A stretch of 64,000 nt of DNA. It comes from an uncultured Chloroflexia bacterium (GTDB lineage Bacteria > Chloroflexota > Limnocylindria > Limnocylindrales > CSP1-4). The number at the start of each line of letters is the position of its first letter. Position 1 is the first letter of the stretch. The notes below the pieces were generated by a model that saw only the letters and a list, made by a program, of their open reading frames with translations, made no database searches and was not told the DNA's origin. A program made the position numbers and the translations under genes. The stretch is from positions 103,966 to 167,965 of the forward strand of contig CAVQNC010000010.1 in NCBI GenBank assembly GCA_963713795.1. Direction: 5' to 3'. This document shows, in pieces, positions 1 through 64,000 of the stretch.

Positions 1-1
1 G

Positions 2-193
2 CACGCCCTCGGGGCCGGTGAAGAGGCCACTGCCGTGGCCTACGTCGAGGTTCGCTCCCACGGCGAGGTCCGCTGGGGCGTGGGCATGGATCCGAACATC
101 ACCACGGCCTCGATGAAGGCGGTCCTGAGCGCGCTGGAACGCCTGGGCGTCGAACTGGGCGCTCCTGCCGGGCTCGGAGCGGTCGGCGGCTGA
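2..193 (+). CDS. 3' end of an upstream gene entering the window; C-terminal segment resembling the allosteric/dimerisation tail of LeuA/CimA-type synthases
   Basis: The frame is open from base 2 to TGA 191-193. Translated tail: ...AYVEVRSHGEVRWGVGMDPNITTASMKAVLSALERLGVELG. Family guess from memory of LeuA-type C-termini only. Confidence 0.35.
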   Translation, partial: HALGAGEEATAVAYVEVRSHGEVRWGVGMDPNITTASMKAVLSALERLGVELGAPAGLGAVGG

Positions 194-200
194 TCGAATG

Positions 201-236
201 GAGAACGCCCGCCGGTGACGGCCGGCGGGCGTTCTC
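201..236. terminator. Perfect 15-bp inverted repeat (GAGAACGCCCGCCGG ... CCGGCGGGCGTTCTC); probable bidirectional terminator between convergent genes
   Basis: Read directly from the sequence. Lies between the stop of the + strand partial gene (193) and the stop of the - strand GH130 gene (274). Confidence 0.55.
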
Positions 237-273
237 GGTCGTTGGCTCAGGCGGCCCCGCGGGCCCTCGAGAC

Positions 274-1287
274 CTAGCTTCTGGCTTTGACGAAGTCGAT
301 GACCTCGTTGAGATATCCATGGGCGAGGCAGGTGACCGTGTCGGCGGCGCCGTAGTAGATGGTGAGGCGGCCGGTCGGCTCGTCGAGAAGCGCGGCGCAG
401 GGGAAGGTCACGTTCTGAACGTCGCCGATCTGCTCGTACGGCATCTGCGGCGAGATCAAGTAGTCACGGCTTCGGGCGATCACCTTCCAGGGCTCGTCCA
501 GGTCGAGCAGGGCGGCCCCCATCGAATAGACGAAGCCGTTGCAGGACGTGAGAACGCCGTGGTAGATGAGCAGCCAGCCTTCCGGGGTCTCGATCGGTGT
601 CGGGCCGGCGCCAACCTTGGTCGACTCCCAGGTGTACGGCCGGGTGGTCATGACCCGGCGGTGGCGGCCCCAGTGCACCAGGTCGGGACTCTCCGACAGG
701 TAGATGTCGCCGAAGGGCGTGTGGCCGTTGTCGCTCGGTCGCGACAGCATCTGGTACATGCCGTCGACCCGGCGCGGAAAAAGGACGCCGTTGCGGTTGA
801 AGGGCAGGAAGGCGTTGTCGAGCTGGTGGAAGGTCTTGAAATCGTAGGTGTATCCGACTCCGATGGTCGGGCCGTAGTAGCCGTTGCACCAGGTTACGCA
901 GTAGCGATCCTCGAGCCAGGTCACCCGCGGGTCGTAGGCGTGCGTGAAGAACTCCTGGATCTCCGGCACGCGCTCATCTGCGGCCGCCCAATCGATCGTC
1001 GGCTCCTCGATCTTCCAGTCGATGCCGTCCCGGCTGAAGCCGGCGTGCACGTTCATGACGCGCGTCGTGTCGTCCACCCGGAAGACGCCCGCGAAGCCGC
1101 TGCCGAAGGGAACGACGGCGGAGTTGAAGATGCTGTTGGATCGCGCGATCAGGTCCCGGGGGATGATCGGATTGCGGCCGGATCGCCACAGCGCCGCGGC
1201 TGAACCCGAGGGGCGGTCCTCCCAGGGGATGTTCGGGAGGGCGCGCGCAGGCGCGGTTGGCGTTGCCTTTCCTTCTTCGAAGTCCAT
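274..1287 (-). CDS. Glycoside hydrolase family 130 (beta-mannoside phosphorylase-type, DUF377 fold) protein
   Basis: 337-aa ORF. Five-bladed beta-propeller-type GH130 sequence features ([35 protein letters not shown]). 13-nt gap to the upstream LacI gene on the same strand. Confidence 0.7.
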
Positions 1288-1300
1288 CGAGCCCCTTTCG

Positions 1301-2410
1301 CTACGCGGGTTGCAGGTCGGTCTGTTGCAGGTCCGTCTGAAGTGCCGACGCTGGCCCGTCCGTTCGCGTCGCCGTTCCGAGGACCTTGGTCGATCCGCGC
1401 AGCACGAGCGTCGGCCTCACGAGCGTCTGTGTTACGCACTCCTTGCCGAGCTCGAGGCGGTGGGCCAGCAGGGTCACGGCCAGCCGGCCCATTCCGACCT
1501 TGTCCACGGCCATGGTCGTGAGCCCCGGCGAGACGAACCCGGCCAGGTCGATGTCGTCGAAGCCGACGACGGACAGCCGGCCCGGCACGGCGATGCCGGC
1601 CTGCCTGGCGGCCTGGAGGAGGGCGACGGCGACCGCGTCGTTGGCGCAGAAGACGGCGGTGACATCGGGATGGGCCTGGAGATACGAGACCCCAACCGTC
1701 GCGGCCGCCTCCGGCGGCCAGTAGGGGGTGTCGATATAGATCGGGGCCAGCCCGGCTTCGGCCATGACTTGCTCGTAGCCCCGACGCCGCTGCTGGATGC
1801 TCGGGAAGGATCCGGGCTCGGTTCCCAGGATGGCGACGTCGCGATGGCCCCTGTTGAGAAGATGCTCGACCGCCGTTCGGGCCCCGCCCAGGTTGTCCGT
1901 CGCGACCGAATCGAAGCAGTCGTCTTCTGCATAGGCGTCGACCAGGATGGCCGGCGGGGCGTTCCGGAGTATCTCCGCGGTTGTCCTCGAGAGGTGCGCC
2001 CCGACGACGATCAGGCCGTCGCAGGCCCGGTTGGTGACGAGTCGCGGAACCTCGATGGGATAGTAGTGCTGGTCCACCGGCATGGTCGCCAGCATCAGGT
2101 CGAGACGGTGGATCCGGCAGCTCTCCTCGATACCGGCCATCACCGGGGCATAGAAGCGGTTGGCCTCCGGCGAATCGCCGTGGACGGCCTTGATCACCAG
2201 CCCGATAGTGAGCGGTTGGCGGCGCTGCCGGACCGAACCTGCCGCCGGCCGATACCCGATGGTTTCGGCGGCCTCGACGACGCGAGCCCGGGTCGCCTCG
2301 GAGACGCCAATCCTGCCGCGCAGCGCGAGCGAAACCGCGGCCGGAGAGAGTCCCACGGCCGCGGCGACATCCGCTAGCGTCGCCGGCTTTGGCCCGAACC
2401 GCTTGGCCAC
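1301..2410 (-). CDS. LacI-family transcriptional regulator
   Basis: N-terminal [26 protein letters not shown] followed by a periplasmic-binding-fold sugar-binding domain; 369 aa. Confidence 0.85.
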
Positions 2411-2429
2411 AGAGCGCCTCGCACTACTG

Positions 2430-2441
2430 AAAGTTTAGTGA
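2430..2441. promoter_or_regulatory. Candidate LacI operator half-site copy 1 (AAAGTTTAGTGA) in a low-GC patch of the divergent intergenic region
   Basis: The motif AAAG(A)TTT(T)AGTGA occurs twice in the 2411-2764 intergenic region (here and at 2557-2570). The second copy is embedded in an inverted repeat ACTAAAgatTTTAGT. Confidence 0.35.
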
Positions 2442-2553
2442 ATGATATCAGCGGCTGTTTTGCCGGGCAACTCGCCCCGGGGCGCTCGAATTTGGATTGC
2501 GGGTCGTACATTCGTCGTGGTGGTGCCAGATCGCCGCCTGACTATGGTCAGGG

Positions 2554-2570
2554 CCTCCGATGGACTAAAG
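2554..2570. promoter_or_regulatory. Candidate LacI operator copy 2 (ACTAAAGATTTTAGTGA; inverted repeat ACTAAA/TTTAGT) abutting the -35 box
   Basis: Inverted repeat read directly from the sequence. It sits immediately upstream of the TTGACA -35 hexamer for the transporter operon. Confidence 0.4.
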
Positions 2571-2579
2571 ATTTTAGTG

Positions 2580-2608
2580 ACTCGTTCGATTGACACGCCA
2601 CTTTGCGT
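2580..2608 (+). promoter_or_regulatory. Sigma-70-like promoter TTGACA-17nt-TACTGT for the ABC importer operon
   Basis: Perfect -35 TTGACA (2580-2585), 17-nt spacer, -10 TACTGT (2603-2608). It lies about 155 nt upstream of the substrate-binding-protein start at 2765, which has a strong RBS GGAAGGAGGAAAGGG. Confidence 0.5.
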
Positions 2609-2764
2609 GATCTACTGTCCATCTGCCAATGTCCGGCCCCCCGTCACTGGGGCAAGCCCACGGAGTTGACGCTCTGGCTTAGCCATGCGGAGCGCACAGC
2701 GTGCCCTGAGTTGTGATCAGGCCCAACGCGCTGAGCCGTGCTCCTCATGGGAAGGAGGAAAGGG

Positions 2765-4567
2765 ATGCAAATAGGCAGATCCAGGGTTCTAGCTCTGCTC
2801 GCCGTAGTGGCCATCGTCGGCGCTGCGTGCTCAAGCACGTCGGCGACACCGACCGTAGCCCCCGGGACCCAGGCGCCTGCGACCCAGGCACCGGCCTCCT
2901 CGGCTCCGTCGCCGACGGCCGCGCCGGTCACGTCCTACCCGCGCGCACAGACCCTCTACACCCAGGGAACCGCCTGGGGAGCCCCCTCCACCTGGAACCC
3001 GTTCGACCCCAACCACGCGATGGGCGTCGTCGGCCTTCAGTACGAGACGCTGTTCCTGTACGACCCGCTAAAGGACACCTACACCAACTGGCTGGCCACG
3101 GGTGGTTCGTGGGACTCCACGAACACCACGTACACGATCAACGTTCGCCAGGGGGTCAAGTGGAGCGACGGCACGGCCCTTACGGCCTCTGACGTGGCCT
3201 TCACAATCGGCCTGTACAAGCTCCAGGCTCTGGGCTCCGACCTGTGGACCTACGTTACCGGCGTGACCGCGCCCGACGCTTCGACCGTCGTGGTCACGTT
3301 CAAGAACCCGGCCTACCAGGAGTGGCAGAACTTCCTGTACAACACGCCGATCGTGCCGCAGGCAATCTGGCAGCAGTACGACAACGAGAACATCCTCAAG
3401 TTCACCAACGACAACGGCGTCGGCTCCGGCCCCTACACGAACCTGACCCACGCCGCCGACCGCCAGGTCTGGCAGAAGAACCCGAACTGGTGGGCCACCT
3501 CCGCGCTCAGCCTCAACGTTGCGCCGACGTACATCGTCGACCTCGTCAACACCTCGAACAGCGCTGCCCTGGGCAACCTGCTCGCCGGTAACGTCGACCT
3601 GAGCAACAACTACCTGCCGGGCGTCGCCACGCTCGTCAACGGCGGGTACAGCGTCACCACCTACTACCCGAATCCGCCGTACATGCTCCCGGGCAACACC
3701 GCCGTTCTGATCCCGAACGACCAGAAGGCGCCGATGAGCGACCCGGCCTTCCGCAAGGCCCTCGCGACGGCAATTAACGTCAACGACATCGTGACCACTG
3801 ACTACGGCCAGATCGTCGCCGCGTCCGACCCGACCGGCCTTCTGCCGTACTTCAGCAAGTACATCGACAAGACGGTCACCGCCAAGCTCGGCTTCTCCTT
3901 CAGCACGGCGAAGGCCAAGGCCATGCTCGCCGCCGCCGGGTACAAGACCGACAGCAGCGGCAATGTCCTGAACAAGGACGGCTCCGCGATGAAGCTCGTC
4001 CTCGAGGTTCCGGACGGCTGGTCCGACTGGATGGAAGCTGAGAACCTGATCGCCGCCAGCGCCAAGCTCGCCGGCATCAACATCGATCCGCAGCATCCCG
4101 CTCAGGCCACGACCATCACCGACCGCAACCGGCCTGACGCCACCACGGTTCCGAAGTTCGACCTGGAGATCAACAACGACGTCCAGGTTTCGAACACGCC
4201 GTTCCAGTGGTTCGACTATGTCTTCCGCGAGCCTCTTCCGTTCGGTGCGGGCGAGACTCGAAACTACGAAGGCTACAAGAACGACGCGGCCTGGGCCCTC
4301 GTCCAGAAGCTCGACACCACGCCGGTTTCTGACACGGCCACGATGCAGTCGATCTGCTCTCAGCTGGAGACGATCCAGCTGACCGACATGCCGGTTATCC
4401 CGCTCTGGTATAACGGCGTGTGGTCGCAGGCCAACAACACCGTCTGGACCAACTGGCCGTCCAGCACGGGTTCCAACAACGAAATGGCGGTCGCCTGGGG
4501 CGGCTACTGGCAGATGGGAGCAATCTTCATGCTCACCAATCTGAAGCCCGTCCCGCCGGCCAGCTAA
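2765..4567 (+). CDS. ABC transporter substrate-binding lipoprotein, family 5 (oligopeptide/oligosaccharide Opp/Dpp type)
   Basis: ATG at 2765 preceded by GGAAGGAGG. Signal peptide plus lipobox-like AIVGAAC, then a T/P/A-rich linker. About 600 aa, typical of cluster C family 5 SBPs. Confidence 0.8.
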   Translation: MQIGRSRVLALLAVVAIVGAACSSTSATPTVAPGTQAPATQAPASSAPSPTAAPVTSYPRAQTLYTQGTAWGAPSTWNPFDPNHAMGVVGLQYETLFLYDPLKDTYTNWLATGGSWDSTNTTYTINVRQGVKWSDGTALTASDVAFTIGLYKLQALGSDLWTYVTGVTAPDASTVVVTFKNPAYQEWQNFLYNTPIVPQAIWQQYDNENILKFTNDNGVGSGPYTNLTHAADRQVWQKNPNWWATSALSLNVAPTYIVDLVNTSNSAALGNLLAGNVDLSNNYLPGVATLVNGGYSVTTYYPNPPYMLPGNTAVLIPNDQKAPMSDPAFRKALATAINVNDIVTTDYGQIVAASDPTGLLPYFSKYIDKTVTAKLGFSFSTAKAKAMLAAAGYKTDSSGNVLNKDGSAMKLVLEVPDGWSDWMEAENLIAASAKLAGINIDPQHPAQATTITDRNRPDATTVPKFDLEINNDVQVSNTPFQWFDYVFREPLPFGAGETRNYEGYKNDAAWALVQKLDTTPVSDTATMQSICSQLETIQLTDMPVIPLWYNGVWSQANNTVWTNWPSSTGSNNEMAVAWGGYWQMGAIFMLTNLKPVPPAS

Positions 4568-4688
4568 CCTGGACTCTGGTAGCCCCTCCCTCCGCGCAAC
4601 TCCGGGGGGAGGGGCTATTCTCCTTATGCCGTAGGGCACGTCCAGCTGCAGGGCACGCCGACAAAAGGCACGCCGACCGGGAGATCGT

Positions 4689-5687
4689 GTGCGACGCTAC
4701 TTCGGTAGAAAGCTCTTCACGTACGCCATCACCTTCGTTCTTGCGGCGACGATCGACTGGCTGATCCCTCGCTTCATGCCGGGCGATCCGATCGTCATGC
4801 TCATGACGACGCATGAAAGCAACCTGTCTCCCGCAAATTCGACGGCGCTGTACAACTACTACACCGGGCTCTTTGGACTGAACATGCCGCTGTGGCAGCA
4901 GTACCTCAACTTCTGGGGGTCCCTGCTGCACGGAAACCTCGGCCTGAGCATCATCGGCAACGGTCAGCCCGTGACTCAGGTGATCATGGCCGCCGTGCCG
5001 TACACGCTGGCCCTGCTCATTCCGGCCATCCTGCTCAGCTGGTGGGCCGGCAACTCCTTCGGCGCCCTGGCCGCTCGCCGGAAGTGGCTGGACAACTCCA
5101 TCCTCCCGATCGGATACATCCTGACCGCCACTCCGTACATGTGGCTCGGTCTGCTGCTGTCCTTCGTCCTGTCCTACACGTTCAGGATCTTCCCGCTCTC
5201 AGGCGGCTACGGCTACAACCTCGTGCCGACCCTGTCCCTGACGTTCGCGACCGACCTGATCGCCCACTGGATGCTGCCCTTCCTGTCCCTGTTCATGGTG
5301 ATGTTCGGCGGCTGGGCGATCGGCATGCGCAACATGATCATCTATGAACTGGAGTCGGACTACAGCCGCTACCTGGAGGCCCTCGGTGCTCCCCAGGGGC
5401 TGATCCGCAAGTACGCCTTCCGGAACGCGATGCTGCCCCAGATCACGGGCCTGGCTCTTCAGCTGGGCGTGATCGTCGCCGGAGCGCTCGTTACGGAGAT
5501 CGTCTTCGCCTATCCGGGCGTGGGATCGCTGGTCTTCAACTCCATCAAGAACGAGGATTACTTCCTGATGCAGGGGATCTTCCTGTTCATCATCCTGGGA
5601 GTGCTGATCGCCAACTTCCTCGTCGACATCGTCTACGTGATAGTCGATCCGAGGACTCGTGTAGCCATGCGAGGAGGCACCGCATGA
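4689..5687 (+). CDS. ABC transporter permease (DppB/OppB-like)
   Basis: 332-aa polytopic membrane protein. Its stop overlaps the start of the next permease gene. Confidence 0.8.
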   Translation: MRRYFGRKLFTYAITFVLAATIDWLIPRFMPGDPIVMLMTTHESNLSPANSTALYNYYTGLFGLNMPLWQQYLNFWGSLLHGNLGLSIIGNGQPVTQVIMAAVPYTLALLIPAILLSWWAGNSFGALAARRKWLDNSILPIGYILTATPYMWLGLLLSFVLSYTFRIFPLSGGYGYNLVPTLSLTFATDLIAHWMLPFLSLFMVMFGGWAIGMRNMIIYELESDYSRYLEALGAPQGLIRKYAFRNAMLPQITGLALQLGVIVAGALVTEIVFAYPGVGSLVFNSIKNEDYFLMQGIFLFIILGVLIANFLVDIVYVIVDPRTRVAMRGGTA

Positions 5688-6595
5688 CCGCGATCGGCCA
5701 GGTCGACGCGAAGGTCCCCGCCGAGGTGGCCCCGCCGGCCAAGAAGCAGCGGGAGACGCTCTTCTTCGCTCTTCGCTCGAAGAAGTTCCTCGTCTCCGTG
5801 ACCATCCTGCTGGTGCTCCTGGTGATCGCGATCGTCGGGCCGATGCTGGACCCGACCGACCCGCTGATGCAGAACGGGGCCCACGTCATGGCTCCGCCCT
5901 CATTCCAGGATGGAACCTGGTTTGGCACGACCATATTCGGCGAGGACGTCTTCTCCCAGTTCTGCAACGGCCTGAGGGCCTCCTTCTTCATCGGCTTCCT
6001 TGGGGGAGGGTTCGCCGCGCTGCTCGGGATGGCCATAGGCTTCACGGCCGGCTACAGGGGCGGCTGGACCGACGAGATCCTCAACATGCTGACCAACGTC
6101 TTCCTGGTCATCCCGACCCTGGCCGTGCTGCTCGTGATCACGGCGTACCTGCAGGCTCGCGGCGTGCTCTTCGAGGCCGTCTTCATCGGCGCCACTTCCT
6201 GGCCGTGGGCCGCTCGCGCCATCCGGGCTCAGACCTTCTCGCTGCGATCGCGCGACTTCATCGACCTGGCCCGGCTCAGCGGCCGGCGCGGCTGGAAGGT
6301 GATCGTCTTCGAGATCGCGCCGAACATGAGCTCCTACCTCTTCCTGACGTACATCCTGTTGTTCGGCGGCGCCATCCTGATCGCGGCCAGCCTGGACTTC
6401 ATCGGGCTCGGCCCGACGGGTGCCATGTCGCTCGGGCTGATGATGTTCAACGCGGTGACGTCCGCGTCCCTGGTCCTGGGCATGTGGTGGTGGTTCGTTC
6501 CGCCGGGCATCGGGATCATGGCCCTGGTCGGCGCGCTCTACGTGATGAACGTGGGGCTCGACGAAATCTTCAACCCCAAACTCAGGGAACTCTGA
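5684..6595 (+). CDS. ABC transporter permease (DppC/OppC-like)
   Basis: 303-aa membrane protein, translationally coupled (ATGA overlap) with the previous permease. Confidence 0.8.
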   Translation: MTAIGQVDAKVPAEVAPPAKKQRETLFFALRSKKFLVSVTILLVLLVIAIVGPMLDPTDPLMQNGAHVMAPPSFQDGTWFGTTIFGEDVFSQFCNGLRASFFIGFLGGGFAALLGMAIGFTAGYRGGWTDEILNMLTNVFLVIPTLAVLLVITAYLQARGVLFEAVFIGATSWPWAARAIRAQTFSLRSRDFIDLARLSGRRGWKVIVFEIAPNMSSYLFLTYILLFGGAILIAASLDFIGLGPTGAMSLGLMMFNAVTSASLVLGMWWWFVPPGIGIMALVGALYVMNVGLDEIFNPKLREL

Positions 6596-6598
6596 GCC

Positions 6599-7561
6599 GT
6601 GAGCCTCCAGGTATCCGATCTCAAGGTCTACTACAGAACGCTGGCGGGCGACGTCAAGGCCCTCGACGGCGCCACGTTCTCCATCGCGGATGGAGAGATC
6701 ATGGGTCTCGCGGGAGAGTCGGGCTGCGGCAAGTCGACGCTCGGCAACAGCCTGATCCGGCTCGACGGCCGGATGAAGTACGTCGGCGGCAGCGTGACGC
6801 TCGACGGGACCGAAATGCCGATCTGGGACAAGACGGACATGATCCCGTTCCGCTTCCGCGAAGTCTCGGTGGTCCCGCAGTACGCCATGAGCGCCATGAA
6901 TCCGACCCGGAAGATCGGCCTCATGATCTCCGAGCTGGTCCAGTCCCGGGGCATGGCCTACAGCGAGGTCAAGGTCGAGCTCGAGCGGCGCATAGACATC
7001 GTGGGGTTGCAGCTGGACGTTCTCAAGCGCTACCCGATCGAGCTGTCGGGCGGCATGAAGCAGCGCATGGTCATGGTCATCTCGACCCTGCTCAACCCCT
7101 CGCTGCTGATCGCCGACGAGATCACTTCCGCCCTGGATGTATCGACTCAACGGGCGGTGGCCGAGACGCTGGTCAGCTTCCGAGATCACGGGTTCGTGAA
7201 GAGCATGATGGTGATCACGCACGACGTCTCGATCCTGTATCAGATCGCCGACTCGATCCTCATCATGTACGCCGGCAAGCTCGCCGAGAAGGCGGCGACG
7301 AGCACGATCATCCAGCGCCCGCTGCATCCGTACACGCAGATGCTCGTGGCGTCGCTGCCTGAAGTCGGCGTGCGCTACGAGGACAAGAAGCTGAGCGGCA
7401 TTCCAGGCAGTCCTCCGTCCTTGCTCCAGCCCCCGACGGGGTGCCGATTCCGGGCCCGCTGCCCGCTGGCCTACGCCAAGTGCGCGGAGGAGCCGCCGTT
7501 CGTGGAGGTTGAACCCGACCACTCGGTCGCCTGCTGGAAGGTAGCTGGGCTCAATGCTTAG
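6599..7561 (+). CDS. ABC transporter ATP-binding protein (DppD/OppD-like)
   Basis: Walker A GESGCGKST; signature LSGGMKQR; Walker B LIADEITSALD; C-terminal Opp-type extension with Cys residues. Confidence 0.85.
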   Translation: MSLQVSDLKVYYRTLAGDVKALDGATFSIADGEIMGLAGESGCGKSTLGNSLIRLDGRMKYVGGSVTLDGTEMPIWDKTDMIPFRFREVSVVPQYAMSAMNPTRKIGLMISELVQSRGMAYSEVKVELERRIDIVGLQLDVLKRYPIELSGGMKQRMVMVISTLLNPSLLIADEITSALDVSTQRAVAETLVSFRDHGFVKSMMVITHDVSILYQIADSILIMYAGKLAEKAATSTIIQRPLHPYTQMLVASLPEVGVRYEDKKLSGIPGSPPSLLQPPTGCRFRARCPLAYAKCAEEPPFVEVEPDHSVACWKVAGLNA

Positions 7562-8519
7562 CCTCAACAGGGTTTCCAAGGTCTACAAGGTCGGCACTTT
7601 CGGCGGCAAGGACCTGGTTGCTGTTCGCGACGTCAGCTTCGACCTCAACGAGGGAGAGGTCGTCTCCCTCATCGGCGAGAGCGGCAGCGGAAAGACGACC
7701 GTCGGCAAGATGGTGCTGAAGCTGATCGAGATCACACGTGGATCAATCGTCCTCGACGGCGTGGACGTCGCGGGCGTGAAGGGCGGTGACCTCAAGCAGT
7801 ACTACAGGCACGTCCAGGGCGTCTTCCAGGATCCGTTCAGCTCCTACAACCCGATATTCAAGGCCGATCGCGTCTTCAGCCTGATCCGGAGCGAGTACTT
7901 CTCGGATATGCCCCGGACGGAATGGGGCGACAAGGTGGAAGCCGCGCTGCGCGCCGTGACCCTCGAGCCGGACCAGGTTCTCAACAAGTACCCGCACCAG
8001 CTCAGCGGCGGCCAGCTCCAGCGCCTGCTGGTGGCACGGGCGCTGCTGCTGGAGCTGAAGGTCCTCGTGGCCGACGAGATCATCAGCATGCTCGACGCGT
8101 CGACTCGAATCGACGTCCTGAACCTCCTGGCCGACCTCAAAAGCCGCGGCATGGGGATCTTGTTCATCACCCACGACCTCTCGCTCGGCAACTACATCAG
8201 CGAGAAGACGGTCATCCTTCGCCGCGGCGTCGTCGTCGAGATGGGCGCGACGCAGAAGGTGTTCGGCAATCCGACCCACCCGTACACGCGGATGCTGATC
8301 TCGTCTGTGCCGCAGCTGCACAAGAAGTGGGCCCAGATCGAGTCCGAGCTGGCCGCGCCGATCGCCGGTCGGGGCGGCTGTCTCTTCCACGAGGCGTATC
8401 CGCTGGCAGGACGAGCCGAGTCCCGGACGGCCGACGAACCGACTCTGGCCAAGATCGAGGACGACCATTACGTGGGCTGCTTCGAGCTCGAGAGTGAAAA
8501 GGCCAGCCGGGTAGCCTGA
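7554..8519 (+). CDS. ABC transporter ATP-binding protein (DppF/OppF-like)
   Basis: Walker A GESGSGKTT; signature LSGGQLQR; overlaps the previous ATPase gene by 8 nt. Confidence 0.85.
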   Translation: MLSLNRVSKVYKVGTFGGKDLVAVRDVSFDLNEGEVVSLIGESGSGKTTVGKMVLKLIEITRGSIVLDGVDVAGVKGGDLKQYYRHVQGVFQDPFSSYNPIFKADRVFSLIRSEYFSDMPRTEWGDKVEAALRAVTLEPDQVLNKYPHQLSGGQLQRLLVARALLLELKVLVADEIISMLDASTRIDVLNLLADLKSRGMGILFITHDLSLGNYISEKTVILRRGVVVEMGATQKVFGNPTHPYTRMLISSVPQLHKKWAQIESELAAPIAGRGGCLFHEAYPLAGRAESRTADEPTLAKIEDDHYVGCFELESEKASRVA

Positions 8520-8589
8520 AGCCGCCGCCCGCGCCGCCCCGAACCGTCCGGAAGTGCCTTCAAGGCGTACATACTCGTGTCCTGACCAC

Positions 8590-8615
8590 ATCAGTCCGTC
8601 CCCGGGCGGACTGAT
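8590..8615 (+). terminator. Hairpin (ATCAGTCCG-tccccggg-CGGACTGAT) downstream of the ABC importer operon; candidate terminator lacking a U-tract
   Basis: 9-bp perfect stem read from the sequence, 70 nt after the last ATPase stop. Confidence 0.3.
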
Positions 8616-8766
8616 GGTCGCCCTGGGTGCAGCCTCGACTCCGGTGCCCGCGGCCGACGATGCGTCCGTGTGGCAGGCTGTACGGCGGAGTCTCGGGGGC
8701 CGGACGAACCGTCCTGAGTGAGACTTGGCCCTCCGGATAGGGGACTGACTCGGTTATGGTTCGCGC

Positions 8767-10032
8767 ATGACTTCGATCGGCGGCCTGCGCTCCCTCGGCG
8801 CGACACTGCGCCGCCCTGCCCTCGGCCGCTGGCTTCGCGTGGTGGGCCCGGCCTGGGTGGTGATGCTGGCGGACGTGGACGCACCCAGCGTCATCACGGC
8901 GGCCAAGGGCGGAACCGAGTCCGGCTACGCCCTGCTCCTGCCTTGCTTCGCCGTGGTGCCGGTGCTGTTCGTCGTGCAGGAGATGACGGCGCGCCTGGCG
9001 CTGGCAACCGGGATGGGCCACGCCGAGCTCGTGCGGGCGCGCTACGGGCGCCGCTGGGCCGCGGTCTCCGTCCTGGGCATGGCCGTCATCAACTTCGTGG
9101 CCTACGTGGCCGAGTTCGCCGGCATCGCTCTCGGGGCCTCGATCGTCGGCATCCCGCCGGCCCTCGCGATCGTCGGGGCGCTCGCCGTCCATGCTTCGAT
9201 GGTTCTCTCCGGCAGCTACTCCCGCTTCGAGCGGCTGGCGCTGGTGCTGTCGCTGGCCCTGTTCAGCTTCGTAGTCCTCGCCGTAGCCGGCCGTCCCGAT
9301 CTGGGGCATCTGGCGTCGGACCTGAGCCCTCTGCCGGGCGACGTTCCACACGACTACTTCGCCCTCGTCGTGGCGATAATCGGCGCCTCGATCATGCCGT
9401 GGATGCTCTTCTACCAGCAGTCGGCCAGTGTCGATAAGAAGCTCACGCGCGAGGACCTGCGCGGGTCTCGGGTCGAGACGCTGCTGGGGGCGCTGGCCAG
9501 CCAGGCGTTGATGGCCGCGATCGTGATTGCCGCCGCCGCCGCAATGCAGTCCGCGGCGCCTGTAGCGGCCACGACCCGTAACCTGGCCGACCTGCCCGAG
9601 GGCCTGGCCCGCCTCGCCGCCGGCGGGGCCGGCTGGCTCATCGCCGTCGGGCTCGTCGGCTCCGGCCTGCTGGCGCTGGTCGTGATCTCGCTTTCGGCCG
9701 CCTGGGGCATCGGAGAGCTCATGGGCTGGCCCCGCAGTCTCAACCTCAAGGTCGGCCAGGCCCGGCGCTTCTACGGCGTCTACTTCGTCGAAGTCATCCC
9801 GGCCGCCGCGGTGGCGCTCGCCTCGGCCGACCTCGTGCGCGTCTGTGTCGGGGCGATGGTCTTCAACGTGGTCATTCTGGCCCTGCCTCTGGCGTTCCTG
9901 GTCAGGCTTACGAGCGACCGCGCCCTCCTCGGCGACCTTGCCAACTCCCGCCCGCAGGCGACCGTGCTGTGGCTCGTCGTTGCCGGGCTGCTGGCCGCGG
10001 GCGTCTTCGGGATGATCCAGTACCTCGCTTAG
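8767..10032 (+). CDS. mntH: NRAMP-family divalent metal (Mn2+/Fe2+) transporter
   Basis: 421-aa polytopic protein. N-terminal segment GPAWVVMLADVDAPSVITAAKGGTESGYALL matches the NRAMP DPGN-type region. Confidence 0.7.
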   Translation: MTSIGGLRSLGATLRRPALGRWLRVVGPAWVVMLADVDAPSVITAAKGGTESGYALLLPCFAVVPVLFVVQEMTARLALATGMGHAELVRARYGRRWAAVSVLGMAVINFVAYVAEFAGIALGASIVGIPPALAIVGALAVHASMVLSGSYSRFERLALVLSLALFSFVVLAVAGRPDLGHLASDLSPLPGDVPHDYFALVVAIIGASIMPWMLFYQQSASVDKKLTREDLRGSRVETLLGALASQALMAAIVIAAAAAMQSAAPVAATTRNLADLPEGLARLAAGGAGWLIAVGLVGSGLLALVVISLSAAWGIGELMGWPRSLNLKVGQARRFYGVYFVEVIPAAAVALASADLVRVCVGAMVFNVVILALPLAFLVRLTSDRALLGDLANSRPQATVLWLVVAGLLAAGVFGMIQYLA

Positions 10033-10303
10033 AGCCCGGTCCGGCCGCCGGAAGAGCCCGGCCCGTCGCGGGAAGAGCCGGGCCGATTCTCGGGATGGCG
10101 CCCTGTGGGCCGACCACGGGTTTCCGTCCGGGCCCCGCGCCCGTCGCCAGGGGATGAGAACCACTTGCGCGACGAGGCCGATCTGGGCGACACTAGCCCG
10201 TGCTCCACGACCGCTGGACCGGAGGCGGGTACCGGCTCGGGAGCCCAAGGTTCGCTGCCGGGGGTCGCCCCTACGGCGCGACTGCGGAAGGCCGGGATCG
10301 CCA

Positions 10304-11676
10304 TGGTTCGCACCCGCGTTGTGATCATGGGAGCCGCTGGGCGCGACTTCCACAACTTCAACGTCGTCTATCGGGACGACCAGGCCGTGGAGGTCGTTGC
10401 TTTCACGGCCGCCACGCAGATCCCAGGCATCGCGGGGCGCCGATACCCGGCCGAGCTGGCCGGGCCGCTCTACCCCGACGGCATCCAGATCGTGGCCGAA
10501 TCCGACCTCGAGCGCCTGCTGGTCGCCGAACGGGTCGACCTCGTGGTGTTCGCCTACAGCGACGTGGCTCACGAGCACGTGATGCACACGGCCAGCAGGG
10601 CGCTGGCGGGCGGCGCCGACTTCGAGCTGCTTGGGCCGGCCCACACGATGCTGCCCAGCACCAAGCCGGTGGTCGCCACCGGCGCCACGCGAACCGGCGC
10701 CGGCAAGAGCCAGACCACTCGCTACATCGCGGCGTTGCTCGAGAAGCAGGGCCTGCGGGTCGTCGTGGTCCGCCATCCCATGCCGTACGGCGACCTCGTG
10801 GCCCAGCGGGTGCAGCGGTATGCCACGTACGCGGACCTGGATCGCTACGACACCACGATCGAGGAGCGCGAGGAATACGAGCCGCATCTCGACGCCGGCC
10901 GAGTCCTCTACGCCGGGGTCGACTACGCGGCGATCCTGCGCCAGGCCGAAGCCGAAGCCGACGTCGTCCTCTGGGACGGCGGCAACAACGACTTCCCGTT
11001 CTACCGGCCGGATCTCTTCGTCGCGGTTGCCGATCCGCTCAGGGCCGGCCACGAGATGCATTACCACCCCGGCGAGACCAACATCCGCCTGGCCGACGTC
11101 GTCGTGATCAACAAGGTGGACTCGGCCACGCCCGCGCAGGTGGCCGAGGTGCGAGCGAACGTGAACTCGATGAATCCCCGGGCGCGAGTCGTTCTGGCCC
11201 GGTCGACCCTGACCCTGCAGGGCGGTGAGATCGCCGGCAAGCGGGTGGCGGTCGTCGAGGACGGCCCTACGCTCACGCACGGCGGCATGACCTACGGTGC
11301 CGGCGTTGTCGCGGCGCGGCGGTTCGGGGCGGCCGAACTCGTGGACCCGGTGCCTTTCGCGGTCGGCCAGCTGGCCGAGACGCTGGGCCGCTATCCGGCA
11401 CTGGAGCACCTGATCCCGGCCATGGGCTACGGCCAGGGCCAGATGCACGAGCTGGAGACCACGCTCAACGCGATGCCGGTCGACCTGGTGCTCTCGGCCA
11501 CGCCGATCGACCTGACGCGGGTCCTCAAACTGGACAAGCCGGTCGTGCGCGTCCGCTACGAGCTCGAGGAGCTCGCCGGAGACGAGCCCGGACACGGCGA
11601 ATCGAACCTGACCCAACTTCTCGCCCCAATCGTCGAGCGGGCCCGGGCCGGCCTGCGCGCGGAGACAAGCCGCTAG
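10304..11676 (+). CDS. cpgS-like (cyclic 2,3-diphosphoglycerate synthetase homologue) P-loop protein, function unknown in bacteria
   Basis: ATG at 10304 preceded by GGAAGG. 457 aa, matching archaeal cpgS length. Walker A TGATRTGAGKSQTT. The N-terminal 66 residues of the track ORF (from 10105) look non-coding. The stop lies 12 nt before the OTC start. Confidence 0.55.
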
Positions 11677-11687
11677 CCGGAGGGACT

Positions 11688-12632
11688 GTGATGACGCGCC
11701 ACCTTCTGACTTTGGATTCCCTCGGGCGCGAAGGGATCCTGGTCAACCTCGACATGGCCGGCCGACTCAAGAGCGCCAGGGGGATGGCGCGGGAGGCGCT
11801 CCCGGGCGGGCGGCTGGGCCTCATCTTCGACAAGCCGTCGACGCGGACGCGGGTCAGTTTCGAGGCCGCGGCCTGGGGCCTCGGCATGCTGCCGATCACG
11901 CTCCGACCCGATGAACTGCAGCTGGGGCGGGGCGAGACGATCGCCGACACGGCGCGGGTCCTGTCCCGCTACCTGACGGCGCTCGCGATTCGGACGTTCG
12001 ACCAGGCGAGGGTCGAGGAGCTGGCTCGCTACGCCACGATCCCGATCATCAACGCCCTGACCGACGACCATCATCCGTGCCAGGCCCTGGCGGACGTCAT
12101 GACCCTGCGGGAGGAGTTCGGCGAGCTGAAGGGGCTCCGGGTGGCCTTTATCGGCGACGGCAACAACGTCTGCAACTCTCTGATCCAGGCGGCCGGCTAC
12201 CTGGGTTTCACCATGGCCATATCAACGCCTGAGGGCTACGAGTCGAACGCCGCCGTCGTCGAGGCGGCCACGGCGAATTGCCGCGTCAACGGCGGTGCGA
12301 TCGAGCTCGGACATGACGTTCGGGCGGCCGCGCGCGGCGCCGACGCCGTCTACACGGACGTCTGGGCGAGCATGGGGCAGGAGAAGGAACGCGAGGAGCG
12401 AGCCCGGGTCTTTGCCGGGTACTGCGTGACTCCCGAGCTGATGGGTCTGGCGGCGCCGCGGGCGATATTCCTGCACTGCCTGCCGGCCCATCGCGGCGAT
12501 GAGGTACTCGACGAGGTGATCGACGGCCCCTGGTCACGGGTCTGGAACGAGGCCGAGAACCGCTGGTACACCGAGCAGGCGCTGCTCTACAAGCTCATCA
12601 CCGGCGAGGAACACCCGGAGCGCGTGGGATGA
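11688..12632 (+). CDS. arcB: Ornithine carbamoyltransferase
   Basis: STRTR carbamoyl-phosphate motif, HCLP motif, DxxxSMG (DVWASMGQE). 314 aa. Confidence 0.85.
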   Translation: MMTRHLLTLDSLGREGILVNLDMAGRLKSARGMAREALPGGRLGLIFDKPSTRTRVSFEAAAWGLGMLPITLRPDELQLGRGETIADTARVLSRYLTALAIRTFDQARVEELARYATIPIINALTDDHHPCQALADVMTLREEFGELKGLRVAFIGDGNNVCNSLIQAAGYLGFTMAISTPEGYESNAAVVEAATANCRVNGGAIELGHDVRAAARGADAVYTDVWASMGQEKEREERARVFAGYCVTPELMGLAAPRAIFLHCLPAHRGDEVLDEVIDGPWSRVWNEAENRWYTEQALLYKLITGEEHPERVG

Positions 12633-13597
12633 CCCGGCTGGCCATCGCCCTCGGCGGCAACGCGCTGATAAGGCGGGGCGAGCCGGGCTCCACGGAGGTC
12701 CAGCGCCGCAACCTGGTGGCTGCGGCGCGCGGCCTCGTCACGCTGGCCGAGGGCAGCCGGGCCGAGATCGTCGTCACCCACGGAAATGGACCGCAGGTCG
12801 GATTCCTGGCCATCGGAGCGGAGATGGCCGCCTCGGTGGTGCCGGCGCCGCCGCTCGACGTGCTCGGCGCGGAGACGCAGGGTCAGATCGGCTACCTGCT
12901 GGCACAGGCCCTCAACGATGCCTTCCTCGAGCGCGGCCGCAGGCGGGAGATGGCCGTCATCGTGACGCGGACGGTCGTCCCGGCCGACGATCCGGCCTTC
13001 GCCAACCCGTCCAAGCCCGTCGGGCCGGTTTACGACGAAGCCACGGCCCGAGAGCACGCGGCATCGCGCGGTTGGACGGTTGCCCCGGACGGCAAGAACT
13101 GGCGGCGCGTCGTGCCGTCGCCGCCGCCGATCCGGATCGTCGAGGCGGCCGCCATCCGCTCCCTGGTCGACGCCGGGATCCTGGTCGTGGCCTCCGGGGG
13201 TGGGGGAGTGCCCGTGGTCGAGCTGCCCGACGGCCGCCTGGAGGGCGTGGAAGCGGTCATCGACAAGGATCTCGCGGCGGTCGTGCTGGCGAGGTCCGTC
13301 GACGCGGATGGGCTGCTGCTGCTGAGCGACGTCGACGCGGTCTACCGGCGCTGGGGCACGCCGCGGCAGGAGCCGATCCTGCGGCTTTCCGTCGAGGAGG
13401 CGAGGGAGGGGCTTGCCGCCGGCTTCTGGCCTTCGGGCTCGATGGCGCCGAAGGTTCGAGCCTGCGCCGAGTTCGTCGCCGGCGGAGGTAGATTCGCCGC
13501 AATCGGCGCACTGGAGAACGCCGTGGCCATCGTCAAGGGCAGCTCCGGCACCTGGTTCGGCGCCGAGTCGACGGGCCTGCCGCGCCGGGCCGCCTGA
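12629..13597 (+). CDS. arcC: Carbamate kinase
   Basis: N-terminal AIALGGNAL motif of the amino-acid-kinase family. 322 aa. ATGA overlap with the OTC gene. Confidence 0.8.
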   Translation: MTRLAIALGGNALIRRGEPGSTEVQRRNLVAAARGLVTLAEGSRAEIVVTHGNGPQVGFLAIGAEMAASVVPAPPLDVLGAETQGQIGYLLAQALNDAFLERGRRREMAVIVTRTVVPADDPAFANPSKPVGPVYDEATAREHAASRGWTVAPDGKNWRRVVPSPPPIRIVEAAAIRSLVDAGILVVASGGGGVPVVELPDGRLEGVEAVIDKDLAAVVLARSVDADGLLLLSDVDAVYRRWGTPRQEPILRLSVEEAREGLAAGFWPSGSMAPKVRACAEFVAGGGRFAAIGALENAVAIVKGSSGTWFGAESTGLPRRAA

Positions 13598-13634
13598 GGC
13601 CGCCGGCTGCCTTGCATGAGACGGAGGAACTCGG

Positions 13635-14393
13635 ATGGAGCGACCTGATTTCGACCTGTCCGGACAGGTGGCGCTGGTCACCGGCGCCGGGAGAGGGATC
13701 GGCCGCGACCTCGGGCGGGCGCTGGCGGCCTGCGGCGCCCACGTCCTTGCCGGCGTGCGCGACCCGGGCGCTGCCGGCGTCGCCTGGACGGCACCGGCGG
13801 GGGGCAGCGTTGAGCCCGTCGGCATCGACGTGACGGACGTCGCCGGGACGCGCGCCGCCGTGGACGCGGCCGTTCGGGCCCACGACCGGATAGACATCCT
13901 GGTCAACAACGCCGGGCTCGGAGCGAACCACGACGCCCTCGACGTGAGCGAGTCCGACTGGGACGAGATGATGGCCGTCAACCTCAAGGGCCTCTTCTTC
14001 ACGAGCCAGGCCGTCGGCCGGCACATGGTCGAGCGAGGTTACGGCCGCATCGTCAACATCAGCTCCCAGGCCGGGCTCGTCGGCATCCGCCGCCATGCCG
14101 TCTATTCCGCGAGCAAGGGCGGCGTGAACCTGCTGACCAAGGTCCTGGCGCTCGAGTGGGCGCCGTTCGGCGTCACGGTCAACGCCATAGCCCCGACCTG
14201 GATCTACACGCCCGGGACGGCGGAGCGCCTCGACGACCCGGCCTTCCTGGCCGGCGTCCTGGCCAGGATTCCCGTCGGTCGGGTCGGAACCACCGACGAC
14301 GTCGCGGCCGCGGTCGTCTTCCTCTCGTCCCGTGCCGCCGGCCTGGTGACGGGTGCCGTCCTGCCGGTCGACGGCGGCTGGACGGCCCAGTAG
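13635..14393 (+). CDS. SDR-family oxidoreductase (3-oxoacyl-ACP reductase-like)
   Basis: TGAGRGIG Rossmann motif and catalytic YSASK; 252 aa; 38 nt after the carbamate kinase gene. Confidence 0.8.
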   Translation: MERPDFDLSGQVALVTGAGRGIGRDLGRALAACGAHVLAGVRDPGAAGVAWTAPAGGSVEPVGIDVTDVAGTRAAVDAAVRAHDRIDILVNNAGLGANHDALDVSESDWDEMMAVNLKGLFFTSQAVGRHMVERGYGRIVNISSQAGLVGIRRHAVYSASKGGVNLLTKVLALEWAPFGVTVNAIAPTWIYTPGTAERLDDPAFLAGVLARIPVGRVGTTDDVAAAVVFLSSRAAGLVTGAVLPVDGGWTAQ

Positions 14394-14518
14394 GGGACGG
14401 CGTGGACGCGGCCGCGTGATACCACTTCCGGCGGCCGCCGCCACGCCGCCCCATACCACTCGGCCGGCCGCCACGCCGCCCCATGCCACTCGGCCGGGAC
14501 GAGCCCGCCCGCCGGCGT

Positions 14519-16303
14519 TCATTCGTAGGCGCTGGCCTGCAGCTCGTACAGCTCGGAGTAGAGGCCGCGGTTGCGCATCAGCTGGGCGTGAGGGCCCGCC
14601 TCGACCACCTTGCCGTCCGCGACGACCACGATGAGATCGGCCATGCGGACAGTCGAGAACCGGTGTGAGACCAGGACGGTGATCCCGCCCGTGGCCCGGC
14701 CGACTCGCCGCGCCCCCTCGGCGTAGCGTTCGAAGAGGTTGTGCTCCGCCTCCGCGTCGAGGGCGGCGGTGGGCTCGTCGAGGATCAGCACGAGCGGCAT
14801 CTCGCGCATCATCGAGCGGCCGAGGGCGAGCTTCTGCCACTGGCCGCCGGAGAGTTCGGTGCCTTCCGTGTAGGACTTGCCGAGTTGCGTGGACAGGCCC
14901 TGCTCGAGGCGCCCGACGACGTCGCCGGCGTGCGCGCGGTCAAGGGCCGCCTCCACGGCGGGCTGCTCGTCCATTTGCGGCAGGTCGCCCACGCCGACCG
15001 TGCGGCGGGCCACGAACTCGAAGCGCGCGAAGTCCTGGAAGCCCGTGGCGATGCGATGTCGCCATGCATCCAGCGGAAGGCGGGCCAGGTCCGCGCCGTC
15101 GACCGAGATGGCCCCGCTGCTGGGCTCGTAGAAACGGCACAGGAGCTTGACCAGCGTGCTCTTTCCGGCGCCGTTCTCGCCGACGATCGCCACCGTGGAG
15201 CCGGCGGGCACGACCAGGTTCACGCCCTCCAGAACGGCGCGGTCGGTGCCCGGGTAGTGGAAGGACACGTTCTCGAAACGGATGCCGCTCTCCAGGCGCT
15301 CCGGCACGGGCAGATCGCCTTCGGCCGGCTCACGCTCGGCGATGTACGTCTCCAGCCAGGTGAATCGGGTGTACGCCCGGGCGATGCGCTGCAGGTCGTG
15401 CAGGAGCGAGACGGCCGAGGAGACCTGCTGGTTGACCTGGGCGGCGAGGGTGATGGCGAGGACTACGTCGCCGACGCTCCGGCTCCCGGAGATCGCGTCG
15501 GCCACCACGAGCAGGACGCCCGCCACGTACCCGGCCGCGAAGACGAGCTGGCCGGCGGCACGGAGCGCCGTGGCCTCCAGCTGTGCCCGCCACAGGCGCC
15601 GCGTGGTGCGCTCCCACAGATCCCGGTGGCGCCGCCGGATCTCTTCCTGGAGGCGGAATACTCGCAGCTCCTTGGCCGGGCCGGCGCTCGTGGCGAGACG
15701 GAAGAGATGCATGGCCAGGCGCGTGTCTGCGGCGGTCGCGTCGCGAGACCTGTCGATGAGCTCCTGGGCCTTGCGGCCGGCGTACAGCGGCGGAACCGCC
15801 ACCAGGGGAAGCAGCAACAGGATGGGGTTGACCAGGGCCAGGAGGATTCCGGTCAGGGCGATGGCCACGGCCAGGCTCGACAGGGCCAGTACCGCGTAGA
15901 AGCCGTCCTGGATCTGCTGCAGTTCAGTCTCGAGGACGCTGAGCCGGTCGGCGTATTCCGGGCGCTCCTGGTGCTCTATCCCGGCGGAGCCGTTGCTCAG
16001 CGCCACGAGGCGCAGCTCCATGTCGAGGGTGTTGATCTCCGATAGCTCGAAGTAGGCGATGTGGGCGAAGTGGCCGAGCGTGAGCGTGCCGATGACGCAG
16101 GCGCCGACCGCGACTCCGGCGATCGCCGCAGAAGTGCCGTCGCCGGCGATCGCGGCGTTGGTCAGTCCCTTCATCGCCAGGGCCATGAGCGGAGCCGCCA
16201 CCGCATTGCCAAGTACCAGGACGAGGGCGGCGGCCGTCTTCGCAGGGTTCTGCCGCCACGACAGGCGGAGCAGCCAGGCCGCGCTCCGAAGGGCGTCGCT
16301 CAT
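14519..16303 (-). CDS. ABC exporter, fused permease-ATPase half transporter (MsbA/type I exporter fold)
   Basis: Six-TM N-terminal domain plus an NBD with Walker A GENGAGKST, signature LSGGQWQK and Walker B LILDEPTAALD. Confidence 0.85.
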   Translation of the reverse strand: MSDALRSAAWLLRLSWRQNPAKTAAALVLVLGNAVAAPLMALAMKGLTNAAIAGDGTSAAIAGVAVGACVIGTLTLGHFAHIAYFELSEINTLDMELRLVALSNGSAGIEHQERPEYADRLSVLETELQQIQDGFYAVLALSSLAVAIALTGILLALVNPILLLLPLVAVPPLYAGRKAQELIDRSRDATAADTRLAMHLFRLATSAGPAKELRVFRLQEEIRRRHRDLWERTTRRLWRAQLEATALRAAGQLVFAAGYVAGVLLVVADAISGSRSVGDVVLAITLAAQVNQQVSSAVSLLHDLQRIARAYTRFTWLETYIAEREPAEGDLPVPERLESGIRFENVSFHYPGTDRAVLEGVNLVVPAGSTVAIVGENGAGKSTLVKLLCRFYEPSSGAISVDGADLARLPLDAWRHRIATGFQDFARFEFVARRTVGVGDLPQMDEQPAVEAALDRAHAGDVVGRLEQGLSTQLGKSYTEGTELSGGQWQKLALGRSMMREMPLVLILDEPTAALDAEAEHNLFERYAEGARRVGRATGGITVLVSHRFSTVRMADLIVVVADGKVVEAGPHAQLMRNRGLYSELYELQASAYE

Positions 16304-18258
16304 CGAACGACCTCCAGCGCCGGGCCGCTGCCCGAGGTGGCTCCGCTCGTCGTATCTCCATCCCCGACCAGGTCGGCGGCGTCGACCGACTCAGTCTCGG
16401 CCTCATCCTCCGTGAACCGCTGGGCCTGCAGGCGGAAGAGCTCGGCATACCGGCCGTCCGCCGCAAGGAGCTCTTCGTGGGTGCCCTGCTCGATGACCTT
16501 GCCGCCGGCCAGGACCACGATGCCGTCGGCGTGCCGCACGCTCGAGAAACGGTGGGAAATCAGGATGGCGGTCGCCCCGCGGGTGACGTCGACGAACTTG
16601 TCGAAGAACGCGGCCTCGGCCCTGACGTCGAGGGCGGCGGTCGGCTCGTCCAGGACCAGGATCGAAGCGCCGTTCTCCAGGGCGAATAGCGCGCGGGCGA
16701 TGGCCACGCGCTGCCACTGGCCGCCCGAGAGCTCCGCGCCGTTCTCGTACTGGCGCGCCAGCGGCGTGTCCAGGCCGAGCGGCAGCCGCTCGAGCGTGGT
16801 GAGGATCCCGGCGCGCCTGGCCGCCGCGCGGACGCGTTCGCGGTCCTCGCTCAGCTCGATCGCCCCGAAGCCGATGTTCTCGGCCGCCGTGAACTCGTAT
16901 CGATTGAAGTCCTGGAAGATGACCCCGATCTGGCGGCGCCAGTCATCGATGGCGAAGGAGCGGATGTCTGTCCCGTCGACGAGGAGGCGCCCGGACGTTG
17001 GCTCGTACAGACGGGCCAGGAGCTTGACGAGGGTCGTCTTGCCGGCGCCGTTGAGGCCGACGATGGCGGTGCATCTGCCGGCCGGGAGAACCAGGTCCAG
17101 GCCGTCTAGCACGGGCCTGTCCGATCCGGGATAGTGGAAGTGGATCTGCTCCAGCCGGATCTCCCTCGCGGGCAGGCATAGCGGGTCCCGGCGCGGCTCC
17201 AGCTGGACGGCCTTCTCGTCGAAGTCGGCCACGCCGCGTTCGAATGCCTGGACGCCGTCGTAGGCGAACATCCCGAACTGCGTCTGGGTGTCCGACTCGG
17301 GGAAGCTCTCCCCCAGTCGGAGCGCGCCGAGCGCCGCCTGGAGGCTGACGGCCAGCTCGGTCAGCGTCAGGCCGCCGGCGGCCGCGGTCATACCGATCGC
17401 GGCCAGCGTCACAGCCGCGATGGCGAGCCCGAAGGCCGTGTATACGAGATAGGGGCCGAGGTAGATGCGCCGTCTCTCGGACCAGATCTGGCCGAGCAAC
17501 GTCATCTGGAGCTCTCGGTAGGTGGCGGCGAGCCAGCCCGCCAGGCCGAAGACCCGGATCTCCTTGCCGGCCGCGGGTGCCATCGCCGTGGCCCTGTAAT
17601 AGCGGGATTCGCGGCGGATGGCGATGTTTCTGGCGAAGAGCCGGCCGTACGTCCGAAGGCCGCCCCGGTTGCCCTTGCGGAAGGTCATCGTGGCTGCTAC
17701 GAGGGCCGCGGCGGCCGGCCAGGAGAAGATCAGGCCGACGACAAAGGCGAACCCGACGAGCTGTGTGTAGCGAGCTACGAGGGCCAGCAGACCGGCGCAG
17801 GCCAGCCCGGGCGTTCGGAAGGATTGCTCGAGCGTCGTGGCGGCCTGGGTCAGGTCGTCCAGCAGCCGCTGATCCTCCAGCGGGCCTATCCCGGTGCTCT
17901 GCAGCGATGCTCCGATCAGGCGGCCGTAGACGCGGCCGTCGATCCGGCGAGCCATCAGCTCACCCAGCGAAACCTGCAGCGGGGCAAGGATCTGCTGGGC
18001 CACGAAGGCGGCGGCCGCCAGGACGAACGCCCAGACTAGCGATTGCCACTCGGCGGAGCCGAGTCCGCCGGTCACGGCCGCCGGTACGCGGCCGATCATC
18101 ACGCTCGTGGCCAGCACGAACATCACCGGCAGGATGCCGAGCAGGAGATTCACGATCAGCAGTACGCAGGCCAGCCCTGTCCCACCGGAGGGAACGAGCG
18201 CGGCGATGCGCTGATAGCTTCTCGAGACGTCGCCGACGCCTCGAAGGTAGTTCCTCAT
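16300..18258 (-). CDS. ABC exporter, fused permease-ATPase half transporter (partner of the downstream gene)
   Basis: TM domain plus an NBD with Walker A GLNGAGKTT, signature LSGGQWQR and Walker B LVLDEPTAALD; 4-nt overlap with the partner gene. Confidence 0.85.
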   Translation of the reverse strand: MRNYLRGVGDVSRSYQRIAALVPSGGTGLACVLLIVNLLLGILPVMFVLATSVMIGRVPAAVTGGLGSAEWQSLVWAFVLAAAAFVAQQILAPLQVSLGELMARRIDGRVYGRLIGASLQSTGIGPLEDQRLLDDLTQAATTLEQSFRTPGLACAGLLALVARYTQLVGFAFVVGLIFSWPAAAALVAATMTFRKGNRGGLRTYGRLFARNIAIRRESRYYRATAMAPAAGKEIRVFGLAGWLAATYRELQMTLLGQIWSERRRIYLGPYLVYTAFGLAIAAVTLAAIGMTAAAGGLTLTELAVSLQAALGALRLGESFPESDTQTQFGMFAYDGVQAFERGVADFDEKAVQLEPRRDPLCLPAREIRLEQIHFHYPGSDRPVLDGLDLVLPAGRCTAIVGLNGAGKTTLVKLLARLYEPTSGRLLVDGTDIRSFAIDDWRRQIGVIFQDFNRYEFTAAENIGFGAIELSEDRERVRAAARRAGILTTLERLPLGLDTPLARQYENGAELSGGQWQRVAIARALFALENGASILVLDEPTAALDVRAEAAFFDKFVDVTRGATAILISHRFSSVRHADGIVVLAGGKVIEQGTHEELLAADGRYAELFRLQAQRFTEDEAETESVDAADLVGDGDTTSGATSGSGPALEVVR

Positions 18259-18449
18259 CGGAGCGAGGATCCCCGGTCCCAGGTGACGGAGGGCACAGTC
18301 TATCAGCCCTCCGTTCGTCCAAATCCAGACGAATCCCGCGGCCCGACTGTTCGCCGGACACCGGCACGCTCGCCGCGGCGGTTGCCGTGGCCGCCGCTCC
18401 AGCCTGTCTTCGGCTTGCTACGAGGTGCGTTCGGCCGGTCGATCCGGGT

Positions 18450-19004
18450 TCAGGCGGGAGTTCCGAACCCGAACCGCGCCGAGAGCCGGCCCGCGAACTC
18501 GGCTCGAACCGTGGCCGCGTCATCGCGGGACATCTCGAGCTCGCTGGCGATCTCGTCCATCGTGGCACTCTCGGTGCCGCTGATGGCGTCGTCGGCCGCG
18601 CAGACCCGGTAGCAGGCCCGCATGACCGTCATCCGCTGCTCGATGGTGGAGTGCTCGCGAAACTCCCGCGTGACCAGGTAGTCGCTCGTGCCGCCCGAGG
18701 TCTTCTCCTGGAGTTTGGCCATCTCCACGACCAGGACCGCCTGCGACGGGTCGAGCCCCGACTCGGTCAGCTCCTGCTCCATCGCCGCCGTCTCAGCGTC
18801 GCTGATCTCCAGGTCGGCGTAAGCCGCCCGCGCCAGGAGATAGGCGGTGCCGGCGAGAAGCCTGGCCACGTCGGGCGGAAGGGCTTCGAGCCTGGCGACG
18901 ATTCGGCGGACCGCCTCGGTCTCGTCGGACAGGGGCGGCGCGGGCTGGACGGCATTGCCGTGCGACGGCTCGCCGGGACGACTCCCCAGAAAACGCATGA
19001 AGGA
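18450..19004 (-). CDS. TerB-like (tellurite-resistance TerB fold) protein
   Basis: Acidic helical repeats (DLEISDAETAAMEQELT, ISGTESATMDEIASELEMSRDDAA). Start taken as the GTG 3 nt after AAAGGAGAG, not the upstream ATG of the track ORF. Confidence 0.45.
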   Translation of the reverse strand, partial: SFMRFLGSRPGEPSHGNAVQPAPPLSDETEAVRRIVARLEALPPDVARLLAGTAYLLARAAYADLEISDAETAAMEQELTESGLDPSQAVLVVEMAKLQEKTSGGTSDYLVTREFREHSTIEQRMTVMRACYRVCAADDAISGTESATMDEIASELEMSRDDAATVRAEFAGRLSARFGFGTPA

Positions 19005-19058
19005 CACTGGCTCTCCTTTGGTCGCGGCGTGGGCTCGGCGCATTGTCGCCGCAGCCGA

Positions 19059-19820
19059 TCAGGCGTGGGTGAACAGCAGGTGCAGCTCCATGGTGCCCTG
19101 GTCGTCAACGGAGAGCACGGAGAAGCTGTTCGGTTTCTGGATCGAGTAGTCGGCGAATAGTATCGGCAGGGATCCTGTTACCGCGATCAGGCCGCCCTGC
19201 CGAACGGCCTGCAGGGCGATCGTCACCGTCCTGGTGACACCGTGGAGCGTCAGCGCGCCGGTGGCGTCGACGGCGACGGTCGTGCCCTGGGCCGGCAGCG
19301 CTCCGAGGTCGATGGCCTTGGTCGTCTTGAATGTCGCGGTTGGGTACGTGTCCGTCTGCAGCGCCTGGCTCCGCAGCTGGTTGTCGCGCTGAGGGCTGTC
19401 GCTGGTCAGCGCGGTCAGGTCGGCTGTGATCTGGACGTTCTCGACGACGGCTCCCGCTAGCGTAATCGATCCGGTGACCTGCGTCGTCCGGCCCACGGCG
19501 GTGTGGCCGCCGATGCCCACCAGCTGCTCCTGGACGCGATAGCCGACGAACGAGGCGGTCCCATTTCCAATCGACCCGAGGCTGGTGTCAACGTTCCAGG
19601 TTCCGCCGAGCGAGGCCGGGGCGGTCACCGCCGCGCCGCCGGGCAGCGCCGGCGCGGCGGTGACCGCTGCCGGGGCACTCGGACCGACGAGCACGTACCA
19701 GAGGCCGTAACCGCCCGCGGCCACGATTGCGATCGCCAGGACCGCCAGGCCGACCACCAGGCGCCTGCGGTGCGTTCGACTGCCGGCTGAAGGCCGGTCC
19801 CCGGGAGCGGATGTACTCAT
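19059..19820 (-). CDS. YceI-like (lipid/polyisoprenoid-binding) protein with an N-terminal membrane anchor
   Basis: One TM helix (LVVGLAVLAIAIVAAGGYGLWYV), then a YceI-type beta-barrel region. Start chosen at the ATG after GAGGCA. Confidence 0.5.
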   Translation of the reverse strand: MSTSAPGDRPSAGSRTHRRRLVVGLAVLAIAIVAAGGYGLWYVLVGPSAPAAVTAAPALPGGAAVTAPASLGGTWNVDTSLGSIGNGTASFVGYRVQEQLVGIGGHTAVGRTTQVTGSITLAGAVVENVQITADLTALTSDSPQRDNQLRSQALQTDTYPTATFKTTKAIDLGALPAQGTTVAVDATGALTLHGVTRTVTIALQAVRQGGLIAVTGSLPILFADYSIQKPNSFSVLSVDDQGTMELHLLFTHA

Positions 19821-20330
19821 CGATTTGCCTCGGGCGCGGGACATGCCTGGCTGGCCCGCCTGCGGCGGGTGCCAGTCGAACCTATCCGGGACGGCTGAAG
19901 TGCGGTTGAAGATCACGTCGCCCGCGCGCCACGTGGAACCACCCTTGTAGCAGAGGAGCGCCGGTGGTCGTGGCCGCGATGGCCGCCGACCCGTCTTCGG
20001 CGAGGTCCGGACGAGTCAAGGGCGACCTCCCCGCCCGGTCCAGGCTCCCGGGTCGGCCGGATCACCGACCCGTCTTCTGCCCGGAGCGCCGCTCCGCTGA
20101 CCAACGCAGGTGAAGAAGCACTCCAGACCAGGTGTCACTTTCTTCAGCAAACCTGGCCTCTGGAGCCCGGGTTGAATTCAACAAGGACGGGTAGGAGCGA
20201 AATACTGCCCGAATGGGTGGTTGCGGGCTGGTCTAAGACAAAGACCAAAGCATCGGCTCTCTAGTCAGGGCCAGGGCGATCGTCACTTCGTCCCGATATC
20301 ACCAGCCTCTTCCCGTCCGGAGGACAAACC

Positions 20331-21455
20331 GTGCGTTTCCCGACTCGAGCGCGAATCATCGCTGTGCCCACGGCGATGGTGCTCGCCCTATCGCTCTTCA
20401 CCTTCTCGCTCACGTGGCAGGTTCCGGCGGTCCACGCCGCGTCAGGTCCCGCCGACGCTCAGGCAACCGAACTGGTCCGACTCATGAACGGCGCACGAGC
20501 CGCCCAGGGTAAAGCGCCGCTGAAGATAGATGTCTACCTGGCGTCCGAAGCGCGTAACGGCGCGATTCCTTGCCCCGACGACTCTTCGCGGACAATCGCC
20601 GGTCGCGCTCAGGATTTCGCCGCCTACGGGTCGATGTCCCACTACCTGCGCCTGTGCGACGCTTCGACGTACACGCTCTCGACCAAGCTCTTTGTCTCGG
20701 TCATGCAGGGCTGGGGCTATGGAAGCGTGGGTGAGATCGACGACTCGAACACCGGCTATGGCAGCGGCGCGTTCCTGTACACGTTCTCCGGCTCGAAGAC
20801 GTGGCGGACGTGGACGTACTCCACTGCGGGCAACGCCCTGATCGAGTGGAAGGCGTCTCCGACGCACTGGAACATCATCATGGGCTCCTACGACCGCGTC
20901 GGCTGCGGTGGCTGGATCGGTGGATCGAGCTACTACTACGACTGCGCCTTCGCCGAGGGCGGCCCTTCGCCGAGCGGCCTGCGAGCCGCGCCAACGGCCT
21001 CGCCGTTCAGCAACCCGCTGCCGACAACCGCGCCGGTTCGGACGGCCGCGCCGGCCCCGGTCAGCACGCCCGGCATCACTGAGGCTCCCGTCGCCGGCAG
21101 CGGCGGTGGCAGCGGGGCTTCGAACGGCGGCTCCTCCAACTCGGTCGCCGGGCCGGCGCTGAGCCAGATCGCCAACCCGACGGCGGACCCGTGGGCCTCG
21201 CGTGGGGCCCCCGAGCCTACCTCGGTCGTCCAGGGCCAGGTCCAGGCCATTCCGACGGCGGGGCCCACGGGCGGCATCGCGGCGGCCGTGCAGGAGGGCA
21301 GTCACAACATGATGCCCCCATCGGGCTCGTCCGGGCCGACGACCGCGAACGCGTTCCTTGTCGCCCTCGTTGCCGCCGGCTGTGGGCTTCTGTGCCTCGC
21401 CTCCGCTGCTTTCCTGTCGCTCAGGCGCCGGAGGCGCCGCGAAGCGGCCCTCTAG
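20331..21455 (+). CDS. CAP/SCP-domain surface protein with signal peptide, Pro/Ala/Thr-rich linker and a C-terminal TM helix plus poly-Arg tail
   Basis: GTG start 6 nt after GGAGG. Signal peptide ends AVHA. The C-terminus is FLVALVAAGCGLLCLASAAFLSLRRRRRRE. Confidence 0.55.
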   Translation: MRFPTRARIIAVPTAMVLALSLFTFSLTWQVPAVHAASGPADAQATELVRLMNGARAAQGKAPLKIDVYLASEARNGAIPCPDDSSRTIAGRAQDFAAYGSMSHYLRLCDASTYTLSTKLFVSVMQGWGYGSVGEIDDSNTGYGSGAFLYTFSGSKTWRTWTYSTAGNALIEWKASPTHWNIIMGSYDRVGCGGWIGGSSYYYDCAFAEGGPSPSGLRAAPTASPFSNPLPTTAPVRTAAPAPVSTPGITEAPVAGSGGGSGASNGGSSNSVAGPALSQIANPTADPWASRGAPEPTSVVQGQVQAIPTAGPTGGIAAAVQEGSHNMMPPSGSSGPTTANAFLVALVAAGCGLLCLASAAFLSLRRRRRREAAL

Positions 21456-22135
21456 CGATCGCGGATACGGAGCGACGAAACGACGAGGATCGCCCCGAAC
21501 GCGATTATCACGACCGGCCAGGTCAGGTTGAGGTCGAAGCTCGGGTCGACCTGATGCCAGGCCAGCATGCCGCCGACCAGGATGAGCAGCAGTCCGAAGA
21601 CCAGTCCGGGGCCGGTGTGGCTGCGGTACTCACGCCGTTCGGCCCTCTGCTGCCAGCGGTCGGCCCTCTGCTGCCAGCGTTCCTGGCGCCACTGGGAGCG
21701 CCAGTCGTTGCTCCACGATCCGCCGGGAGCGGTGGTGGGAGGCATTCCGGAGGCCGCGTCGGGGCCGGCGGCCGGGCCGGCCTGTCCGGCTTCCGTGGGT
21801 GATCCCGTCGGGGCTCCCGGCTGGGTCGCCGGGGCGGCTCCCTCCGCCGCGTCCGGAGACGCGGGGGCCGTCGGAGGCGCGTATCCGGCCCCGTATCCGG
21901 ATGGACCTCCACCCGGAGCCCACGGCGACTGGGGCGGCCATTCGCTCGGCTCGAGCGGGACGACGATGATCATGATCAGGTAGGCCCAGAAGGTCAGCGA
22001 CCCGGTGAAGAAGACCGACAGGAACCAGATGATCCGGACAATGACCGGGTCGACGTCGAAGTAGGCGGCAACGCCGCCCGCGACGCCGGCCAGGATGCGG
22101 TCGTCGGCCGAACGATAAAGACGTCGAGGGTTCAC
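21452..22135 (-). CDS. PspC-domain membrane protein
   Basis: N-terminal YRSADDRILAGVAGGVAAYFDVDPVIVRIIWF PspC motif, a low-complexity P/G/A linker and a second TM segment; 227 aa. Confidence 0.8.
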   Translation of the reverse strand: MNPRRLYRSADDRILAGVAGGVAAYFDVDPVIVRIIWFLSVFFTGSLTFWAYLIMIIVVPLEPSEWPPQSPWAPGGGPSGYGAGYAPPTAPASPDAAEGAAPATQPGAPTGSPTEAGQAGPAAGPDAASGMPPTTAPGGSWSNDWRSQWRQERWQQRADRWQQRAERREYRSHTGPGLVFGLLLILVGGMLAWHQVDPSFDLNLTWPVVIIAFGAILVVSSLRIRDR

Positions 22136-23091
22136 TTGCAGCCTCCTGCGGGGCGGAGCTTCAGGCTCCCGAGACTAGTTTCGATGGTCAGGTTGGCCTT
22201 GTGGGTGGCGAGGTCATAGCCGGGCGTCTGCCACAGCCCGCCGACCTGGACGAGGCCGGCGCCGCTGAAGTCACTCGACGAGAGGCTGTCGCTGGCGGTC
22301 ACCTGGACGCCCAGGCCTGCCGGCACACAGACCGACAGCGAGCCCAGGTTGGTCTTCAGGTCGGCCGTCAGGTCCGACGAACCGTCGAGCGTGACGTAGG
22401 CCGCTCCCAGGTTCGTCGAGACGCTCAGAGTGCCGACCCTGGCGCCGGACAGGTCGACGTGGAGCGAGCCGAGGTTGAGCGAGAACCGGGCAGTCGCCAG
22501 GTTGACCGAGGCCAGCGAGAAGCTGGCGTCGCCCATGTCGAGACTCGACGTGAGGTCTATCTGCGCTCCGTTGGGCAGTGCTACCCGCCAGTCGTCCGTG
22601 CCGCGGTCGAACTGCCAGCCGTCCGTCGTGGCGGACGTGACTCGAAGCCAGCCGGCGTTCGAGCTGACCTGCGCGGCCTCGCCGGCGGAATTGGCGGCGG
22701 CGACGTGCCACTGGCCGTCGCCCGACGCCGTGACGGTCGCGGAGCCGCACTGCAGGTCGAGCTCCACCGACGGCGCTCCCTCGAATGAGCCGGACCGCGA
22801 GATCGTCGTCGAGTTGCTGTCGCCCCCGCCGCAGCCGATGTTCGGGCCGACGGCGAGCACGCTCCCGAAGACCAGGCCGAGGCAGATCGCCACGATCGTG
22901 CCGCCCACGAAGAAGGCGGGCGTGCGCGCGAGGACGAGGGCCAGGCCTATGCCCACGATGATCAGCGGCCACAGACGCCAGGCGTCGCCCAGGACGGAAG
23001 AACTGACGGCGCCCTGATGGTAAGCCACGGGAACGGCGCCGAGAACGATGAAGAAGATTCCCCAGTTGAGTCGGCCGCGGTCAACTCTCAT
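22132..23091 (-). CDS. Membrane protein with a DUF4097/toastrack-type beta-helical extracytoplasmic domain
   Basis: ATG at 23091 (M21 of the track ORF). Two N-terminal TM helices, then repetitive beta-strand segments (SVSTNLGAAYVTLDGSSDLTADLKTNLGSLSV). 4-nt overlap with the PspC gene. Confidence 0.6.
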   Translation of the reverse strand: MRVDRGRLNWGIFFIVLGAVPVAYHQGAVSSSVLGDAWRLWPLIIVGIGLALVLARTPAFFVGGTIVAICLGLVFGSVLAVGPNIGCGGGDSNSTTISRSGSFEGAPSVELDLQCGSATVTASGDGQWHVAAANSAGEAAQVSSNAGWLRVTSATTDGWQFDRGTDDWRVALPNGAQIDLTSSLDMGDASFSLASVNLATARFSLNLGSLHVDLSGARVGTLSVSTNLGAAYVTLDGSSDLTADLKTNLGSLSVCVPAGLGVQVTASDSLSSSDFSGAGLVQVGGLWQTPGYDLATHKANLTIETSLGSLKLRPAGGCK

Positions 23092-23438
23092 TCGCACCAC
23101 CTCATGCAGTTCGCGCGGCGCTCCAAGCGAAGCTCGAGCCGGGCCGTCCATGTGAGTCCGGCGACGCCACCCGGCGTCCCGCCGGTGTCAGGATACGCGC
23201 GCGGATTCGGGCGGCGCGTCATTCCTTCGGTGGGCCGACCCATCCTTCGCTAGATCGAACCGGCCTCGTCCGCGGGCCGTGTCGGGGCAACCCCGGCACA
23301 CTCGGGCCGGGTGGTCGGAAACGCGGCGCCGACCTGGAGAACTCACCGGCCTTACCATTCGAGTCGCGATATCGTGCGGGGCGCCCGACCACCGGTGAGA
23401 GTGGCGCCGAAGCCGGCGACCAAGCAGAGAGGCTGGCA

Positions 23439-25838
23439 GTGACTGACTCTGGCCGGATGCCGCCGGAAGTTGGGGCCAATCGCGCGCTCCCCGCCGGCCG
23501 GGGCCGACGTGATACCGCGGTGGACAGCCGCCCGGCGACGCCGGACCGCCTCGCTCTCGCCCTTGCCGGCGCGGTGGCCGTCGAGGGACTCTCCGTCCTC
23601 CTCGGCTGGGCCCTGGCGTTGCCCTTGCTGACGAGCTGGCTACCCGGGCTGGTCCAGACCAAGCTCAACGCCGGCGTTTGCCTGGTCAGCCTGGGGCTGG
23701 CGTTGGGATTGCGCGTCCACTCCGAACGGAGAGCTTATCGGTGGCTGTCGGCGGTCCTTGCTCTGATCGTGGTCGCCATTGCCGCGGCAACCCTGTATGA
23801 GTACCTGGCCGGCACGAGTCTCGGCATCGACCAGGCTCTTGAAGCCGACAAGGCGAGCGCGGCATCGCCGTACCCGGGGCGGTTCGCGGTCCAGACGGGG
23901 ATGGCGTTTCTGGCCGGCGCGCTCGCGATCATCGCGATGGGCCGTCGGTGGCGAGGGGTTGCCGTGACGGAGGTCCTGGGCCTGGCCTGCGCGACCGTCG
24001 GGGGGATCGAGGTGCTTGGCTACCTGTACGGCGCCCAGGGCCTGCTCTCACTGGTTTCACCGTCGCAGGTATCCCTGCCCACGTCATGCGCCCTCCTCGG
24101 CCTTGGCGGTGGCGTCGTGGCCGCAGACGCCGACCACGTGCTGGTCCGCCTCGTACGGGACAAGGGCATGGCCGGCCAGGTCATCCGGCGCATCGTTCCG
24201 GCCGCGTTGATCGTCCTGCCGCTGGGCGCCTGGCTGCGCCTCTGGGGCGAACGGGCCGGCCTGTACGACGAGACCGTCGGACTGTCGATCACGGTGGTCT
24301 TCGAGGCCCTGGTGCTGGTGGCGATCGGTGCCTGGACTACCGTGCGCGTCCAGCGCCTCGAGGAAGAACGTCTCGAGGCCCTCTCGGACCTCGTCCGGCT
24401 CGGCGCGGCCGCGTCGACGCCGCTGATCGAGACGGCGCCCGTGGGCCTGGCCGTACTCGACGCTGACCTTCGCTACCTGTACGTCAACCCGGCCCTCGCG
24501 GCGATCGGCGGGCTGTCCGCCGTCGAGAGCCTGGGCCTGCCCATCGATCGCGTGATGCCTGCGTTTGGTCCCGAAGCCAGGGCCGCCCTGGCTCGAGTGC
24601 TGGCCGACGGCGTACCCATCCGCGACCTGGAGGTCAGCGGGCAGACCCGATCGGGCGGGCAACGGCGGACGTGGCTGATGAATGCTGAAGGGCTGAAGGA
24701 CGCGCTGGGAGACATGGCCGGCGTGACGGTAAGCGTCGTGGAGATCACGGAACGCAAGAACCGTGAAGTAGCCCTGGCCGCCGTCGCGGAAATGCGGCGC
24801 CAGGCCCAGGCGATCGGCGAGTCGATCCCATTCGGCATCTGGCTCGCCACTGAGGACGGCAGCATGACCTACCTGAGCGACTCGTTCCTCGAGATGTCCG
24901 GGCAGACGATGGAGCAGGCTCGCGGTCTCGGCTGGATTTCGACCCTGGCGCCGGAAACGGCCGAGCAGACGAGGCGCGACTGGATGGAAGCGGTGGCCAC
25001 CCGGACCCCCTGGAACCATGAGCTGGTCGTCCTGGGCGCGGACGAACGCAGCCGCACTGTCCTCTCGCGCGGGTTCCCGATCTCCGACGAGACGGGCAGA
25101 GTCTCCAGCTGGGCCGGCATTAATCTCGACATCACCGACCGAAGGGACGCGGAGGCATTCCGAGAGGCATTCATGGGGATCCTGTCGCACGAGCTCAGGA
25201 CGCCGATCACGTCGATCTACGCGGCCAGCACTCTGCTCGCCCGGCCCGGCCAGATCGAGGGCCGCCGCGACGAGCTCGTCGCCGACATCGGCCACGAGGC
25301 CGAGCGGCTTCGCCGTTTGGTCGACGATCTCGTGATCCTCGCCCGGACCGAGCGCGGGACGATCCAGGTCCACGCCGAACCGGTCCTGCTCCAGCATGTC
25401 TTGCGGAGGGTCTGCGACCAGGAAAGGCACCGCCATCCGAACAACCGCCTGGAGTTGAGCGTCGCGCCATCGCTGCCGGTCGCCCGGGCGGACGAGGCTT
25501 TCGTCGAGCAGATCGTCCGGAACCTGCTCGAGAACGCGGTCAAGTACGGACCTCCGGGCGGCCAGATCGAGTTGGTTGTGGATGCGCCGGACGGTTGGCC
25601 GCGGGTTCGAGTGCTGGACCACGGGCCCGGCGTCGATCCGGCCGAAGCCGAGCGGCTCTTCGAGGTCTTCTATCGCTCCAGGCGCACGTCACGGGTGGCC
25701 GGCTCCGGGATCGGGCTTTTCGTGGCGCACCGGCTGGTGGAGTCGATCGGCGGCACGATCTGGGCCAGGCCCAGGGACGACGGCCCCGGCGCCGAATTCG
25801 GGTTCCGGCTCCAGCCCTTCACCGAGGACGCCATCTGA
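23439..25838 (+). CDS. Sensor histidine kinase: polytopic N-terminal membrane domain, two PAS domains, HisKA and HATPase_c; no receiver domain and no adjacent response regulator
   Basis: H-box ILSHELRTPITSI; N-box LVRNLLENAVKYG; G-boxes DHGPGV and GSGIGL. 799 aa. Confidence 0.85.
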   Translation: MTDSGRMPPEVGANRALPAGRGRRDTAVDSRPATPDRLALALAGAVAVEGLSVLLGWALALPLLTSWLPGLVQTKLNAGVCLVSLGLALGLRVHSERRAYRWLSAVLALIVVAIAAATLYEYLAGTSLGIDQALEADKASAASPYPGRFAVQTGMAFLAGALAIIAMGRRWRGVAVTEVLGLACATVGGIEVLGYLYGAQGLLSLVSPSQVSLPTSCALLGLGGGVVAADADHVLVRLVRDKGMAGQVIRRIVPAALIVLPLGAWLRLWGERAGLYDETVGLSITVVFEALVLVAIGAWTTVRVQRLEEERLEALSDLVRLGAAASTPLIETAPVGLAVLDADLRYLYVNPALAAIGGLSAVESLGLPIDRVMPAFGPEARAALARVLADGVPIRDLEVSGQTRSGGQRRTWLMNAEGLKDALGDMAGVTVSVVEITERKNREVALAAVAEMRRQAQAIGESIPFGIWLATEDGSMTYLSDSFLEMSGQTMEQARGLGWISTLAPETAEQTRRDWMEAVATRTPWNHELVVLGADERSRTVLSRGFPISDETGRVSSWAGINLDITDRRDAEAFREAFMGILSHELRTPITSIYAASTLLARPGQIEGRRDELVADIGHEAERLRRLVDDLVILARTERGTIQVHAEPVLLQHVLRRVCDQERHRHPNNRLELSVAPSLPVARADEAFVEQIVRNLLENAVKYGPPGGQIELVVDAPDGWPRVRVLDHGPGVDPAEAERLFEVFYRSRRTSRVAGSGIGLFVAHRLVESIGGTIWARPRDDGPGAEFGFRLQPFTEDAI

Positions 25839-25972
25839 GGGAGGACCCACGGCAAGGCACGTCGTGGCAGCCGGACGGCGTCTCGCCGGACCGATGCCGG
25901 GCGGGGAGGAACGCAAGACGCAGCCCCCGCCGGGAGGCGGAGGCTGCGCTGAAAGAGGGTGCCGGTCGGTCG

Positions 25973-26737
25973 CTAGAGGGCGTTCAGGGCCGCGCGACAG
26001 GCCTCGGCGTCGGCGATCGCCGACTTGAGCAGGTTGCGCGCCTGGCCCAGGGCCGTCCGGGCGTTGATCAGGATCGGGCCCGCGGTACCGCCGTTGTACT
26101 CGGCCGGGGTGAGCGGCAGCAGCGCGGCGGGCAGCGGCGTCGCCAGTCCGGCTGCCTGGGTCACGGCCGCGTTCATGGCATCGAGGTCGGCCTGGGCCGC
26201 CGCGGTGTTCTTGCCGGCCGCGTTCGCGGCGGCGATTCGAGCGGCCAGCCTGGTGTTGACGTCGGCGAACCTGGCCTGAGCGGCCAGGACGCCGTCGGCC
26301 GCGTTCACGAGATTGGCCTGGGGGACGACGAGAAGGTAGACGCGGAATTCGGTCGCGATTTTGACTATGTCGGCCCTGAGCGCCAGCAGCCCGGTCTCAC
26401 TGTCGATCGTGGCCTTCAGGCTGGTCAGGCCCGACCGGGTCGAGCTTATCTCGCCCTGGAGGGCCGCGGCGTCGGAGGATGTCATCACCTTCGAGGCGGT
26501 GATCCTGGCCGAGAGGTTGGTCAACGTGACGAAGCGCCGGTTGATCTCGCAATCGCCCCATGCCTGAAGTGACGCCACGCCCGGGTCCGCCAGTGCCGCG
26601 GTGGCTTCAACGGCGCAGACGCCCTTGCCCGAGGGACCCGCGGCCGGCGTTGCGGCGGTGACCATGCCGGCCGAGGCGAAGAGCACGGAGCCGCCGAGGG
26701 CGAGACCGGCGACGAGGGCTGTCAGTCGAGACTTCAC
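25973..26737 (-). CDS. Secreted Ala-rich hypothetical protein
   Basis: GTG start 8 nt after AGGAG; signal peptide KSRLTALVAGLALGGSVLFASA; helical Ala-rich body. Confidence 0.5.
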   Translation of the reverse strand: MKSRLTALVAGLALGGSVLFASAGMVTAATPAAGPSGKGVCAVEATAALADPGVASLQAWGDCEINRRFVTLTNLSARITASKVMTSSDAAALQGEISSTRSGLTSLKATIDSETGLLALRADIVKIATEFRVYLLVVPQANLVNAADGVLAAQARFADVNTRLAARIAAANAAGKNTAAAQADLDAMNAAVTQAAGLATPLPAALLPLTPAEYNGGTAGPILINARTALGQARNLLKSAIADAEACRAALNAL

Positions 26738-26766
26738 GGGATTACTCCTTCTGTGAATAGCGGCGG

Positions 26767-27156
26767 TCACTCGCCGCCGGAGGTGCCGGCATCGCTGCCC
26801 GACAGCGAGCTGTTGATGCCGTTGAGGATGTCTTTGAGGTTCGAGATCTGGCCGGCCAGCGGGTCGGGTGTGGCTGCGGCAGGCCCCGAAGTCGCGGCCC
26901 CGCCGGAGGTCGCGGCGGGGCTCGACTGGACCGGACTACCCGAGTCGGCCGGGGTCGCGGAACCGGCCGCCGCGTCGGTCGGCGTCGGGGCGCTCGTCGC
27001 CTCCGCTTGATCGACCTGGCTGGCCTGCCCGGCCGGAGCCGGCGACGAGCCCGCGGTGGCCGTGGCCCCGCCGCGCCCCGCGCAGGCAGTGGCGGCCATG
27101 CCGACGATGAGCGCGGCCGCCGCAAGTCTGGCTACGGAACTGACTTGACGATCCAC
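26767..27156 (-). CDS. Small secreted low-complexity lipoprotein
   Basis: GTG start after AAGGAG; lipobox-like MAATAC; Ser/Ala/Thr/Gly-rich body; overlaps the downstream gene by 4 nt. Confidence 0.4.
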   Translation of the reverse strand: MDRQVSSVARLAAAALIVGMAATACAGRGGATATAGSSPAPAGQASQVDQAEATSAPTPTDAAAGSATPADSGSPVQSSPAATSGGAATSGPAAATPDPLAGQISNLKDILNGINSSLSGSDAGTSGGE

Positions 27157-27445
27157 CTTGTTGGTCTCCTTGTCCCGCTCTTCTGGAACTGATGTTGGAG
27201 ATCCTGGTGGACCGGCCTTCGGAGACTTCGCGGCGCAAGTAAGACGACTGTAAGGTCGATGGCCGGCGGTGCCTCGGCGCACACGCCGAAATCCGGGCAC
27301 CTCGGCATTACCTGCGCCCGCTTGGGGCCTGGAGTGTTGCCTCCGGGCGACGCGTTGATGCATTTGGCGACGTCCGAGGGCGCGCTTGATATGGCCCTGT
27401 TATTGTCGAACGCATCCCGTGCCCGGAGAATAGCAGCGGGGTTCG

Positions 27446-27886
27446 GTGTCTCTTCACGGGGTTGGAAACTTGATCGTCCGGATCCTCAAAGGCCGCGTCG
27501 ATCCCGGACACGTGGCCATCTTTCGCGAGCAAGCCCGCCGAGTCGTTCGCGATGCTCGAAACCGCGATGGGCTCGTCTACGCCCACGTTGGACGTCAGGC
27601 GGACGCGGACGACGGCGAGGAGATGGTCTTCGTAAGCGTGTGGCGAGATCTCGAGTCCATCTACAGCTGGCTCGGGGTGACGGACCTTCTCCAGACACCG
27701 AGACTCGATGACGGTCAACGCGAGGCTTTCGAGCAACTCGAACTCCAGCACTACGAAGTCCTGGAGCCCGACGGCGCGGCCACGATACTGATCGAGGGGC
27801 TGGGTGTCGGACCGATTCCGGGGCAGGAGTTCGAGGCCACGGCGGATGCCCCTTTGCCTGCCGCCGCCGTCGATCTCGCCGTTTGA
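27446..27886 (+). CDS. Hypothetical protein, possibly ABM/Dabb-like alpha-beta barrel
   Basis: 146-aa ORF. An LIVRILKG...VSVWRDLESI pattern is compatible with an ABM fold. Weak RBS; start uncertain (GTG 27446 or TTG 27470). Confidence 0.3.
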   Translation: MSLHGVGNLIVRILKGRVDPGHVAIFREQARRVVRDARNRDGLVYAHVGRQADADDGEEMVFVSVWRDLESIYSWLGVTDLLQTPRLDDGQREAFEQLELQHYEVLEPDGAATILIEGLGVGPIPGQEFEATADAPLPAAAVDLAV

Positions 27887-28306
27887 CCGCACAGCAAAGC
27901 AGCCGGCCGCGGAGGGGGTAGAGCGACCGGCTGCTTCGAGTCTGTGGCCGGTCGCGTCGCGAGACGCGCGGGCCGGCTACGCGAGCCATTTGATCGCGGG
28001 ATCCTGATGAACTCCTGAATCTGGCTGAGGTTAGGGTAAACCCGCGGTGGATCGCGGCCCGCAACGGCCGGCTGAAGACTGCGGGGCCGGCCCGGGAGGG
28101 CGCTCGGACACGTGGACTGGTGAGTCGCGCCCACCCCGCGGGGGCAGCCCTCCCGCTCGCTCCGGCGGGTCGACCGGGTGGGCTGTTTCGCCCGCGCGGC
28201 CGTCGATGCGGCCTCCGAGGCGAACCGGCCTCGACGGGACCGACCTGGGCGCGGGCCTTCGCGGCGACGCGTTGTCGTCTGCCGCCGGACCGGCGACACT
28301 ATCGGC

Positions 28307-29605
28307 ATGAGCGCAAGCACGAACCCGACCCCAGGGCCGCCTCGATCGGGAGAGGAACCCTCTGAGGCCGCGCCGCAGACGGTTCCTCCGACCGCCGCCG
28401 GTCCTACGCCCCCTCGCTCGCGCGGAGCGCCCAGCAACTCGCCGGCCGGGGTCGCGCCGACAGCCCCGCCGCCAGCCTCGCCCACCAGCGCGGACATCGC
28501 CCGCTATCGCGAGAACCTTCAGGGTGAGATCGACGCCATCGCCCTCTATTCATTGCTGCGGGAGAAGGAAGAGAGCCGGCCGGTCAAGGACTTCTATGCC
28601 CGCATGGTCCAGGTGGAGTCGATGCACGCGGCGGTCTGGCGGGACCGCCTCACTGCAGTGGGCGTCGACACGGCCCGGTTGAGCCCGGCCTGGCGGACCC
28701 GGGTCCTGATGTTCATCGCCCGCCACTTCGGGCCGTCCCTCGTGGTTCCGACGATCGCGGAGCACGAGGCCTCCGACGAGGCGATGTACGACGACCAGCC
28801 CGAGGCCCTGGCTAGGATGCCCGGCGACGAGCGATCCCACGCCCGGCTTTTCCGCGAACTGGCCGCCGGCCGGGGCGTTGAGGGCGGCGCCATCGCCCGC
28901 ATCGAGGGACGCCATCGCGGCAGCGGCGGGAACCAGCTCCGGGCGGCGGTTCTGGGCGCTAACGACGGCCTGGTGTCGAACCTGAGCATCACCATGGGCG
29001 TCGCCGGTGCCTCGAGCGGCGGCGGCGGTCATGCGGTTCTGATAGCCGGCCTGGCCGGCATGCTCGCCGGCGCCCTGTCGATGGCCATCGGGGAGTGGCT
29101 GTCGGTCCAGAGCGCCCGCGAGCTCTACGCCCATCAGGTCAAGGTCGAGCGTGAGGAGTTGCTCAGCGTCCCCGACGAGGAGGAAGAGGAGTTGACGCTC
29201 ATCTACCAGTCGAAGGGCCTCACGGCCGAACAGGCCCGCCTCATGGCGCAGTCGCTGATCGGCGGCGAGCTCGGGCGGGCGGTCGACACGCTCGCTCGAG
29301 AGGAACTCGGCATCGACCCCGACGAGCTCGGCGGGTCGGCCTGGGTCGCCGCGACAACCTCGTTCTGCCTCTTCGCCCTCGGGGCCGTCGTGCCGCTCTC
29401 GCCATTCTTCTTCGCCGCGGGGATGCCCGCGGTCGCGGCTTCGATCATCGTCAGCGCCGCGGCCCTGATGGTCGTCGGGGCGGCCATCACGGTTGTGACC
29501 GGATCCAGCGTGATCAAGACCGGGGGCCGGCAGGTCCTGCTCGGGCTCTTCGCGGCCGCGATCACCTTCGGCCTCGGGACCCTCGTCGGCCGGGCCGTCG
29601 GGTAA
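28307..29605 (+). CDS. mbfA: Erythrin-VIT1 fusion protein (MbfA-type membrane-bound ferritin-like iron exporter)
   Basis: N-terminal rubrerythrin-like domain with two ExxH motifs (VESMHAA, DERSHAR). C-terminal VIT1/CCC1 domain with GANDGLVSNLS and TM helices. Confidence 0.75.
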   Translation: MSASTNPTPGPPRSGEEPSEAAPQTVPPTAAGPTPPRSRGAPSNSPAGVAPTAPPPASPTSADIARYRENLQGEIDAIALYSLLREKEESRPVKDFYARMVQVESMHAAVWRDRLTAVGVDTARLSPAWRTRVLMFIARHFGPSLVVPTIAEHEASDEAMYDDQPEALARMPGDERSHARLFRELAAGRGVEGGAIARIEGRHRGSGGNQLRAAVLGANDGLVSNLSITMGVAGASSGGGGHAVLIAGLAGMLAGALSMAIGEWLSVQSARELYAHQVKVEREELLSVPDEEEEELTLIYQSKGLTAEQARLMAQSLIGGELGRAVDTLAREELGIDPDELGGSAWVAATTSFCLFALGAVVPLSPFFFAAGMPAVAASIIVSAAALMVVGAAITVVTGSSVIKTGGRQVLLGLFAAAITFGLGTLVGRAVG

Positions 29606-29659
29606 GGGCGTCGAGACTTCGGCTCGATCCGGCAGGCCCGCTGGCCGGCCAGTCAGGAC

Positions 29660-30127
29660 TCAGTCGCGGCGGGCGGACACGGCGGCATGCGGCGGGGAGG
29701 GCGAGGCCGGCTCGGGCGGGCCGGCCATGCGGTAGCCGGTGCCGTAGACACTCTCGATCAACGAGTACTCGCGGACCGGGGCGACTCGAGCGCGCAGGCT
29801 GCGGATCGTCACCTGGAGCAGGTGGATGTCGTCGCCGTACCCCGGACCCCAGACGGACAACAGCAGCTCGCGATGACCCACGACCCTGTCCGAGTGCTCG
29901 ACGAGGTAGCAGAGCAGCCGGAACTCGGTCGGCGTGAGGTGAACCTCCTCGCCCAGCACGCGGACGGATCTGCGGCCGGTGTCGATGTCCAGCGGGCCGA
30001 ACGAGAGGTGAGGCACCGGATCGACCCAAGGATCGGGACTCGGCGAGGAGAGTGAGGAGACGGAGACGGCGTAGTCGAGGGAGGAGCCGGGCCCGGGCGC
30101 CGGGCTCACGTAGCTGACCGCCCTCAT
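29660..30127 (-). CDS. Orphan OmpR/PhoB-type winged-helix DNA-binding protein (trans_reg_C domain only, no receiver)
   Basis: LTPTEFRLLCYLVEHSDRVVGHRELLLSVWG...VYGTGYRM is a complete wHTH effector domain. Start taken at the ATG following GAGAGAGGTG (M36 of the track ORF). N-terminal P/S-rich tail. Confidence 0.65.
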   Translation of the reverse strand: MRAVSYVSPAPGPGSSLDYAVSVSSLSSPSPDPWVDPVPHLSFGPLDIDTGRRSVRVLGEEVHLTPTEFRLLCYLVEHSDRVVGHRELLLSVWGPGYGDDIHLLQVTIRSLRARVAPVREYSLIESVYGTGYRMAGPPEPASPSPPHAAVSARRD

Positions 30128-30836
30128 AACACCTCTCTCGGGCGAGCGAGTCGTGCCTGCCGGCGCGGGCGCGGCATCTGCCGGCGGTACCGCAGGCACG
30201 TCCGGGCGGTTGTCGCTGCCCATAGGGATCATCTCGAGGCCGCGCCTGGCGAGCCACGAACTGATGAACTCAGCCAGGGCCCGGTCGTCGTTGGCCAGAA
30301 CGGTGCGTGCCCTGTGTCGTGGGCGGCGAAGCCGCTCGTCCGTGCGACCACCTCACCTTTCAGCCGAGGAGCCGGCTCGTTGACCTGCCTTGAATGGTGC
30401 TTGCCCCACCCCATTACGTCAACCCCGGAGTCGGCCGGCGGACCGCGCAGCCGAGACGTGGCTCTCCCTAGTCGAGCGGGAGTCACATCCGGCCGCGAGG
30501 CCGGCAGGGGCGCGCTTTCGCGGGGCGGCTGTGCCCCAAGTGTTTTGAGAATGATTTGAGATTTGCGGCGGGTTGTCGGGAATAGAGTTCGGTCACAAGC
30601 GCCCGGGCCCACGCACTGGTAGGAGAAGTGGGTCACCCCAGGAGAGGAGGTATGGTCGCGGTACCTGGTAGCGGCGTGCGCCTGGCAGGCCGCACTCGGG
30701 TACTCGCACGGGGACCGGCTTCGGCATAGCTGGGTTCGCGACGCCGAGATTTACCAAACCATCGAATTCCGAATCCCATCTGGCGGATCCGCTACCCCGG
30801 TGGATTTCGCCGATGGGGCGCCAGGGAGATTTGAGA

Positions 30837-31601
30837 ATGGTCGAGAAAATGGTTGCCGAGATCTTCGGCACGGCGATTCTGGTCCTTCTGGGCGACGGCG
30901 TTGTAGCGGGTGTCCTGCTCTCGAAGTCGAAGGCCCAGAACTCGGGCTGGATCGTCATAACCATGGCATGGGCATTCGCCGTCTTCATGGGCGTGTGCGT
31001 GGCCGGACCGCTCAGCGGCGCCCACCTTAACCCGGCCGTGACGATCGGCCTTGCCACCTACGGGTCGCTCCAGTCGGGCGCCGGCATCACCTGGGACCAG
31101 GTCCCGCCGTACATTGCCGGTGAGATGATCGGTGCCATGATCGGCGCGATCCTTGTGGTCATCCACTACTGGGATCACTTCAAGGCCACCGAGGACAAGG
31201 GCCTCAAGCTGGCGGTCTTCAGCACGGCCCCGAACATCCGCAACCTGCCGCTCAACCTGGTCTCGGAGATCATCGGCACCTTCGTGCTCGTCTTCGTGAT
31301 CCTCTGCTTCGGCCAGCCCGGTTCCAAGGCCCCGGCGACCATGGGCGCGCTGCCCGTCGCCCTGCTGGTCCTGGTCATCGGCCTCTCGCTCGGCGGTACG
31401 ACCGGATATGCGATCAACCCCGCCCGCGACCTCGGCCCGCGCATCATCCACGCCATCCTGCCAATTCCTGGCAAGGGCGGTTCGGACTGGGAGTACTCGT
31501 GGGTTCCCGTCGTCGGTCCGCTGATCGGCGGCGCAATCGCGGCCATCGTCTACTACGCGGCCTTCACCCAGTTCATCGTCCTCAAGATTCCGGTTTCGTA
31601 A
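30837..31601 (+). CDS. glpF: Glycerol uptake facilitator (MIP/aquaporin family)
   Basis: Two NPA boxes (HLNPAVTIG and AINPARDLGPR); six TM helices; ATG 8 nt after AGGGAG. Confidence 0.9.
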   Translation: MVEKMVAEIFGTAILVLLGDGVVAGVLLSKSKAQNSGWIVITMAWAFAVFMGVCVAGPLSGAHLNPAVTIGLATYGSLQSGAGITWDQVPPYIAGEMIGAMIGAILVVIHYWDHFKATEDKGLKLAVFSTAPNIRNLPLNLVSEIIGTFVLVFVILCFGQPGSKAPATMGALPVALLVLVIGLSLGGTTGYAINPARDLGPRIIHAILPIPGKGGSDWEYSWVPVVGPLIGGAIAAIVYYAAFTQFIVLKIPVS

Positions 31602-31716
31602 GCGGTCGTTTCAAGTTGAGCCGCCGGTTCGAGGCAACTCGGGCCGGCGGCTCGCCCTGCCGAACCGACCTGAACCGACCTGAACTGTCGGATCCAGGAG
31701 TCGCGGAGGAAGTCGA

Positions 31717-32715
31717 ATGAAGAAGCTCATCAACGCGCCGGACCGCGTCGTGGACGAGGCGCTGGCCGGCATGGCAGCGGCTCACCCGGATCTGATCCGG
31801 GTCGAGGAGCCAAACATCATCGTCCGAAAGGATGCCCCCAAGCGCGGCAAGGTCGGCATCATCTCCGGCGGCGGGTCGGGCCACGAACCCATGCACGGCG
31901 GCTTTGTCGGCATGGGCATGCTCGATGCCGCCTGCCCGGGCGCTGTGTTCACGTCACCGGTTCCGGATCAGATGCAGGCCGCCACCAGGGCGGTCAACGG
32001 CGGCGCCGGTGTGCTGCACATCGTCAAGAACTACACGGGCGATATCATGAACTTCGACCTCGCGGCTCAACTGACCGAGGCCGAAGGGATCCCGGTGAAG
32101 GCGGTCGTCATCGCCGACGACGTAGCCGTAAAGGACTCGCTCTACACCGCTGGCCGGCGCGGTGTCGGCGGGACGGTGCTCGCCGAGAAGATCGTCGGCG
32201 GCGCGGCCGAGGCCGGCGCCGATCTGGACAAGGTGACGGCCTTGTGCCAGAGGGTCCAGGACAATGTCCGTTCCATGGGCATGGCCCTGACCAGTTGCAC
32301 CGTCCCGGCGGCGGGCAAGCCCACCTTCGAGCTCGCCGACGACGAGATGGAGATCGGCATCGGCATTCACGGCGAGCCTGGCCGGACCAGGATGAAGCTC
32401 GCCCCAGCGGACGACATCGTCGAAATGCTGATGGTGCCGATCCTCGAAGACCTTCCGTTCAAGTCGGGTGACAAGGTGCTCGCCTTCGTCAACGGCATGG
32501 GCGGAACGCCGCTTATCGAGTTGTACGTCGTGTACAACGCGGTCAACAAGATCCTCAAGGGCCGTGGGATCACGATCGCACGGAACCTCGTCGGGAGTTA
32601 CATCACGTCCCTGGAGATGGCCGGCTGCTCTATCAGCTTGCTCAGGCTCGACGACGAGATGACCCGCTTCTGGGATGCCCCGGTCCATACGCCGGGTCTT
32701 CGCTGGGGCGTGTGA
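31717..32715 (+). CDS. dhaK: Dihydroxyacetone kinase subunit DhaK (copy 1)
   Basis: GGGSGHEP motif and DhaK fold; ATG after GGAGGAAG. Confidence 0.9.
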
Positions 32716-33365
32716 CGTCGATGGACCAAACCGGCCGGTTGTCGTTCGATGATGTCCGTGGCTGGATCCGGCGCTTCGCGGCGCAGATCGTCGCCAACAA
32801 GAAGTACCTGACCGAGCTCGACTCGGCCATCGGCGACGCCGACCACGGCATCAACATGGATCGCGGCTTCCAGGCTGCGATTCCGAAGCTAGATGCCCTT
32901 ACGGGCGAGGATCCCGGCGCAGCCTGCAAGCTCGTCGGGTCGACGCTCATCTCCACGGTCGGCGGAGCCGGCGGGCCCCTCTACGGCTCGCTCTTCCTCC
33001 AGTTCGGCATCGCCTTGTCCGGCCACGACACGATCAGCCTGAACGAATGGCTGACCGGATTCGACCTGGGCATCGCTGCGATCCAGCGGCTTGGAAAGGC
33101 CGAGGCCGGCGACAAAACGATGCTCGATGCCCTCATGCCCGCCCGCGACGCCCTCAAACAGGCTCTCGCCGATGGAAAGAGTCCCAGAGAGGCTCTCCTC
33201 GGCGCGGCCTCGGCGGCCGAGGCGGGGATGATAGGCACCATCCCGATCGTGGCCCGCAGGGGCCGGGCGAGCTACCTGGGAGAGCGCAGCGCGGGCCATC
33301 AGGACCCGGGCGCGACCTCCTCGTACATGCTCGTCAAAGCCGCAGCGGACGAATGGGCGGCCTAG
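32712..33365 (+). CDS. dhaL: Dihydroxyacetone kinase subunit DhaL (copy 1)
   Basis: DGDHGINM ADP-binding motif; 4-nt overlap with dhaK. Confidence 0.85.
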
Positions 33366-33375
33366 ATCCGCGGTA

Positions 33376-34905
33376 GTGGATTCCGGTTTATCGAAAGAGG
33401 TGACTAGATTGGCTCAGTATGTAGGCGCCCTGGACCAGGGGACTACAAGCACCCGCTTCATGATCTTCGATCACTCCGGCGGCGTCGTCGGGATCGATCA
33501 GAAGGAGCATGAGCAGATCTACCCGAAGCCGGGTTGGGTCGAGCACGATCCGCTGGAGATCTGGACGCGCAGCGTCGAGGTCATCCGCGGCGCCCTGGCC
33601 AAGGCCGGCATCAAGGCCTCCGACCTGGCGGCGGTCGGCATCACCAACCAGCGCGAGACCACGGTGGTCTGGGATCGCAAGACGGGCAAGCCCGTCTACA
33701 ACGCGATCGTCTGGCAGGACACCCGGACCGACGTGATCATCAACGAGTTCGCCAAGGACGGCGGCCAGGATCGGCTCCGCGCCAAGGTCGGCCTGCCTCT
33801 GGCGACCTACTTCTCCGGCCCGAAGATCAAGTGGATCCTCGACAACGTCGCGGGTGCCCGTGCCAAGGCCGACGCCGGAGACCTCCTCTTCGGCAACATC
33901 GACACCTGGTGCATCTGGAACCTGACCGGCGGCGTCAGCGGCGGCGTGCACGTCACGGACGTGAGCAACGCCAGCCGCACGATGCTGATGAACCTCGAGA
34001 CCCTGGACTGGGATCCCGAGATTCTCAAGCTCATGGGCATCCCGCGGTCCATGCTGCCGGCCATCAAGGCCTCCAGCGAGGTCTACGGCAAGGGCGTCGG
34101 CGACCTCGCCGGCGTTCCGGTGGCCGGTGACCTGGGTGACCAGCAGGCGGCCCTCTTCGGCCAGACGTGCTTCTCCGCCGGCGAGGCGAAGAACACCTAC
34201 GGCACGGGCTGCTTCATGCTCCTGAACACGGGCACCAAGGCGGTCCCGTCCAAGAGCGGCCTGCTGACCACGCTCGGATACAAGATCGGCGACCAGCCCG
34301 CGGTCTACGCCCTTGAAGGCTCGATCGCGATCACCGGCGCCCTGGTCCAGTGGCTGCGCGACAACCTTGGCATGATCAAGACCTCGCCCGAGATCGAAGA
34401 GCTTGCCAAGACGGTCGACGACAATGGCGGCGTGTACTTCGTGCCGGCCTTCTCCGGCCTGTTCGCGCCGTACTGGAAGAGCGATGCGCGCGGCGTCATC
34501 GCCGGATTGACTCGCTACGTCAACAAGGGCCACATCGCCCGAGCAGTGCTCGAGGCGACGGCCTGGCAGACCCGCGAAGTGCTCGACGCGATGAACTCCG
34601 ACTCCGGCGTTCCGCTAACCGCACTCAAGGTCGACGGCGGCATGGTCTTCAACGACCTGCTCATGCAGTTCCAGGCCGACGTCCTGGGCGTGCCGGTCAT
34701 CCGGCCGAAGGTCGCAGAGACGACCGCCCTGGGCGCCGCCTACGCTGCCGGCCTCGCGGTCGGCTTCTGGAAGGCCGTCGAGGACCTGCGGGCGAACTGG
34801 CAGAAGGATCACGAGTGGAAGCCCAAGATGGATGCCACCACTCGTGAGAAGGACCTCAAGCTCTGGAAGAAGGCCGTGACCCGGACCTTCGACTGGGTCG
34901 AGTAG
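33376..34905 (+). CDS. glpK: Glycerol kinase
   Basis: [17 protein letters not shown]-terminal motif, FGGY-family length. The true start may be the TTG at about 33409 (LAQYVGAL). Confidence 0.9.
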
Positions 34906-34917
34906 GGTCTCCACCAA

Positions 34918-34946
34918 TCCGGCGGCCGGCTTGCCCGGCCGCCGGA
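34918..34946 (+). terminator. Perfect 12-bp stem hairpin (TCCGGCGGCCGG-cttgc-CCGGCCGCCGGA) between glpK and the glpA-like gene
   Basis: Read directly from the sequence. No U-tract; may act as a terminator/attenuator or RNA processing site. Confidence 0.4.
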
Positions 34947-34979
34947 TAACAATGTTCGAACATCGCATCTGGCAGAACA

Positions 34980-36167
34980 ATGGATAGACAGTCAGGCGCA
35001 CCAAGGGTCGTCATCATCGGCGGCGGTGGCACGGGGGGAGCCCTCGCCCACGATCTGACTCTGCGCGGGGTCCGCGTGACCCTCGTCGAGCGCGGCGAAA
35101 TCACTTCGGGGACGACGGGCCGGCACCACGGCCTGCTCCACTGCGGCGCCCGGTACGCGGTCAAGGACCGCGAGTCCGCCGTTGAGTGCATTGAAGAGAA
35201 CACCATCCTGCGGAGGATCGCGCCGGGCTCGTTCGAGCTCAACGACGGGCTCTTCGTCGCGGTCACCGATGCCGAGGCGGATTACGAGAAGGTCTTCTTC
35301 GAGTCGTGCCAGGCCGCCGAGATTCCCGTCAGGAGAGTGGACCGGGCCGGGGCGCTGCGCCTCGAGCCCAGGCTGAACCCGGAGCTCCGGTGCGCCGTCC
35401 AGGTCCCCGACGGCACCATGGACGCGATGCGCATGCCGCTCCGGTTCTTCGCCACCGCCAAGCGCAACGGCGCCGATATCCGGCCGTTCAGCGAGGTCGT
35501 CGGGCTGACCATGACGGACGCGGCGTCGCCGCGCGCGGTCACCGGGGTGGCCGTGAAGGACCTCACGTCCGGCCGCACGTACGAGATCGGCGCGGACCTG
35601 GTGGTCAACGCGGGCGGGCCGTGGGCGGGCAAGGTGGCCGGAATGGCCGGTGTGGACGTGCCGATCCAGCCCTCGCCGGGGATCCTGGTCGCGGTCCGCG
35701 GCCGCTACTGCAACATGGTCGTCAACCGGCTCCACGCCTCCGGCGACGGCGACATCGTGGTGCCCCAGCGCGAGCTCTCAGTGATCGGAACGAGCTCGTG
35801 GGTCACCGACGATCCGGACCACCTGACCGTCCCATCCGACCACGTGGAGATGATGTTCCGCGAGGGATCGATGATGATCCCGTCGATCCGCACGGCCGAG
35901 ATTCGGGCGACCTGGTCCGCCGCCCGGCCGCTCATCGGCGAGCGCGGCGCCTCCACCGGCCGCGAGCTTTCGCGCACTTTCAAATGCTTCGACCACGCGG
36001 CCGACGACGGCGTCGAGGGCTTCGTGACCATCTCGGGAGGCAAGGCGACGACGCTGCGGGCGATGGCGGAGGCGACGGCCAACGTCGTGTGCCGCAAGCT
36101 CGGCGTCGACCGGCCGTGCATGACCCGCGAGGTCGTGCTGCTGCCCCACACGGAGTACTACGCATGA
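34980..36167 (+). CDS. glpA: Glycerol-3-phosphate dehydrogenase flavoprotein, GlpA-type but truncated (about 395 aa, lacks the C-terminal BFD-like domain)
   Basis: N-terminus VVIIGGGGTGGALAHDLTLRGVRVTLVERGEITSGTTGRHHGLLHCGARYAVKDRESAVECIEEN is collinear with the E. coli GlpA N-terminus as recalled. Confidence 0.8.
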   Translation: MDRQSGAPRVVIIGGGGTGGALAHDLTLRGVRVTLVERGEITSGTTGRHHGLLHCGARYAVKDRESAVECIEENTILRRIAPGSFELNDGLFVAVTDAEADYEKVFFESCQAAEIPVRRVDRAGALRLEPRLNPELRCAVQVPDGTMDAMRMPLRFFATAKRNGADIRPFSEVVGLTMTDAASPRAVTGVAVKDLTSGRTYEIGADLVVNAGGPWAGKVAGMAGVDVPIQPSPGILVAVRGRYCNMVVNRLHASGDGDIVVPQRELSVIGTSSWVTDDPDHLTVPSDHVEMMFREGSMMIPSIRTAEIRATWSAARPLIGERGASTGRELSRTFKCFDHAADDGVEGFVTISGGKATTLRAMAEATANVVCRKLGVDRPCMTREVVLLPHTEYYA

Positions 36168-36955
36168 GCGCCCAGGAGTCTCCGGTGACCGAAGGGGCTC
36201 AGGCCCCCGTCGATACCCACGCCACCTCGGGAACCGGCCGCCACGTCCGCTTCCGCGTCTCCCGTTTCAAGCAGGGCGACCAGCAGCCGCACCTCCAGGA
36301 CTACGACGTGGAGATTGCGCCGGCGACCACGGTCCTGGACGCCCTGACGGCGATCCGCCGCGACCAGGACCCGACGCTGCTCCTGCGCCATTCCTGCTTC
36401 CACGCGTCCTGCGGCACCTGCGGCATGCGCGTCAACGACAAGGAAGAGCTGGCCTGCGTCACGGCCGTCAGCGACCTCGACTGCGACACGGTCAAGGTGG
36501 AGCCGATCGCGAACCAGCGACTCGTTTCGGACCTGGTCACGGACATGGTCGACTTCTACGATCGGTTCCGGGCGATCGGCCGGCCGCTCATCCGCCAGAG
36601 TGAGGTCTACCCGGACTCGGAGGTCGCGCCGGGAGTCGAGGAGCACCGCCGCTACGAGAGCTGCATCGAATGCGGGCTCTGCCTGTCGGCCTGCCCGATC
36701 GTAGCCAGCGACGGCCGCTACCTCGGCCCGGCGGCGCTCGCGGCGGCCCAGCGTACCGTCGCCGAGCCGCGCGGTGGCGACAGCTTCTCCGTCCTGCGCC
36801 TGACCGACGACGCCCAGGCGGCCTGGCGCTGCCACCTGTCGTTCGAGTGCTCGGAGGCCTGCCCGTCCAACGTGGATCCGGCCGGCGCCATCATGTTCAT
36901 CCGCCGCAAGCTGGCAGGCCAGCGCGTCAACTCGATCTTCGGGAGGCGGTCATGA
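36164..36955 (+). CDS. Succinate dehydrogenase/fumarate reductase-type iron-sulfur subunit (SdhB-like: 2Fe-2S plus two 4Fe-4S-type motifs)
   Basis: ATGA overlap with the glpA stop. CFHASCGTCGMRVN...C plant-ferredoxin motif; CIECGLCLSACP; CHLSFECSEACP. The 5' 286 codons of track ORF 35306..36955 are a frame artefact. Confidence 0.75.
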   Translation: MSAQESPVTEGAQAPVDTHATSGTGRHVRFRVSRFKQGDQQPHLQDYDVEIAPATTVLDALTAIRRDQDPTLLLRHSCFHASCGTCGMRVNDKEELACVTAVSDLDCDTVKVEPIANQRLVSDLVTDMVDFYDRFRAIGRPLIRQSEVYPDSEVAPGVEEHRRYESCIECGLCLSACPIVASDGRYLGPAALAAAQRTVAEPRGGDSFSVLRLTDDAQAAWRCHLSFECSEACPSNVDPAGAIMFIRRKLAGQRVNSIFGRRS

Positions 36956-37353
36956 CCGTAAGGGAAGATAGGGCAAGCCCCCGGCGCCGCGGCGTCTACG
37001 GCTGGGTCGACCCGCGGGGTCGCCGGCTGGGTCACTGGGCCTTCATCCTCAACCGCCTGACCGGTCTGGGCATCCTTCTGTACCTGGGCCTGCATCTGGT
37101 CGTGCTGTCGATGCTGGCCACCGGCCCGAATGCCTGGGACAACTTCGTCTCCCTCGCCCTGACGCCCGTCTTCCTGTCCCTGGACGTGATCCTGATCTTC
37201 GGCCTGCTGCTCCACGGGCTCAACGGCATCCGCGTGACGCTTGTCGGCTTCGGCCTGGTGGTCGATCGCCAGAAGGCCCTCTTCGTGTCGCTGATGGTGA
37301 TAGGAGCCATCATCCTGGTCGTGGCGTCGCTCCACATTTTCGAGGTGGGGTAA
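36952..37353 (+). CDS. SdhC-like membrane anchor/cytochrome b subunit
   Basis: ATGA overlap with the FeS gene; 133 aa, three TM helices with His residues (HWAF, LHLV, LLHGLNG). Confidence 0.65.
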   Translation: MTVREDRASPRRRGVYGWVDPRGRRLGHWAFILNRLTGLGILLYLGLHLVVLSMLATGPNAWDNFVSLALTPVFLSLDVILIFGLLLHGLNGIRVTLVGFGLVVDRQKALFVSLMVIGAIILVVASLHIFEVG

Positions 37354-37356
37354 GCG

Positions 37357-37791
37357 ATGTCTGAGCCAATCTCCGGCCACTCCAAAGCGACCGATCAGCC
37401 GGTCGATCACGATGTCGAGCGCTCGACCTGGACGCCTTCGAACGAGTCCGGGAAGCCGGCCTGGGGCTGGATCCTGCAGGCGGTCACCGGCGTGCTGGTG
37501 CTGTTCCTTCTGACCTTCCACATGATCGCCAACCATTTCATGGTGACCAAGGGCCTGCGCGACGCCGCCTCCGTGGCCCAGTGGTTCTCGAACCCGCTCG
37601 TCGTCGTCCTGGAGGTAACCTTTCTGGTGATGGTGACGTGGCACGGGCTGCTCGGCCTGCGCGCGATCATCTTCGACTTCGGCTTCAGCCCGAAGACGGA
37701 GCGCCGGATTACCTGGACCCTGACAGTGGTTGGCACAGTGGCGGTCGTCTATGGAATCTGGCTTACGTCGGTGATCGTCTCCCGGGGTTGA
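37357..37791 (+). CDS. SdhD-like hydrophobic membrane anchor subunit
   Basis: 144 aa, three TM helices (FHMIANHFMV, WHGLLGLRAI); follows the SdhC-like gene after 3 nt. Confidence 0.6.
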   Translation: MSEPISGHSKATDQPVDHDVERSTWTPSNESGKPAWGWILQAVTGVLVLFLLTFHMIANHFMVTKGLRDAASVAQWFSNPLVVVLEVTFLVMVTWHGLLGLRAIIFDFGFSPKTERRITWTLTVVGTVAVVYGIWLTSVIVSRG

Positions 37792-37812
37792 TCCTGCGAC
37801 TGGAGGCGTGGC

Positions 37813-40425
37813 GTGGCGGATGCGACCGGGCCGCTGGTAGGGATAGTCGTCGTCTCACACTCGGCGCGGATCGCCGAGGGTGTCGTCGAGCTGGCCCGGC
37901 AGATGGCCGGCCCGGACGTGCCTCTCGTTGCCGCCGGAGGCATGGCCGACGGCGCCATCGGAACCGATGCGGTTCTCATAGCGGAGGCGATCGCCCGGGC
38001 CGACGTTGGTGGCGGCGTGCTCGTTCTGGCCGACCTCGGCAGCGCGGTCCTGAGCACGAAACTGGCCCTGGACATGGCCGATCCGGAACTGGCCGCCCGG
38101 ACTCGCCTGAGCAACGGGCCGATCGTCGAAGGCGCGGTCGTGGCCGCGGTCCGAGCCAGGGGCGGCGCGACGGTCGACGAGGTTCTGCGCGAGGCGGAGG
38201 CCGCTGCCTCGGTGGTCAAGGACTCTGGTGACGAGGCTGCCGACGTCTTCGGTGCGGCCGGCCCCGGGCCGAGCCTGGCGGCCGGAGCGGCCGGGACGAG
38301 CGGCGGCGTGGCCGGTGCGGCCGGCGGGCCCAGCACGTTCACCCTCGAGGTCTCGAACCCGTCCGGCCTGCATGCCCGGCCGGCGGCGGAGTTCGTCGCC
38401 ACCGCCGCACGGTTCCGATCCGCGATCCGGCTCGAGAACCTGACTCGGGGCACGTCACCGGCCGACGCCAGGAGCCCGACGGCGATCATGTCGAGCGGAG
38501 TGGCCCAGGGCCACGCGATCCGCGTGTCGGCTGAGGGAGAGGACCAGGACGCGGCGCTTGCGGCGCTCCTGTCGCTCGCCGCTGGCGGCTTCGGCGAGGG
38601 CAAGGCGGCCGCCACCCGACCCGGGCCGGCCGCGGCTCGGCCGGCGGCCGAATTGCCGCTCCTGGCGCCCCGCCCGCGCCTGGCCGGGGCCATCGCCGGG
38701 ACGCCGGGCGCAGCCGGCGTGGCCGTCGGGCCGGTGTGGGTCTACGCCTCGCGGCCGCCGTCCGATGCCGCCGCTCACGGGGCCGGGGCGACTTACGATC
38801 CCGGCGCGGCAGTCCGTTCGGCGGCCGCCGAAGCCACCGCCCAGCTCAACGCGCTGGCGGCACGGGTGCGGCGGCATGGTCGAGACGAGGACGCCGGCAT
38901 CTTCCGAGCCCAGGCCATGATTGCCTCCGACCCGCAGCTCCTGGACGATGCCGTGGCGCGGGCGGCCGCGGGCGAGGACCCGGGCAGGGCCGTGGAGTCG
39001 GCCGCGGCGATGGCCGCGGAACGCATGGAGGCCCTGCCGGACGCGCTCCTGGCGGCCCGTGGGGCCGACTTCCGCGACGTGGGGGCCAGGATCGCCCGGA
39101 TCGTTCGAGGTGAGTCGCTGACCCTGCCGGCCGTGCCTTCCATCGCGGTCGCCGAGGACCTGCCGCCCTCCGTCGCGGAGGAGCTGCCGGAAGATCTCCT
39201 GCTCGGAGTGGCGATCCAGGGCGGCTCGGCCACGGCGCACGTCGTAATCCTGTCCCGCGGCCGGGGGATCCCGGCCGTAGTGGCGGTGCCCGGACTCCTC
39301 GAAGCGGCGGCGAAGGCGTCGGCCATCGCCATCGACGGCGAGTCGGGCGAAGTGGTCCTCGATCCGGACGCGGCCGCGCTGGCCGAGCTGGCGGCTCGCG
39401 CCGAGGCCTTGGCCGAGCGCCGCCGCGCCGCGGCCGCGCTTCGCGGCGACAAGGGAGCCACTGCCGACGGGCAGCCCGTTGCGCTGCTGGCGAACATCGG
39501 CGGCCCTGATGATGCCGGCCGCGCCATCGAAGCCGGAGCCGAGGGCGTGGGCCTGTTTCGAACCGAGTTCCTGTTCATGAAGCGCCGGACGGCTCCGACC
39601 GAGGACGACCAGGTCGAGCCGTATCGGCGCGTCTTCGAAGCCTTCGGGCGCGATCGCCCGGTCGTCGTCCGCCTGGCGGACATCGGCGGCGACAAGGACC
39701 TGCCTTACCTGGGCTTGCCGCACGAGGAGAACCCGTTCCTCGGAGTCCGGGCGATCCGCCTGGCCGAGGGTTCGCGCGAGCTGCTCGCCGCCCAGCTGCG
39801 GGCGATCTGGCGGGCCGCCGGGCTGGCCGGCGTGGTGCCGCACGTCATGGCGCCGATGGTCTCCACGCTGGAGGACGCCCGTCTCCTGGTCGAGCTGCGC
39901 GACGAAGCCCGGGCGGTGGTGGCGGCCGGGGGCGCGCCCCTGCCCGAGCGCATGGTCACCGGAATCATGGTCGAGGTCCCGTCCGCGGCGATCCTGGCTC
40001 CGGAGCTCGCGCGGCTGGTCGATTTCTTCTCGATCGGCACGAACGACCTGACCCAGTACACGCTGGCGGCGGATCGCTCGAACCCGGCTCTGGCCCACTT
40101 CCAGGATGCCCTCCATCCCGCTGTTCTACGCCTCATCGCCGGCGTGGTCGCCGGGGCCGACGAGGCCGGCATCCCGGTCGCGGTCTGCGGGGAACTGGCC
40201 GGCGATCCGATCGGGGCCCTCGTGCTGGTCGGCCTGGGTGTCGACGAACTCTCCGCGGACGCCGGCTCGCTCGATGACGTGCGGGCGGCGCTCGCGGGCG
40301 TGACGCGCGCTCAGCTGGCCGATCTTGCGCAGGACGCCCTCAAGGCGGCCGATGCCGCGGCGGTCAGGGCCATGGCCCGCGAGCTCCTGCGGCCGCTCGC
40401 AGCGGGGCCCGGGCGCACGCCGTGA
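37813..40425 (+). CDS. dhaM: Multiphosphoryl transfer protein: DhaM-type EIIA(Man)-like domain, HPr domain and full Enzyme I (PEP-protein phosphotransferase)
   Basis: N-terminus VGIVVVSHSARIAEGVVELARQM matches the DhaM N-terminus. HPr GLHARPAAEFV. EI phospho-His region GGSATAHVVILSRGRGIPAVV and PEP-utilizing signature FFSIGTNDLTQYTLA. 870 aa. Confidence 0.85.
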   Translation: MADATGPLVGIVVVSHSARIAEGVVELARQMAGPDVPLVAAGGMADGAIGTDAVLIAEAIARADVGGGVLVLADLGSAVLSTKLALDMADPELAARTRLSNGPIVEGAVVAAVRARGGATVDEVLREAEAAASVVKDSGDEAADVFGAAGPGPSLAAGAAGTSGGVAGAAGGPSTFTLEVSNPSGLHARPAAEFVATAARFRSAIRLENLTRGTSPADARSPTAIMSSGVAQGHAIRVSAEGEDQDAALAALLSLAAGGFGEGKAAATRPGPAAARPAAELPLLAPRPRLAGAIAGTPGAAGVAVGPVWVYASRPPSDAAAHGAGATYDPGAAVRSAAAEATAQLNALAARVRRHGRDEDAGIFRAQAMIASDPQLLDDAVARAAAGEDPGRAVESAAAMAAERMEALPDALLAARGADFRDVGARIARIVRGESLTLPAVPSIAVAEDLPPSVAEELPEDLLLGVAIQGGSATAHVVILSRGRGIPAVVAVPGLLEAAAKASAIAIDGESGEVVLDPDAAALAELAARAEALAERRRAAAALRGDKGATADGQPVALLANIGGPDDAGRAIEAGAEGVGLFRTEFLFMKRRTAPTEDDQVEPYRRVFEAFGRDRPVVVRLADIGGDKDLPYLGLPHEENPFLGVRAIRLAEGSRELLAAQLRAIWRAAGLAGVVPHVMAPMVSTLEDARLLVELRDEARAVVAAGGAPLPERMVTGIMVEVPSAAILAPELARLVDFFSIGTNDLTQYTLAADRSNPALAHFQDALHPAVLRLIAGVVAGADEAGIPVAVCGELAGDPIGALVLVGLGVDELSADAGSLDDVRAALAGVTRAQLADLAQDALKAADAAAVRAMARELLRPLAAGPGRTP

Positions 40426-41432
40426 GAATGGCGAGCCTGGGCAGGTCCGGCCTCCCCGTCAGCGAGATCGGGCTGGGCCTGGCCGCGATCGGCCGGCCGG
40501 GCTATATCAACCTCGGACGCGACCGCGACCTCGGCGCCGATCGCAGCGTCGAGGTCATGCGGAGCAGAGCCCACCACGTGCTCGACGCCGCCTACGCCGG
40601 CGGCGTGCGTTACTTCGACGCCGCGCGCTCGTACGGCCTGGCCGAGGACTTCCTGGCCTCGTGGCTGGACGCACGCGCCCTCGGGCCCGCCGACGTGACC
40701 GTGGGCTCCAAGTGGGGCTACCGCTACACGGCCGACTGGCAGGTCGGGGCGAGCGTCAACGAGATCAAGGACCACTCCGTCGCGAACCTGCGGCGCCAGG
40801 CGGCCGAGAGCCGCGGGCTGCTGGGAGACCGGCTGCGCCTCTACCAGATCCACTCCGCCACTCTCGAGAGCGGCGTGCTCGACGACGCCGAGGTGCTGGC
40901 CGAGCTGAGCTCGCTGGCCGGGGCCGGCCTGGCGGTCGGGCTGTCGGTGAGCGGTCCGCGGCAGTCGGACGTGATCCGTCGCGCGCTCGAGGTCCGGGTC
41001 GACGGCCGCCCGCTCTTTGCCTCCGTCCAGGCGACCTGGAACCTGCTCGAGCCGTCGGCCGGACCCGCGCTGGCCGAGGCCAGGGAGGCGGGCTGGGGAG
41101 TGATCGTCAAGGAAGCGCTGGCGAACGGCCGCCTGGCCACGCCGGCGGCGCCGGCGGCCCTCGCGGCGCCGGGTTCGCCGGGCCGGCCCGCTCCGCTCGA
41201 GAACGTGGCCGGGCGCCTCCGCTGCGCCGCCGACGCCGTGTCCATCGCCGCCGCGCTGGCTCAGCCGTGGTCCGACGTAGTCCTGTCGGGAGCGGTCAGC
41301 CCTGAACAGCTCACCAGCAACCTTGCCGCGGTCGACGTGCGGATCTCGCCCGACGACCTGGCCGAACTCGGGTCCATGGCCGAGCCGCCGGCATCGTACT
41401 GGGCGACGCGAGCCTCGCTGGCCTGGGCCTGA
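40422..41432 (+). CDS. Aldo/keto reductase
   Basis: 336 aa; AKR (alpha/beta)8 barrel features; ATGA overlap with the dhaM fusion gene. Confidence 0.7.
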   Translation: MRMASLGRSGLPVSEIGLGLAAIGRPGYINLGRDRDLGADRSVEVMRSRAHHVLDAAYAGGVRYFDAARSYGLAEDFLASWLDARALGPADVTVGSKWGYRYTADWQVGASVNEIKDHSVANLRRQAAESRGLLGDRLRLYQIHSATLESGVLDDAEVLAELSSLAGAGLAVGLSVSGPRQSDVIRRALEVRVDGRPLFASVQATWNLLEPSAGPALAEAREAGWGVIVKEALANGRLATPAAPAALAAPGSPGRPAPLENVAGRLRCAADAVSIAAALAQPWSDVVLSGAVSPEQLTSNLAAVDVRISPDDLAELGSMAEPPASYWATRASLAWA

Positions 41433-41459
41433 CTGCCCAGGGACTCCCGGCACGGAGAG

Positions 41460-41710
41460 GGTGAGGGCGGCCGCGCCGCCCGCCCGCGCGGCCCCGCGCC
41501 GCCCGCCCGCGCGGCCCCGCGCCGCCCGCGCGCCGAGTCGGCCGCCTGCGTCCTTCGCCGCCTGCCTGCACCCCGCGTCGCCCACCGCGAGCTGTGCAGC
41601 CGCCCGCGACCTGTGCCGCCCGCGCGCCGCCCAGCGTGTCGCGCCCGCCCCGAGCTGTCCCGCCCCGAGCTGTCCCGCTCGCGCCCGAGCTGTCCCGCCC
41701 GCCCTGAGCC
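41460..41710. repeat. GC-rich degenerate tandem repeats in an intergenic region (23-nt unit GCCGCCCGCCCGCGCGGCCCCGC x2 plus partial copy; 14-15-nt unit CCCGAGCTGTCCCGC x3)
   Basis: Read directly from the sequence between the AKR stop and the SorC-family regulator start. Confidence 0.6.
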
Positions 41711-41841
41711 GATTCCTCTTGGGGATCGACGACAACTCATGACCCGCACCGTGAATCAGCCGGCTCCGGCGGGACCCGCTCTGGTAACATTGGGCACACG
41801 CTCACCACTGAGCAAATGATCGGGCCGCCTGGGGTTGGCAG

Positions 41842-42906
41842 TTGGAAGAGAACGCCGGCCAGAGCCTGTACGAATTCCTGGCGCGCATCGCCCATCGTTA
41901 CTACGTCGACGATCGGACGCAGGAGGAGATCGCGCGCGAATTCGCTCTGTCGCGGGCGAAGGTCCAGCGGCTCCTCGTCCAGGCGCGCGAGGCGGGCGTG
42001 GTCGAGATCAGGATCCAGGCCCCGCCGTGGCTCCACCTGGAGCTCGAGGACGAGTTCGCCGCCGAGTTCCGTCTGACCGACGTGATCGTCAGCACGTCGC
42101 GGCCGGACCCGCAATCGCAGCGCGAGGCGGTGGCCCGGAGCGCGGCCCAGTACCTTGAGCGGCGCCTCGGCAAAGGAGCGATCGTGGCGGTGGGCCACGG
42201 GCGCGACACCGGCGAGGTGCCGCGTTTCTTCCGGCCGGGCCGCCGGCTCGATTGCACGTTCGTCAGCGCCATGGGCGGGTCGCCGCGGGTCGATGCCCCA
42301 ACCAACCCCAACGAGATCTGCCGCGCCCTGGCGCAACAGTGCGGCGGCCGGGCCGAGAGTCTCTACGCCCCGGCCTACGTCGAGAGCGAGGAGATGCGCG
42401 ATGGGCTGCTCCAGCAGGAGGCGATCTCGCACACCCTGCGGCTTGCCGCACAGGCGAGCGTCGCCCTCGTCGGCATTGGCGGCACGAACGAGAACTGCAC
42501 GATGGTCCGCAGCGGCTGTCTCTCCACCGACGAGATAGGCCGGCTCGTGGGCCAGGGGGCCGTCGGCGACGTGCTCGGGAACTACATGGATGTCGATGGT
42601 CGGTTGATCGCGGCGCCCCACCGGGACCGGCTGGTGGCCCTGTCCGTAGACGAGCTGCGCCGTATCGAGACCGTCGTCGCGGTCGTGAGCGAGGCCGAGA
42701 AGCCGCTCGCGATCCTCGGCGTCCTGCGAGCGGGAGTCATCGATGTCCTGATCGTCGACGAAGCCAACGCCAGGGCCGTGCTGGACCTGGTGCGCCGCGG
42801 CCGTGATTCGGGCGACCCGGCCGGCAGCGAAGAGGTTCCGGCGGGCAAGAAGGCGACAGCCCGGGCTGCCCGGGACAAAGGAGTGATCGGCTCGACGAAG
42901 GATTGA
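41842..42906 (+). CDS. SorC/DeoR-family sugar-binding transcriptional regulator
   Basis: TTG start. N-terminal HTH LYEFLARIAHRYYVDDRTQEEIAREFALSRAKVQRLL, then a sugar-phosphate-binding CggR/SorC-type domain. Confidence 0.75.
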   Translation: MEENAGQSLYEFLARIAHRYYVDDRTQEEIAREFALSRAKVQRLLVQAREAGVVEIRIQAPPWLHLELEDEFAAEFRLTDVIVSTSRPDPQSQREAVARSAAQYLERRLGKGAIVAVGHGRDTGEVPRFFRPGRRLDCTFVSAMGGSPRVDAPTNPNEICRALAQQCGGRAESLYAPAYVESEEMRDGLLQQEAISHTLRLAAQASVALVGIGGTNENCTMVRSGCLSTDEIGRLVGQGAVGDVLGNYMDVDGRLIAAPHRDRLVALSVDELRRIETVVAVVSEAEKPLAILGVLRAGVIDVLIVDEANARAVLDLVRRGRDSGDPAGSEEVPAGKKATARAARDKGVIGSTKD

Positions 42907-43016
42907 ACAGCCGCGGAGCGGTGGCGTAACCAGTTCGGCCGCGAGCCCGGAGGGCTCTGGCCGATGGCCGGAGTAGGCGTAAGCCGGACAGCGAAGCGTC
43001 CCAAGGAGGTGCTGGA

Positions 43017-43871
43017 GTGCCGATCGTATCGACAAAAGAGATCCTCAACAGGGCATTTGCCGAACGCTACGGGGTCGCGGCGATCAACGTCATCAACGAC
43101 CTGACGATGGAGGCCGTCCTGGCCGCGGCGGAGGAACTGAAAGCCCCCGTCATCCTCCAGACCTCGGTCAAGCACGTGAAGATGACCGGGCTGGACGCCA
43201 TGTACGCGATGTGGGTGGAGTACACCAAGCACGTCTCCGTCCCGGTCGCCCTCCACCTGGACCATTGCCCGGAGCGCGACGTCATCAGCGCCTGCCTCGC
43301 GAAGGGCTGGAACTCGGTCCTCTTCGACGCCAGCAAGCTTTCGGTCGAGGAGAACAAGCGCCAGTGCGCCGAGGTCGTCGCCGAGGCCCGCCGCTACGGC
43401 GCCGACGTCGAGGGCGAGATCGAGGGCTTCAAGCGGACCGAGGAGATGACCGGCGACGAGGCCGAGCACGTCCAGAGCCTCGAGACCGTCATCGACTTCG
43501 TCCACGCCACCGGCGTCGACGTCTTCGCGCCGGCGATCGGCAACGCCCACGGCATGTACAAGACGACGCCGCACCTCGACAGCCAGCGGGTAACCGACAT
43601 CGTCGAGGCAACCGGGATTCCGGTGGCGCTCCACGGCGGCACCGGCATGACCCCGGAGCAGTTCAGCGACCTGATCTCCCGCGGTTGCGCCAAAGTCAAC
43701 ATCTCCACCGCGCTCAAGATCGCCTTCATGAAGTCGGGCTACGACTTCATGACCGAACACCCGGGCGACTACGACCCGCCCAAGATCTTCACCGCCCAGC
43801 GCGCCGCGGTGATGGAAATGGCCAAGTACCACATCCGGCTGTTCGGCAGCGAAGGCAAGGCCTGGAAATGA
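43017..43871 (+). CDS. Class II ketose-bisphosphate aldolase (FbaA/GatY/KbaY family)
   Basis: GTG after AAGGAGG. Collinear with E. coli GatY as recalled ([30 protein letters not shown]). Confidence 0.85.
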
Positions 43872-44641
43872 ACGCGCTGGTCTTCGACTGCGACGGCGTC
43901 CTGGCCGACACCGAGCGGTACGGACACCTGCCGTCGTTCAACCAGACGTTCCGCGAGTTCGGACTCCCTCTCGAGTGGTCGGAGGAGGAGTACGGGCGAA
44001 AGCTGCTCATCGGCGGCGGCAAGGAGCGCATGTCGAGCGAACTGACGCCCGACTTCGTTCGGGCCAACCGCCTGCCCTCCGACCCCGAAGCTCTGGCGGC
44101 AGAGGTCGCCAAGTGGCACAAGCGCAAGACTGCCCTCTATACGGAGATGGTCGCCGCCGGCAAGCTGCCGCCGCGGCCGGGCATCCGGCGGGTGATCTCC
44201 GACGCGCAGGACGCGGGCTGGAAGCTGGCGGTGGCGTCCACGTCAGCCGAGGCGTCGGTCCACGCCATCCTCGAGTTCGCGGTCGGCAAGGAGCGCGCCG
44301 ACCTCTTCGACGTCTTCCTGGCCGGCGACTGCGTTCCCAAGAAGAAGCCGGCTCCGGACATCTATCTCCTCGCGCTCGAGAAGCTCGGCGTCGACCCCGC
44401 CGAGGTGCTCGTCGTGGAGGACTCTCGCAACGGGCTCGAGGCGGCCTACGCCGCGGGCCTGCGCTGCCTGGTAACGGTCAACGGCTACACCGAGAAGGAG
44501 GACTTCAGCGAGGCAATCCTCGTGGTTTCGTCCCTTGGTGATCCGGATGGGGAGCAGACGACAGTCATCGCCAACCGCTCGGCCGCGCGGCCGGGTGCGT
44601 ACGTGACCCTCGCCGACCTGGAGGCCTGCCTCGCCCCGTAA
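43868..44641 (+). CDS. HAD-IA family hydrolase (phosphatase/phosphomutase-like)
   Basis: DxD motif FDCDGVLAD at the N-terminus; ATGA overlap with the aldolase gene. The 5' part of track ORF 43211..44641 is a frame artefact. Confidence 0.75.
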
Positions 44642-44683
44642 CTCCGCCCGGCAACCCACCGAAGCAAGGAGAAGGAGGTCCAT

Positions 44684-45355
44684 ATGGCTAAGGCGTCGTT
44701 CGACGACGTCGACCTCGTGCTCAAGACGATGGCCACCACGATCGTCGACAACGCGGAGTACTTCGCCCAACTCGACTCGATCGTCGGGGACGGCGACTTC
44801 GGCTTCTCGTTGCGCAACGGATTCGAGGTCGTGGTCGCCGACTACGACACGTTCGACAAGTCGAGCGTGGGAGCCGTGCTCAAGAAGATCGGCCTCACCC
44901 TCGCCGGCAAGGTCGGCGGAGTTTCCGGCCCCATCTGGGGTACGGCTTTCCTCCGGGCCGGCGTTGCGGCCGGCGATCGGACCGAACTGGCGCCCGAAGA
45001 CCTGATCGCGATGTTGCGTGCCGCGATCACGGGAATCATGGCCCGCGGCGGCGCATCGCTGGGCGAGAAGACCCTGCTCGACGCCCTTGTTCCGGCAACC
45101 AATTCCATGGAGGCGGCGATCGGCGACCCGGCGATGCAAGGCGACCACGGCGTCAAGGCGATCCAGAGTGCCGCTGACGTGGCGGTCAAGGCGGCGGAAG
45201 ACACCAAGTCCATGCTGGCGATGCGCGGTCGGGCCGCGTACACCGGCGAGCGGAGCATCGGCTCCGTCGATGCCGGCGCGACGGCGATCGGCGTAATCCT
45301 CCAGGCCATCGCGTCGGCGTGGCGCGAAAAGTACGGAAAGGAAGCACAGGCGTGA
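44684..45355 (+). CDS. dhaL: Dihydroxyacetone kinase subunit DhaL (copy 2, divergent)
   Basis: DhaL fold with variant nucleotide motif DGDFGFSL; 223 aa. Confidence 0.75.
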   Translation: MAKASFDDVDLVLKTMATTIVDNAEYFAQLDSIVGDGDFGFSLRNGFEVVVADYDTFDKSSVGAVLKKIGLTLAGKVGGVSGPIWGTAFLRAGVAAGDRTELAPEDLIAMLRAAITGIMARGGASLGEKTLLDALVPATNSMEAAIGDPAMQGDHGVKAIQSAADVAVKAAEDTKSMLAMRGRAAYTGERSIGSVDAGATAIGVILQAIASAWREKYGKEAQA

Positions 45356-46347
45356 GGAAGTTCCTGAACGACCCGAAGAAGTTCGTGCCCGAGTTCCTCG
45401 AGGGCATCGCGCTCGCGAGCGGCGGCACGCTCAAGTACGAGCCGAAGTACAACCTGATCTACCGGGCCGACATGCCCAAGAAGGATCGGGTCTCGATCAT
45501 CCAGGGTTCCGGGTCCGGCCACGAGCCGGCGCACACCATGATCGTCGGCCCCGGCATGCTCGACGCGGCATGCCCGGGCGACGTCTTCGCCGGCCCGCCC
45601 GTTGAGTTCGTCACCGAGACGTCCAAGCTGATGGACACCCCGGCCGGCGTGCTCTACATCGTCAACAACTACACGGGCGACCGCACCGCCTGGGAGATGG
45701 CCAAGGAGCTCTGCGAGGCCGAGGGCCAGAAGATCGGCTATCTGCTCGTCAACGACGACGTGGCGGTCAAGGACTCCACCTGGACGATCGGCCGGCGCGG
45801 CGTGGCCGGCAACTTCTTCGTGATCAAGGCCGTCGGCGCCAAGGCCGACAAGGGCGGCTCGCTCGAGGAGTGCGTCAAGGTCGGCGAGAAGGTCATCAGC
45901 CGCGTCCGGACGATGGGTATCGCCCTGTCGTCCTGCACGCCGCCGGTCCGCGGCACGCCGCTCTTCGAGATCGCCGACGGCGAGATGGAAGTCGGCATCG
46001 GCATCCACGGCGAGCCGGGTCGCGAGCGGCGCAAGATGGGCACGGCCGACGAGATCGTCGACGTGCTCCTCGGCGCCATCGTCCCCGACCTGCCGTTCAA
46101 GGCAGGCGACGAGGTCGCGCTGATGGTCAACGGCCTCGGCGGGACCCCGATCAGCGAGCTCTACCTGCTCTACGGCATTGCCCACAAGAAGCTGGCCGCG
46201 CAGGGCATCAAGGTCTTCCGCAGCTACGTCGGCGAGTACTGCACCTCGCTCGAGATGGCGGGCGCGCACATCTCGATGCTCAAGGTGGACGACGAGCTCA
46301 AGGAACTGCTCCTCGCCCCGGCGGAGGTCGCCGTCCGGGTCTTCTAG
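45352..46347 (+). CDS. dhaK: Dihydroxyacetone/ketose kinase subunit DhaK (copy 2)
   Basis: GTG 45352 overlapping the dhaL2 stop (GTGA), preceded by GGAAAGGAAG; GSGSGHEP motif. Confidence 0.8.
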   Translation: MRKFLNDPKKFVPEFLEGIALASGGTLKYEPKYNLIYRADMPKKDRVSIIQGSGSGHEPAHTMIVGPGMLDAACPGDVFAGPPVEFVTETSKLMDTPAGVLYIVNNYTGDRTAWEMAKELCEAEGQKIGYLLVNDDVAVKDSTWTIGRRGVAGNFFVIKAVGAKADKGGSLEECVKVGEKVISRVRTMGIALSSCTPPVRGTPLFEIADGEMEVGIGIHGEPGRERRKMGTADEIVDVLLGAIVPDLPFKAGDEVALMVNGLGGTPISELYLLYGIAHKKLAAQGIKVFRSYVGEYCTSLEMAGAHISMLKVDDELKELLLAPAEVAVRVF

Positions 46348-46368
46348 ATCTGTCCGATCCGCAGCGGG

Positions 46369-46409
46369 TGGCGGCCCGGCCCAGGTGGGCAGGGCCGCCA
46401 CTCTTTGTG
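46369..46409 (+). terminator. Rho-independent-like terminator: 10-bp perfect stem GTGGCGGCCC / GGGCCGCCAC followed by TCTTTGTG
   Basis: Read directly, 20 nt downstream of the dhaK2 stop. Confidence 0.55.
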
Positions 46410-46584
46410 CCCGGCCGCTTCGTGGCCGCGCCCGGGCCGGCCGCGGCGGCGCTTCGGCCCCGGCGTCCTGGCGTTTCGGGCCGGCCGCGCCGGCGCTTCG
46501 GCCGGGCCGTGAGCGCCCGCCACGGAGGTGGGCGCGAAATCGGGTACAGTCATGGTCTAGATCGGAGTCGGGAGCCGCGCCAAG

Positions 46585-48306
<1,722 letters not shown>

Positions 48307-48584
48307 GGGAGGGCGCGAGGGGTCGCCGGGGCGCGGCAGCGGGGGCGCCAACAGCCAGGTCCCCCAGGATCGCCCGGGCCGGCGGCCTCGGGTCGCGGGT
48401 CGCGGTCGGCCGCCACAGGGGCCCGGATCGCCAGGCGGCCCGGCGACCCCGTGGCCCGGATATCGTCCGATCAATCTCGGCGGATGATTTCGCGGTCAAC
48501 TCGGTAGACTGGCCGACAACATGCGGGCGATGATCCCGCCCGGCGGCGCACGGCCGCGCCACCGCCATCTTTCGTTCGCCTGCC

Positions 48585-49655
48585 GTGGAGGTGCGGAGCA
48601 GCGTGCTTTCGGATGCCACCGGCACTTCGGTCGATCTCGCCGGATCGGATGCCGGCCCGATCGAGTTGATCGGCCGCCTGCCCAAGGTCGAACTGCACGT
48701 TCACCTGGAGGGGACGCTCGAACCCGAGCTGGCCATCCGGCTGGCCGCGCGCAACGGCGTTGCTCTCCCGGTCCGCTCGGTGGAGGAGATGCGGGCCGCC
48801 TACGACTTTGCCGATCTGCAGTCCTTCCTCGACATCTACTACGCCGCCTGCTCGGTTCTCGTCAAGCGCGAGGACTTCCGTGAGCTGACCCTGGCGTACA
48901 TGACCCGCGCCCACGCCGACCGCGTCCGGCACGTCGAGCCTTTCTTCGACCCTCAGACGCACACCGACCGCGGCATCCCGATCGGAGAGGTGATCGGCGG
49001 GATCCTCGACGGCCTGGCCGACGGCGAGCGCGAATACGGCATCACCAGCGGGCTGATCCTGTCGTTCCTCCGGCATCTGCCCGCTGAGGCGGCCGAGGCG
49101 ACCCTCGCTGCCGCCGAACCGTGGCTGGACCGGATCGTGGCGGTGGGCCTCGACTCGAGCGAGGTCGGCTTCCCGCCCGAACCGTTCGCGGACGTGTTTG
49201 CCCGGGCTCGCGCTCGGGGGCTGCGCGCGGTCGCCCACGCCGGCGAGGAGGGCGAGGCGGCCCTGGTCGTGCGCACGCTGGACTCGCTGGGCGTCTCGCG
49301 AATCGACCACGGCGTCCGGGCGTCGGACGACCCGGCGGTGATGCGCCGGCTGGCCGATTCCGGCGTCACCCTGACGACCTGCCCGATGTCGAACGTCCGG
49401 CTCCGGGTTATCCCGGCGATGGAGAGGTCGTCGATCCGGGCGCTCCTCGAGGCCGGCGTGGCCGTGACGATCAACTCGGACGACCCGGCCTACTTCGGCG
49501 GCCACATCGGCGACAACTACCGCAGGATCGCGGCAGCGCTCAGGTTGACCGCCGGCGATCTCGAGCGGCTGGCGGCGAACGCGATCAACGGGTCGTTTGC
49601 CACGGCCGAGCGCAAGCGAGAGCTCCTGGCCGAGCTGGCGGAGGCGACGGAGTAG
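48585..49655 (+). CDS. add: Adenosine deaminase
   Basis: LPKVELHVHLEGTL metal-binding motif, HAGE, SDDPAYFG; 356 aa. Confidence 0.85.
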   Translation: MEVRSSVLSDATGTSVDLAGSDAGPIELIGRLPKVELHVHLEGTLEPELAIRLAARNGVALPVRSVEEMRAAYDFADLQSFLDIYYAACSVLVKREDFRELTLAYMTRAHADRVRHVEPFFDPQTHTDRGIPIGEVIGGILDGLADGEREYGITSGLILSFLRHLPAEAAEATLAAAEPWLDRIVAVGLDSSEVGFPPEPFADVFARARARGLRAVAHAGEEGEAALVVRTLDSLGVSRIDHGVRASDDPAVMRRLADSGVTLTTCPMSNVRLRVIPAMERSSIRALLEAGVAVTINSDDPAYFGGHIGDNYRRIAAALRLTAGDLERLAANAINGSFATAERKRELLAELAEATE

Positions 49656-49770
49656 GGGAGCCGTCGGGTCGCGCTGGCGGCCTGGGCTCGGGCGAGGCGC
49701 GGCTCGGCGCCGGCCGCGGTTTCCCGGGGCGGCCAAGCGCGCCCGGGGCGTGTCCCGCCCGGAGAATCGA

Positions 49771-49799
49771 AAAGGAGCCCGAGTGACCGGGCTCCTTCT
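49771..49799. terminator. Bidirectional intrinsic terminator AAAAGGAGCCCG-agtgac-CGGGCTCCTTCT between the convergent add and zinc-ribbon genes
   Basis: 8-bp GC stem flanked by AAAA on one side and TTCT on the other; on the minus strand it is followed by TTTT. Confidence 0.65.
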
Positions 49800-49814
49800 A
49801 CGTGGCTTAGCGAG

Positions 49815-50198
49815 TTAGTACGAGCGGGAGCTCGAGCTTCGCTGGCTGGTGAAGCAGTCGCTGCAGTAGACCGGCTTCGCGCCGCTGGGGCGGAAGGGGA
49901 CCTGGGCCTCGCGGCCGCAGCTGGAGCAGGTGGCGCTGAACATCTCGCGCGGGCCGCTGGAATAGCCGCCCGAACCGCTCGAGTAGCCGCCGCCGGAGCG
50001 GCCGCCGCCTGAGTAGCCACCGCTCGAGTACCCGCCGCCACCGGCGTCACCGCGCGATGCCTTGCGGGCTGCGCGGCACGAGGGGCAGCGCCGTGGCTCG
50101 GTGAACTGCCGGTCCGCGTAGAACTGCTGCTCGCTCGCGGTGAACGAGAACTCCTGGTTGCAGTCGGCGCAGGTGAGCGTCTTGTCTTGTCCGTACAA
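49815..50198 (-). CDS. FmdB-like double zinc-ribbon protein with a central Gly/Tyr/Ser/Arg-rich low-complexity linker
   Basis: TTG start 6 nt after GAAGGAG. N-terminal ribbon CADC...CPSC with the FmdB-like pattern TCADCNQEFSF...RCPSCR. Linker GGGGYSSGGYSGGGRSGGGYSSGSGGYSS. C-terminal ribbon CSSC...CSDC. Confidence 0.6.
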   Translation of the reverse strand: MYGQDKTLTCADCNQEFSFTASEQQFYADRQFTEPRRCPSCRAARKASRGDAGGGGYSSGGYSGGGRSGGGYSSGSGGYSSGPREMFSATCSSCGREAQVPFRPSGAKPVYCSDCFTSQRSSSSRSY

Positions 50199-50297
50199 AG
50201 AAAAACTCCTTCTCTTGCGGCCTCAGCGAACCTTTCTCGCCGAGTACCGATGAGAGGGAGTGGTCGTAGTGCCGCTATTGAATTAGCACCAATCCGG

Positions 50298-50337
50298 TGG
50301 TCGAAAGACTATACCACAGGCCGCCGCGTCTGTCGAA
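50298..50337 (-). promoter_or_regulatory. Near-consensus sigma-70-type promoter on the minus strand (-35 TCGACA, 17-nt spacer, extended -10 TGGTATAGT) with an adjacent perfect 10-bp palindrome CGAACGTTCG
   Basis: Plus-strand coordinates: -10 at 50298-50303, TGG at 50304-50306, -35 at 50321-50326, palindrome at 50328-50337. Lies about 100 nt upstream of the zinc-ribbon gene start. Confidence 0.5.
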
Positions 50338-50537
50338 CGAACGTTCGTGGATGGGTGGGCGGTCTTCCGCTGGCCGATCGTCGCCTTGACCCCCGGCCTT
50401 GCCTTCTGGACGGGTGTCCATTCCTGGGCGGCTCAGAGGGAAACGCCTCGTGTCATGACACGCGTTCCATCGCCGACACCCCCGGCGCGCATACCTCCCG
50501 CCGACCGAGCATTTCCTGCTAGGATTCGGCCCTGCCC

Positions 50538-50613
50538 GCTGGCGAGTGGCCTAACGGTAAGGCACCTGACTCTGGATCAGGGGATTGAAGGTTCGAATCC
50601 TTCCTCGCCAGCC
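50538..50613 (+). tRNA. tRNA-Gln: tRNA-Gln (anticodon CTG)
   Basis: Cloverleaf read by eye: acceptor stem GCTGGCG/CGCCAGC, D-arm TGGCCTAACGGTAAGGCA, anticodon stem CCTGA/TCAGG with loop CTCTGGA, T-arm GGTTCGAATCC. Confidence 0.8.
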
Positions 50614-50723
50614 AACTTGTGAGCGAGAGACAGGCCCCCGGAGGCAACTCCGAGGGCTTTTCTTGTTGCCCAGTGGCGAACGTAAGGCGCGCCGTCTATC
50701 CTGGGTCGACAGGTGGATGTCCC

Positions 50724-50981
50724 ATGGTCGATCCGAGGCAGACGGTGCCCGGCGTCGCAGCTCAAATGAGCGCCGTGACTTTCGAATGGCGCAATCTCCG
50801 TCTCCACGTGATCACCCGCGAGCCGCTGTCCGAAGACCAGGTGCGTGCCCTCAAGCGGGCGTTGCCGAAGCTTTCCAGCGTGGGCCTTTTCGCCGACCTG
50901 CTGGCGATGCTTCTGGGGCGGCCCGTCAGGATCAGGACCGAGCGGCCCTCGCCGGACATCCGGCTCGAGGTCGGGCTGTAG
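50724..50981 (+). CDS. Small hypothetical protein (86 aa)
   Basis: ORF MVDPRQTVPGV... immediately downstream of the tRNA; no recognisable motif; could be non-coding. Confidence 0.2.
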   Translation: MVDPRQTVPGVAAQMSAVTFEWRNLRLHVITREPLSEDQVRALKRALPKLSSVGLFADLLAMLLGRPVRIRTERPSPDIRLEVGL

Positions 50982-51136
50982 GCCGCCGCCCTCCATCTCC
51001 CCGCCGTCCAGTGGGAGACCCGGCCGATCGCGGATGGCGGTTTCGCGGGCTCAGACACCGACGCGGTCGCCGAGTGATTGCGCTCGCCCGGTCGAGCGCA
51101 ATCACCTGGTCTGGCCTGAGAGGTGGGATCCGCCGG

Positions 51137-52183
51137 TCAGGCGCTGAGTCGTTCCGCGAGGTAGCGGATGGCGACCGGGTAGCGGTACTCGATCGCCCCG
51201 TGTGCGGCGGGGAAGATCTCGAAGAAGGGCTCCGGCGACCCGGCCGCCACGCAGGCGCGGCGAAACGCCTCGGCCCCCAGGTCGAGGAAGTACTCGTCCC
51301 GATCGCCCGCGTCGATGTAGATCGCCCGCATCGAGCGCAGCGCCGCCGCGCCCTCGGGCGTACGCGCCATCCGGACGGGATCGCGGCTCAGCCAGCGTGC
51401 CCAGATCTCCGGGATGAGCTCGCCGGTCGTTGGGTCGAATGGGTGGCGGATCGTGCCGTCCGGGTCGGCCGAGTAGCAGGCCGAATACCCGTGGGCCTCG
51501 ACGAGTGCCTCGTCCGCCTTCCTGGTGAAGGCCGGCCGCGACCGAAAGTCCGCCAGCCATCGCTCGATCGAGCCCTCGTAGGCGTCCCGCAGGGCCCGGG
51601 CGGCCGCGGCGAACATCGGCCCGTAGCAGACCTCGAAGAGGGCATCTCCGGAGTGGGTGGCCAGCCCGCCGAACAGGTCCGGACGGAGCATTGGCGTGAC
51701 CATCGCGCCGTACCCGCCGCTCGACTTGCCGGTGATCCCGCGGTGATCGCGGTGGGCCAGCGTGCGGTACCGGGCGTCGACGAACGGCACGACCTCGTCG
51801 CACAGGTAGGTGTGGTAGGCCCCGGTCGCCGCTGAGTCGAGGAACTGGCTGCCGCCGTAAGAAGTCCAGCAGTCGACGAAGACCACGATCGCCGGCGGCG
51901 GGGCGCCCTCGCCCGGGCCCTCGCCCGCGAACAGGGCATCGATGTTCTCGGGGGTCGTGGGTCGGAAGGCGGAGCGGTTCCTCCACATGTCGATCTGGCC
52001 CGTCATGCCCTGGATGAGGTAGATCGAGGCGTAGCGACGGCCGGACTCCGCGTCGTAGCCGGGAGGCAGGTAAACCCAGATCGGGCGGTCGCTGGGATCG
52101 CCCGGCAGGTTGCCAGCCAGGGTGCGACTCGCGATCGTCAGCTCATCGATACGACCGCGCAGCGGCCTCGACCAGGGGCGCAC
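51137..52183 (-). CDS. Esterase-D/enterochelin-esterase-like alpha/beta hydrolase
   Basis: GxSxG nucleophile elbow ITGKSSGGYGA. GTG start 4 nt after GGAGGA (residue 114 of the track ORF); the upstream extension looks non-coding. Confidence 0.6.
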   Translation of the reverse strand: MRPWSRPLRGRIDELTIASRTLAGNLPGDPSDRPIWVYLPPGYDAESGRRYASIYLIQGMTGQIDMWRNRSAFRPTTPENIDALFAGEGPGEGAPPPAIVVFVDCWTSYGGSQFLDSAATGAYHTYLCDEVVPFVDARYRTLAHRDHRGITGKSSGGYGAMVTPMLRPDLFGGLATHSGDALFEVCYGPMFAAAARALRDAYEGSIERWLADFRSRPAFTRKADEALVEAHGYSACYSADPDGTIRHPFDPTTGELIPEIWARWLSRDPVRMARTPEGAAALRSMRAIYIDAGDRDEYFLDLGAEAFRRACVAAGSPEPFFEIFPAAHGAIEYRYPVAIRYLAERLSA

Positions 52184-52353
52184 CTCGTCCTCCTCACCGT
52201 CGTCTGGACACGCCGACCCGGAAGGCCGGCCGGCCGGCCACGGTGAACATCGTAGCGGGCTCCCGGAGTTGGCGGCGGCGTGCCTCGTCCGAGCAAGGCC
52301 GGCCGGTTCGCCGCGCCACTCCCCGGGGGCGTCGCGACCCGGGCGGATGGCTT

Positions 52354-53577
52354 GTGACCCGTCGGTGCGGGACCTCCGTTGCGTCCGGTTGCGATCGCGG
52401 GGAACCCCGGCGGTCGGGTGGCCGTCTTGACCACGAACCGGCAGTTGACCGGCGGGACAATCGCTGGAGCGTACCGATAAATCGCCTGATCCCCGCTGCC
52501 GCTCTTCTTCTGGCCCTGGCAATGCCCGCCGCAGTCAGCGCCGCCGATACCACGAACTCGACAACGGCGGTCACGGCCGCGCCCGGCCTCGGCGGTGCCT
52601 GGGAGATAGGCGCCATCGAGACGTCGGGCGTCACGATCCAGGTCGACGGCAAGCTCGCCATCGGCACGGACCTGAGCGCGAGCGTCGGCTGCAACACACT
52701 CAGCGCTCCGGTTACCAGCTTCGACGGCACGCACCTGGTGATCGGCTCGATCGCCACGACCCTGATGGGCTGCCCGACCGGGCAGGCCCGCGCCGAGCAG
52801 ATGCTCGCCTCGGTCCTGGGGGCCGGGGCCCTCACCTTCGACGGGCGCTCGCTCACCTCGAACGCGGGGCGGATCGACTTCGTCGGCAACCAGCCGGCCC
52901 AGCCCATCGCGACGCCGCAGCCGGTGCCGAGCGGTCCGGTGGTCGACCCTGTCACCTGCGCCAGATTGCTCGGCCCGGCGTGGAACCTCTCGAGCGCGCC
53001 TGCCCCGGCCGTTGGGGCTGGCGCGATGGCGGGCTCCGCCGCCGGCGGCTTTTCCGGATCAGGGAGCGGCCCGGCGGCGATCTCCACGTCTGCGGCCGTG
53101 CTCCCGCCCGACCAGGTACCGAGGCCGATCGCGGCCGGGAGCCCGGTGGCCGTCGAGCCGCCGAGCCCGGGCCCGACAGAGCCGGCCGGCACCGTTCCGG
53201 TCGAAAGCCCAAAGCCGATCAGCCCGGTCCCGCCCGTCCCGCTGCCGGTCGAGGTGACGAGCCCGGCTCCGATCGCTTCGACCAACGTCGAACCTGTGCC
53301 GGCCGGATCACCCTCGCTGGTGGAGCTGTGCGATGACCTGCTCGCCCAGCTCCGGGGCGGGACGCTCGCATTCCCGCCCGCAGGCGCTGCCGGCGGGGCA
53401 GTCCCCGGGGTGGCGACGACGGACAAGCAAGCGTTCGGCGCGAACGCCCCTGGGGGCGGCAACGTCGTGCTCGCCGTGCTCGCCGTCTTGCTTGTCGCGC
53501 TGGTAGCCGGCGCCGTCGCCGGCCGGCGGATGTGGTCGCGGCGTCGCCGCACGCCACCCCCTGCGGCATCGGCGTAG
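52354..53577 (+). CDS. Secreted META-domain (DUF306-like) protein with Pro-rich linker and C-terminal TM plus poly-Arg tail
   Basis: Signal peptide ...LIPAAALLLALAMPAAVSA/ADTT. The start is uncertain (GTG 52354, CTG 52486 or ATG 52522). C-terminus APGGGNVVLAVLAVLLVALVAGAVAGRRMWSRRRR. Confidence 0.45.
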   Translation: MTRRCGTSVASGCDRGEPRRSGGRLDHEPAVDRRDNRWSVPINRLIPAAALLLALAMPAAVSAADTTNSTTAVTAAPGLGGAWEIGAIETSGVTIQVDGKLAIGTDLSASVGCNTLSAPVTSFDGTHLVIGSIATTLMGCPTGQARAEQMLASVLGAGALTFDGRSLTSNAGRIDFVGNQPAQPIATPQPVPSGPVVDPVTCARLLGPAWNLSSAPAPAVGAGAMAGSAAGGFSGSGSGPAAISTSAAVLPPDQVPRPIAAGSPVAVEPPSPGPTEPAGTVPVESPKPISPVPPVPLPVEVTSPAPIASTNVEPVPAGSPSLVELCDDLLAQLRGGTLAFPPAGAAGGAVPGVATTDKQAFGANAPGGGNVVLAVLAVLLVALVAGAVAGRRMWSRRRRTPPPAASA

Positions 53578-53933
53578 GCCCCGCGACGGAGTTCTCGGGC
53601 GGGAACAGGGTGGCGCGCAGGATCTCCGCTGTCAGGCCGGCGCCGATGGGGAAGACCTCACTGACGCCGGCGCCGATGGCGGTTGCCCGGATCGTTTCGA
53701 GCCGGTCGGCGACGACTCGTCCGGCCAGGCCGTAGGGCGCCAGCGCCTGTGCCCACCATGCCTGTGGGACGGCCCCCCGCAGAGGCATCGGTCGGCCTTC
53801 GACGTCGTCGGCGACTAAGATGCGGGTGTCGTGCGGCACGTCGGCGGGTCGGCGGCCGGGCCGGGAGGCCAGGAAGCTGCGCTGTCGCAGCCGATCGCCG
53901 ACGGCTCCCTGAACTGGGCAGCTGGAGGAAACC

Positions 53934-54341
53934 ATGAGCGCCTTCGTCAAGCAGGCCGATATCCGGATCGAACAGTTCGATTGGGGCGTCATCGGGTGGC
54001 GGCTGACTCCCGAGCGGGGAGGAAAGCACCTCGTGGTGATGGACGTCACTATCGAGCCCGGAAAGGAGCACGACTTCCATCGCCACCCCGGGCAGGAGGA
54101 GATGATCGTCGTCAAGCAGGGGCGCGTGATCCAGTTCATCGAGGAGGCATCGACGATCCTCGATCCGGGCGACTCCGTTCTGGTGAGCGAAGACGTCGTG
54201 CACGCCTCCTTCAACCGGGGGGCCGAGACGGCGCACCTCCAGGTCATCATCGGCCCGTCACTGGGCGAAGGATCTGGCTACGGCCTCGTCGACGTGTCCG
54301 GCGAAGAGCACTGGGCGGCACTCGGACCCAAGCGAGGGTAG
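53934..54341 (+). CDS. Cupin-domain protein
   Basis: HDFHRHPGQEE ... H metal-binding motifs of the cupin barrel; 135 aa. Confidence 0.7.
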   Translation: MSAFVKQADIRIEQFDWGVIGWRLTPERGGKHLVVMDVTIEPGKEHDFHRHPGQEEMIVVKQGRVIQFIEEASTILDPGDSVLVSEDVVHASFNRGAETAHLQVIIGPSLGEGSGYGLVDVSGEEHWAALGPKRG

Positions 54342-54546
54342 GAGCCGGGCTCGACCCGGGTGCGGGCGCCGGCGACGCCGGTCGGCCGAGCCGGAGGCCC
54401 TTCATCGTAGAGTTCGGCTGAGCCGCGGGCCCGATGCGGGGCCACCACCGGGCGGCTTCCCATCGGCTCCGGGCAGTGCCATGCTTGCGCGACGAACGGG
54501 AGCGGGTGGGCGGCGCGAGGCAGCGGCCTACCCAGGGGGAGCGACT

Positions 54547-54942
54547 ATGCGCTATCGAGTCGAGCCGGGGGATGCCGGGGCGCTGGTTGAAGGCGGCACA
54601 GACCGGCTCGCCGCGGACGCGTCGCGCACTTCAGAGGCCATCGCCGCATGGATGAACGAGCTCGGGGTGAGTGAGGCCGAGTCGGGCCGGGCCGAGCCGG
54701 GAGTCGACTGCCTCTTCTACGTCGTCTCAGGGCTGGCTCGGGCCGTCGTCGAGGGCAGGGAGTGCGACGCGGCGGCAGGAGACAGCTTCCTCGTACCGGC
54801 GAACCAGGCGTACATCCTGTCGAACGCGGGCATGTCGGAGCTGCTCGCCCTCGAGATGCAGCTGCCCTGCCGCCCCGAGCGACTCGACGGCTACGCCGAC
54901 ACCTGCAGCGAGACGGGGCCGGCCCGGAGGGGCGAGGAGTAA
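54547..54942 (+). CDS. Cupin-domain protein (second copy)
   Basis: ATG at 54547 (M23 of the track ORF); small beta-barrel, GDSFLVPANQAYILSN motif 2-like. Confidence 0.45.
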   Translation: MRYRVEPGDAGALVEGGTDRLAADASRTSEAIAAWMNELGVSEAESGRAEPGVDCLFYVVSGLARAVVEGRECDAAAGDSFLVPANQAYILSNAGMSELLALEMQLPCRPERLDGYADTCSETGPARRGEE

Positions 54943-55063
54943 CTGCCGCAGGGAAGCCAGGCTCAAGGGGATTAGCCGGACGCCCGCGATGGGGGCGCGC
55001 CGGCGGCCCCGTTCGGCCGCGCCCGCGGGCCAGGTCCGCCGCGCCGCCGGCCTCCGTCGCCGC

Positions 55064-56206
55064 CTATTCGAGCACGAAGATGTTCTTCTTCGCGCAGATC
55101 TCCTTCAGGATCTTCGGCCAGACGGTGACCGTGACCTCGCCCAGATGGGCCTTGTGGAGCAGGAGCATCTGGGTCCGGCCCTGGCCGATCCCGCCGCCGA
55201 TGCTGAGCGGCGTCTCGCCGCTGACGATGCCGCGGTGATACGGCAGCGTTAGCCAGTCGAGCTGGCCGGTGATCTCCAGCTGCTGCTTCAGGGTCTCGGC
55301 ATTGACCCGGATGCCCATCGAGGTCAGCTCGTGGCGACGCTGCGTGACGTGGTTCCATACGAGGATGTCGCCGTTGAGGCCGTGCATGGGCTGCCCGTAC
55401 TCGGAGACGGTCGGTGTGACCCAGTCGTCGTAGTCCGCGGCCCGCATCTCGTGTGGGTAGCCGTCGGCGAGGGTCCAGCCGATCCCGATGATGAAGATTG
55501 CCGGGACTTCCTGGAGGATGGCCGTTTCGCGCTGCTTGCGCGGCAGGTTCGGGTAGCGGGCGAGCAGCTCCTCGGCGTGCATGAATGTGATCTCTTCGGG
55601 CAGTTCCGGGTACTTGTCGGCGCGGAGCCTGGGGAACCTGTCGAGCGCCTCCTGCTCGGCCCCCTTCAGAACCTTCCAGATCTTCCGCACGATCATCTCG
55701 AGGAAGTCGAGGTTTCTGTCCTCGGCGGTGATGACCCTCTCCCAGTCCCACTGGTCCACGTAGCAGCTGTGGTCGTGATCCAGGAAGTAGTCCTTGCGGA
55801 CGGCCCGCATGTCCGTGAGCAGACCCTCGCCGACCCCGTAGCCGATCTCCTTGAGGGCGGGACGCTTCCATTTCGTGGCGGCCTGGACGACCTGGGCGTC
55901 GATCGGGTGCTGGTCGTAGTCGTTCGAGATGTGGAACCCGACCGGCCCGCGCTTGCCGTCTCGGTCGAGCATGTCGTTGATGCCCGACTCGACGTCGACG
56001 ATCAGCGGCACCTGCACCATGTGCAGGTTCAGCTCCCGGCAGAGACCCTTCTCGATGAAGTCCTTGACTACGTAGATGGCCTCCTGCGTCTCCCTGCGGC
56101 TGAGCGCCGATTCGTAGTCGTCCGGCAGGACCTTCTCGAGGTCCTCGTAGTTGCCGATGCCCGGGCCGGCAAGGTCGGCCTTCTTGTCACCCGTCGGAAC
56201 CGTCAT
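55064..56206 (-). CDS. asnA: Aspartate--ammonia ligase (asparagine synthetase A)
   Basis: ATG at 56206 after AAGGGA. HSCYVDQWDWERVI, SMGIRVNAETLKQQLEITG and GGGIGQGRTQMLLL are collinear with E. coli AsnA as recalled. The upstream 370 codons of track ORF 55064..57316 are an artefact. Confidence 0.85.
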   Translation of the reverse strand: MTVPTGDKKADLAGPGIGNYEDLEKVLPDDYESALSRRETQEAIYVVKDFIEKGLCRELNLHMVQVPLIVDVESGINDMLDRDGKRGPVGFHISNDYDQHPIDAQVVQAATKWKRPALKEIGYGVGEGLLTDMRAVRKDYFLDHDHSCYVDQWDWERVITAEDRNLDFLEMIVRKIWKVLKGAEQEALDRFPRLRADKYPELPEEITFMHAEELLARYPNLPRKQRETAILQEVPAIFIIGIGWTLADGYPHEMRAADYDDWVTPTVSEYGQPMHGLNGDILVWNHVTQRRHELTSMGIRVNAETLKQQLEITGQLDWLTLPYHRGIVSGETPLSIGGGIGQGRTQMLLLHKAHLGEVTVTVWPKILKEICAKKNIFVLE

Positions 56207-56359
56207 TCGTCCGTTCCCTTTCCATGACTGGACCTGGTACCGCACGAAACAGTCGGTTGCCGCCGCTCCGCGTGAGTCGATGGCAATCGGCTCAACTCCG
56301 CCCCGCCAGATCATATCCAGGCTTGACCGCACGCGAACGCTCGGCCATCGTGAGACCCC

Positions 56360-57685
56360 GTGACCGATCGAACCACGTCCGACCCGCTCTATTCGGCGAC
56401 CGCCCTGCCCGAACCGCGCCGCACGCTCGGGCAACCCGACGCGCCTTCGCCGGCCGATCCGTCCCCGCCGCTCGACCTGGATGAACGCCTGACTCTCTCC
56501 GCGACCCAGATCGCTGCCGCGGTGAACCGCCGCGAGCTTTCGGCTATCGAGATCGTCGCGGCGACGCTGGCTCGCATCGAGGCGGGCCGCGGCGGCCACG
56601 CCTACGTCACCGTCTGCCCCGAGGCGGCGCTGAAGCGGGCCCGTGAGGGCCCGACCGGACCGCTCGCCGGAGTCCCGCTCGCCGTGAAGGACATCTTCGA
56701 CACGGCCGGCGTGCGGACCACCTACGGTTCCTCGATCTTCGCCGGCCACGTCCCGCGGCGGACGGCCACGGCGGTGGTCAGGCTGGAGGCCGCCGGGGCG
56801 ATCGTCGTCGGCAAGACGAACCTGCACGAGTTCGCCTGGGGCGTGACGAGCCAGAACCCGCACTGGGGCACGGTCGCGAACCCGGCCCGGCCCGGCCGCG
56901 TGGCCGGCGGCTCCAGCGGCGGGAGCGCGGCGGCACTGGCCGATTACCAGGCCACGATCGGCCTGGGCACGGACACAGGGGGATCGATCCGGATCCCGGC
57001 GGCCTGCTGCGGGGTGGTGGGTTTCAAGCCGGCCTACGGCGCGGTCCCAACGCACGGCGTCTTTCCGCTCGCGCCGTCGTTCGACACCGTCGGGTCCATG
57101 GCTCGGACCGTGGCCGACGTCGCGCTCGTCGACGCGGTCCTGACCGGACGGCCTCAGCCTGTGCCCCGGCTCGCCGGACTGCGTATCGGCGTGCTGGCCG
57201 TCACCGGCCTCGAGGACGAGCTGGCCAGGCTGGGCGCTCGCCTCGAGGAGGCTGAACTTCCCGAGCTCGACCCGGATCTTCTGGCGGCCTTCGCCGCCGA
57301 AGGCGCGATCACGCACATGACGTGGTTTCCGCGCGAACGCGAGCGCTACGGGCCCGACCTTCGGGTCAAGCTGGACGAAGCCCAGGAGATCGGGGCGGTG
57401 CGATGGCAGAGGGGCCTGGCGGCCGCCCGGGAATTGCGGAAGCGGGCGCGCTCGATTCCCGACTGCGACCTCCTGGTCGGCCCGGTGATGGCGATCGATC
57501 CTCCTCCGGTCGAGTGCTGGGAACCTGACGTTCGGGCGGCCATGACCCGCTGGACGCGCCCGTACAACTTCCTGGGCTGGCCGGCGATTGCCGTGGGCGG
57601 CCTGCAGATCGCCGGTCGCGACCGGGACGCCGTGCTGGGCGCCGCCCTGGAACTGGAGGCGAGCGGCCTGGAGGTGTTGCGCTGA
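56360..57685 (+). CDS. Amidase-signature family amidase (GatA-like)
   Basis: GGSSGGSAAALA amidase signature with the Ser-cisSer-Lys triad context; 441 aa. Confidence 0.8.
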   Translation: MTDRTTSDPLYSATALPEPRRTLGQPDAPSPADPSPPLDLDERLTLSATQIAAAVNRRELSAIEIVAATLARIEAGRGGHAYVTVCPEAALKRAREGPTGPLAGVPLAVKDIFDTAGVRTTYGSSIFAGHVPRRTATAVVRLEAAGAIVVGKTNLHEFAWGVTSQNPHWGTVANPARPGRVAGGSSGGSAAALADYQATIGLGTDTGGSIRIPAACCGVVGFKPAYGAVPTHGVFPLAPSFDTVGSMARTVADVALVDAVLTGRPQPVPRLAGLRIGVLAVTGLEDELARLGARLEEAELPELDPDLLAAFAAEGAITHMTWFPRERERYGPDLRVKLDEAQEIGAVRWQRGLAAARELRKRARSIPDCDLLVGPVMAIDPPPVECWEPDVRAAMTRWTRPYNFLGWPAIAVGGLQIAGRDRDAVLGAALELEASGLEVLR

Positions 57686-57834
57686 TCACCGCAACCGGCC
57701 GTCGTCCAATGCCGGTGAGGTGACTCTGGGCCGCCTGCGAGCGCCCGATTTGGGGGCTCGGGGAACCTTATGCTGCCGGCCCCAGGTACCTTCGTCCTGC
57801 TCCGGCTTCATGCGTTTGATCGTATGGTCCGCAC

Positions 57835-59367
57835 ATGTCCAGGTGGGGGATCCCTCTTGCAGTTTCGGCCGCGATGCTCGCGGCAGCTGGGGAGGCAGTG
57901 GTCCGATTTGGGACCAGAGCCCCCCTCACCGACGTCCTCGTCGGGGCTTCGGTCACGGCGGCGATCTGTGTGGTCGGCGCCACGCTGGTTCTGCGGCACC
58001 TGGTCAACGCCCTGGCGGACGCCACGGCCCAGATCGGCGACGGCGCCCCGGCCAGCCTCGACCCGAACCGGTTCGGCCCGCTGGCCCCGGTTGCCCGGCG
58101 CCTCGAGGAGGTCGAAGCCGCGCTCGAGGCGGCGACCGAGGCTGCCGCGACGGACCGGCTCACCCACGTTGCCAATCGGCCGACCCTGCTGGCCTACCTG
58201 TTCGGCGAGGTCGAGCGTGTGGCGCGATACAACAGGCGATTGTCGATCGCGTTCATCGACATAGACCACTTCAAGGCCGTGAACGACGCCTTTGGCCACG
58301 AAGTCGGCGACCTGGTCCTGCGGGGCGTGGCGGAGATCCTGCGCGCCAACACCCGCCAGACGGACCTCGTCGGTCGTTACGGGGGCGAGGAATTCGTGAT
58401 CGTGATGCCCGAGACGTCGGTCGAGGACGCGGCCGGCCTGGCGGAGAAGCTACGCCGGCTCGTGGTCAAGCACCGGTTCCAGGCCGGTTTGGGCGCGGAG
58501 GTCGCCGTCTCGGTGTCGATCGGCATCGCCGGTGGGCAGGCCCAGCAGATCCGCGTCGACCAGCTCATCCGGGACGCCGACGCCGCGATGTACTCGGCCA
58601 AGTCGCTTGGGCGGAACCAGACCTACGTCTTCGCCGAGATGGACGACGACAGCGCGCGGATTCCGCGAGCCGCCATCTCGAGCGAGGGCCGCGCGCGGGC
58701 GGCCGTGGTCGGGCATCTCGCCTGTGAAGCCGCCAATGCCGCTCTCTCGTCGATAGTGAGCCCTCTGCCGCATTATCGGGGGAGGCCTTCGCCGCTGATC
58801 GCCGAGATCGCCGTCAGCCTCGCGCGCGAGCTGCAGCTGCCGGATGCCGAGGTCGACCGGATCCGCGTAGCCTCGCTGCTCCACGACATCGGCAAAGTGG
58901 GCGTGCCTGAGGAGATTCTCGAGAAGCCGGGACCTTTGACCATAGAGGAATGGCAGTCGGTCGTGCAGCACTCCCGCATCGGTCAGTTGATCATCGAGCA
59001 GATAGCCTCCGTCCAGGAGACCGGCGCGATCATCCTCCATCATCACGAGCGGTACTCCGGCCGCGGCTACCCCTACGGACTTCGAGGCTCGGAGATACCG
59101 CTCGGGGCCCGAATCGTAGCCATCGCCGACGCGTACGACGCCATGACTCACGACCGGCCTTACAGCCGTGCGATCGGGCACGCGGCCGCCGTCGAGGAGC
59201 TGCGTCGCTGCGCGGACATGCAGTTCGACCCGGAACTCGTTGATGTGTTCTGCCGGCTTTATGCCTCCAACCCACCACAAGCGAACATCTCCCTCCTGCT
59301 CGTCCCGCCCGATCTGAGCGCAGTCCACTCATCCGGCCGGAGATCCAGCCACGCGGTTTCAGCATGA
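57835..59367 (+). CDS. Membrane-anchored bifunctional c-di-GMP protein: GGDEF diguanylate cyclase plus HD-GYP phosphodiesterase
   Basis: Two N-terminal TM helices; GGDEF motif RYGGEEF; HD-GYP motifs HDIGK and HHERYSGRGYPYGL. Confidence 0.8.
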   Translation: MSRWGIPLAVSAAMLAAAGEAVVRFGTRAPLTDVLVGASVTAAICVVGATLVLRHLVNALADATAQIGDGAPASLDPNRFGPLAPVARRLEEVEAALEAATEAAATDRLTHVANRPTLLAYLFGEVERVARYNRRLSIAFIDIDHFKAVNDAFGHEVGDLVLRGVAEILRANTRQTDLVGRYGGEEFVIVMPETSVEDAAGLAEKLRRLVVKHRFQAGLGAEVAVSVSIGIAGGQAQQIRVDQLIRDADAAMYSAKSLGRNQTYVFAEMDDDSARIPRAAISSEGRARAAVVGHLACEAANAALSSIVSPLPHYRGRPSPLIAEIAVSLARELQLPDAEVDRIRVASLLHDIGKVGVPEEILEKPGPLTIEEWQSVVQHSRIGQLIIEQIASVQETGAIILHHHERYSGRGYPYGLRGSEIPLGARIVAIADAYDAMTHDRPYSRAIGHAAAVEELRRCADMQFDPELVDVFCRLYASNPPQANISLLLVPPDLSAVHSSGRRSSHAVSA

Positions 59368-59397
59368 AGAGGACGCGGTGCCGTTGAGTCGTCGAAC

Positions 59398-60054
59398 ATG
59401 ATCGGCAACATTCGCCGCCGCCTCGGAGTCTCGGGCCAACCCGGCCTGGGCTCGCCGATCGCGCCCAGCCCGATGGTCTTCACCCGTGAGTCGATCGAGA
59501 TCGAGCTGGCCGCCTACGCCGAGGACTGCCTGGTATTCGGCTTCGTGCTCGTCGACACGGACCGTCTGACCGACTATCTGAACGAACGAGAGCGGTACGA
59601 GCTGCGGGACGTGCTCGTGGTGGCGCTCGATGACGGCTGTGCGACCGAGGCGAAGACGCTGACCGTCGAGCGGGGCGAGCTGCTGGCCGTTCGCGCATCC
59701 GGGCCGCGTGGGAACGCCGACCGGCGAGGGCGTACTCGTCCGTACCCGGTGACGCTCGGGACGGGGCCGTACACGATCCGCGGTCATCTTCACGCCCTGC
59801 CCGGCAGCGACCCGTTGCGGCACCTTCGCATGCGCCGGCCGATGGTTGCCCTGACCGAGTCGTGGATCGAGTACCTGTCCGAGGGCGAGACCCACCGCGG
59901 ACGGGTGGGGACGATCATCTTCAACCGCGAGGTGGCCGACTGGATCCACCTCTCCGGGGACGACGAGGTTCGGCTGCCGGATCTCCCGGCCGAAGCCGGG
60001 CCGGATCCTCTGGCCAAGGATCTCACCGGCTTGATCTGGGCGACCCGACGCTGA
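59398..60054 (+). CDS. Hypothetical protein (218 aa), probably co-transcribed with the GGDEF/HD-GYP gene
   Basis: ORF starts 31 nt after the upstream stop; no recognisable motif. Confidence 0.4.
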   Translation: MIGNIRRRLGVSGQPGLGSPIAPSPMVFTRESIEIELAAYAEDCLVFGFVLVDTDRLTDYLNERERYELRDVLVVALDDGCATEAKTLTVERGELLAVRASGPRGNADRRGRTRPYPVTLGTGPYTIRGHLHALPGSDPLRHLRMRRPMVALTESWIEYLSEGETHRGRVGTIIFNREVADWIHLSGDDEVRLPDLPAEAGPDPLAKDLTGLIWATRR

Positions 60055-60212
60055 CAAGGTCGAACCGTTCGAACCGAAGCAGGCCCGCCGCTCCGTGACA
60101 GCCAAGGTGGCACGGCCTGTGTGCGACACTGCGGCCGCGATGACCAAACAGTGCGCTCCTTGACGCGGCTCCCGATCTCGCCCCGATGTTCGGGGCTCCA
60201 CGGGAGCACCAG

Positions 60213-60542
60213 ATGCCTGTACATCTCACCTACGACGCGACCACCGACGTCGCCTATCTCCAGCTTCGCCCGACGGGCCCGGCCGACGTAATCGGCCCGG
60301 CCCTCATCCTCGAGCACGACCGTGACTTCCCGGGCGTCGTCATCGCCGACTTCACCCTCATCGACGGCTGCCTGGTCGGCTTCGAGTTTCAGTTCGCGAG
60401 CGCCTGTCTCCCGGCCGAACTGCTCGCAACGGCCGAGCGCATCGACGGCCAGCACGCGGCGCGCCGTTTCGGCGAGCGTATCGGGCGTCTGCTGGCTCAG
60501 GGCCTCCCCTCGAAGAAAGGACCGGGCAGACGTGGGCACTGA
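60213..60542 (+). CDS. DUF2283-family small protein
   Basis: N-terminal HLTYDATTDVAYLQL matches the characteristic Y-D-x-x-x-D-x-x-Y-I/L-x-L motif of DUF2283; start taken at the second ATG. Confidence 0.5.
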   Translation: MPVHLTYDATTDVAYLQLRPTGPADVIGPALILEHDRDFPGVVIADFTLIDGCLVGFEFQFASACLPAELLATAERIDGQHAARRFGERIGRLLAQGLPSKKGPGRRGH

Positions 60543-60558
60543 ACCAGAGAGGGACGCA

Positions 60559-60843
60559 ATGAGCGGCGGTCTCCGAGGGCGGTTCGGACGAGGAAAGAGG
60601 CCGGCGGCGGCCTCGAAACCGGGGCAGCCGGGAAACGTCGGGCCGGCCCTGAATGCTGCCGATCCGGCCGCCGGCGCTCCCGGACCGGGAGGCGACCCGG
60701 TCGACCTTCACTTCTGCTGCATCTGCGGCGCCATGCTGGGCTTCGACTTCGAAGACGAGATAGACGGCGAGGGCGCCGGCCGGGACATCTGCGGCGCCTG
60801 CAACCGGACGAAGAACGACGACTCGATAGAGTTCGGGTGGTAG
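60559..60843 (+). CDS. Small Cys-rich hypothetical protein (94 aa) with CCxC...CxxC putative zinc-binding motif
   Basis: ATG after GAGAGGGA; HFCCICGAMLGF...DICGACNR. Confidence 0.35.
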   Translation: MSGGLRGRFGRGKRPAAASKPGQPGNVGPALNAADPAAGAPGPGGDPVDLHFCCICGAMLGFDFEDEIDGEGAGRDICGACNRTKNDDSIEFGW

Positions 60844-60949
60844 AGATGCCGAACGACGGACTCCAGCCCGGCCGCGACGAGCCGGTCGAGGCGCCCCTGG
60901 AACCGTCGATCGCCGCGAGTTCGACGCCAGTATCCGGCTCACGTCGCAG

Positions 60950-62941
60950 ATGAGCGCCGCCGAGGATCCCGCGCGCCTGCTCGGAGACCTCAATCCCTCG
61001 CAACGCGAGGCAGTGACGACGACATCCGGCCCGCTCGCGATCGTCGCCGGGGCCGGATCCGGCAAGACGCGCGTCATCAGCCGGCGTGCCGCCTACGCCG
61101 TCGAGACTGGCGCGACACCTGCCGACCAGGTCCTGCTCGTCACTTTCACCGACAAAGCTGCGGGCGAGATGGTCGAGCGGATGACCGCGCTGGGACATCG
61201 GGGCGTCATGGCCCGAACCTTCCACGCCGCAGCCCTGGCCCAGTTGCGCCACTTCTGGCCGGGCAGGCACGATGGGGACCAGCTGCCCGCGATCCTGGAC
61301 TCGAAGCTGCGGCTCCTGGTGCCGCTGATCAGCCGCCTGCCGGGCGGATACCGCTTCACGCCGGCCAGGGACATGGCGGACACGATCGAATGGGCGAAGG
61401 TTCGCCGCATCCGGCCAGAACGCTGGGTCGGCCAGGGCGGTGACCGGGCGCCGATCCCAGCCGACCTCTTCGCCCGGGCCTATCGCGACTACGAACGTGC
61501 GAAGGCGAAGGCAGGCCTGCTGGACTTCGAGGACATGCTCGTCGAGACCGTACAGCTCCTCGAAGACGATTCCGACGCCGCCGCCCTCGTCCGGTCCCGC
61601 AAGTCCTGGTTCAGCGTCGACGAGTACCAGGACACCAACCCGCTCTCGGAGCGGCTGCTCGAGCTCTGGCAGGGCGAATCACGAGACCTGGCGGTCGTCG
61701 GCGACCCGGACCAGACGATCTACACGTTTACCGGCGCTACGCCGGAGTTCCTGCTCGGCTTCGCCGAGCGCCACCAGAGCGCGCGCGTCGTCACGCTGAC
61801 CGACAACTACCGTTCCAGCCCGCAGATCCTGGAGCTCGCGAATCGTGTCTCGGCGGGAGGCCCCCGCGGCCCGCTGCGGGCGACCAGGCCGGACGGACCC
61901 CCGCCGACCGTCAGGCGTTTCCCCGATGCCGAGGCCGAGCGGGCGGCCATGGTCGAGTGGCTCAGAACGGTGGCGGCGGCCGGCGTGGCCCCGACCGAGA
62001 CGGCCGTGCTGGTACGGATGAACGCCCAGCTGCCGGAGATAGAAGCCGCGCTGACGCGGGCGGGCGTAGGGTTCACCGTCCGCGGTCAGCAATTCTTCGA
62101 TCGTCGGGAGATACGCGAGGCATGTCAGCTGATTCGGCGGGAGCGGCCGGCCGAAACCGGGGCCGGGCTCGTCGCCGCGGTCGAACGGCTGTTCGTCGAG
62201 CGCCTGGGGCTGGACGACGTGGCCGCCGATGCGGGCCCCGAAGGACGCGATCGAGCGGCCTCGCTCGAGCTTCTCCTCGGCATCGTCGACGACCTCGCCT
62301 CGGCCGACACCGGGCTGACCATCGACGCCGCGCTCGCCGAGGTGGATCGCCGCCGGGCGGCGGAGGCGGACGCATCCGCCGGCGGCGTGAACCTGCTGAC
62401 TTACCACCGGGCCAAGGGCCTCGAATGGGAGGCCGTCTACCTGCCGGCTCTCGACGAGGGCGTCCTGCCAATTCGCCAGGCGAAGGAGGACGAGGAAGTC
62501 GCCGAAGAGCGCCGGCTGCTGTACGTTGGGATAACCCGCGCGCGGCGGTTTCTGGCGCTTTCGTCGTCGTCGCGCCGGCCGTCGCGGTTTCTGGCGTCGG
62601 TCCAGCCGGCGCGGCCGGCGGCGCGACCAGCGGCGCGGCCCGGGGAGCGGCCGGAGCGACCCGCCTCGAGCCGCGTACGAGTACTGCCCGGCCCGCCGGA
62701 CGCCACGGCCGCCGTCGCCGACGACTCGCTGGTCGAGGCGCTCCGCCGCTGGCGACGCGAGCGCGCGGCGGCCGACGGCGTGCCCGCTTACGTCGTCGCC
62801 CACGATGCGACGCTCCTCGAGATCGCCGATGCGCGCCCGCGAACGCTGCCCGCGCTCCGCCGGGTGCGAGGCATGGGCCCGGCCAAGCTCGAGCGATACG
62901 GCCCGGAGATCCTCGCCCTGATCGATGGATCCGAGCGGTAG
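60950..62941 (+). CDS. UvrD/PcrA-family DNA helicase with C-terminal HRDC domain (UvrD2-like)
   Basis: Walker A GAGSGKTRV; UvrD motifs (TFHAAAL, VDEYQDTN, GDPDQTIY, YHRAKGLEWEAVY); C-terminal HRDC-like segment DDSLVEALRRWRRERAAADGVPAYVVAHDATLLEIA. Confidence 0.8.
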   Translation: MSAAEDPARLLGDLNPSQREAVTTTSGPLAIVAGAGSGKTRVISRRAAYAVETGATPADQVLLVTFTDKAAGEMVERMTALGHRGVMARTFHAAALAQLRHFWPGRHDGDQLPAILDSKLRLLVPLISRLPGGYRFTPARDMADTIEWAKVRRIRPERWVGQGGDRAPIPADLFARAYRDYERAKAKAGLLDFEDMLVETVQLLEDDSDAAALVRSRKSWFSVDEYQDTNPLSERLLELWQGESRDLAVVGDPDQTIYTFTGATPEFLLGFAERHQSARVVTLTDNYRSSPQILELANRVSAGGPRGPLRATRPDGPPPTVRRFPDAEAERAAMVEWLRTVAAAGVAPTETAVLVRMNAQLPEIEAALTRAGVGFTVRGQQFFDRREIREACQLIRRERPAETGAGLVAAVERLFVERLGLDDVAADAGPEGRDRAASLELLLGIVDDLASADTGLTIDAALAEVDRRRAAEADASAGGVNLLTYHRAKGLEWEAVYLPALDEGVLPIRQAKEDEEVAEERRLLYVGITRARRFLALSSSSRRPSRFLASVQPARPAARPAARPGERPERPASSRVRVLPGPPDATAAVADDSLVEALRRWRRERAAADGVPAYVVAHDATLLEIADARPRTLPALRRVRGMGPAKLERYGPEILALIDGSER

Positions 62942-63000
62942 TGAGTACCAGCGCCGATTGACGAAATACCCATACGCGGCCCCCCGACCCGGGTCATACG

Positions 63001-64000
63001 CTGCAGGTCGTCGGCTCCGCGCGCAGCTCGAGGTACACGTCGATCAACCATCCGTCCGATCGCCGGCGCGTCGCGCGGCCGGCTCTGCTGATCCTCGTGC
63101 TTGCCGCCTTCCTCGTGATCATCGGGGCGACGGCGAGCGGTCAGGCCGCGCTCGTCACCGCCGACTCGTCGACGACCCTGCTTAACGCCACGGTCAGCGC
63201 GGACGCGGCAGCGGTGCGCAGCTTCGTGGGCCTCAACCTGGGCCAGACCGACCTCCAGCCGGGCGGTCTGAGCGCCGCGCGTGAAGCTGCGCTGCAGCAC
63301 GGCCTGTTCCTGATGACGGACCGGGGCGGGATCCTGCACGCGGCCCTGTTGACTCCCGAGGGCACTGTGCTGGCAAGTGACGACGGCCTGAGCGTCGGCC
63401 ATCTCGCCCCCGGTACACCGGGCCTGACGAGCGCGGTCAAGGACGCCCAGGCGGACGCGGCAATCGTGCAGCCCGACGAGGCCGGCGCGCTGTCGGCGCT
63501 CGACACGGACGCGGTGCTGCGCGAGTACCTTCCGATCATCGACGCCGGTCACGTGTACGCCGTTGTCGCCCTGTGGCGCGACGCCGCCCCGATCCTGTCG
63601 CAGCTGGCCGAAGGCCGGATCAGGGTCGTGGCCATCACCCTCACGGCCGGCCTCATCAGCGCGTTGCTGCTCTTCTTTATCTTCCGCGGGGCCCAGCAAC
63701 GTCTCACCCGCCAGACGCTCCAGCTGCTCGATGCCGCAAAGCGCGACCCGCTGACGGGCTCCCCGAACCACGGGGCGCTCGTGGAGACACTGGCCGCGCA
63801 GATCGAGGCGGCCAGAGAAGGTGGGGGAACGCTGGGCGTGGCCCTTCTCGACCTCGACAGCTTCGGCCTCCTCGACAGCACGTACGGCCACCAGGCCGGC
63901 GACCACGTGATCGTCGAGGTCGTACGGCTACTGGCCGGATGCATGCCATCCGGGGCGACCTGGGGCCGTTACGGCCCGGACGAGTTCCTGGTGGTCACTG
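63001..64000 (+). CDS. Membrane protein with a periplasmic sensor-like region and a C-terminal degenerate GGDEF domain (RYGPDEF); partial, runs off the window
   Basis: Open frame with no stop to base 64000, so absent from the ORF track. TM helix PALLILVLAAFLVIIGA, second TM GLISALLLFFIF, then RDPLTGSPNHGAL...GVALLDLDSFGLLDSTYGHQAGD...WGRYGPDEF. Start unresolved (no canonical in-frame start before the first TM). Confidence 0.55.
   Translation, partial: MQVVGSARSSRYTSINHPSDRRRVARPALLILVLAAFLVIIGATASGQAALVTADSSTTLLNATVSADAAAVRSFVGLNLGQTDLQPGGLSAAREAALQHGLFLMTDRGGILHAALLTPEGTVLASDDGLSVGHLAPGTPGLTSAVKDAQADAAIVQPDEAGALSALDTDAVLREYLPIIDAGHVYAVVALWRDAAPILSQLAEGRIRVVAITLTAGLISALLLFFIFRGAQQRLTRQTLQLLDAAKRDPLTGSPNHGALVETLAAQIEAAREGGGTLGVALLDLDSFGLLDSTYGHQAGDHVIVEVVRLLAGCMPSGATWGRYGPDEFLVVT

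Follow-up and report, generated by a model that had tools for sequence, protein, structure and literature searches.

A candidate LexA-type operator and a conserved structured leader RNA upstream of a two-Cys4 protein gene in Limnocylindria

The gene described here appears, on balance, to form a single-gene cassette in which a damage-inducible promoter carrying a LexA operator is combined with a leader that locks translation, and whose product is a protein with two four-cysteine (Cys4) modules. It looks damage-inducible and translationally locked and not simply "abundant", as had been proposed in the initial annotation of the window (the whole 64-kb stretch of DNA analysed, to which all positions refer). 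The sequence elements listed in that annotation were all found in place. The features of the locus are, in the direction of transcription:

50334..50347, minus strand: 14-bp inverted repeat CGAACgttcGTTCG (CGAAC-N4-GTTCG), candidate LexA-type (Cheo/SOS) operator
50308..50336, minus strand: sigma-70-type promoter with -35 TCGACA, a 17-nt spacer and the extended -10 TGgTATAGT
50199..50301, minus strand: whole 5' leader, some 103 nt long, a structured and conserved cis-regulatory RNA according to covariance model, covariation and minimum free energy (MFE)
50287..50299, minus strand: P0, 5'-proximal hairpin CACC/GGUG with loop GGAUU; changes on both sides at all 8 modelled pairs across loci
50271..50275, minus strand: 5' strand of P1, GCGGC, partner at 50217..50221; covariation
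50252..50261, minus strand: anti-Shine-Dalgarno (anti-SD) ACUCCCUCUC, pairing with the SD
50246..50249, minus strand: 5' strand of P3, CGGU, partner GCCG at 50218..50221; GC/AU/GU variation at its pairs
50222..50244, minus strand: P2 hairpin CUCGGCGAG-AAAGG-UUCGCUGAG, core GCGA/UCGC
50217..50221, minus strand: GCCGC, 3' strand common to P1 and P3; covariation
50205..50214, minus strand: Shine-Dalgarno (SD) region GAGAAGGAGU, paired by the anti-SD; the SD GAGAAGGAG lies at 50214..50206, 7 nt 5' of the TTG
50199..50204, minus strand: U-rich tract UUUUCU immediately 3' of the SD helix, SD-to-start spacer and possible terminator U-tract
49815..50198, minus strand: coding sequence of 127 aa, TTG start, TAA stop
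50052..50189, minus strand: N-terminal Cys4 module, residues 4-49, PF13451 zf_Tbcl (E 2.5e-18)
49950..50051, minus strand: disordered Gly/Ser/Tyr low-complexity linker, residues 50-83, by pLDDT and composition
49839..49949, minus strand: C-terminal Cys4 module, residues 84-120, PF23477 zf_Tbcl_2, equal to TIGR04272 CxxC-x17-CxxC
49770..49797, minus strand: intrinsic terminator with stem GGAGCCCG/CGGGCUCC, which A-U pairs can lengthen, a GUCACU loop and a final UUUU

Promoter, terminator and candidate operator

The near-consensus promoter originally called was recovered in full, with the -35 hexamer at 50336..50331, the TG at 50316..50315 and the -10 hexamer at 50313..50308, the latter ending 109 nt 5' of the start codon. 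It matches 10 of the 12 consensus positions in addition to the TG extension (0.1 such sites expected in the 1.4-kb region scanned) and is the sole 10/12 site on both strands of the whole window, whose GC content is 69%. In orthologues the pattern TGnTAnnnT recurs at an unchanged distance from the leader, and transcription would start near 50302/50301. At the other end of the gene, the hairpin described as a canonical terminator proved equally solid (-23.4 kcal/mol, z = -3.98, with 0 of 200 shuffles folding as well), and it is also kept in four close relatives (L003, L004, L005 and L081). An automated terminator scan missed this hairpin, probably because the T run is consumed by extension of the stem. 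Neighbouring genes vary among close relatives, a divergent tRNA-Gln being the only recurrent neighbour; no operon or synteny clue to function was found in these surroundings, and the gene is monocistronic, since it has its own promoter, its own terminator and different neighbours in close relatives.

A perfect 10-bp palindrome next to the -35 box had been proposed as a repressor site. The palindrome, CGAACGTTCG (50338..50347), lies 1 nt from the -35 and has a single copy in the window, where 0.14 would be expected. Its position at the -35 stood up to comparison; the unit that is conserved among orthologues turned out to be the longer, 14-bp inverted repeat CGAAC-N4-GTTCG, of which the palindrome is a part, with a variable N4 (GTTC, ATGT, ATTC, ACGC, AGAC and GAGC in orthologous boxes). 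In the window this box shares its 3 last nucleotides with the -35 hexamer, and all 10 arm positions of CGAACgttcGTTCG match the LexA-type consensus. Within 810 kb of related sequence only nine perfect CGAAC-N4-GTTCG boxes occur, and eight of them sit at the promoter of this gene, at -146..-159 from the start codon and each in a different genome (one of the eight, in locus L152, was placed by inference, its start codon having been mis-called); shuffled sequence yields 0-2 sites. Two boxes with one mismatch, within the same -146..-159 interval, and half-site relics at the same place were found in further orthologues. That the arms stay perfect in at least eight genomes while spacer and flanks drift indicates selection by a dimeric DNA-binding protein.

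Two other candidate operators were discarded. A second perfect box, at 62182, is located 1.2 kb inside a UvrD-like ORF, is not a promoter site and is taken to be either unexplained or a chance occurrence, and a recurrent one-mismatch box, CGAACTTGCGCTCG, found 3' of the clade-2 genes belongs to the coding sequence of a convergent PlsY-like gene.

In Firmicutes and Actinobacteria LexA recognises the motif GAAC-N4-GTTC, variants of which are reported from Chloroflexi (PMC4951493). The LexA operators (Cheo box) of Bacillus, Mycobacterium and Dehalococcoides are likewise the same 14-bp palindrome, placed over the promoter and with a free spacer; compared with them, the box of the window is a candidate by its sequence and is confined to one sub-lineage. 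By extrapolation from these other phyla, the box would be bound by the LexA of this lineage. No match to lexA, recA, uvrA or uvrB signatures was obtained in the window and 160 loci, either by regular expressions or by tblastn with E. coli and B. subtilis queries. Boxes with at most one mismatch are found in 8 of the 70 closest loci and in 0 of the 76 more distant ones, and any SOS control is confined to a sub-lineage because of this patchiness.

Less probably, some regulator other than LexA occupies the box, or the box is a relic in decay; the gene would then lie outside the SOS response, with the leader as its sole control. The box is absent or degenerate in many close orthologues (L003, L004 and L008 among them), and all the other clades manage without it. 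Against this stand the perfection of both 5-nt arms amid drifting sequence and the placement of the box over the -35, the classic position of a repressor. To our knowledge, moreover, no characterised regulator except LexA binds precisely this palindrome.

The structured leader and the ribosome-binding site

The roughly 100 nt between the promoter and the start codon are the most conserved non-coding feature of the locus. With an MFE of -39.3 kcal/mol (z = -2.6), the leader of the window scores 60.6 bits (E 1e-15) against a covariance model, R1. RNAalifold applied to the raw MAFFT alignment recovered the P2 core only, and the structure was then named by hand and refitted with the covariance model. 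Matches to R1 were obtained for 80 of the 81 sources in the training-related set and for 71 of the 80 independent metagenome loci. The leader precedes this gene in about 150 Limnocylindria loci; each locus gives exactly one strong match, in every case immediately 5' of a member of this gene family. Elsewhere in the related sequence, which totals about 0.8 Mb, no copy of the motif was detected, and this confinement to one gene argues for gene-specific control. Among distant homologues, the leader is absent in four (L162, L163, L165 and L167) and present in a closer one (L164). Searched against Rfam 15, the leaders of the window and of 8 further loci gave no match at E<=1. As a candidate for a new family of cis-regulatory RNAs, the leader is well supported.

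The initial annotation had passed over the structured leader between promoter and start codon. A c-di-GMP-I-GGC riboswitch was encountered upstream of two paralogous loci, as part of a distinct small-ORF unit that has a hairpin of its own, and not of this gene.

Base pairing is well supported across loci, with 92-93% of cells paired at the modelled pairs against 34-47% when the partners were slid, and with a covariation score of 0.33-0.37 against 0.13-0.14 in shuffles, a value reached by 0 of 500 shuffles. Covariation was seen in four helices. P0 is weak in the window and has 5-8 bp in relatives. In P2, three of the four core pairs do not vary at all and the fourth, A-U, is seen in 71 of 77 rows; at the closing position CG (52) alternates with GU (21), and the apical part is variable. 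The outer pair of the anti-SD:SD helix covaries as well (AU 56, GC 8, CG 3). P1, which lies outside the model, crosses this helix and shows the pair types UA 40/CG 28 and AU 38/GC 29, with 94.8% of cells paired in the independent set; it competes with P3 for the segment 50218..50221. P1 and the anti-SD:SD helix could also coexist as a pseudoknot instead of being alternates.

The ribosome-binding site had been described as strong. An SD is indeed present 7 nt before the TTG, but in practically all orthologues the conserved anti-SD pairs with it: in 142 of the 149 leaders, GGAG has CUCC as its MFE partner, and the predicted probability of an unpaired SD is below 0.01 in 140 of the 149, with a median of 0.0002 against 0.35 when the upstream sequence is shuffled. 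In the window leader the predicted value is 0.001 at 37 °C, and forcing the leader open makes it 12.6 kcal/mol less stable than the closed form, according to the same kind of prediction. The spacer between SD and start codon consists of 65% T across the 149 leaders, against 15% T in the remaining leader, and translation starts at TTG or GTG in 144 of 160 loci (90%). Since the energy model holds the SD closed without any factor, simple autoregulation by a repressor protein is not needed.

Leaders that are off by default, with the SD hidden in a long-range helix, are known from the SOS-induced tisB, from E. coli adhE, where RNase III does the opening, and from the SD-sequestering expression platforms of riboswitches; in tisB the leader lock is also combined with LexA control. 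The product of the present gene differs from that of tisB in being a soluble zinc-finger protein and not a toxin, and, by comparison with all these systems, this leader shows no sign of processing, of an sRNA partner or of a ligand, nor does it match any Rfam family.

A metabolite- or ion-sensing riboswitch or attenuator, with the long hairpin and U tract acting as terminator and P1 closing an aptamer that, once its ligand is bound, would prevent termination and free the SD, would account for several of these features: two mutually exclusive helices share one strand as in the expression platform of a riboswitch, a stable SD-containing stem is followed by the U-rich tract, and the invariant nucleotides in P2 and the joining regions could make a binding pocket. 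We nonetheless consider a riboswitch unlikely. In the roughly 0.8 Mb of related sequence the motif stands upstream of one gene family only, and it is missing from distant homologues, whereas a riboswitch would usually be found at transporter or enzyme genes as well; the apical part of P2 is variable, the putative aptamer would consist of one helix and a large one-sided loop, which is unusual, and the function of the gene suggests no ligand.

The reading from which the analysis started, a constitutive and abundant FmdB-like or RGG-type RNA-binding protein made from a strong promoter and ribosome-binding site, with an unspecified repressor at the 10-bp palindrome, is now quite improbable. It has on its side the best sigma-70 match in the window, an SD sequence that is strong in itself, an efficient-looking terminator and a low-complexity linker that is real. 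The sequestered SD and the prevalence of non-ATG starts count against abundance, the conserved unit at the promoter is the 14-bp box and not the 10-bp palindrome, and the protein neither passes as FmdB nor carries RGG repeats in its linker, as detailed below.

Even less credible is an RNA thermometer controlling a heat- or cold-shock gene, after the manner of cspA or the cyanobacterial rbp genes. The leader is long and conserved with a paired SD, and the domain logic of the protein resembles that of cold-inducible Gly-rich RNA-binding proteins. However, a melting-thermometer model was rejected, as in silico the SD remains closed from 10 to 65 °C, with a predicted unpaired probability of at most 0.05 in ten of ten leaders, and the G+C-rich helix of 9-10 bp with its stacked helices is far more stable than those of melting thermometers. 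A cspA-like co-transcriptional cold switch would be compatible with these in silico results.

The two-module protein

The product of the 49815..50198 ORF is identical to the public gene call, and the two Cys4 modules and intervening low-complexity linker originally read from it were confirmed. Residues 4-49 align with positions 1-47 of the 48 of the zf_Tbcl profile (66.2 bits, cut-off 24), and the C-terminal module matches zf_Tbcl_2 and TIGR04272 with 67.6 bits (cut-offs 27 and 36; E 7e-19 and 5e-19). The cysteines are arranged as C10-x2-C13...C38-x2-C41 and C91-x2-C94-x17-C112-x2-C115, and all eight are without variation among 40 homologues. In the predicted structure the N-terminal module is a beta-hairpin followed by a helix (pLDDT 74-87). 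The likeness to FmdB, on the contrary, could not be upheld, with a score of 10.7 bits (E 0.57) for FmdB/Zn_ribbon_8 (PF09723) against a gathering cut-off of 34.4; FmdB proteins (PF09723, TIGR02605) are also small and of the CxxC...CxxC type, but their spacing and surrounding residues are unlike those of the present protein. The PADLOC and PHROGs models, searched for a defence or phage origin of the protein, gave no meaningful match, all E-values being 0.002 or higher.

The protein is thus a plain member of a large family, zf_Tbcl plus zf_Tbcl_2/CxxC-x17-CxxC, which has no assigned function. It matches both models end to end, as do thousands of proteins that share this architecture with a Gly-rich middle; the same two-domain arrangement was found in 6879 homologues, and the family comprises 11,595 clusters at 50% identity (E<=1e-3). 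In distant relatives, 3-5 units stand in tandem, each made of an RG/RS-rich segment and a CxxC-x17-CxxC module, and some carry Lys-rich tails.

Between the modules, the linker GDAGGGGYSSGGYSGGGRSGGGYSSGSGGYSSGP consists of 50% G, 26% S and 12% Y, with one R, which forms a single GGGR, and residues 50-80 have a pLDDT below 50, i.e., they are predicted to be disordered. Orthologous linkers keep this composition (G 49%, S 19%, Y 12%, arginine only 4% of residues) at lengths of 15 to 53 aa, with a median spacing of 6 between aromatic residues. RGG or GGR is absent from 129 of the 153 orthologous linkers. Of the prion-like GGY/RGG linker initially described, the disordered G/S/Y segment with regularly spaced aromatics is therefore retained and the repeated RGG box is not.

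Gly/Tyr-rich nucleic-acid-binding stress proteins include the cyanobacterial Rbp proteins, plant GRP7, mammalian CIRP and RBM3 and, for its low-complexity domain, FUS. The present protein shares with them a folded module joined to a disordered G/S/Y segment with tyrosines about 6 residues apart, as well as a long conserved 5' UTR. It differs in that its modules are Cys4 zinc fingers and not RRM or CSD and in the lack of RGG repeats, so that the likeness is one of analogy only, with no homology. The joining of the CxxC-x17-CxxC module to RG/RS-rich units, and in some cases to Lys-rich tails, in distant relatives leads us to infer that the protein most likely binds nucleic acid, either single-stranded DNA or RNA, during stress.

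Two small CxxC-x17-CxxC proteins of the archaeon Methanosarcina mazei were found by ICP-MS to bind zinc (PMC12704099), and the four-Cys modules of the window protein presumably do so too. The M. mazei proteins have the C-terminal Cys4 module in common with it; they are single-module proteins and lack its zf_Tbcl N-terminal module and its G/S/Y linker. That the protein serves mainly as a zinc buffer, storage protein or metallochaperone and not as a nucleic-acid binder is, in spite of two Cys4 sites in 127 residues and the zinc bound by its M. mazei relatives, the least probable of the explanations weighed here, given that no evident Zur-type box (such boxes are AT-rich) is seen by eye in the upstream sequence as read, that relatives join the module to segments typical of nucleic-acid binders and that zinc homeostasis would hardly call for a LexA-type operator.

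Proposed regulation and significance

In the model that we favour, that of a damage-inducible gene with a leader lock, LexA would occupy the 14-bp box over the -35 of the near-consensus sigma-70 promoter, and its cleavage upon DNA damage would let the promoter fire. The nascent leader would then fold into a long irregular hairpin in which the anti-SD ACUCCCUCUC lies on the SD region GAGAAGGAGU and encloses P3 and P2. By default, the ribosome-binding site would be closed and followed by the U-rich tract and a weak TTG start; the hairpin and U tract may also terminate transcription. P1, pairing GCGGC with GCCGC, would compete for the same 3' segment and represent the open state. Opening would need a gene-specific trans-acting factor, our best guess being feedback through the encoded protein or through the nucleic acids that this protein would bind; a small-molecule ligand or temperature is a less likely trigger.

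A bolder version of this model, which we regard as improbable, would see in the protein a DNA-damage-induced bacterial counterpart of FUS-like damage-response proteins, a zinc-finger protein with a G/S/Y "sticker-spacer" linker that condenses on damaged DNA or on RNA, with a riboregulator of a new class, widespread in Limnocylindria, controlling its synthesis. That riboregulator might respond, as a riboswitch, to a signal connected with damage, or it might be a feedback element to which the protein itself binds. Should the G/S/Y linker drive condensation, the protein would offer a compact bacterial model for the biology of low-complexity domains.

The combination of a strong promoter with a locked SD and a non-AUG start indicates that consensus-looking signals cannot be read as "abundant protein". 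With about 150 loci, four covarying helices and no Rfam match, the leader is a candidate new cis-regulatory RNA family in a lineage that is abundant in soil and freshwater, is uncultivated and in which gene regulation is almost unknown. We know of no zf_Tbcl protein that is an SOS gene; should control by LexA hold true, the gene would be a new member of the SOS regulon. For a family of more than 11,000 clusters at 50% identity with no known function, the LexA-type operator is the first functional lead, and it points to the DNA-damage response.

The zinc-finger gene and its expression signals

The gene under study, coding for a protein with two Cys4 zinc fingers, is stand-alone, without a conserved partner gene, and the public gene call for its ORF gives an identical product. 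The following elements were located in the window:

49815..50198, minus strand: zinc-finger ORF, TTG start, 127 aa
50336..50331, minus strand: promoter -35, TCGACA, followed by a 17-nt spacer
50313..50308, minus strand: promoter -10 hexamer, with TG extension (TGG-TATAGT)
49770..49797, minus strand: terminator hairpin (-23.4 kcal/mol, z = -3.98), followed by UUUU
50540..50614, plus strand: tRNA-Gln(CTG), divergent, about 190 nt upstream of the LexA-type box

The promoter matches the consensus at 10/12 positions plus the TG extension, 0.1 such sites being expected in the region, and scanning both strands of the whole 64-kb window (69% GC) retrieved no second site with at least 10/12 matches. 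A Shine-Dalgarno (SD) sequence, GAGAAGGAG, lies 7 nt ahead of the TTG, and the terminator hairpin is also kept in four close relatives. All of the sequence elements claimed in the initial annotation, namely the ORF, a near-consensus promoter and a terminator among them, were thus confirmed; its interpretation was supported in part and substantially revised.

Downstream, an adenosine-deaminase gene is convergent on the zinc-finger gene. In close relatives the tRNA-Gln recurs, upstream of the orthologue in loci L081, L091 and L098 and more distant in L003 and L005, with the remaining neighbours rearranged. Start codons across 160 loci of the family were GTG (81), TTG (63) and ATG (16), i.e., 144/160 were non-ATG (window codon 50196..50198). 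Such frequent use of GTG and TTG, far above normal, points to selection for initiation that is weak or depends on a factor.

Protein family and linker

As an unremarkable member of a known, uncharacterised family, the zinc-finger protein has two recognised domains:

residues 4-49: zf_Tbcl, PF13451 (Pfam, E 2.5e-18)
residues 84-120: zf_Tbcl_2, PF23477 = TIGR04272 'CxxC-x17-CxxC' (Pfam and NCBIfam, E about 6e-19)

Given this placement and a score of 10.7 bits for the Zn_ribbon_8 model, far under its cut-off of 34.4, the FmdB family was rejected and the previous 'FmdB-like' label is therefore wrong. The two-domain architecture is common to 6879 proteins (word-indexed search), exhaustive search gave matches at E<=1e-3 in 11,595 clusters at 50% identity, and the nearest relatives are all Chloroflexota MAGs labelled Limnocylindria or Limnocylindrales. 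Across 40 homologues the eight cysteines and many surrounding residues do not vary. Zinc binding is documented for two CxxC-x17-CxxC small proteins of Methanosarcina mazei (PMC12704099), beyond which no experimental information on the family was found.

The linker, previously described as an RGG region, is instead a G/S/Y low-complexity segment. In 153 orthologues it contains 49% G, 19% S, 12% Y and 4% R, RGG or GGR is missing from 129/153, aromatic residues are spaced by about 6, and composition is conserved but not length (15 to 53 aa). Distant relatives carry 3-5 tandem units, each made of an RG/RS-rich segment and a CxxC-x17-CxxC module, some with Lys-rich tails; these offer the strongest case, if an indirect one, for nucleic-acid binding as a candidate function. 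The tandem-unit proteins are P0121, P0122, P0131, P0141 and P0142, two of which end in long Lys/Ala-rich, histone-H1-like tails.

A LexA-type box at the promoter

A palindrome close to the -35 had been claimed, and is present; the conserved element in the aligned orthologue upstream regions is, however, a longer box with a variable centre:

50338..50347: palindrome CGAACGTTCG, expected 0.14 per window
50334..50347: 14-bp box CGAAC-N4-GTTCG, its three final bases being the first three of the -35

The perfect 10-bp palindrome is, on this alignment, an accident of the window genome having GTTC as its spacer. The N4 spacers among orthologue boxes are GTTC, ATGT, ATTC, ACGC, AGAC and GAGC. The search set, comprising the window and 160 related loci (810 kb in total), contained nine perfect boxes, with 0-2 in shuffled sequence. 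Eight of the nine lie at -146..-159 from the start codon of the zinc-finger gene, in different genomes (window, L002, L005, L017, L081, L093, L097 and L152, the last with a mis-called start codon). The equivalent position carries a one-mismatch box in L011 and L021 and a half-site relic in L003, L091, L098, L089 and L008. The box is restricted in range: with up to one mismatch, it occurs in 8/70 loci whose domain identity is 85% or more, and in 0/76 below 85%.

The arms agree with GAAC-N4-GTTC, the LexA motif in Firmicutes and Actinobacteria, of which Chloroflexi have variants (PMC4951493). A box over the -35 is in the classic position for a repressor. LexA control of the window copy seems fairly probable, on a consensus extrapolated from other phyla; lexA and recA were not found in the window or in the 160 related loci.

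A second perfect box, CGAACggctGTTCG, is located at window 62182..62195, 1.2 kb into the ORF of a UvrD-like helicase (60950..62941, plus strand). Scaling the shuffle counts gives an expectation of about 0.06 perfect boxes per 64 kb; this one could be an internal LexA site or due to chance. A one-mismatch box, CGAACTTGCGCTCG, recurs downstream of the gene, at L049 3506..3519 and at corresponding positions in about 15 clade-2 loci; it was rejected as an operator, since it belongs to the conserved coding region of a PlsY-like gene running convergently.

The leader RNA and its predicted action

The distance from promoter to start codon is conserved in nearly all loci (105-132 nt), and the interval is strongly conserved in sequence. 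The window leader contains the following helices, all on the minus strand:

50299..50287: P0, small 5' hairpin
50275..50271 : 50221..50217: P1, GCGGC : GCCGC
50261..50252 : 50214..50205: anti-SD ACUCCCUCUC : SD GAGAAGGAGU, with one C.A mismatch
50249..50246 : 50221..50218: P3, CGGU : GCCG
50244..50222: P2, CUCGGCGAG/UUCGCUGAG

The mismatch arises from matching one-base insertions in both strands, relative to the clade with ACUCCUCUC/GAGAGGAGU. The minimum free energy (MFE) fold is a long irregular hairpin combining anti-SD:SD, P3 and P2 (-39.3 kcal/mol, z = -2.6).

A covariance model, R1, built from the hand-named structure, gave one strong match per locus, immediately upstream of the gene, in 80/81 sources of the first set (78 at E<=1e-7), and did likewise in 71/80 metagenome loci outside model building; the window holds no second copy. 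Paired cells amounted to 92.2% and 92.7% in the two sets, falling to 34-47% with partners slid by 1-3 columns, and covariation scores were 0.33 and 0.37 versus 0.13-0.14 after shuffling (reached by 0/500 shuffles), these pair counts taking in inherited changes and not being event-based statistics. In particular, P0 shows both-side changes at every pair, P1, which lies outside the R1 model, exchanges U-A/A-U with C-G/G-C (94.8% paired in the independent set), and the outer anti-SD:SD pair alternates between A-U, G-C and C-G. In P2 the core GCGA/UCGC is (near-)invariant, three of its four pairs never varying. No Rfam 15 match at E<=1 was retrieved with the leaders of the window and eight other loci. 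A 5-codon upstream ORF (UUG GUG CUA AUU CAA UAG; window 50276..50293, minus strand) is readable in the P0 region, and is probably meaningless because this region lacks sequence conservation in relatives.

In 149 distinct leaders the predicted probability of the SD GGAG being unpaired has a median of 0.0002 and is below 0.01 in 140, shuffling of the upstream sequence raising the median to 0.35. In 142/149 the MFE fold pairs GGAG with a CUCC. P1 and P3 use the same 3' strand and P1 crosses the anti-SD:SD helix, therefore the two folds would either alternate or coexist as a pseudoknot. For the window leader, P1 with a free SD, when forced, costs a predicted 12.6 kcal/mol. The simplest reading of these models is a default-off leader, in which anti-SD:SD pairing would lock the ribosome-binding site until a factor opens it. 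Directly after this helix the spacer is U-rich (65% T versus 15% T in the remaining leader), and hairpin and U tract together may attenuate transcription as well.

The motif is present with all paralogous clades of the protein and, in related sequence totalling about 0.8 Mb, was not found away from the zinc-finger gene; four distant homologues lack it and a closer one has it. This confinement leads us to prefer control specific to the gene, possibly feedback via the protein or the nucleic acids it may bind, or else processing, to a metabolite riboswitch. A melting RNA thermometer is unlikely, as in ten leaders, drawn from all clades, the SD is predicted to remain paired between 10 and 65 C.

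Several MAGs hold paralogue pairs (L001/L003, L051/L056, L025/L071, L049/L064), and paralogues within one MAG each have the leader, in different promoter contexts. About 260 nt upstream of a paralogue's leader, an aptamer of the c-di-GMP-I-GGC riboswitch (RF03167; 69.3 bits, gathering score 59) was detected (L051 2536..2610, plus strand; L059 2543..2615; L066 214..278). Its target appears to be a distinct hydrophobic ORF of 35 aa (L051 2622..2729) with its own SD and downstream hairpin.

By analogy, and not membership, the predicted mode of action is nearest to leaders locking the ribosome-binding site, such as that of the SOS-induced tisB, and to SD-sequestering riboswitch platforms; likewise, the protein logic is nearest to cold-inducible Gly/Tyr-rich RNA-binding proteins. 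What is new is a LexA-type operator ahead of a member of this family, by which the gene becomes a candidate for the SOS response of Chloroflexota, a leader RNA absent from Rfam, and the combination of both with a non-AUG start. Both the leader and the link to SOS are solid, directly testable leads.
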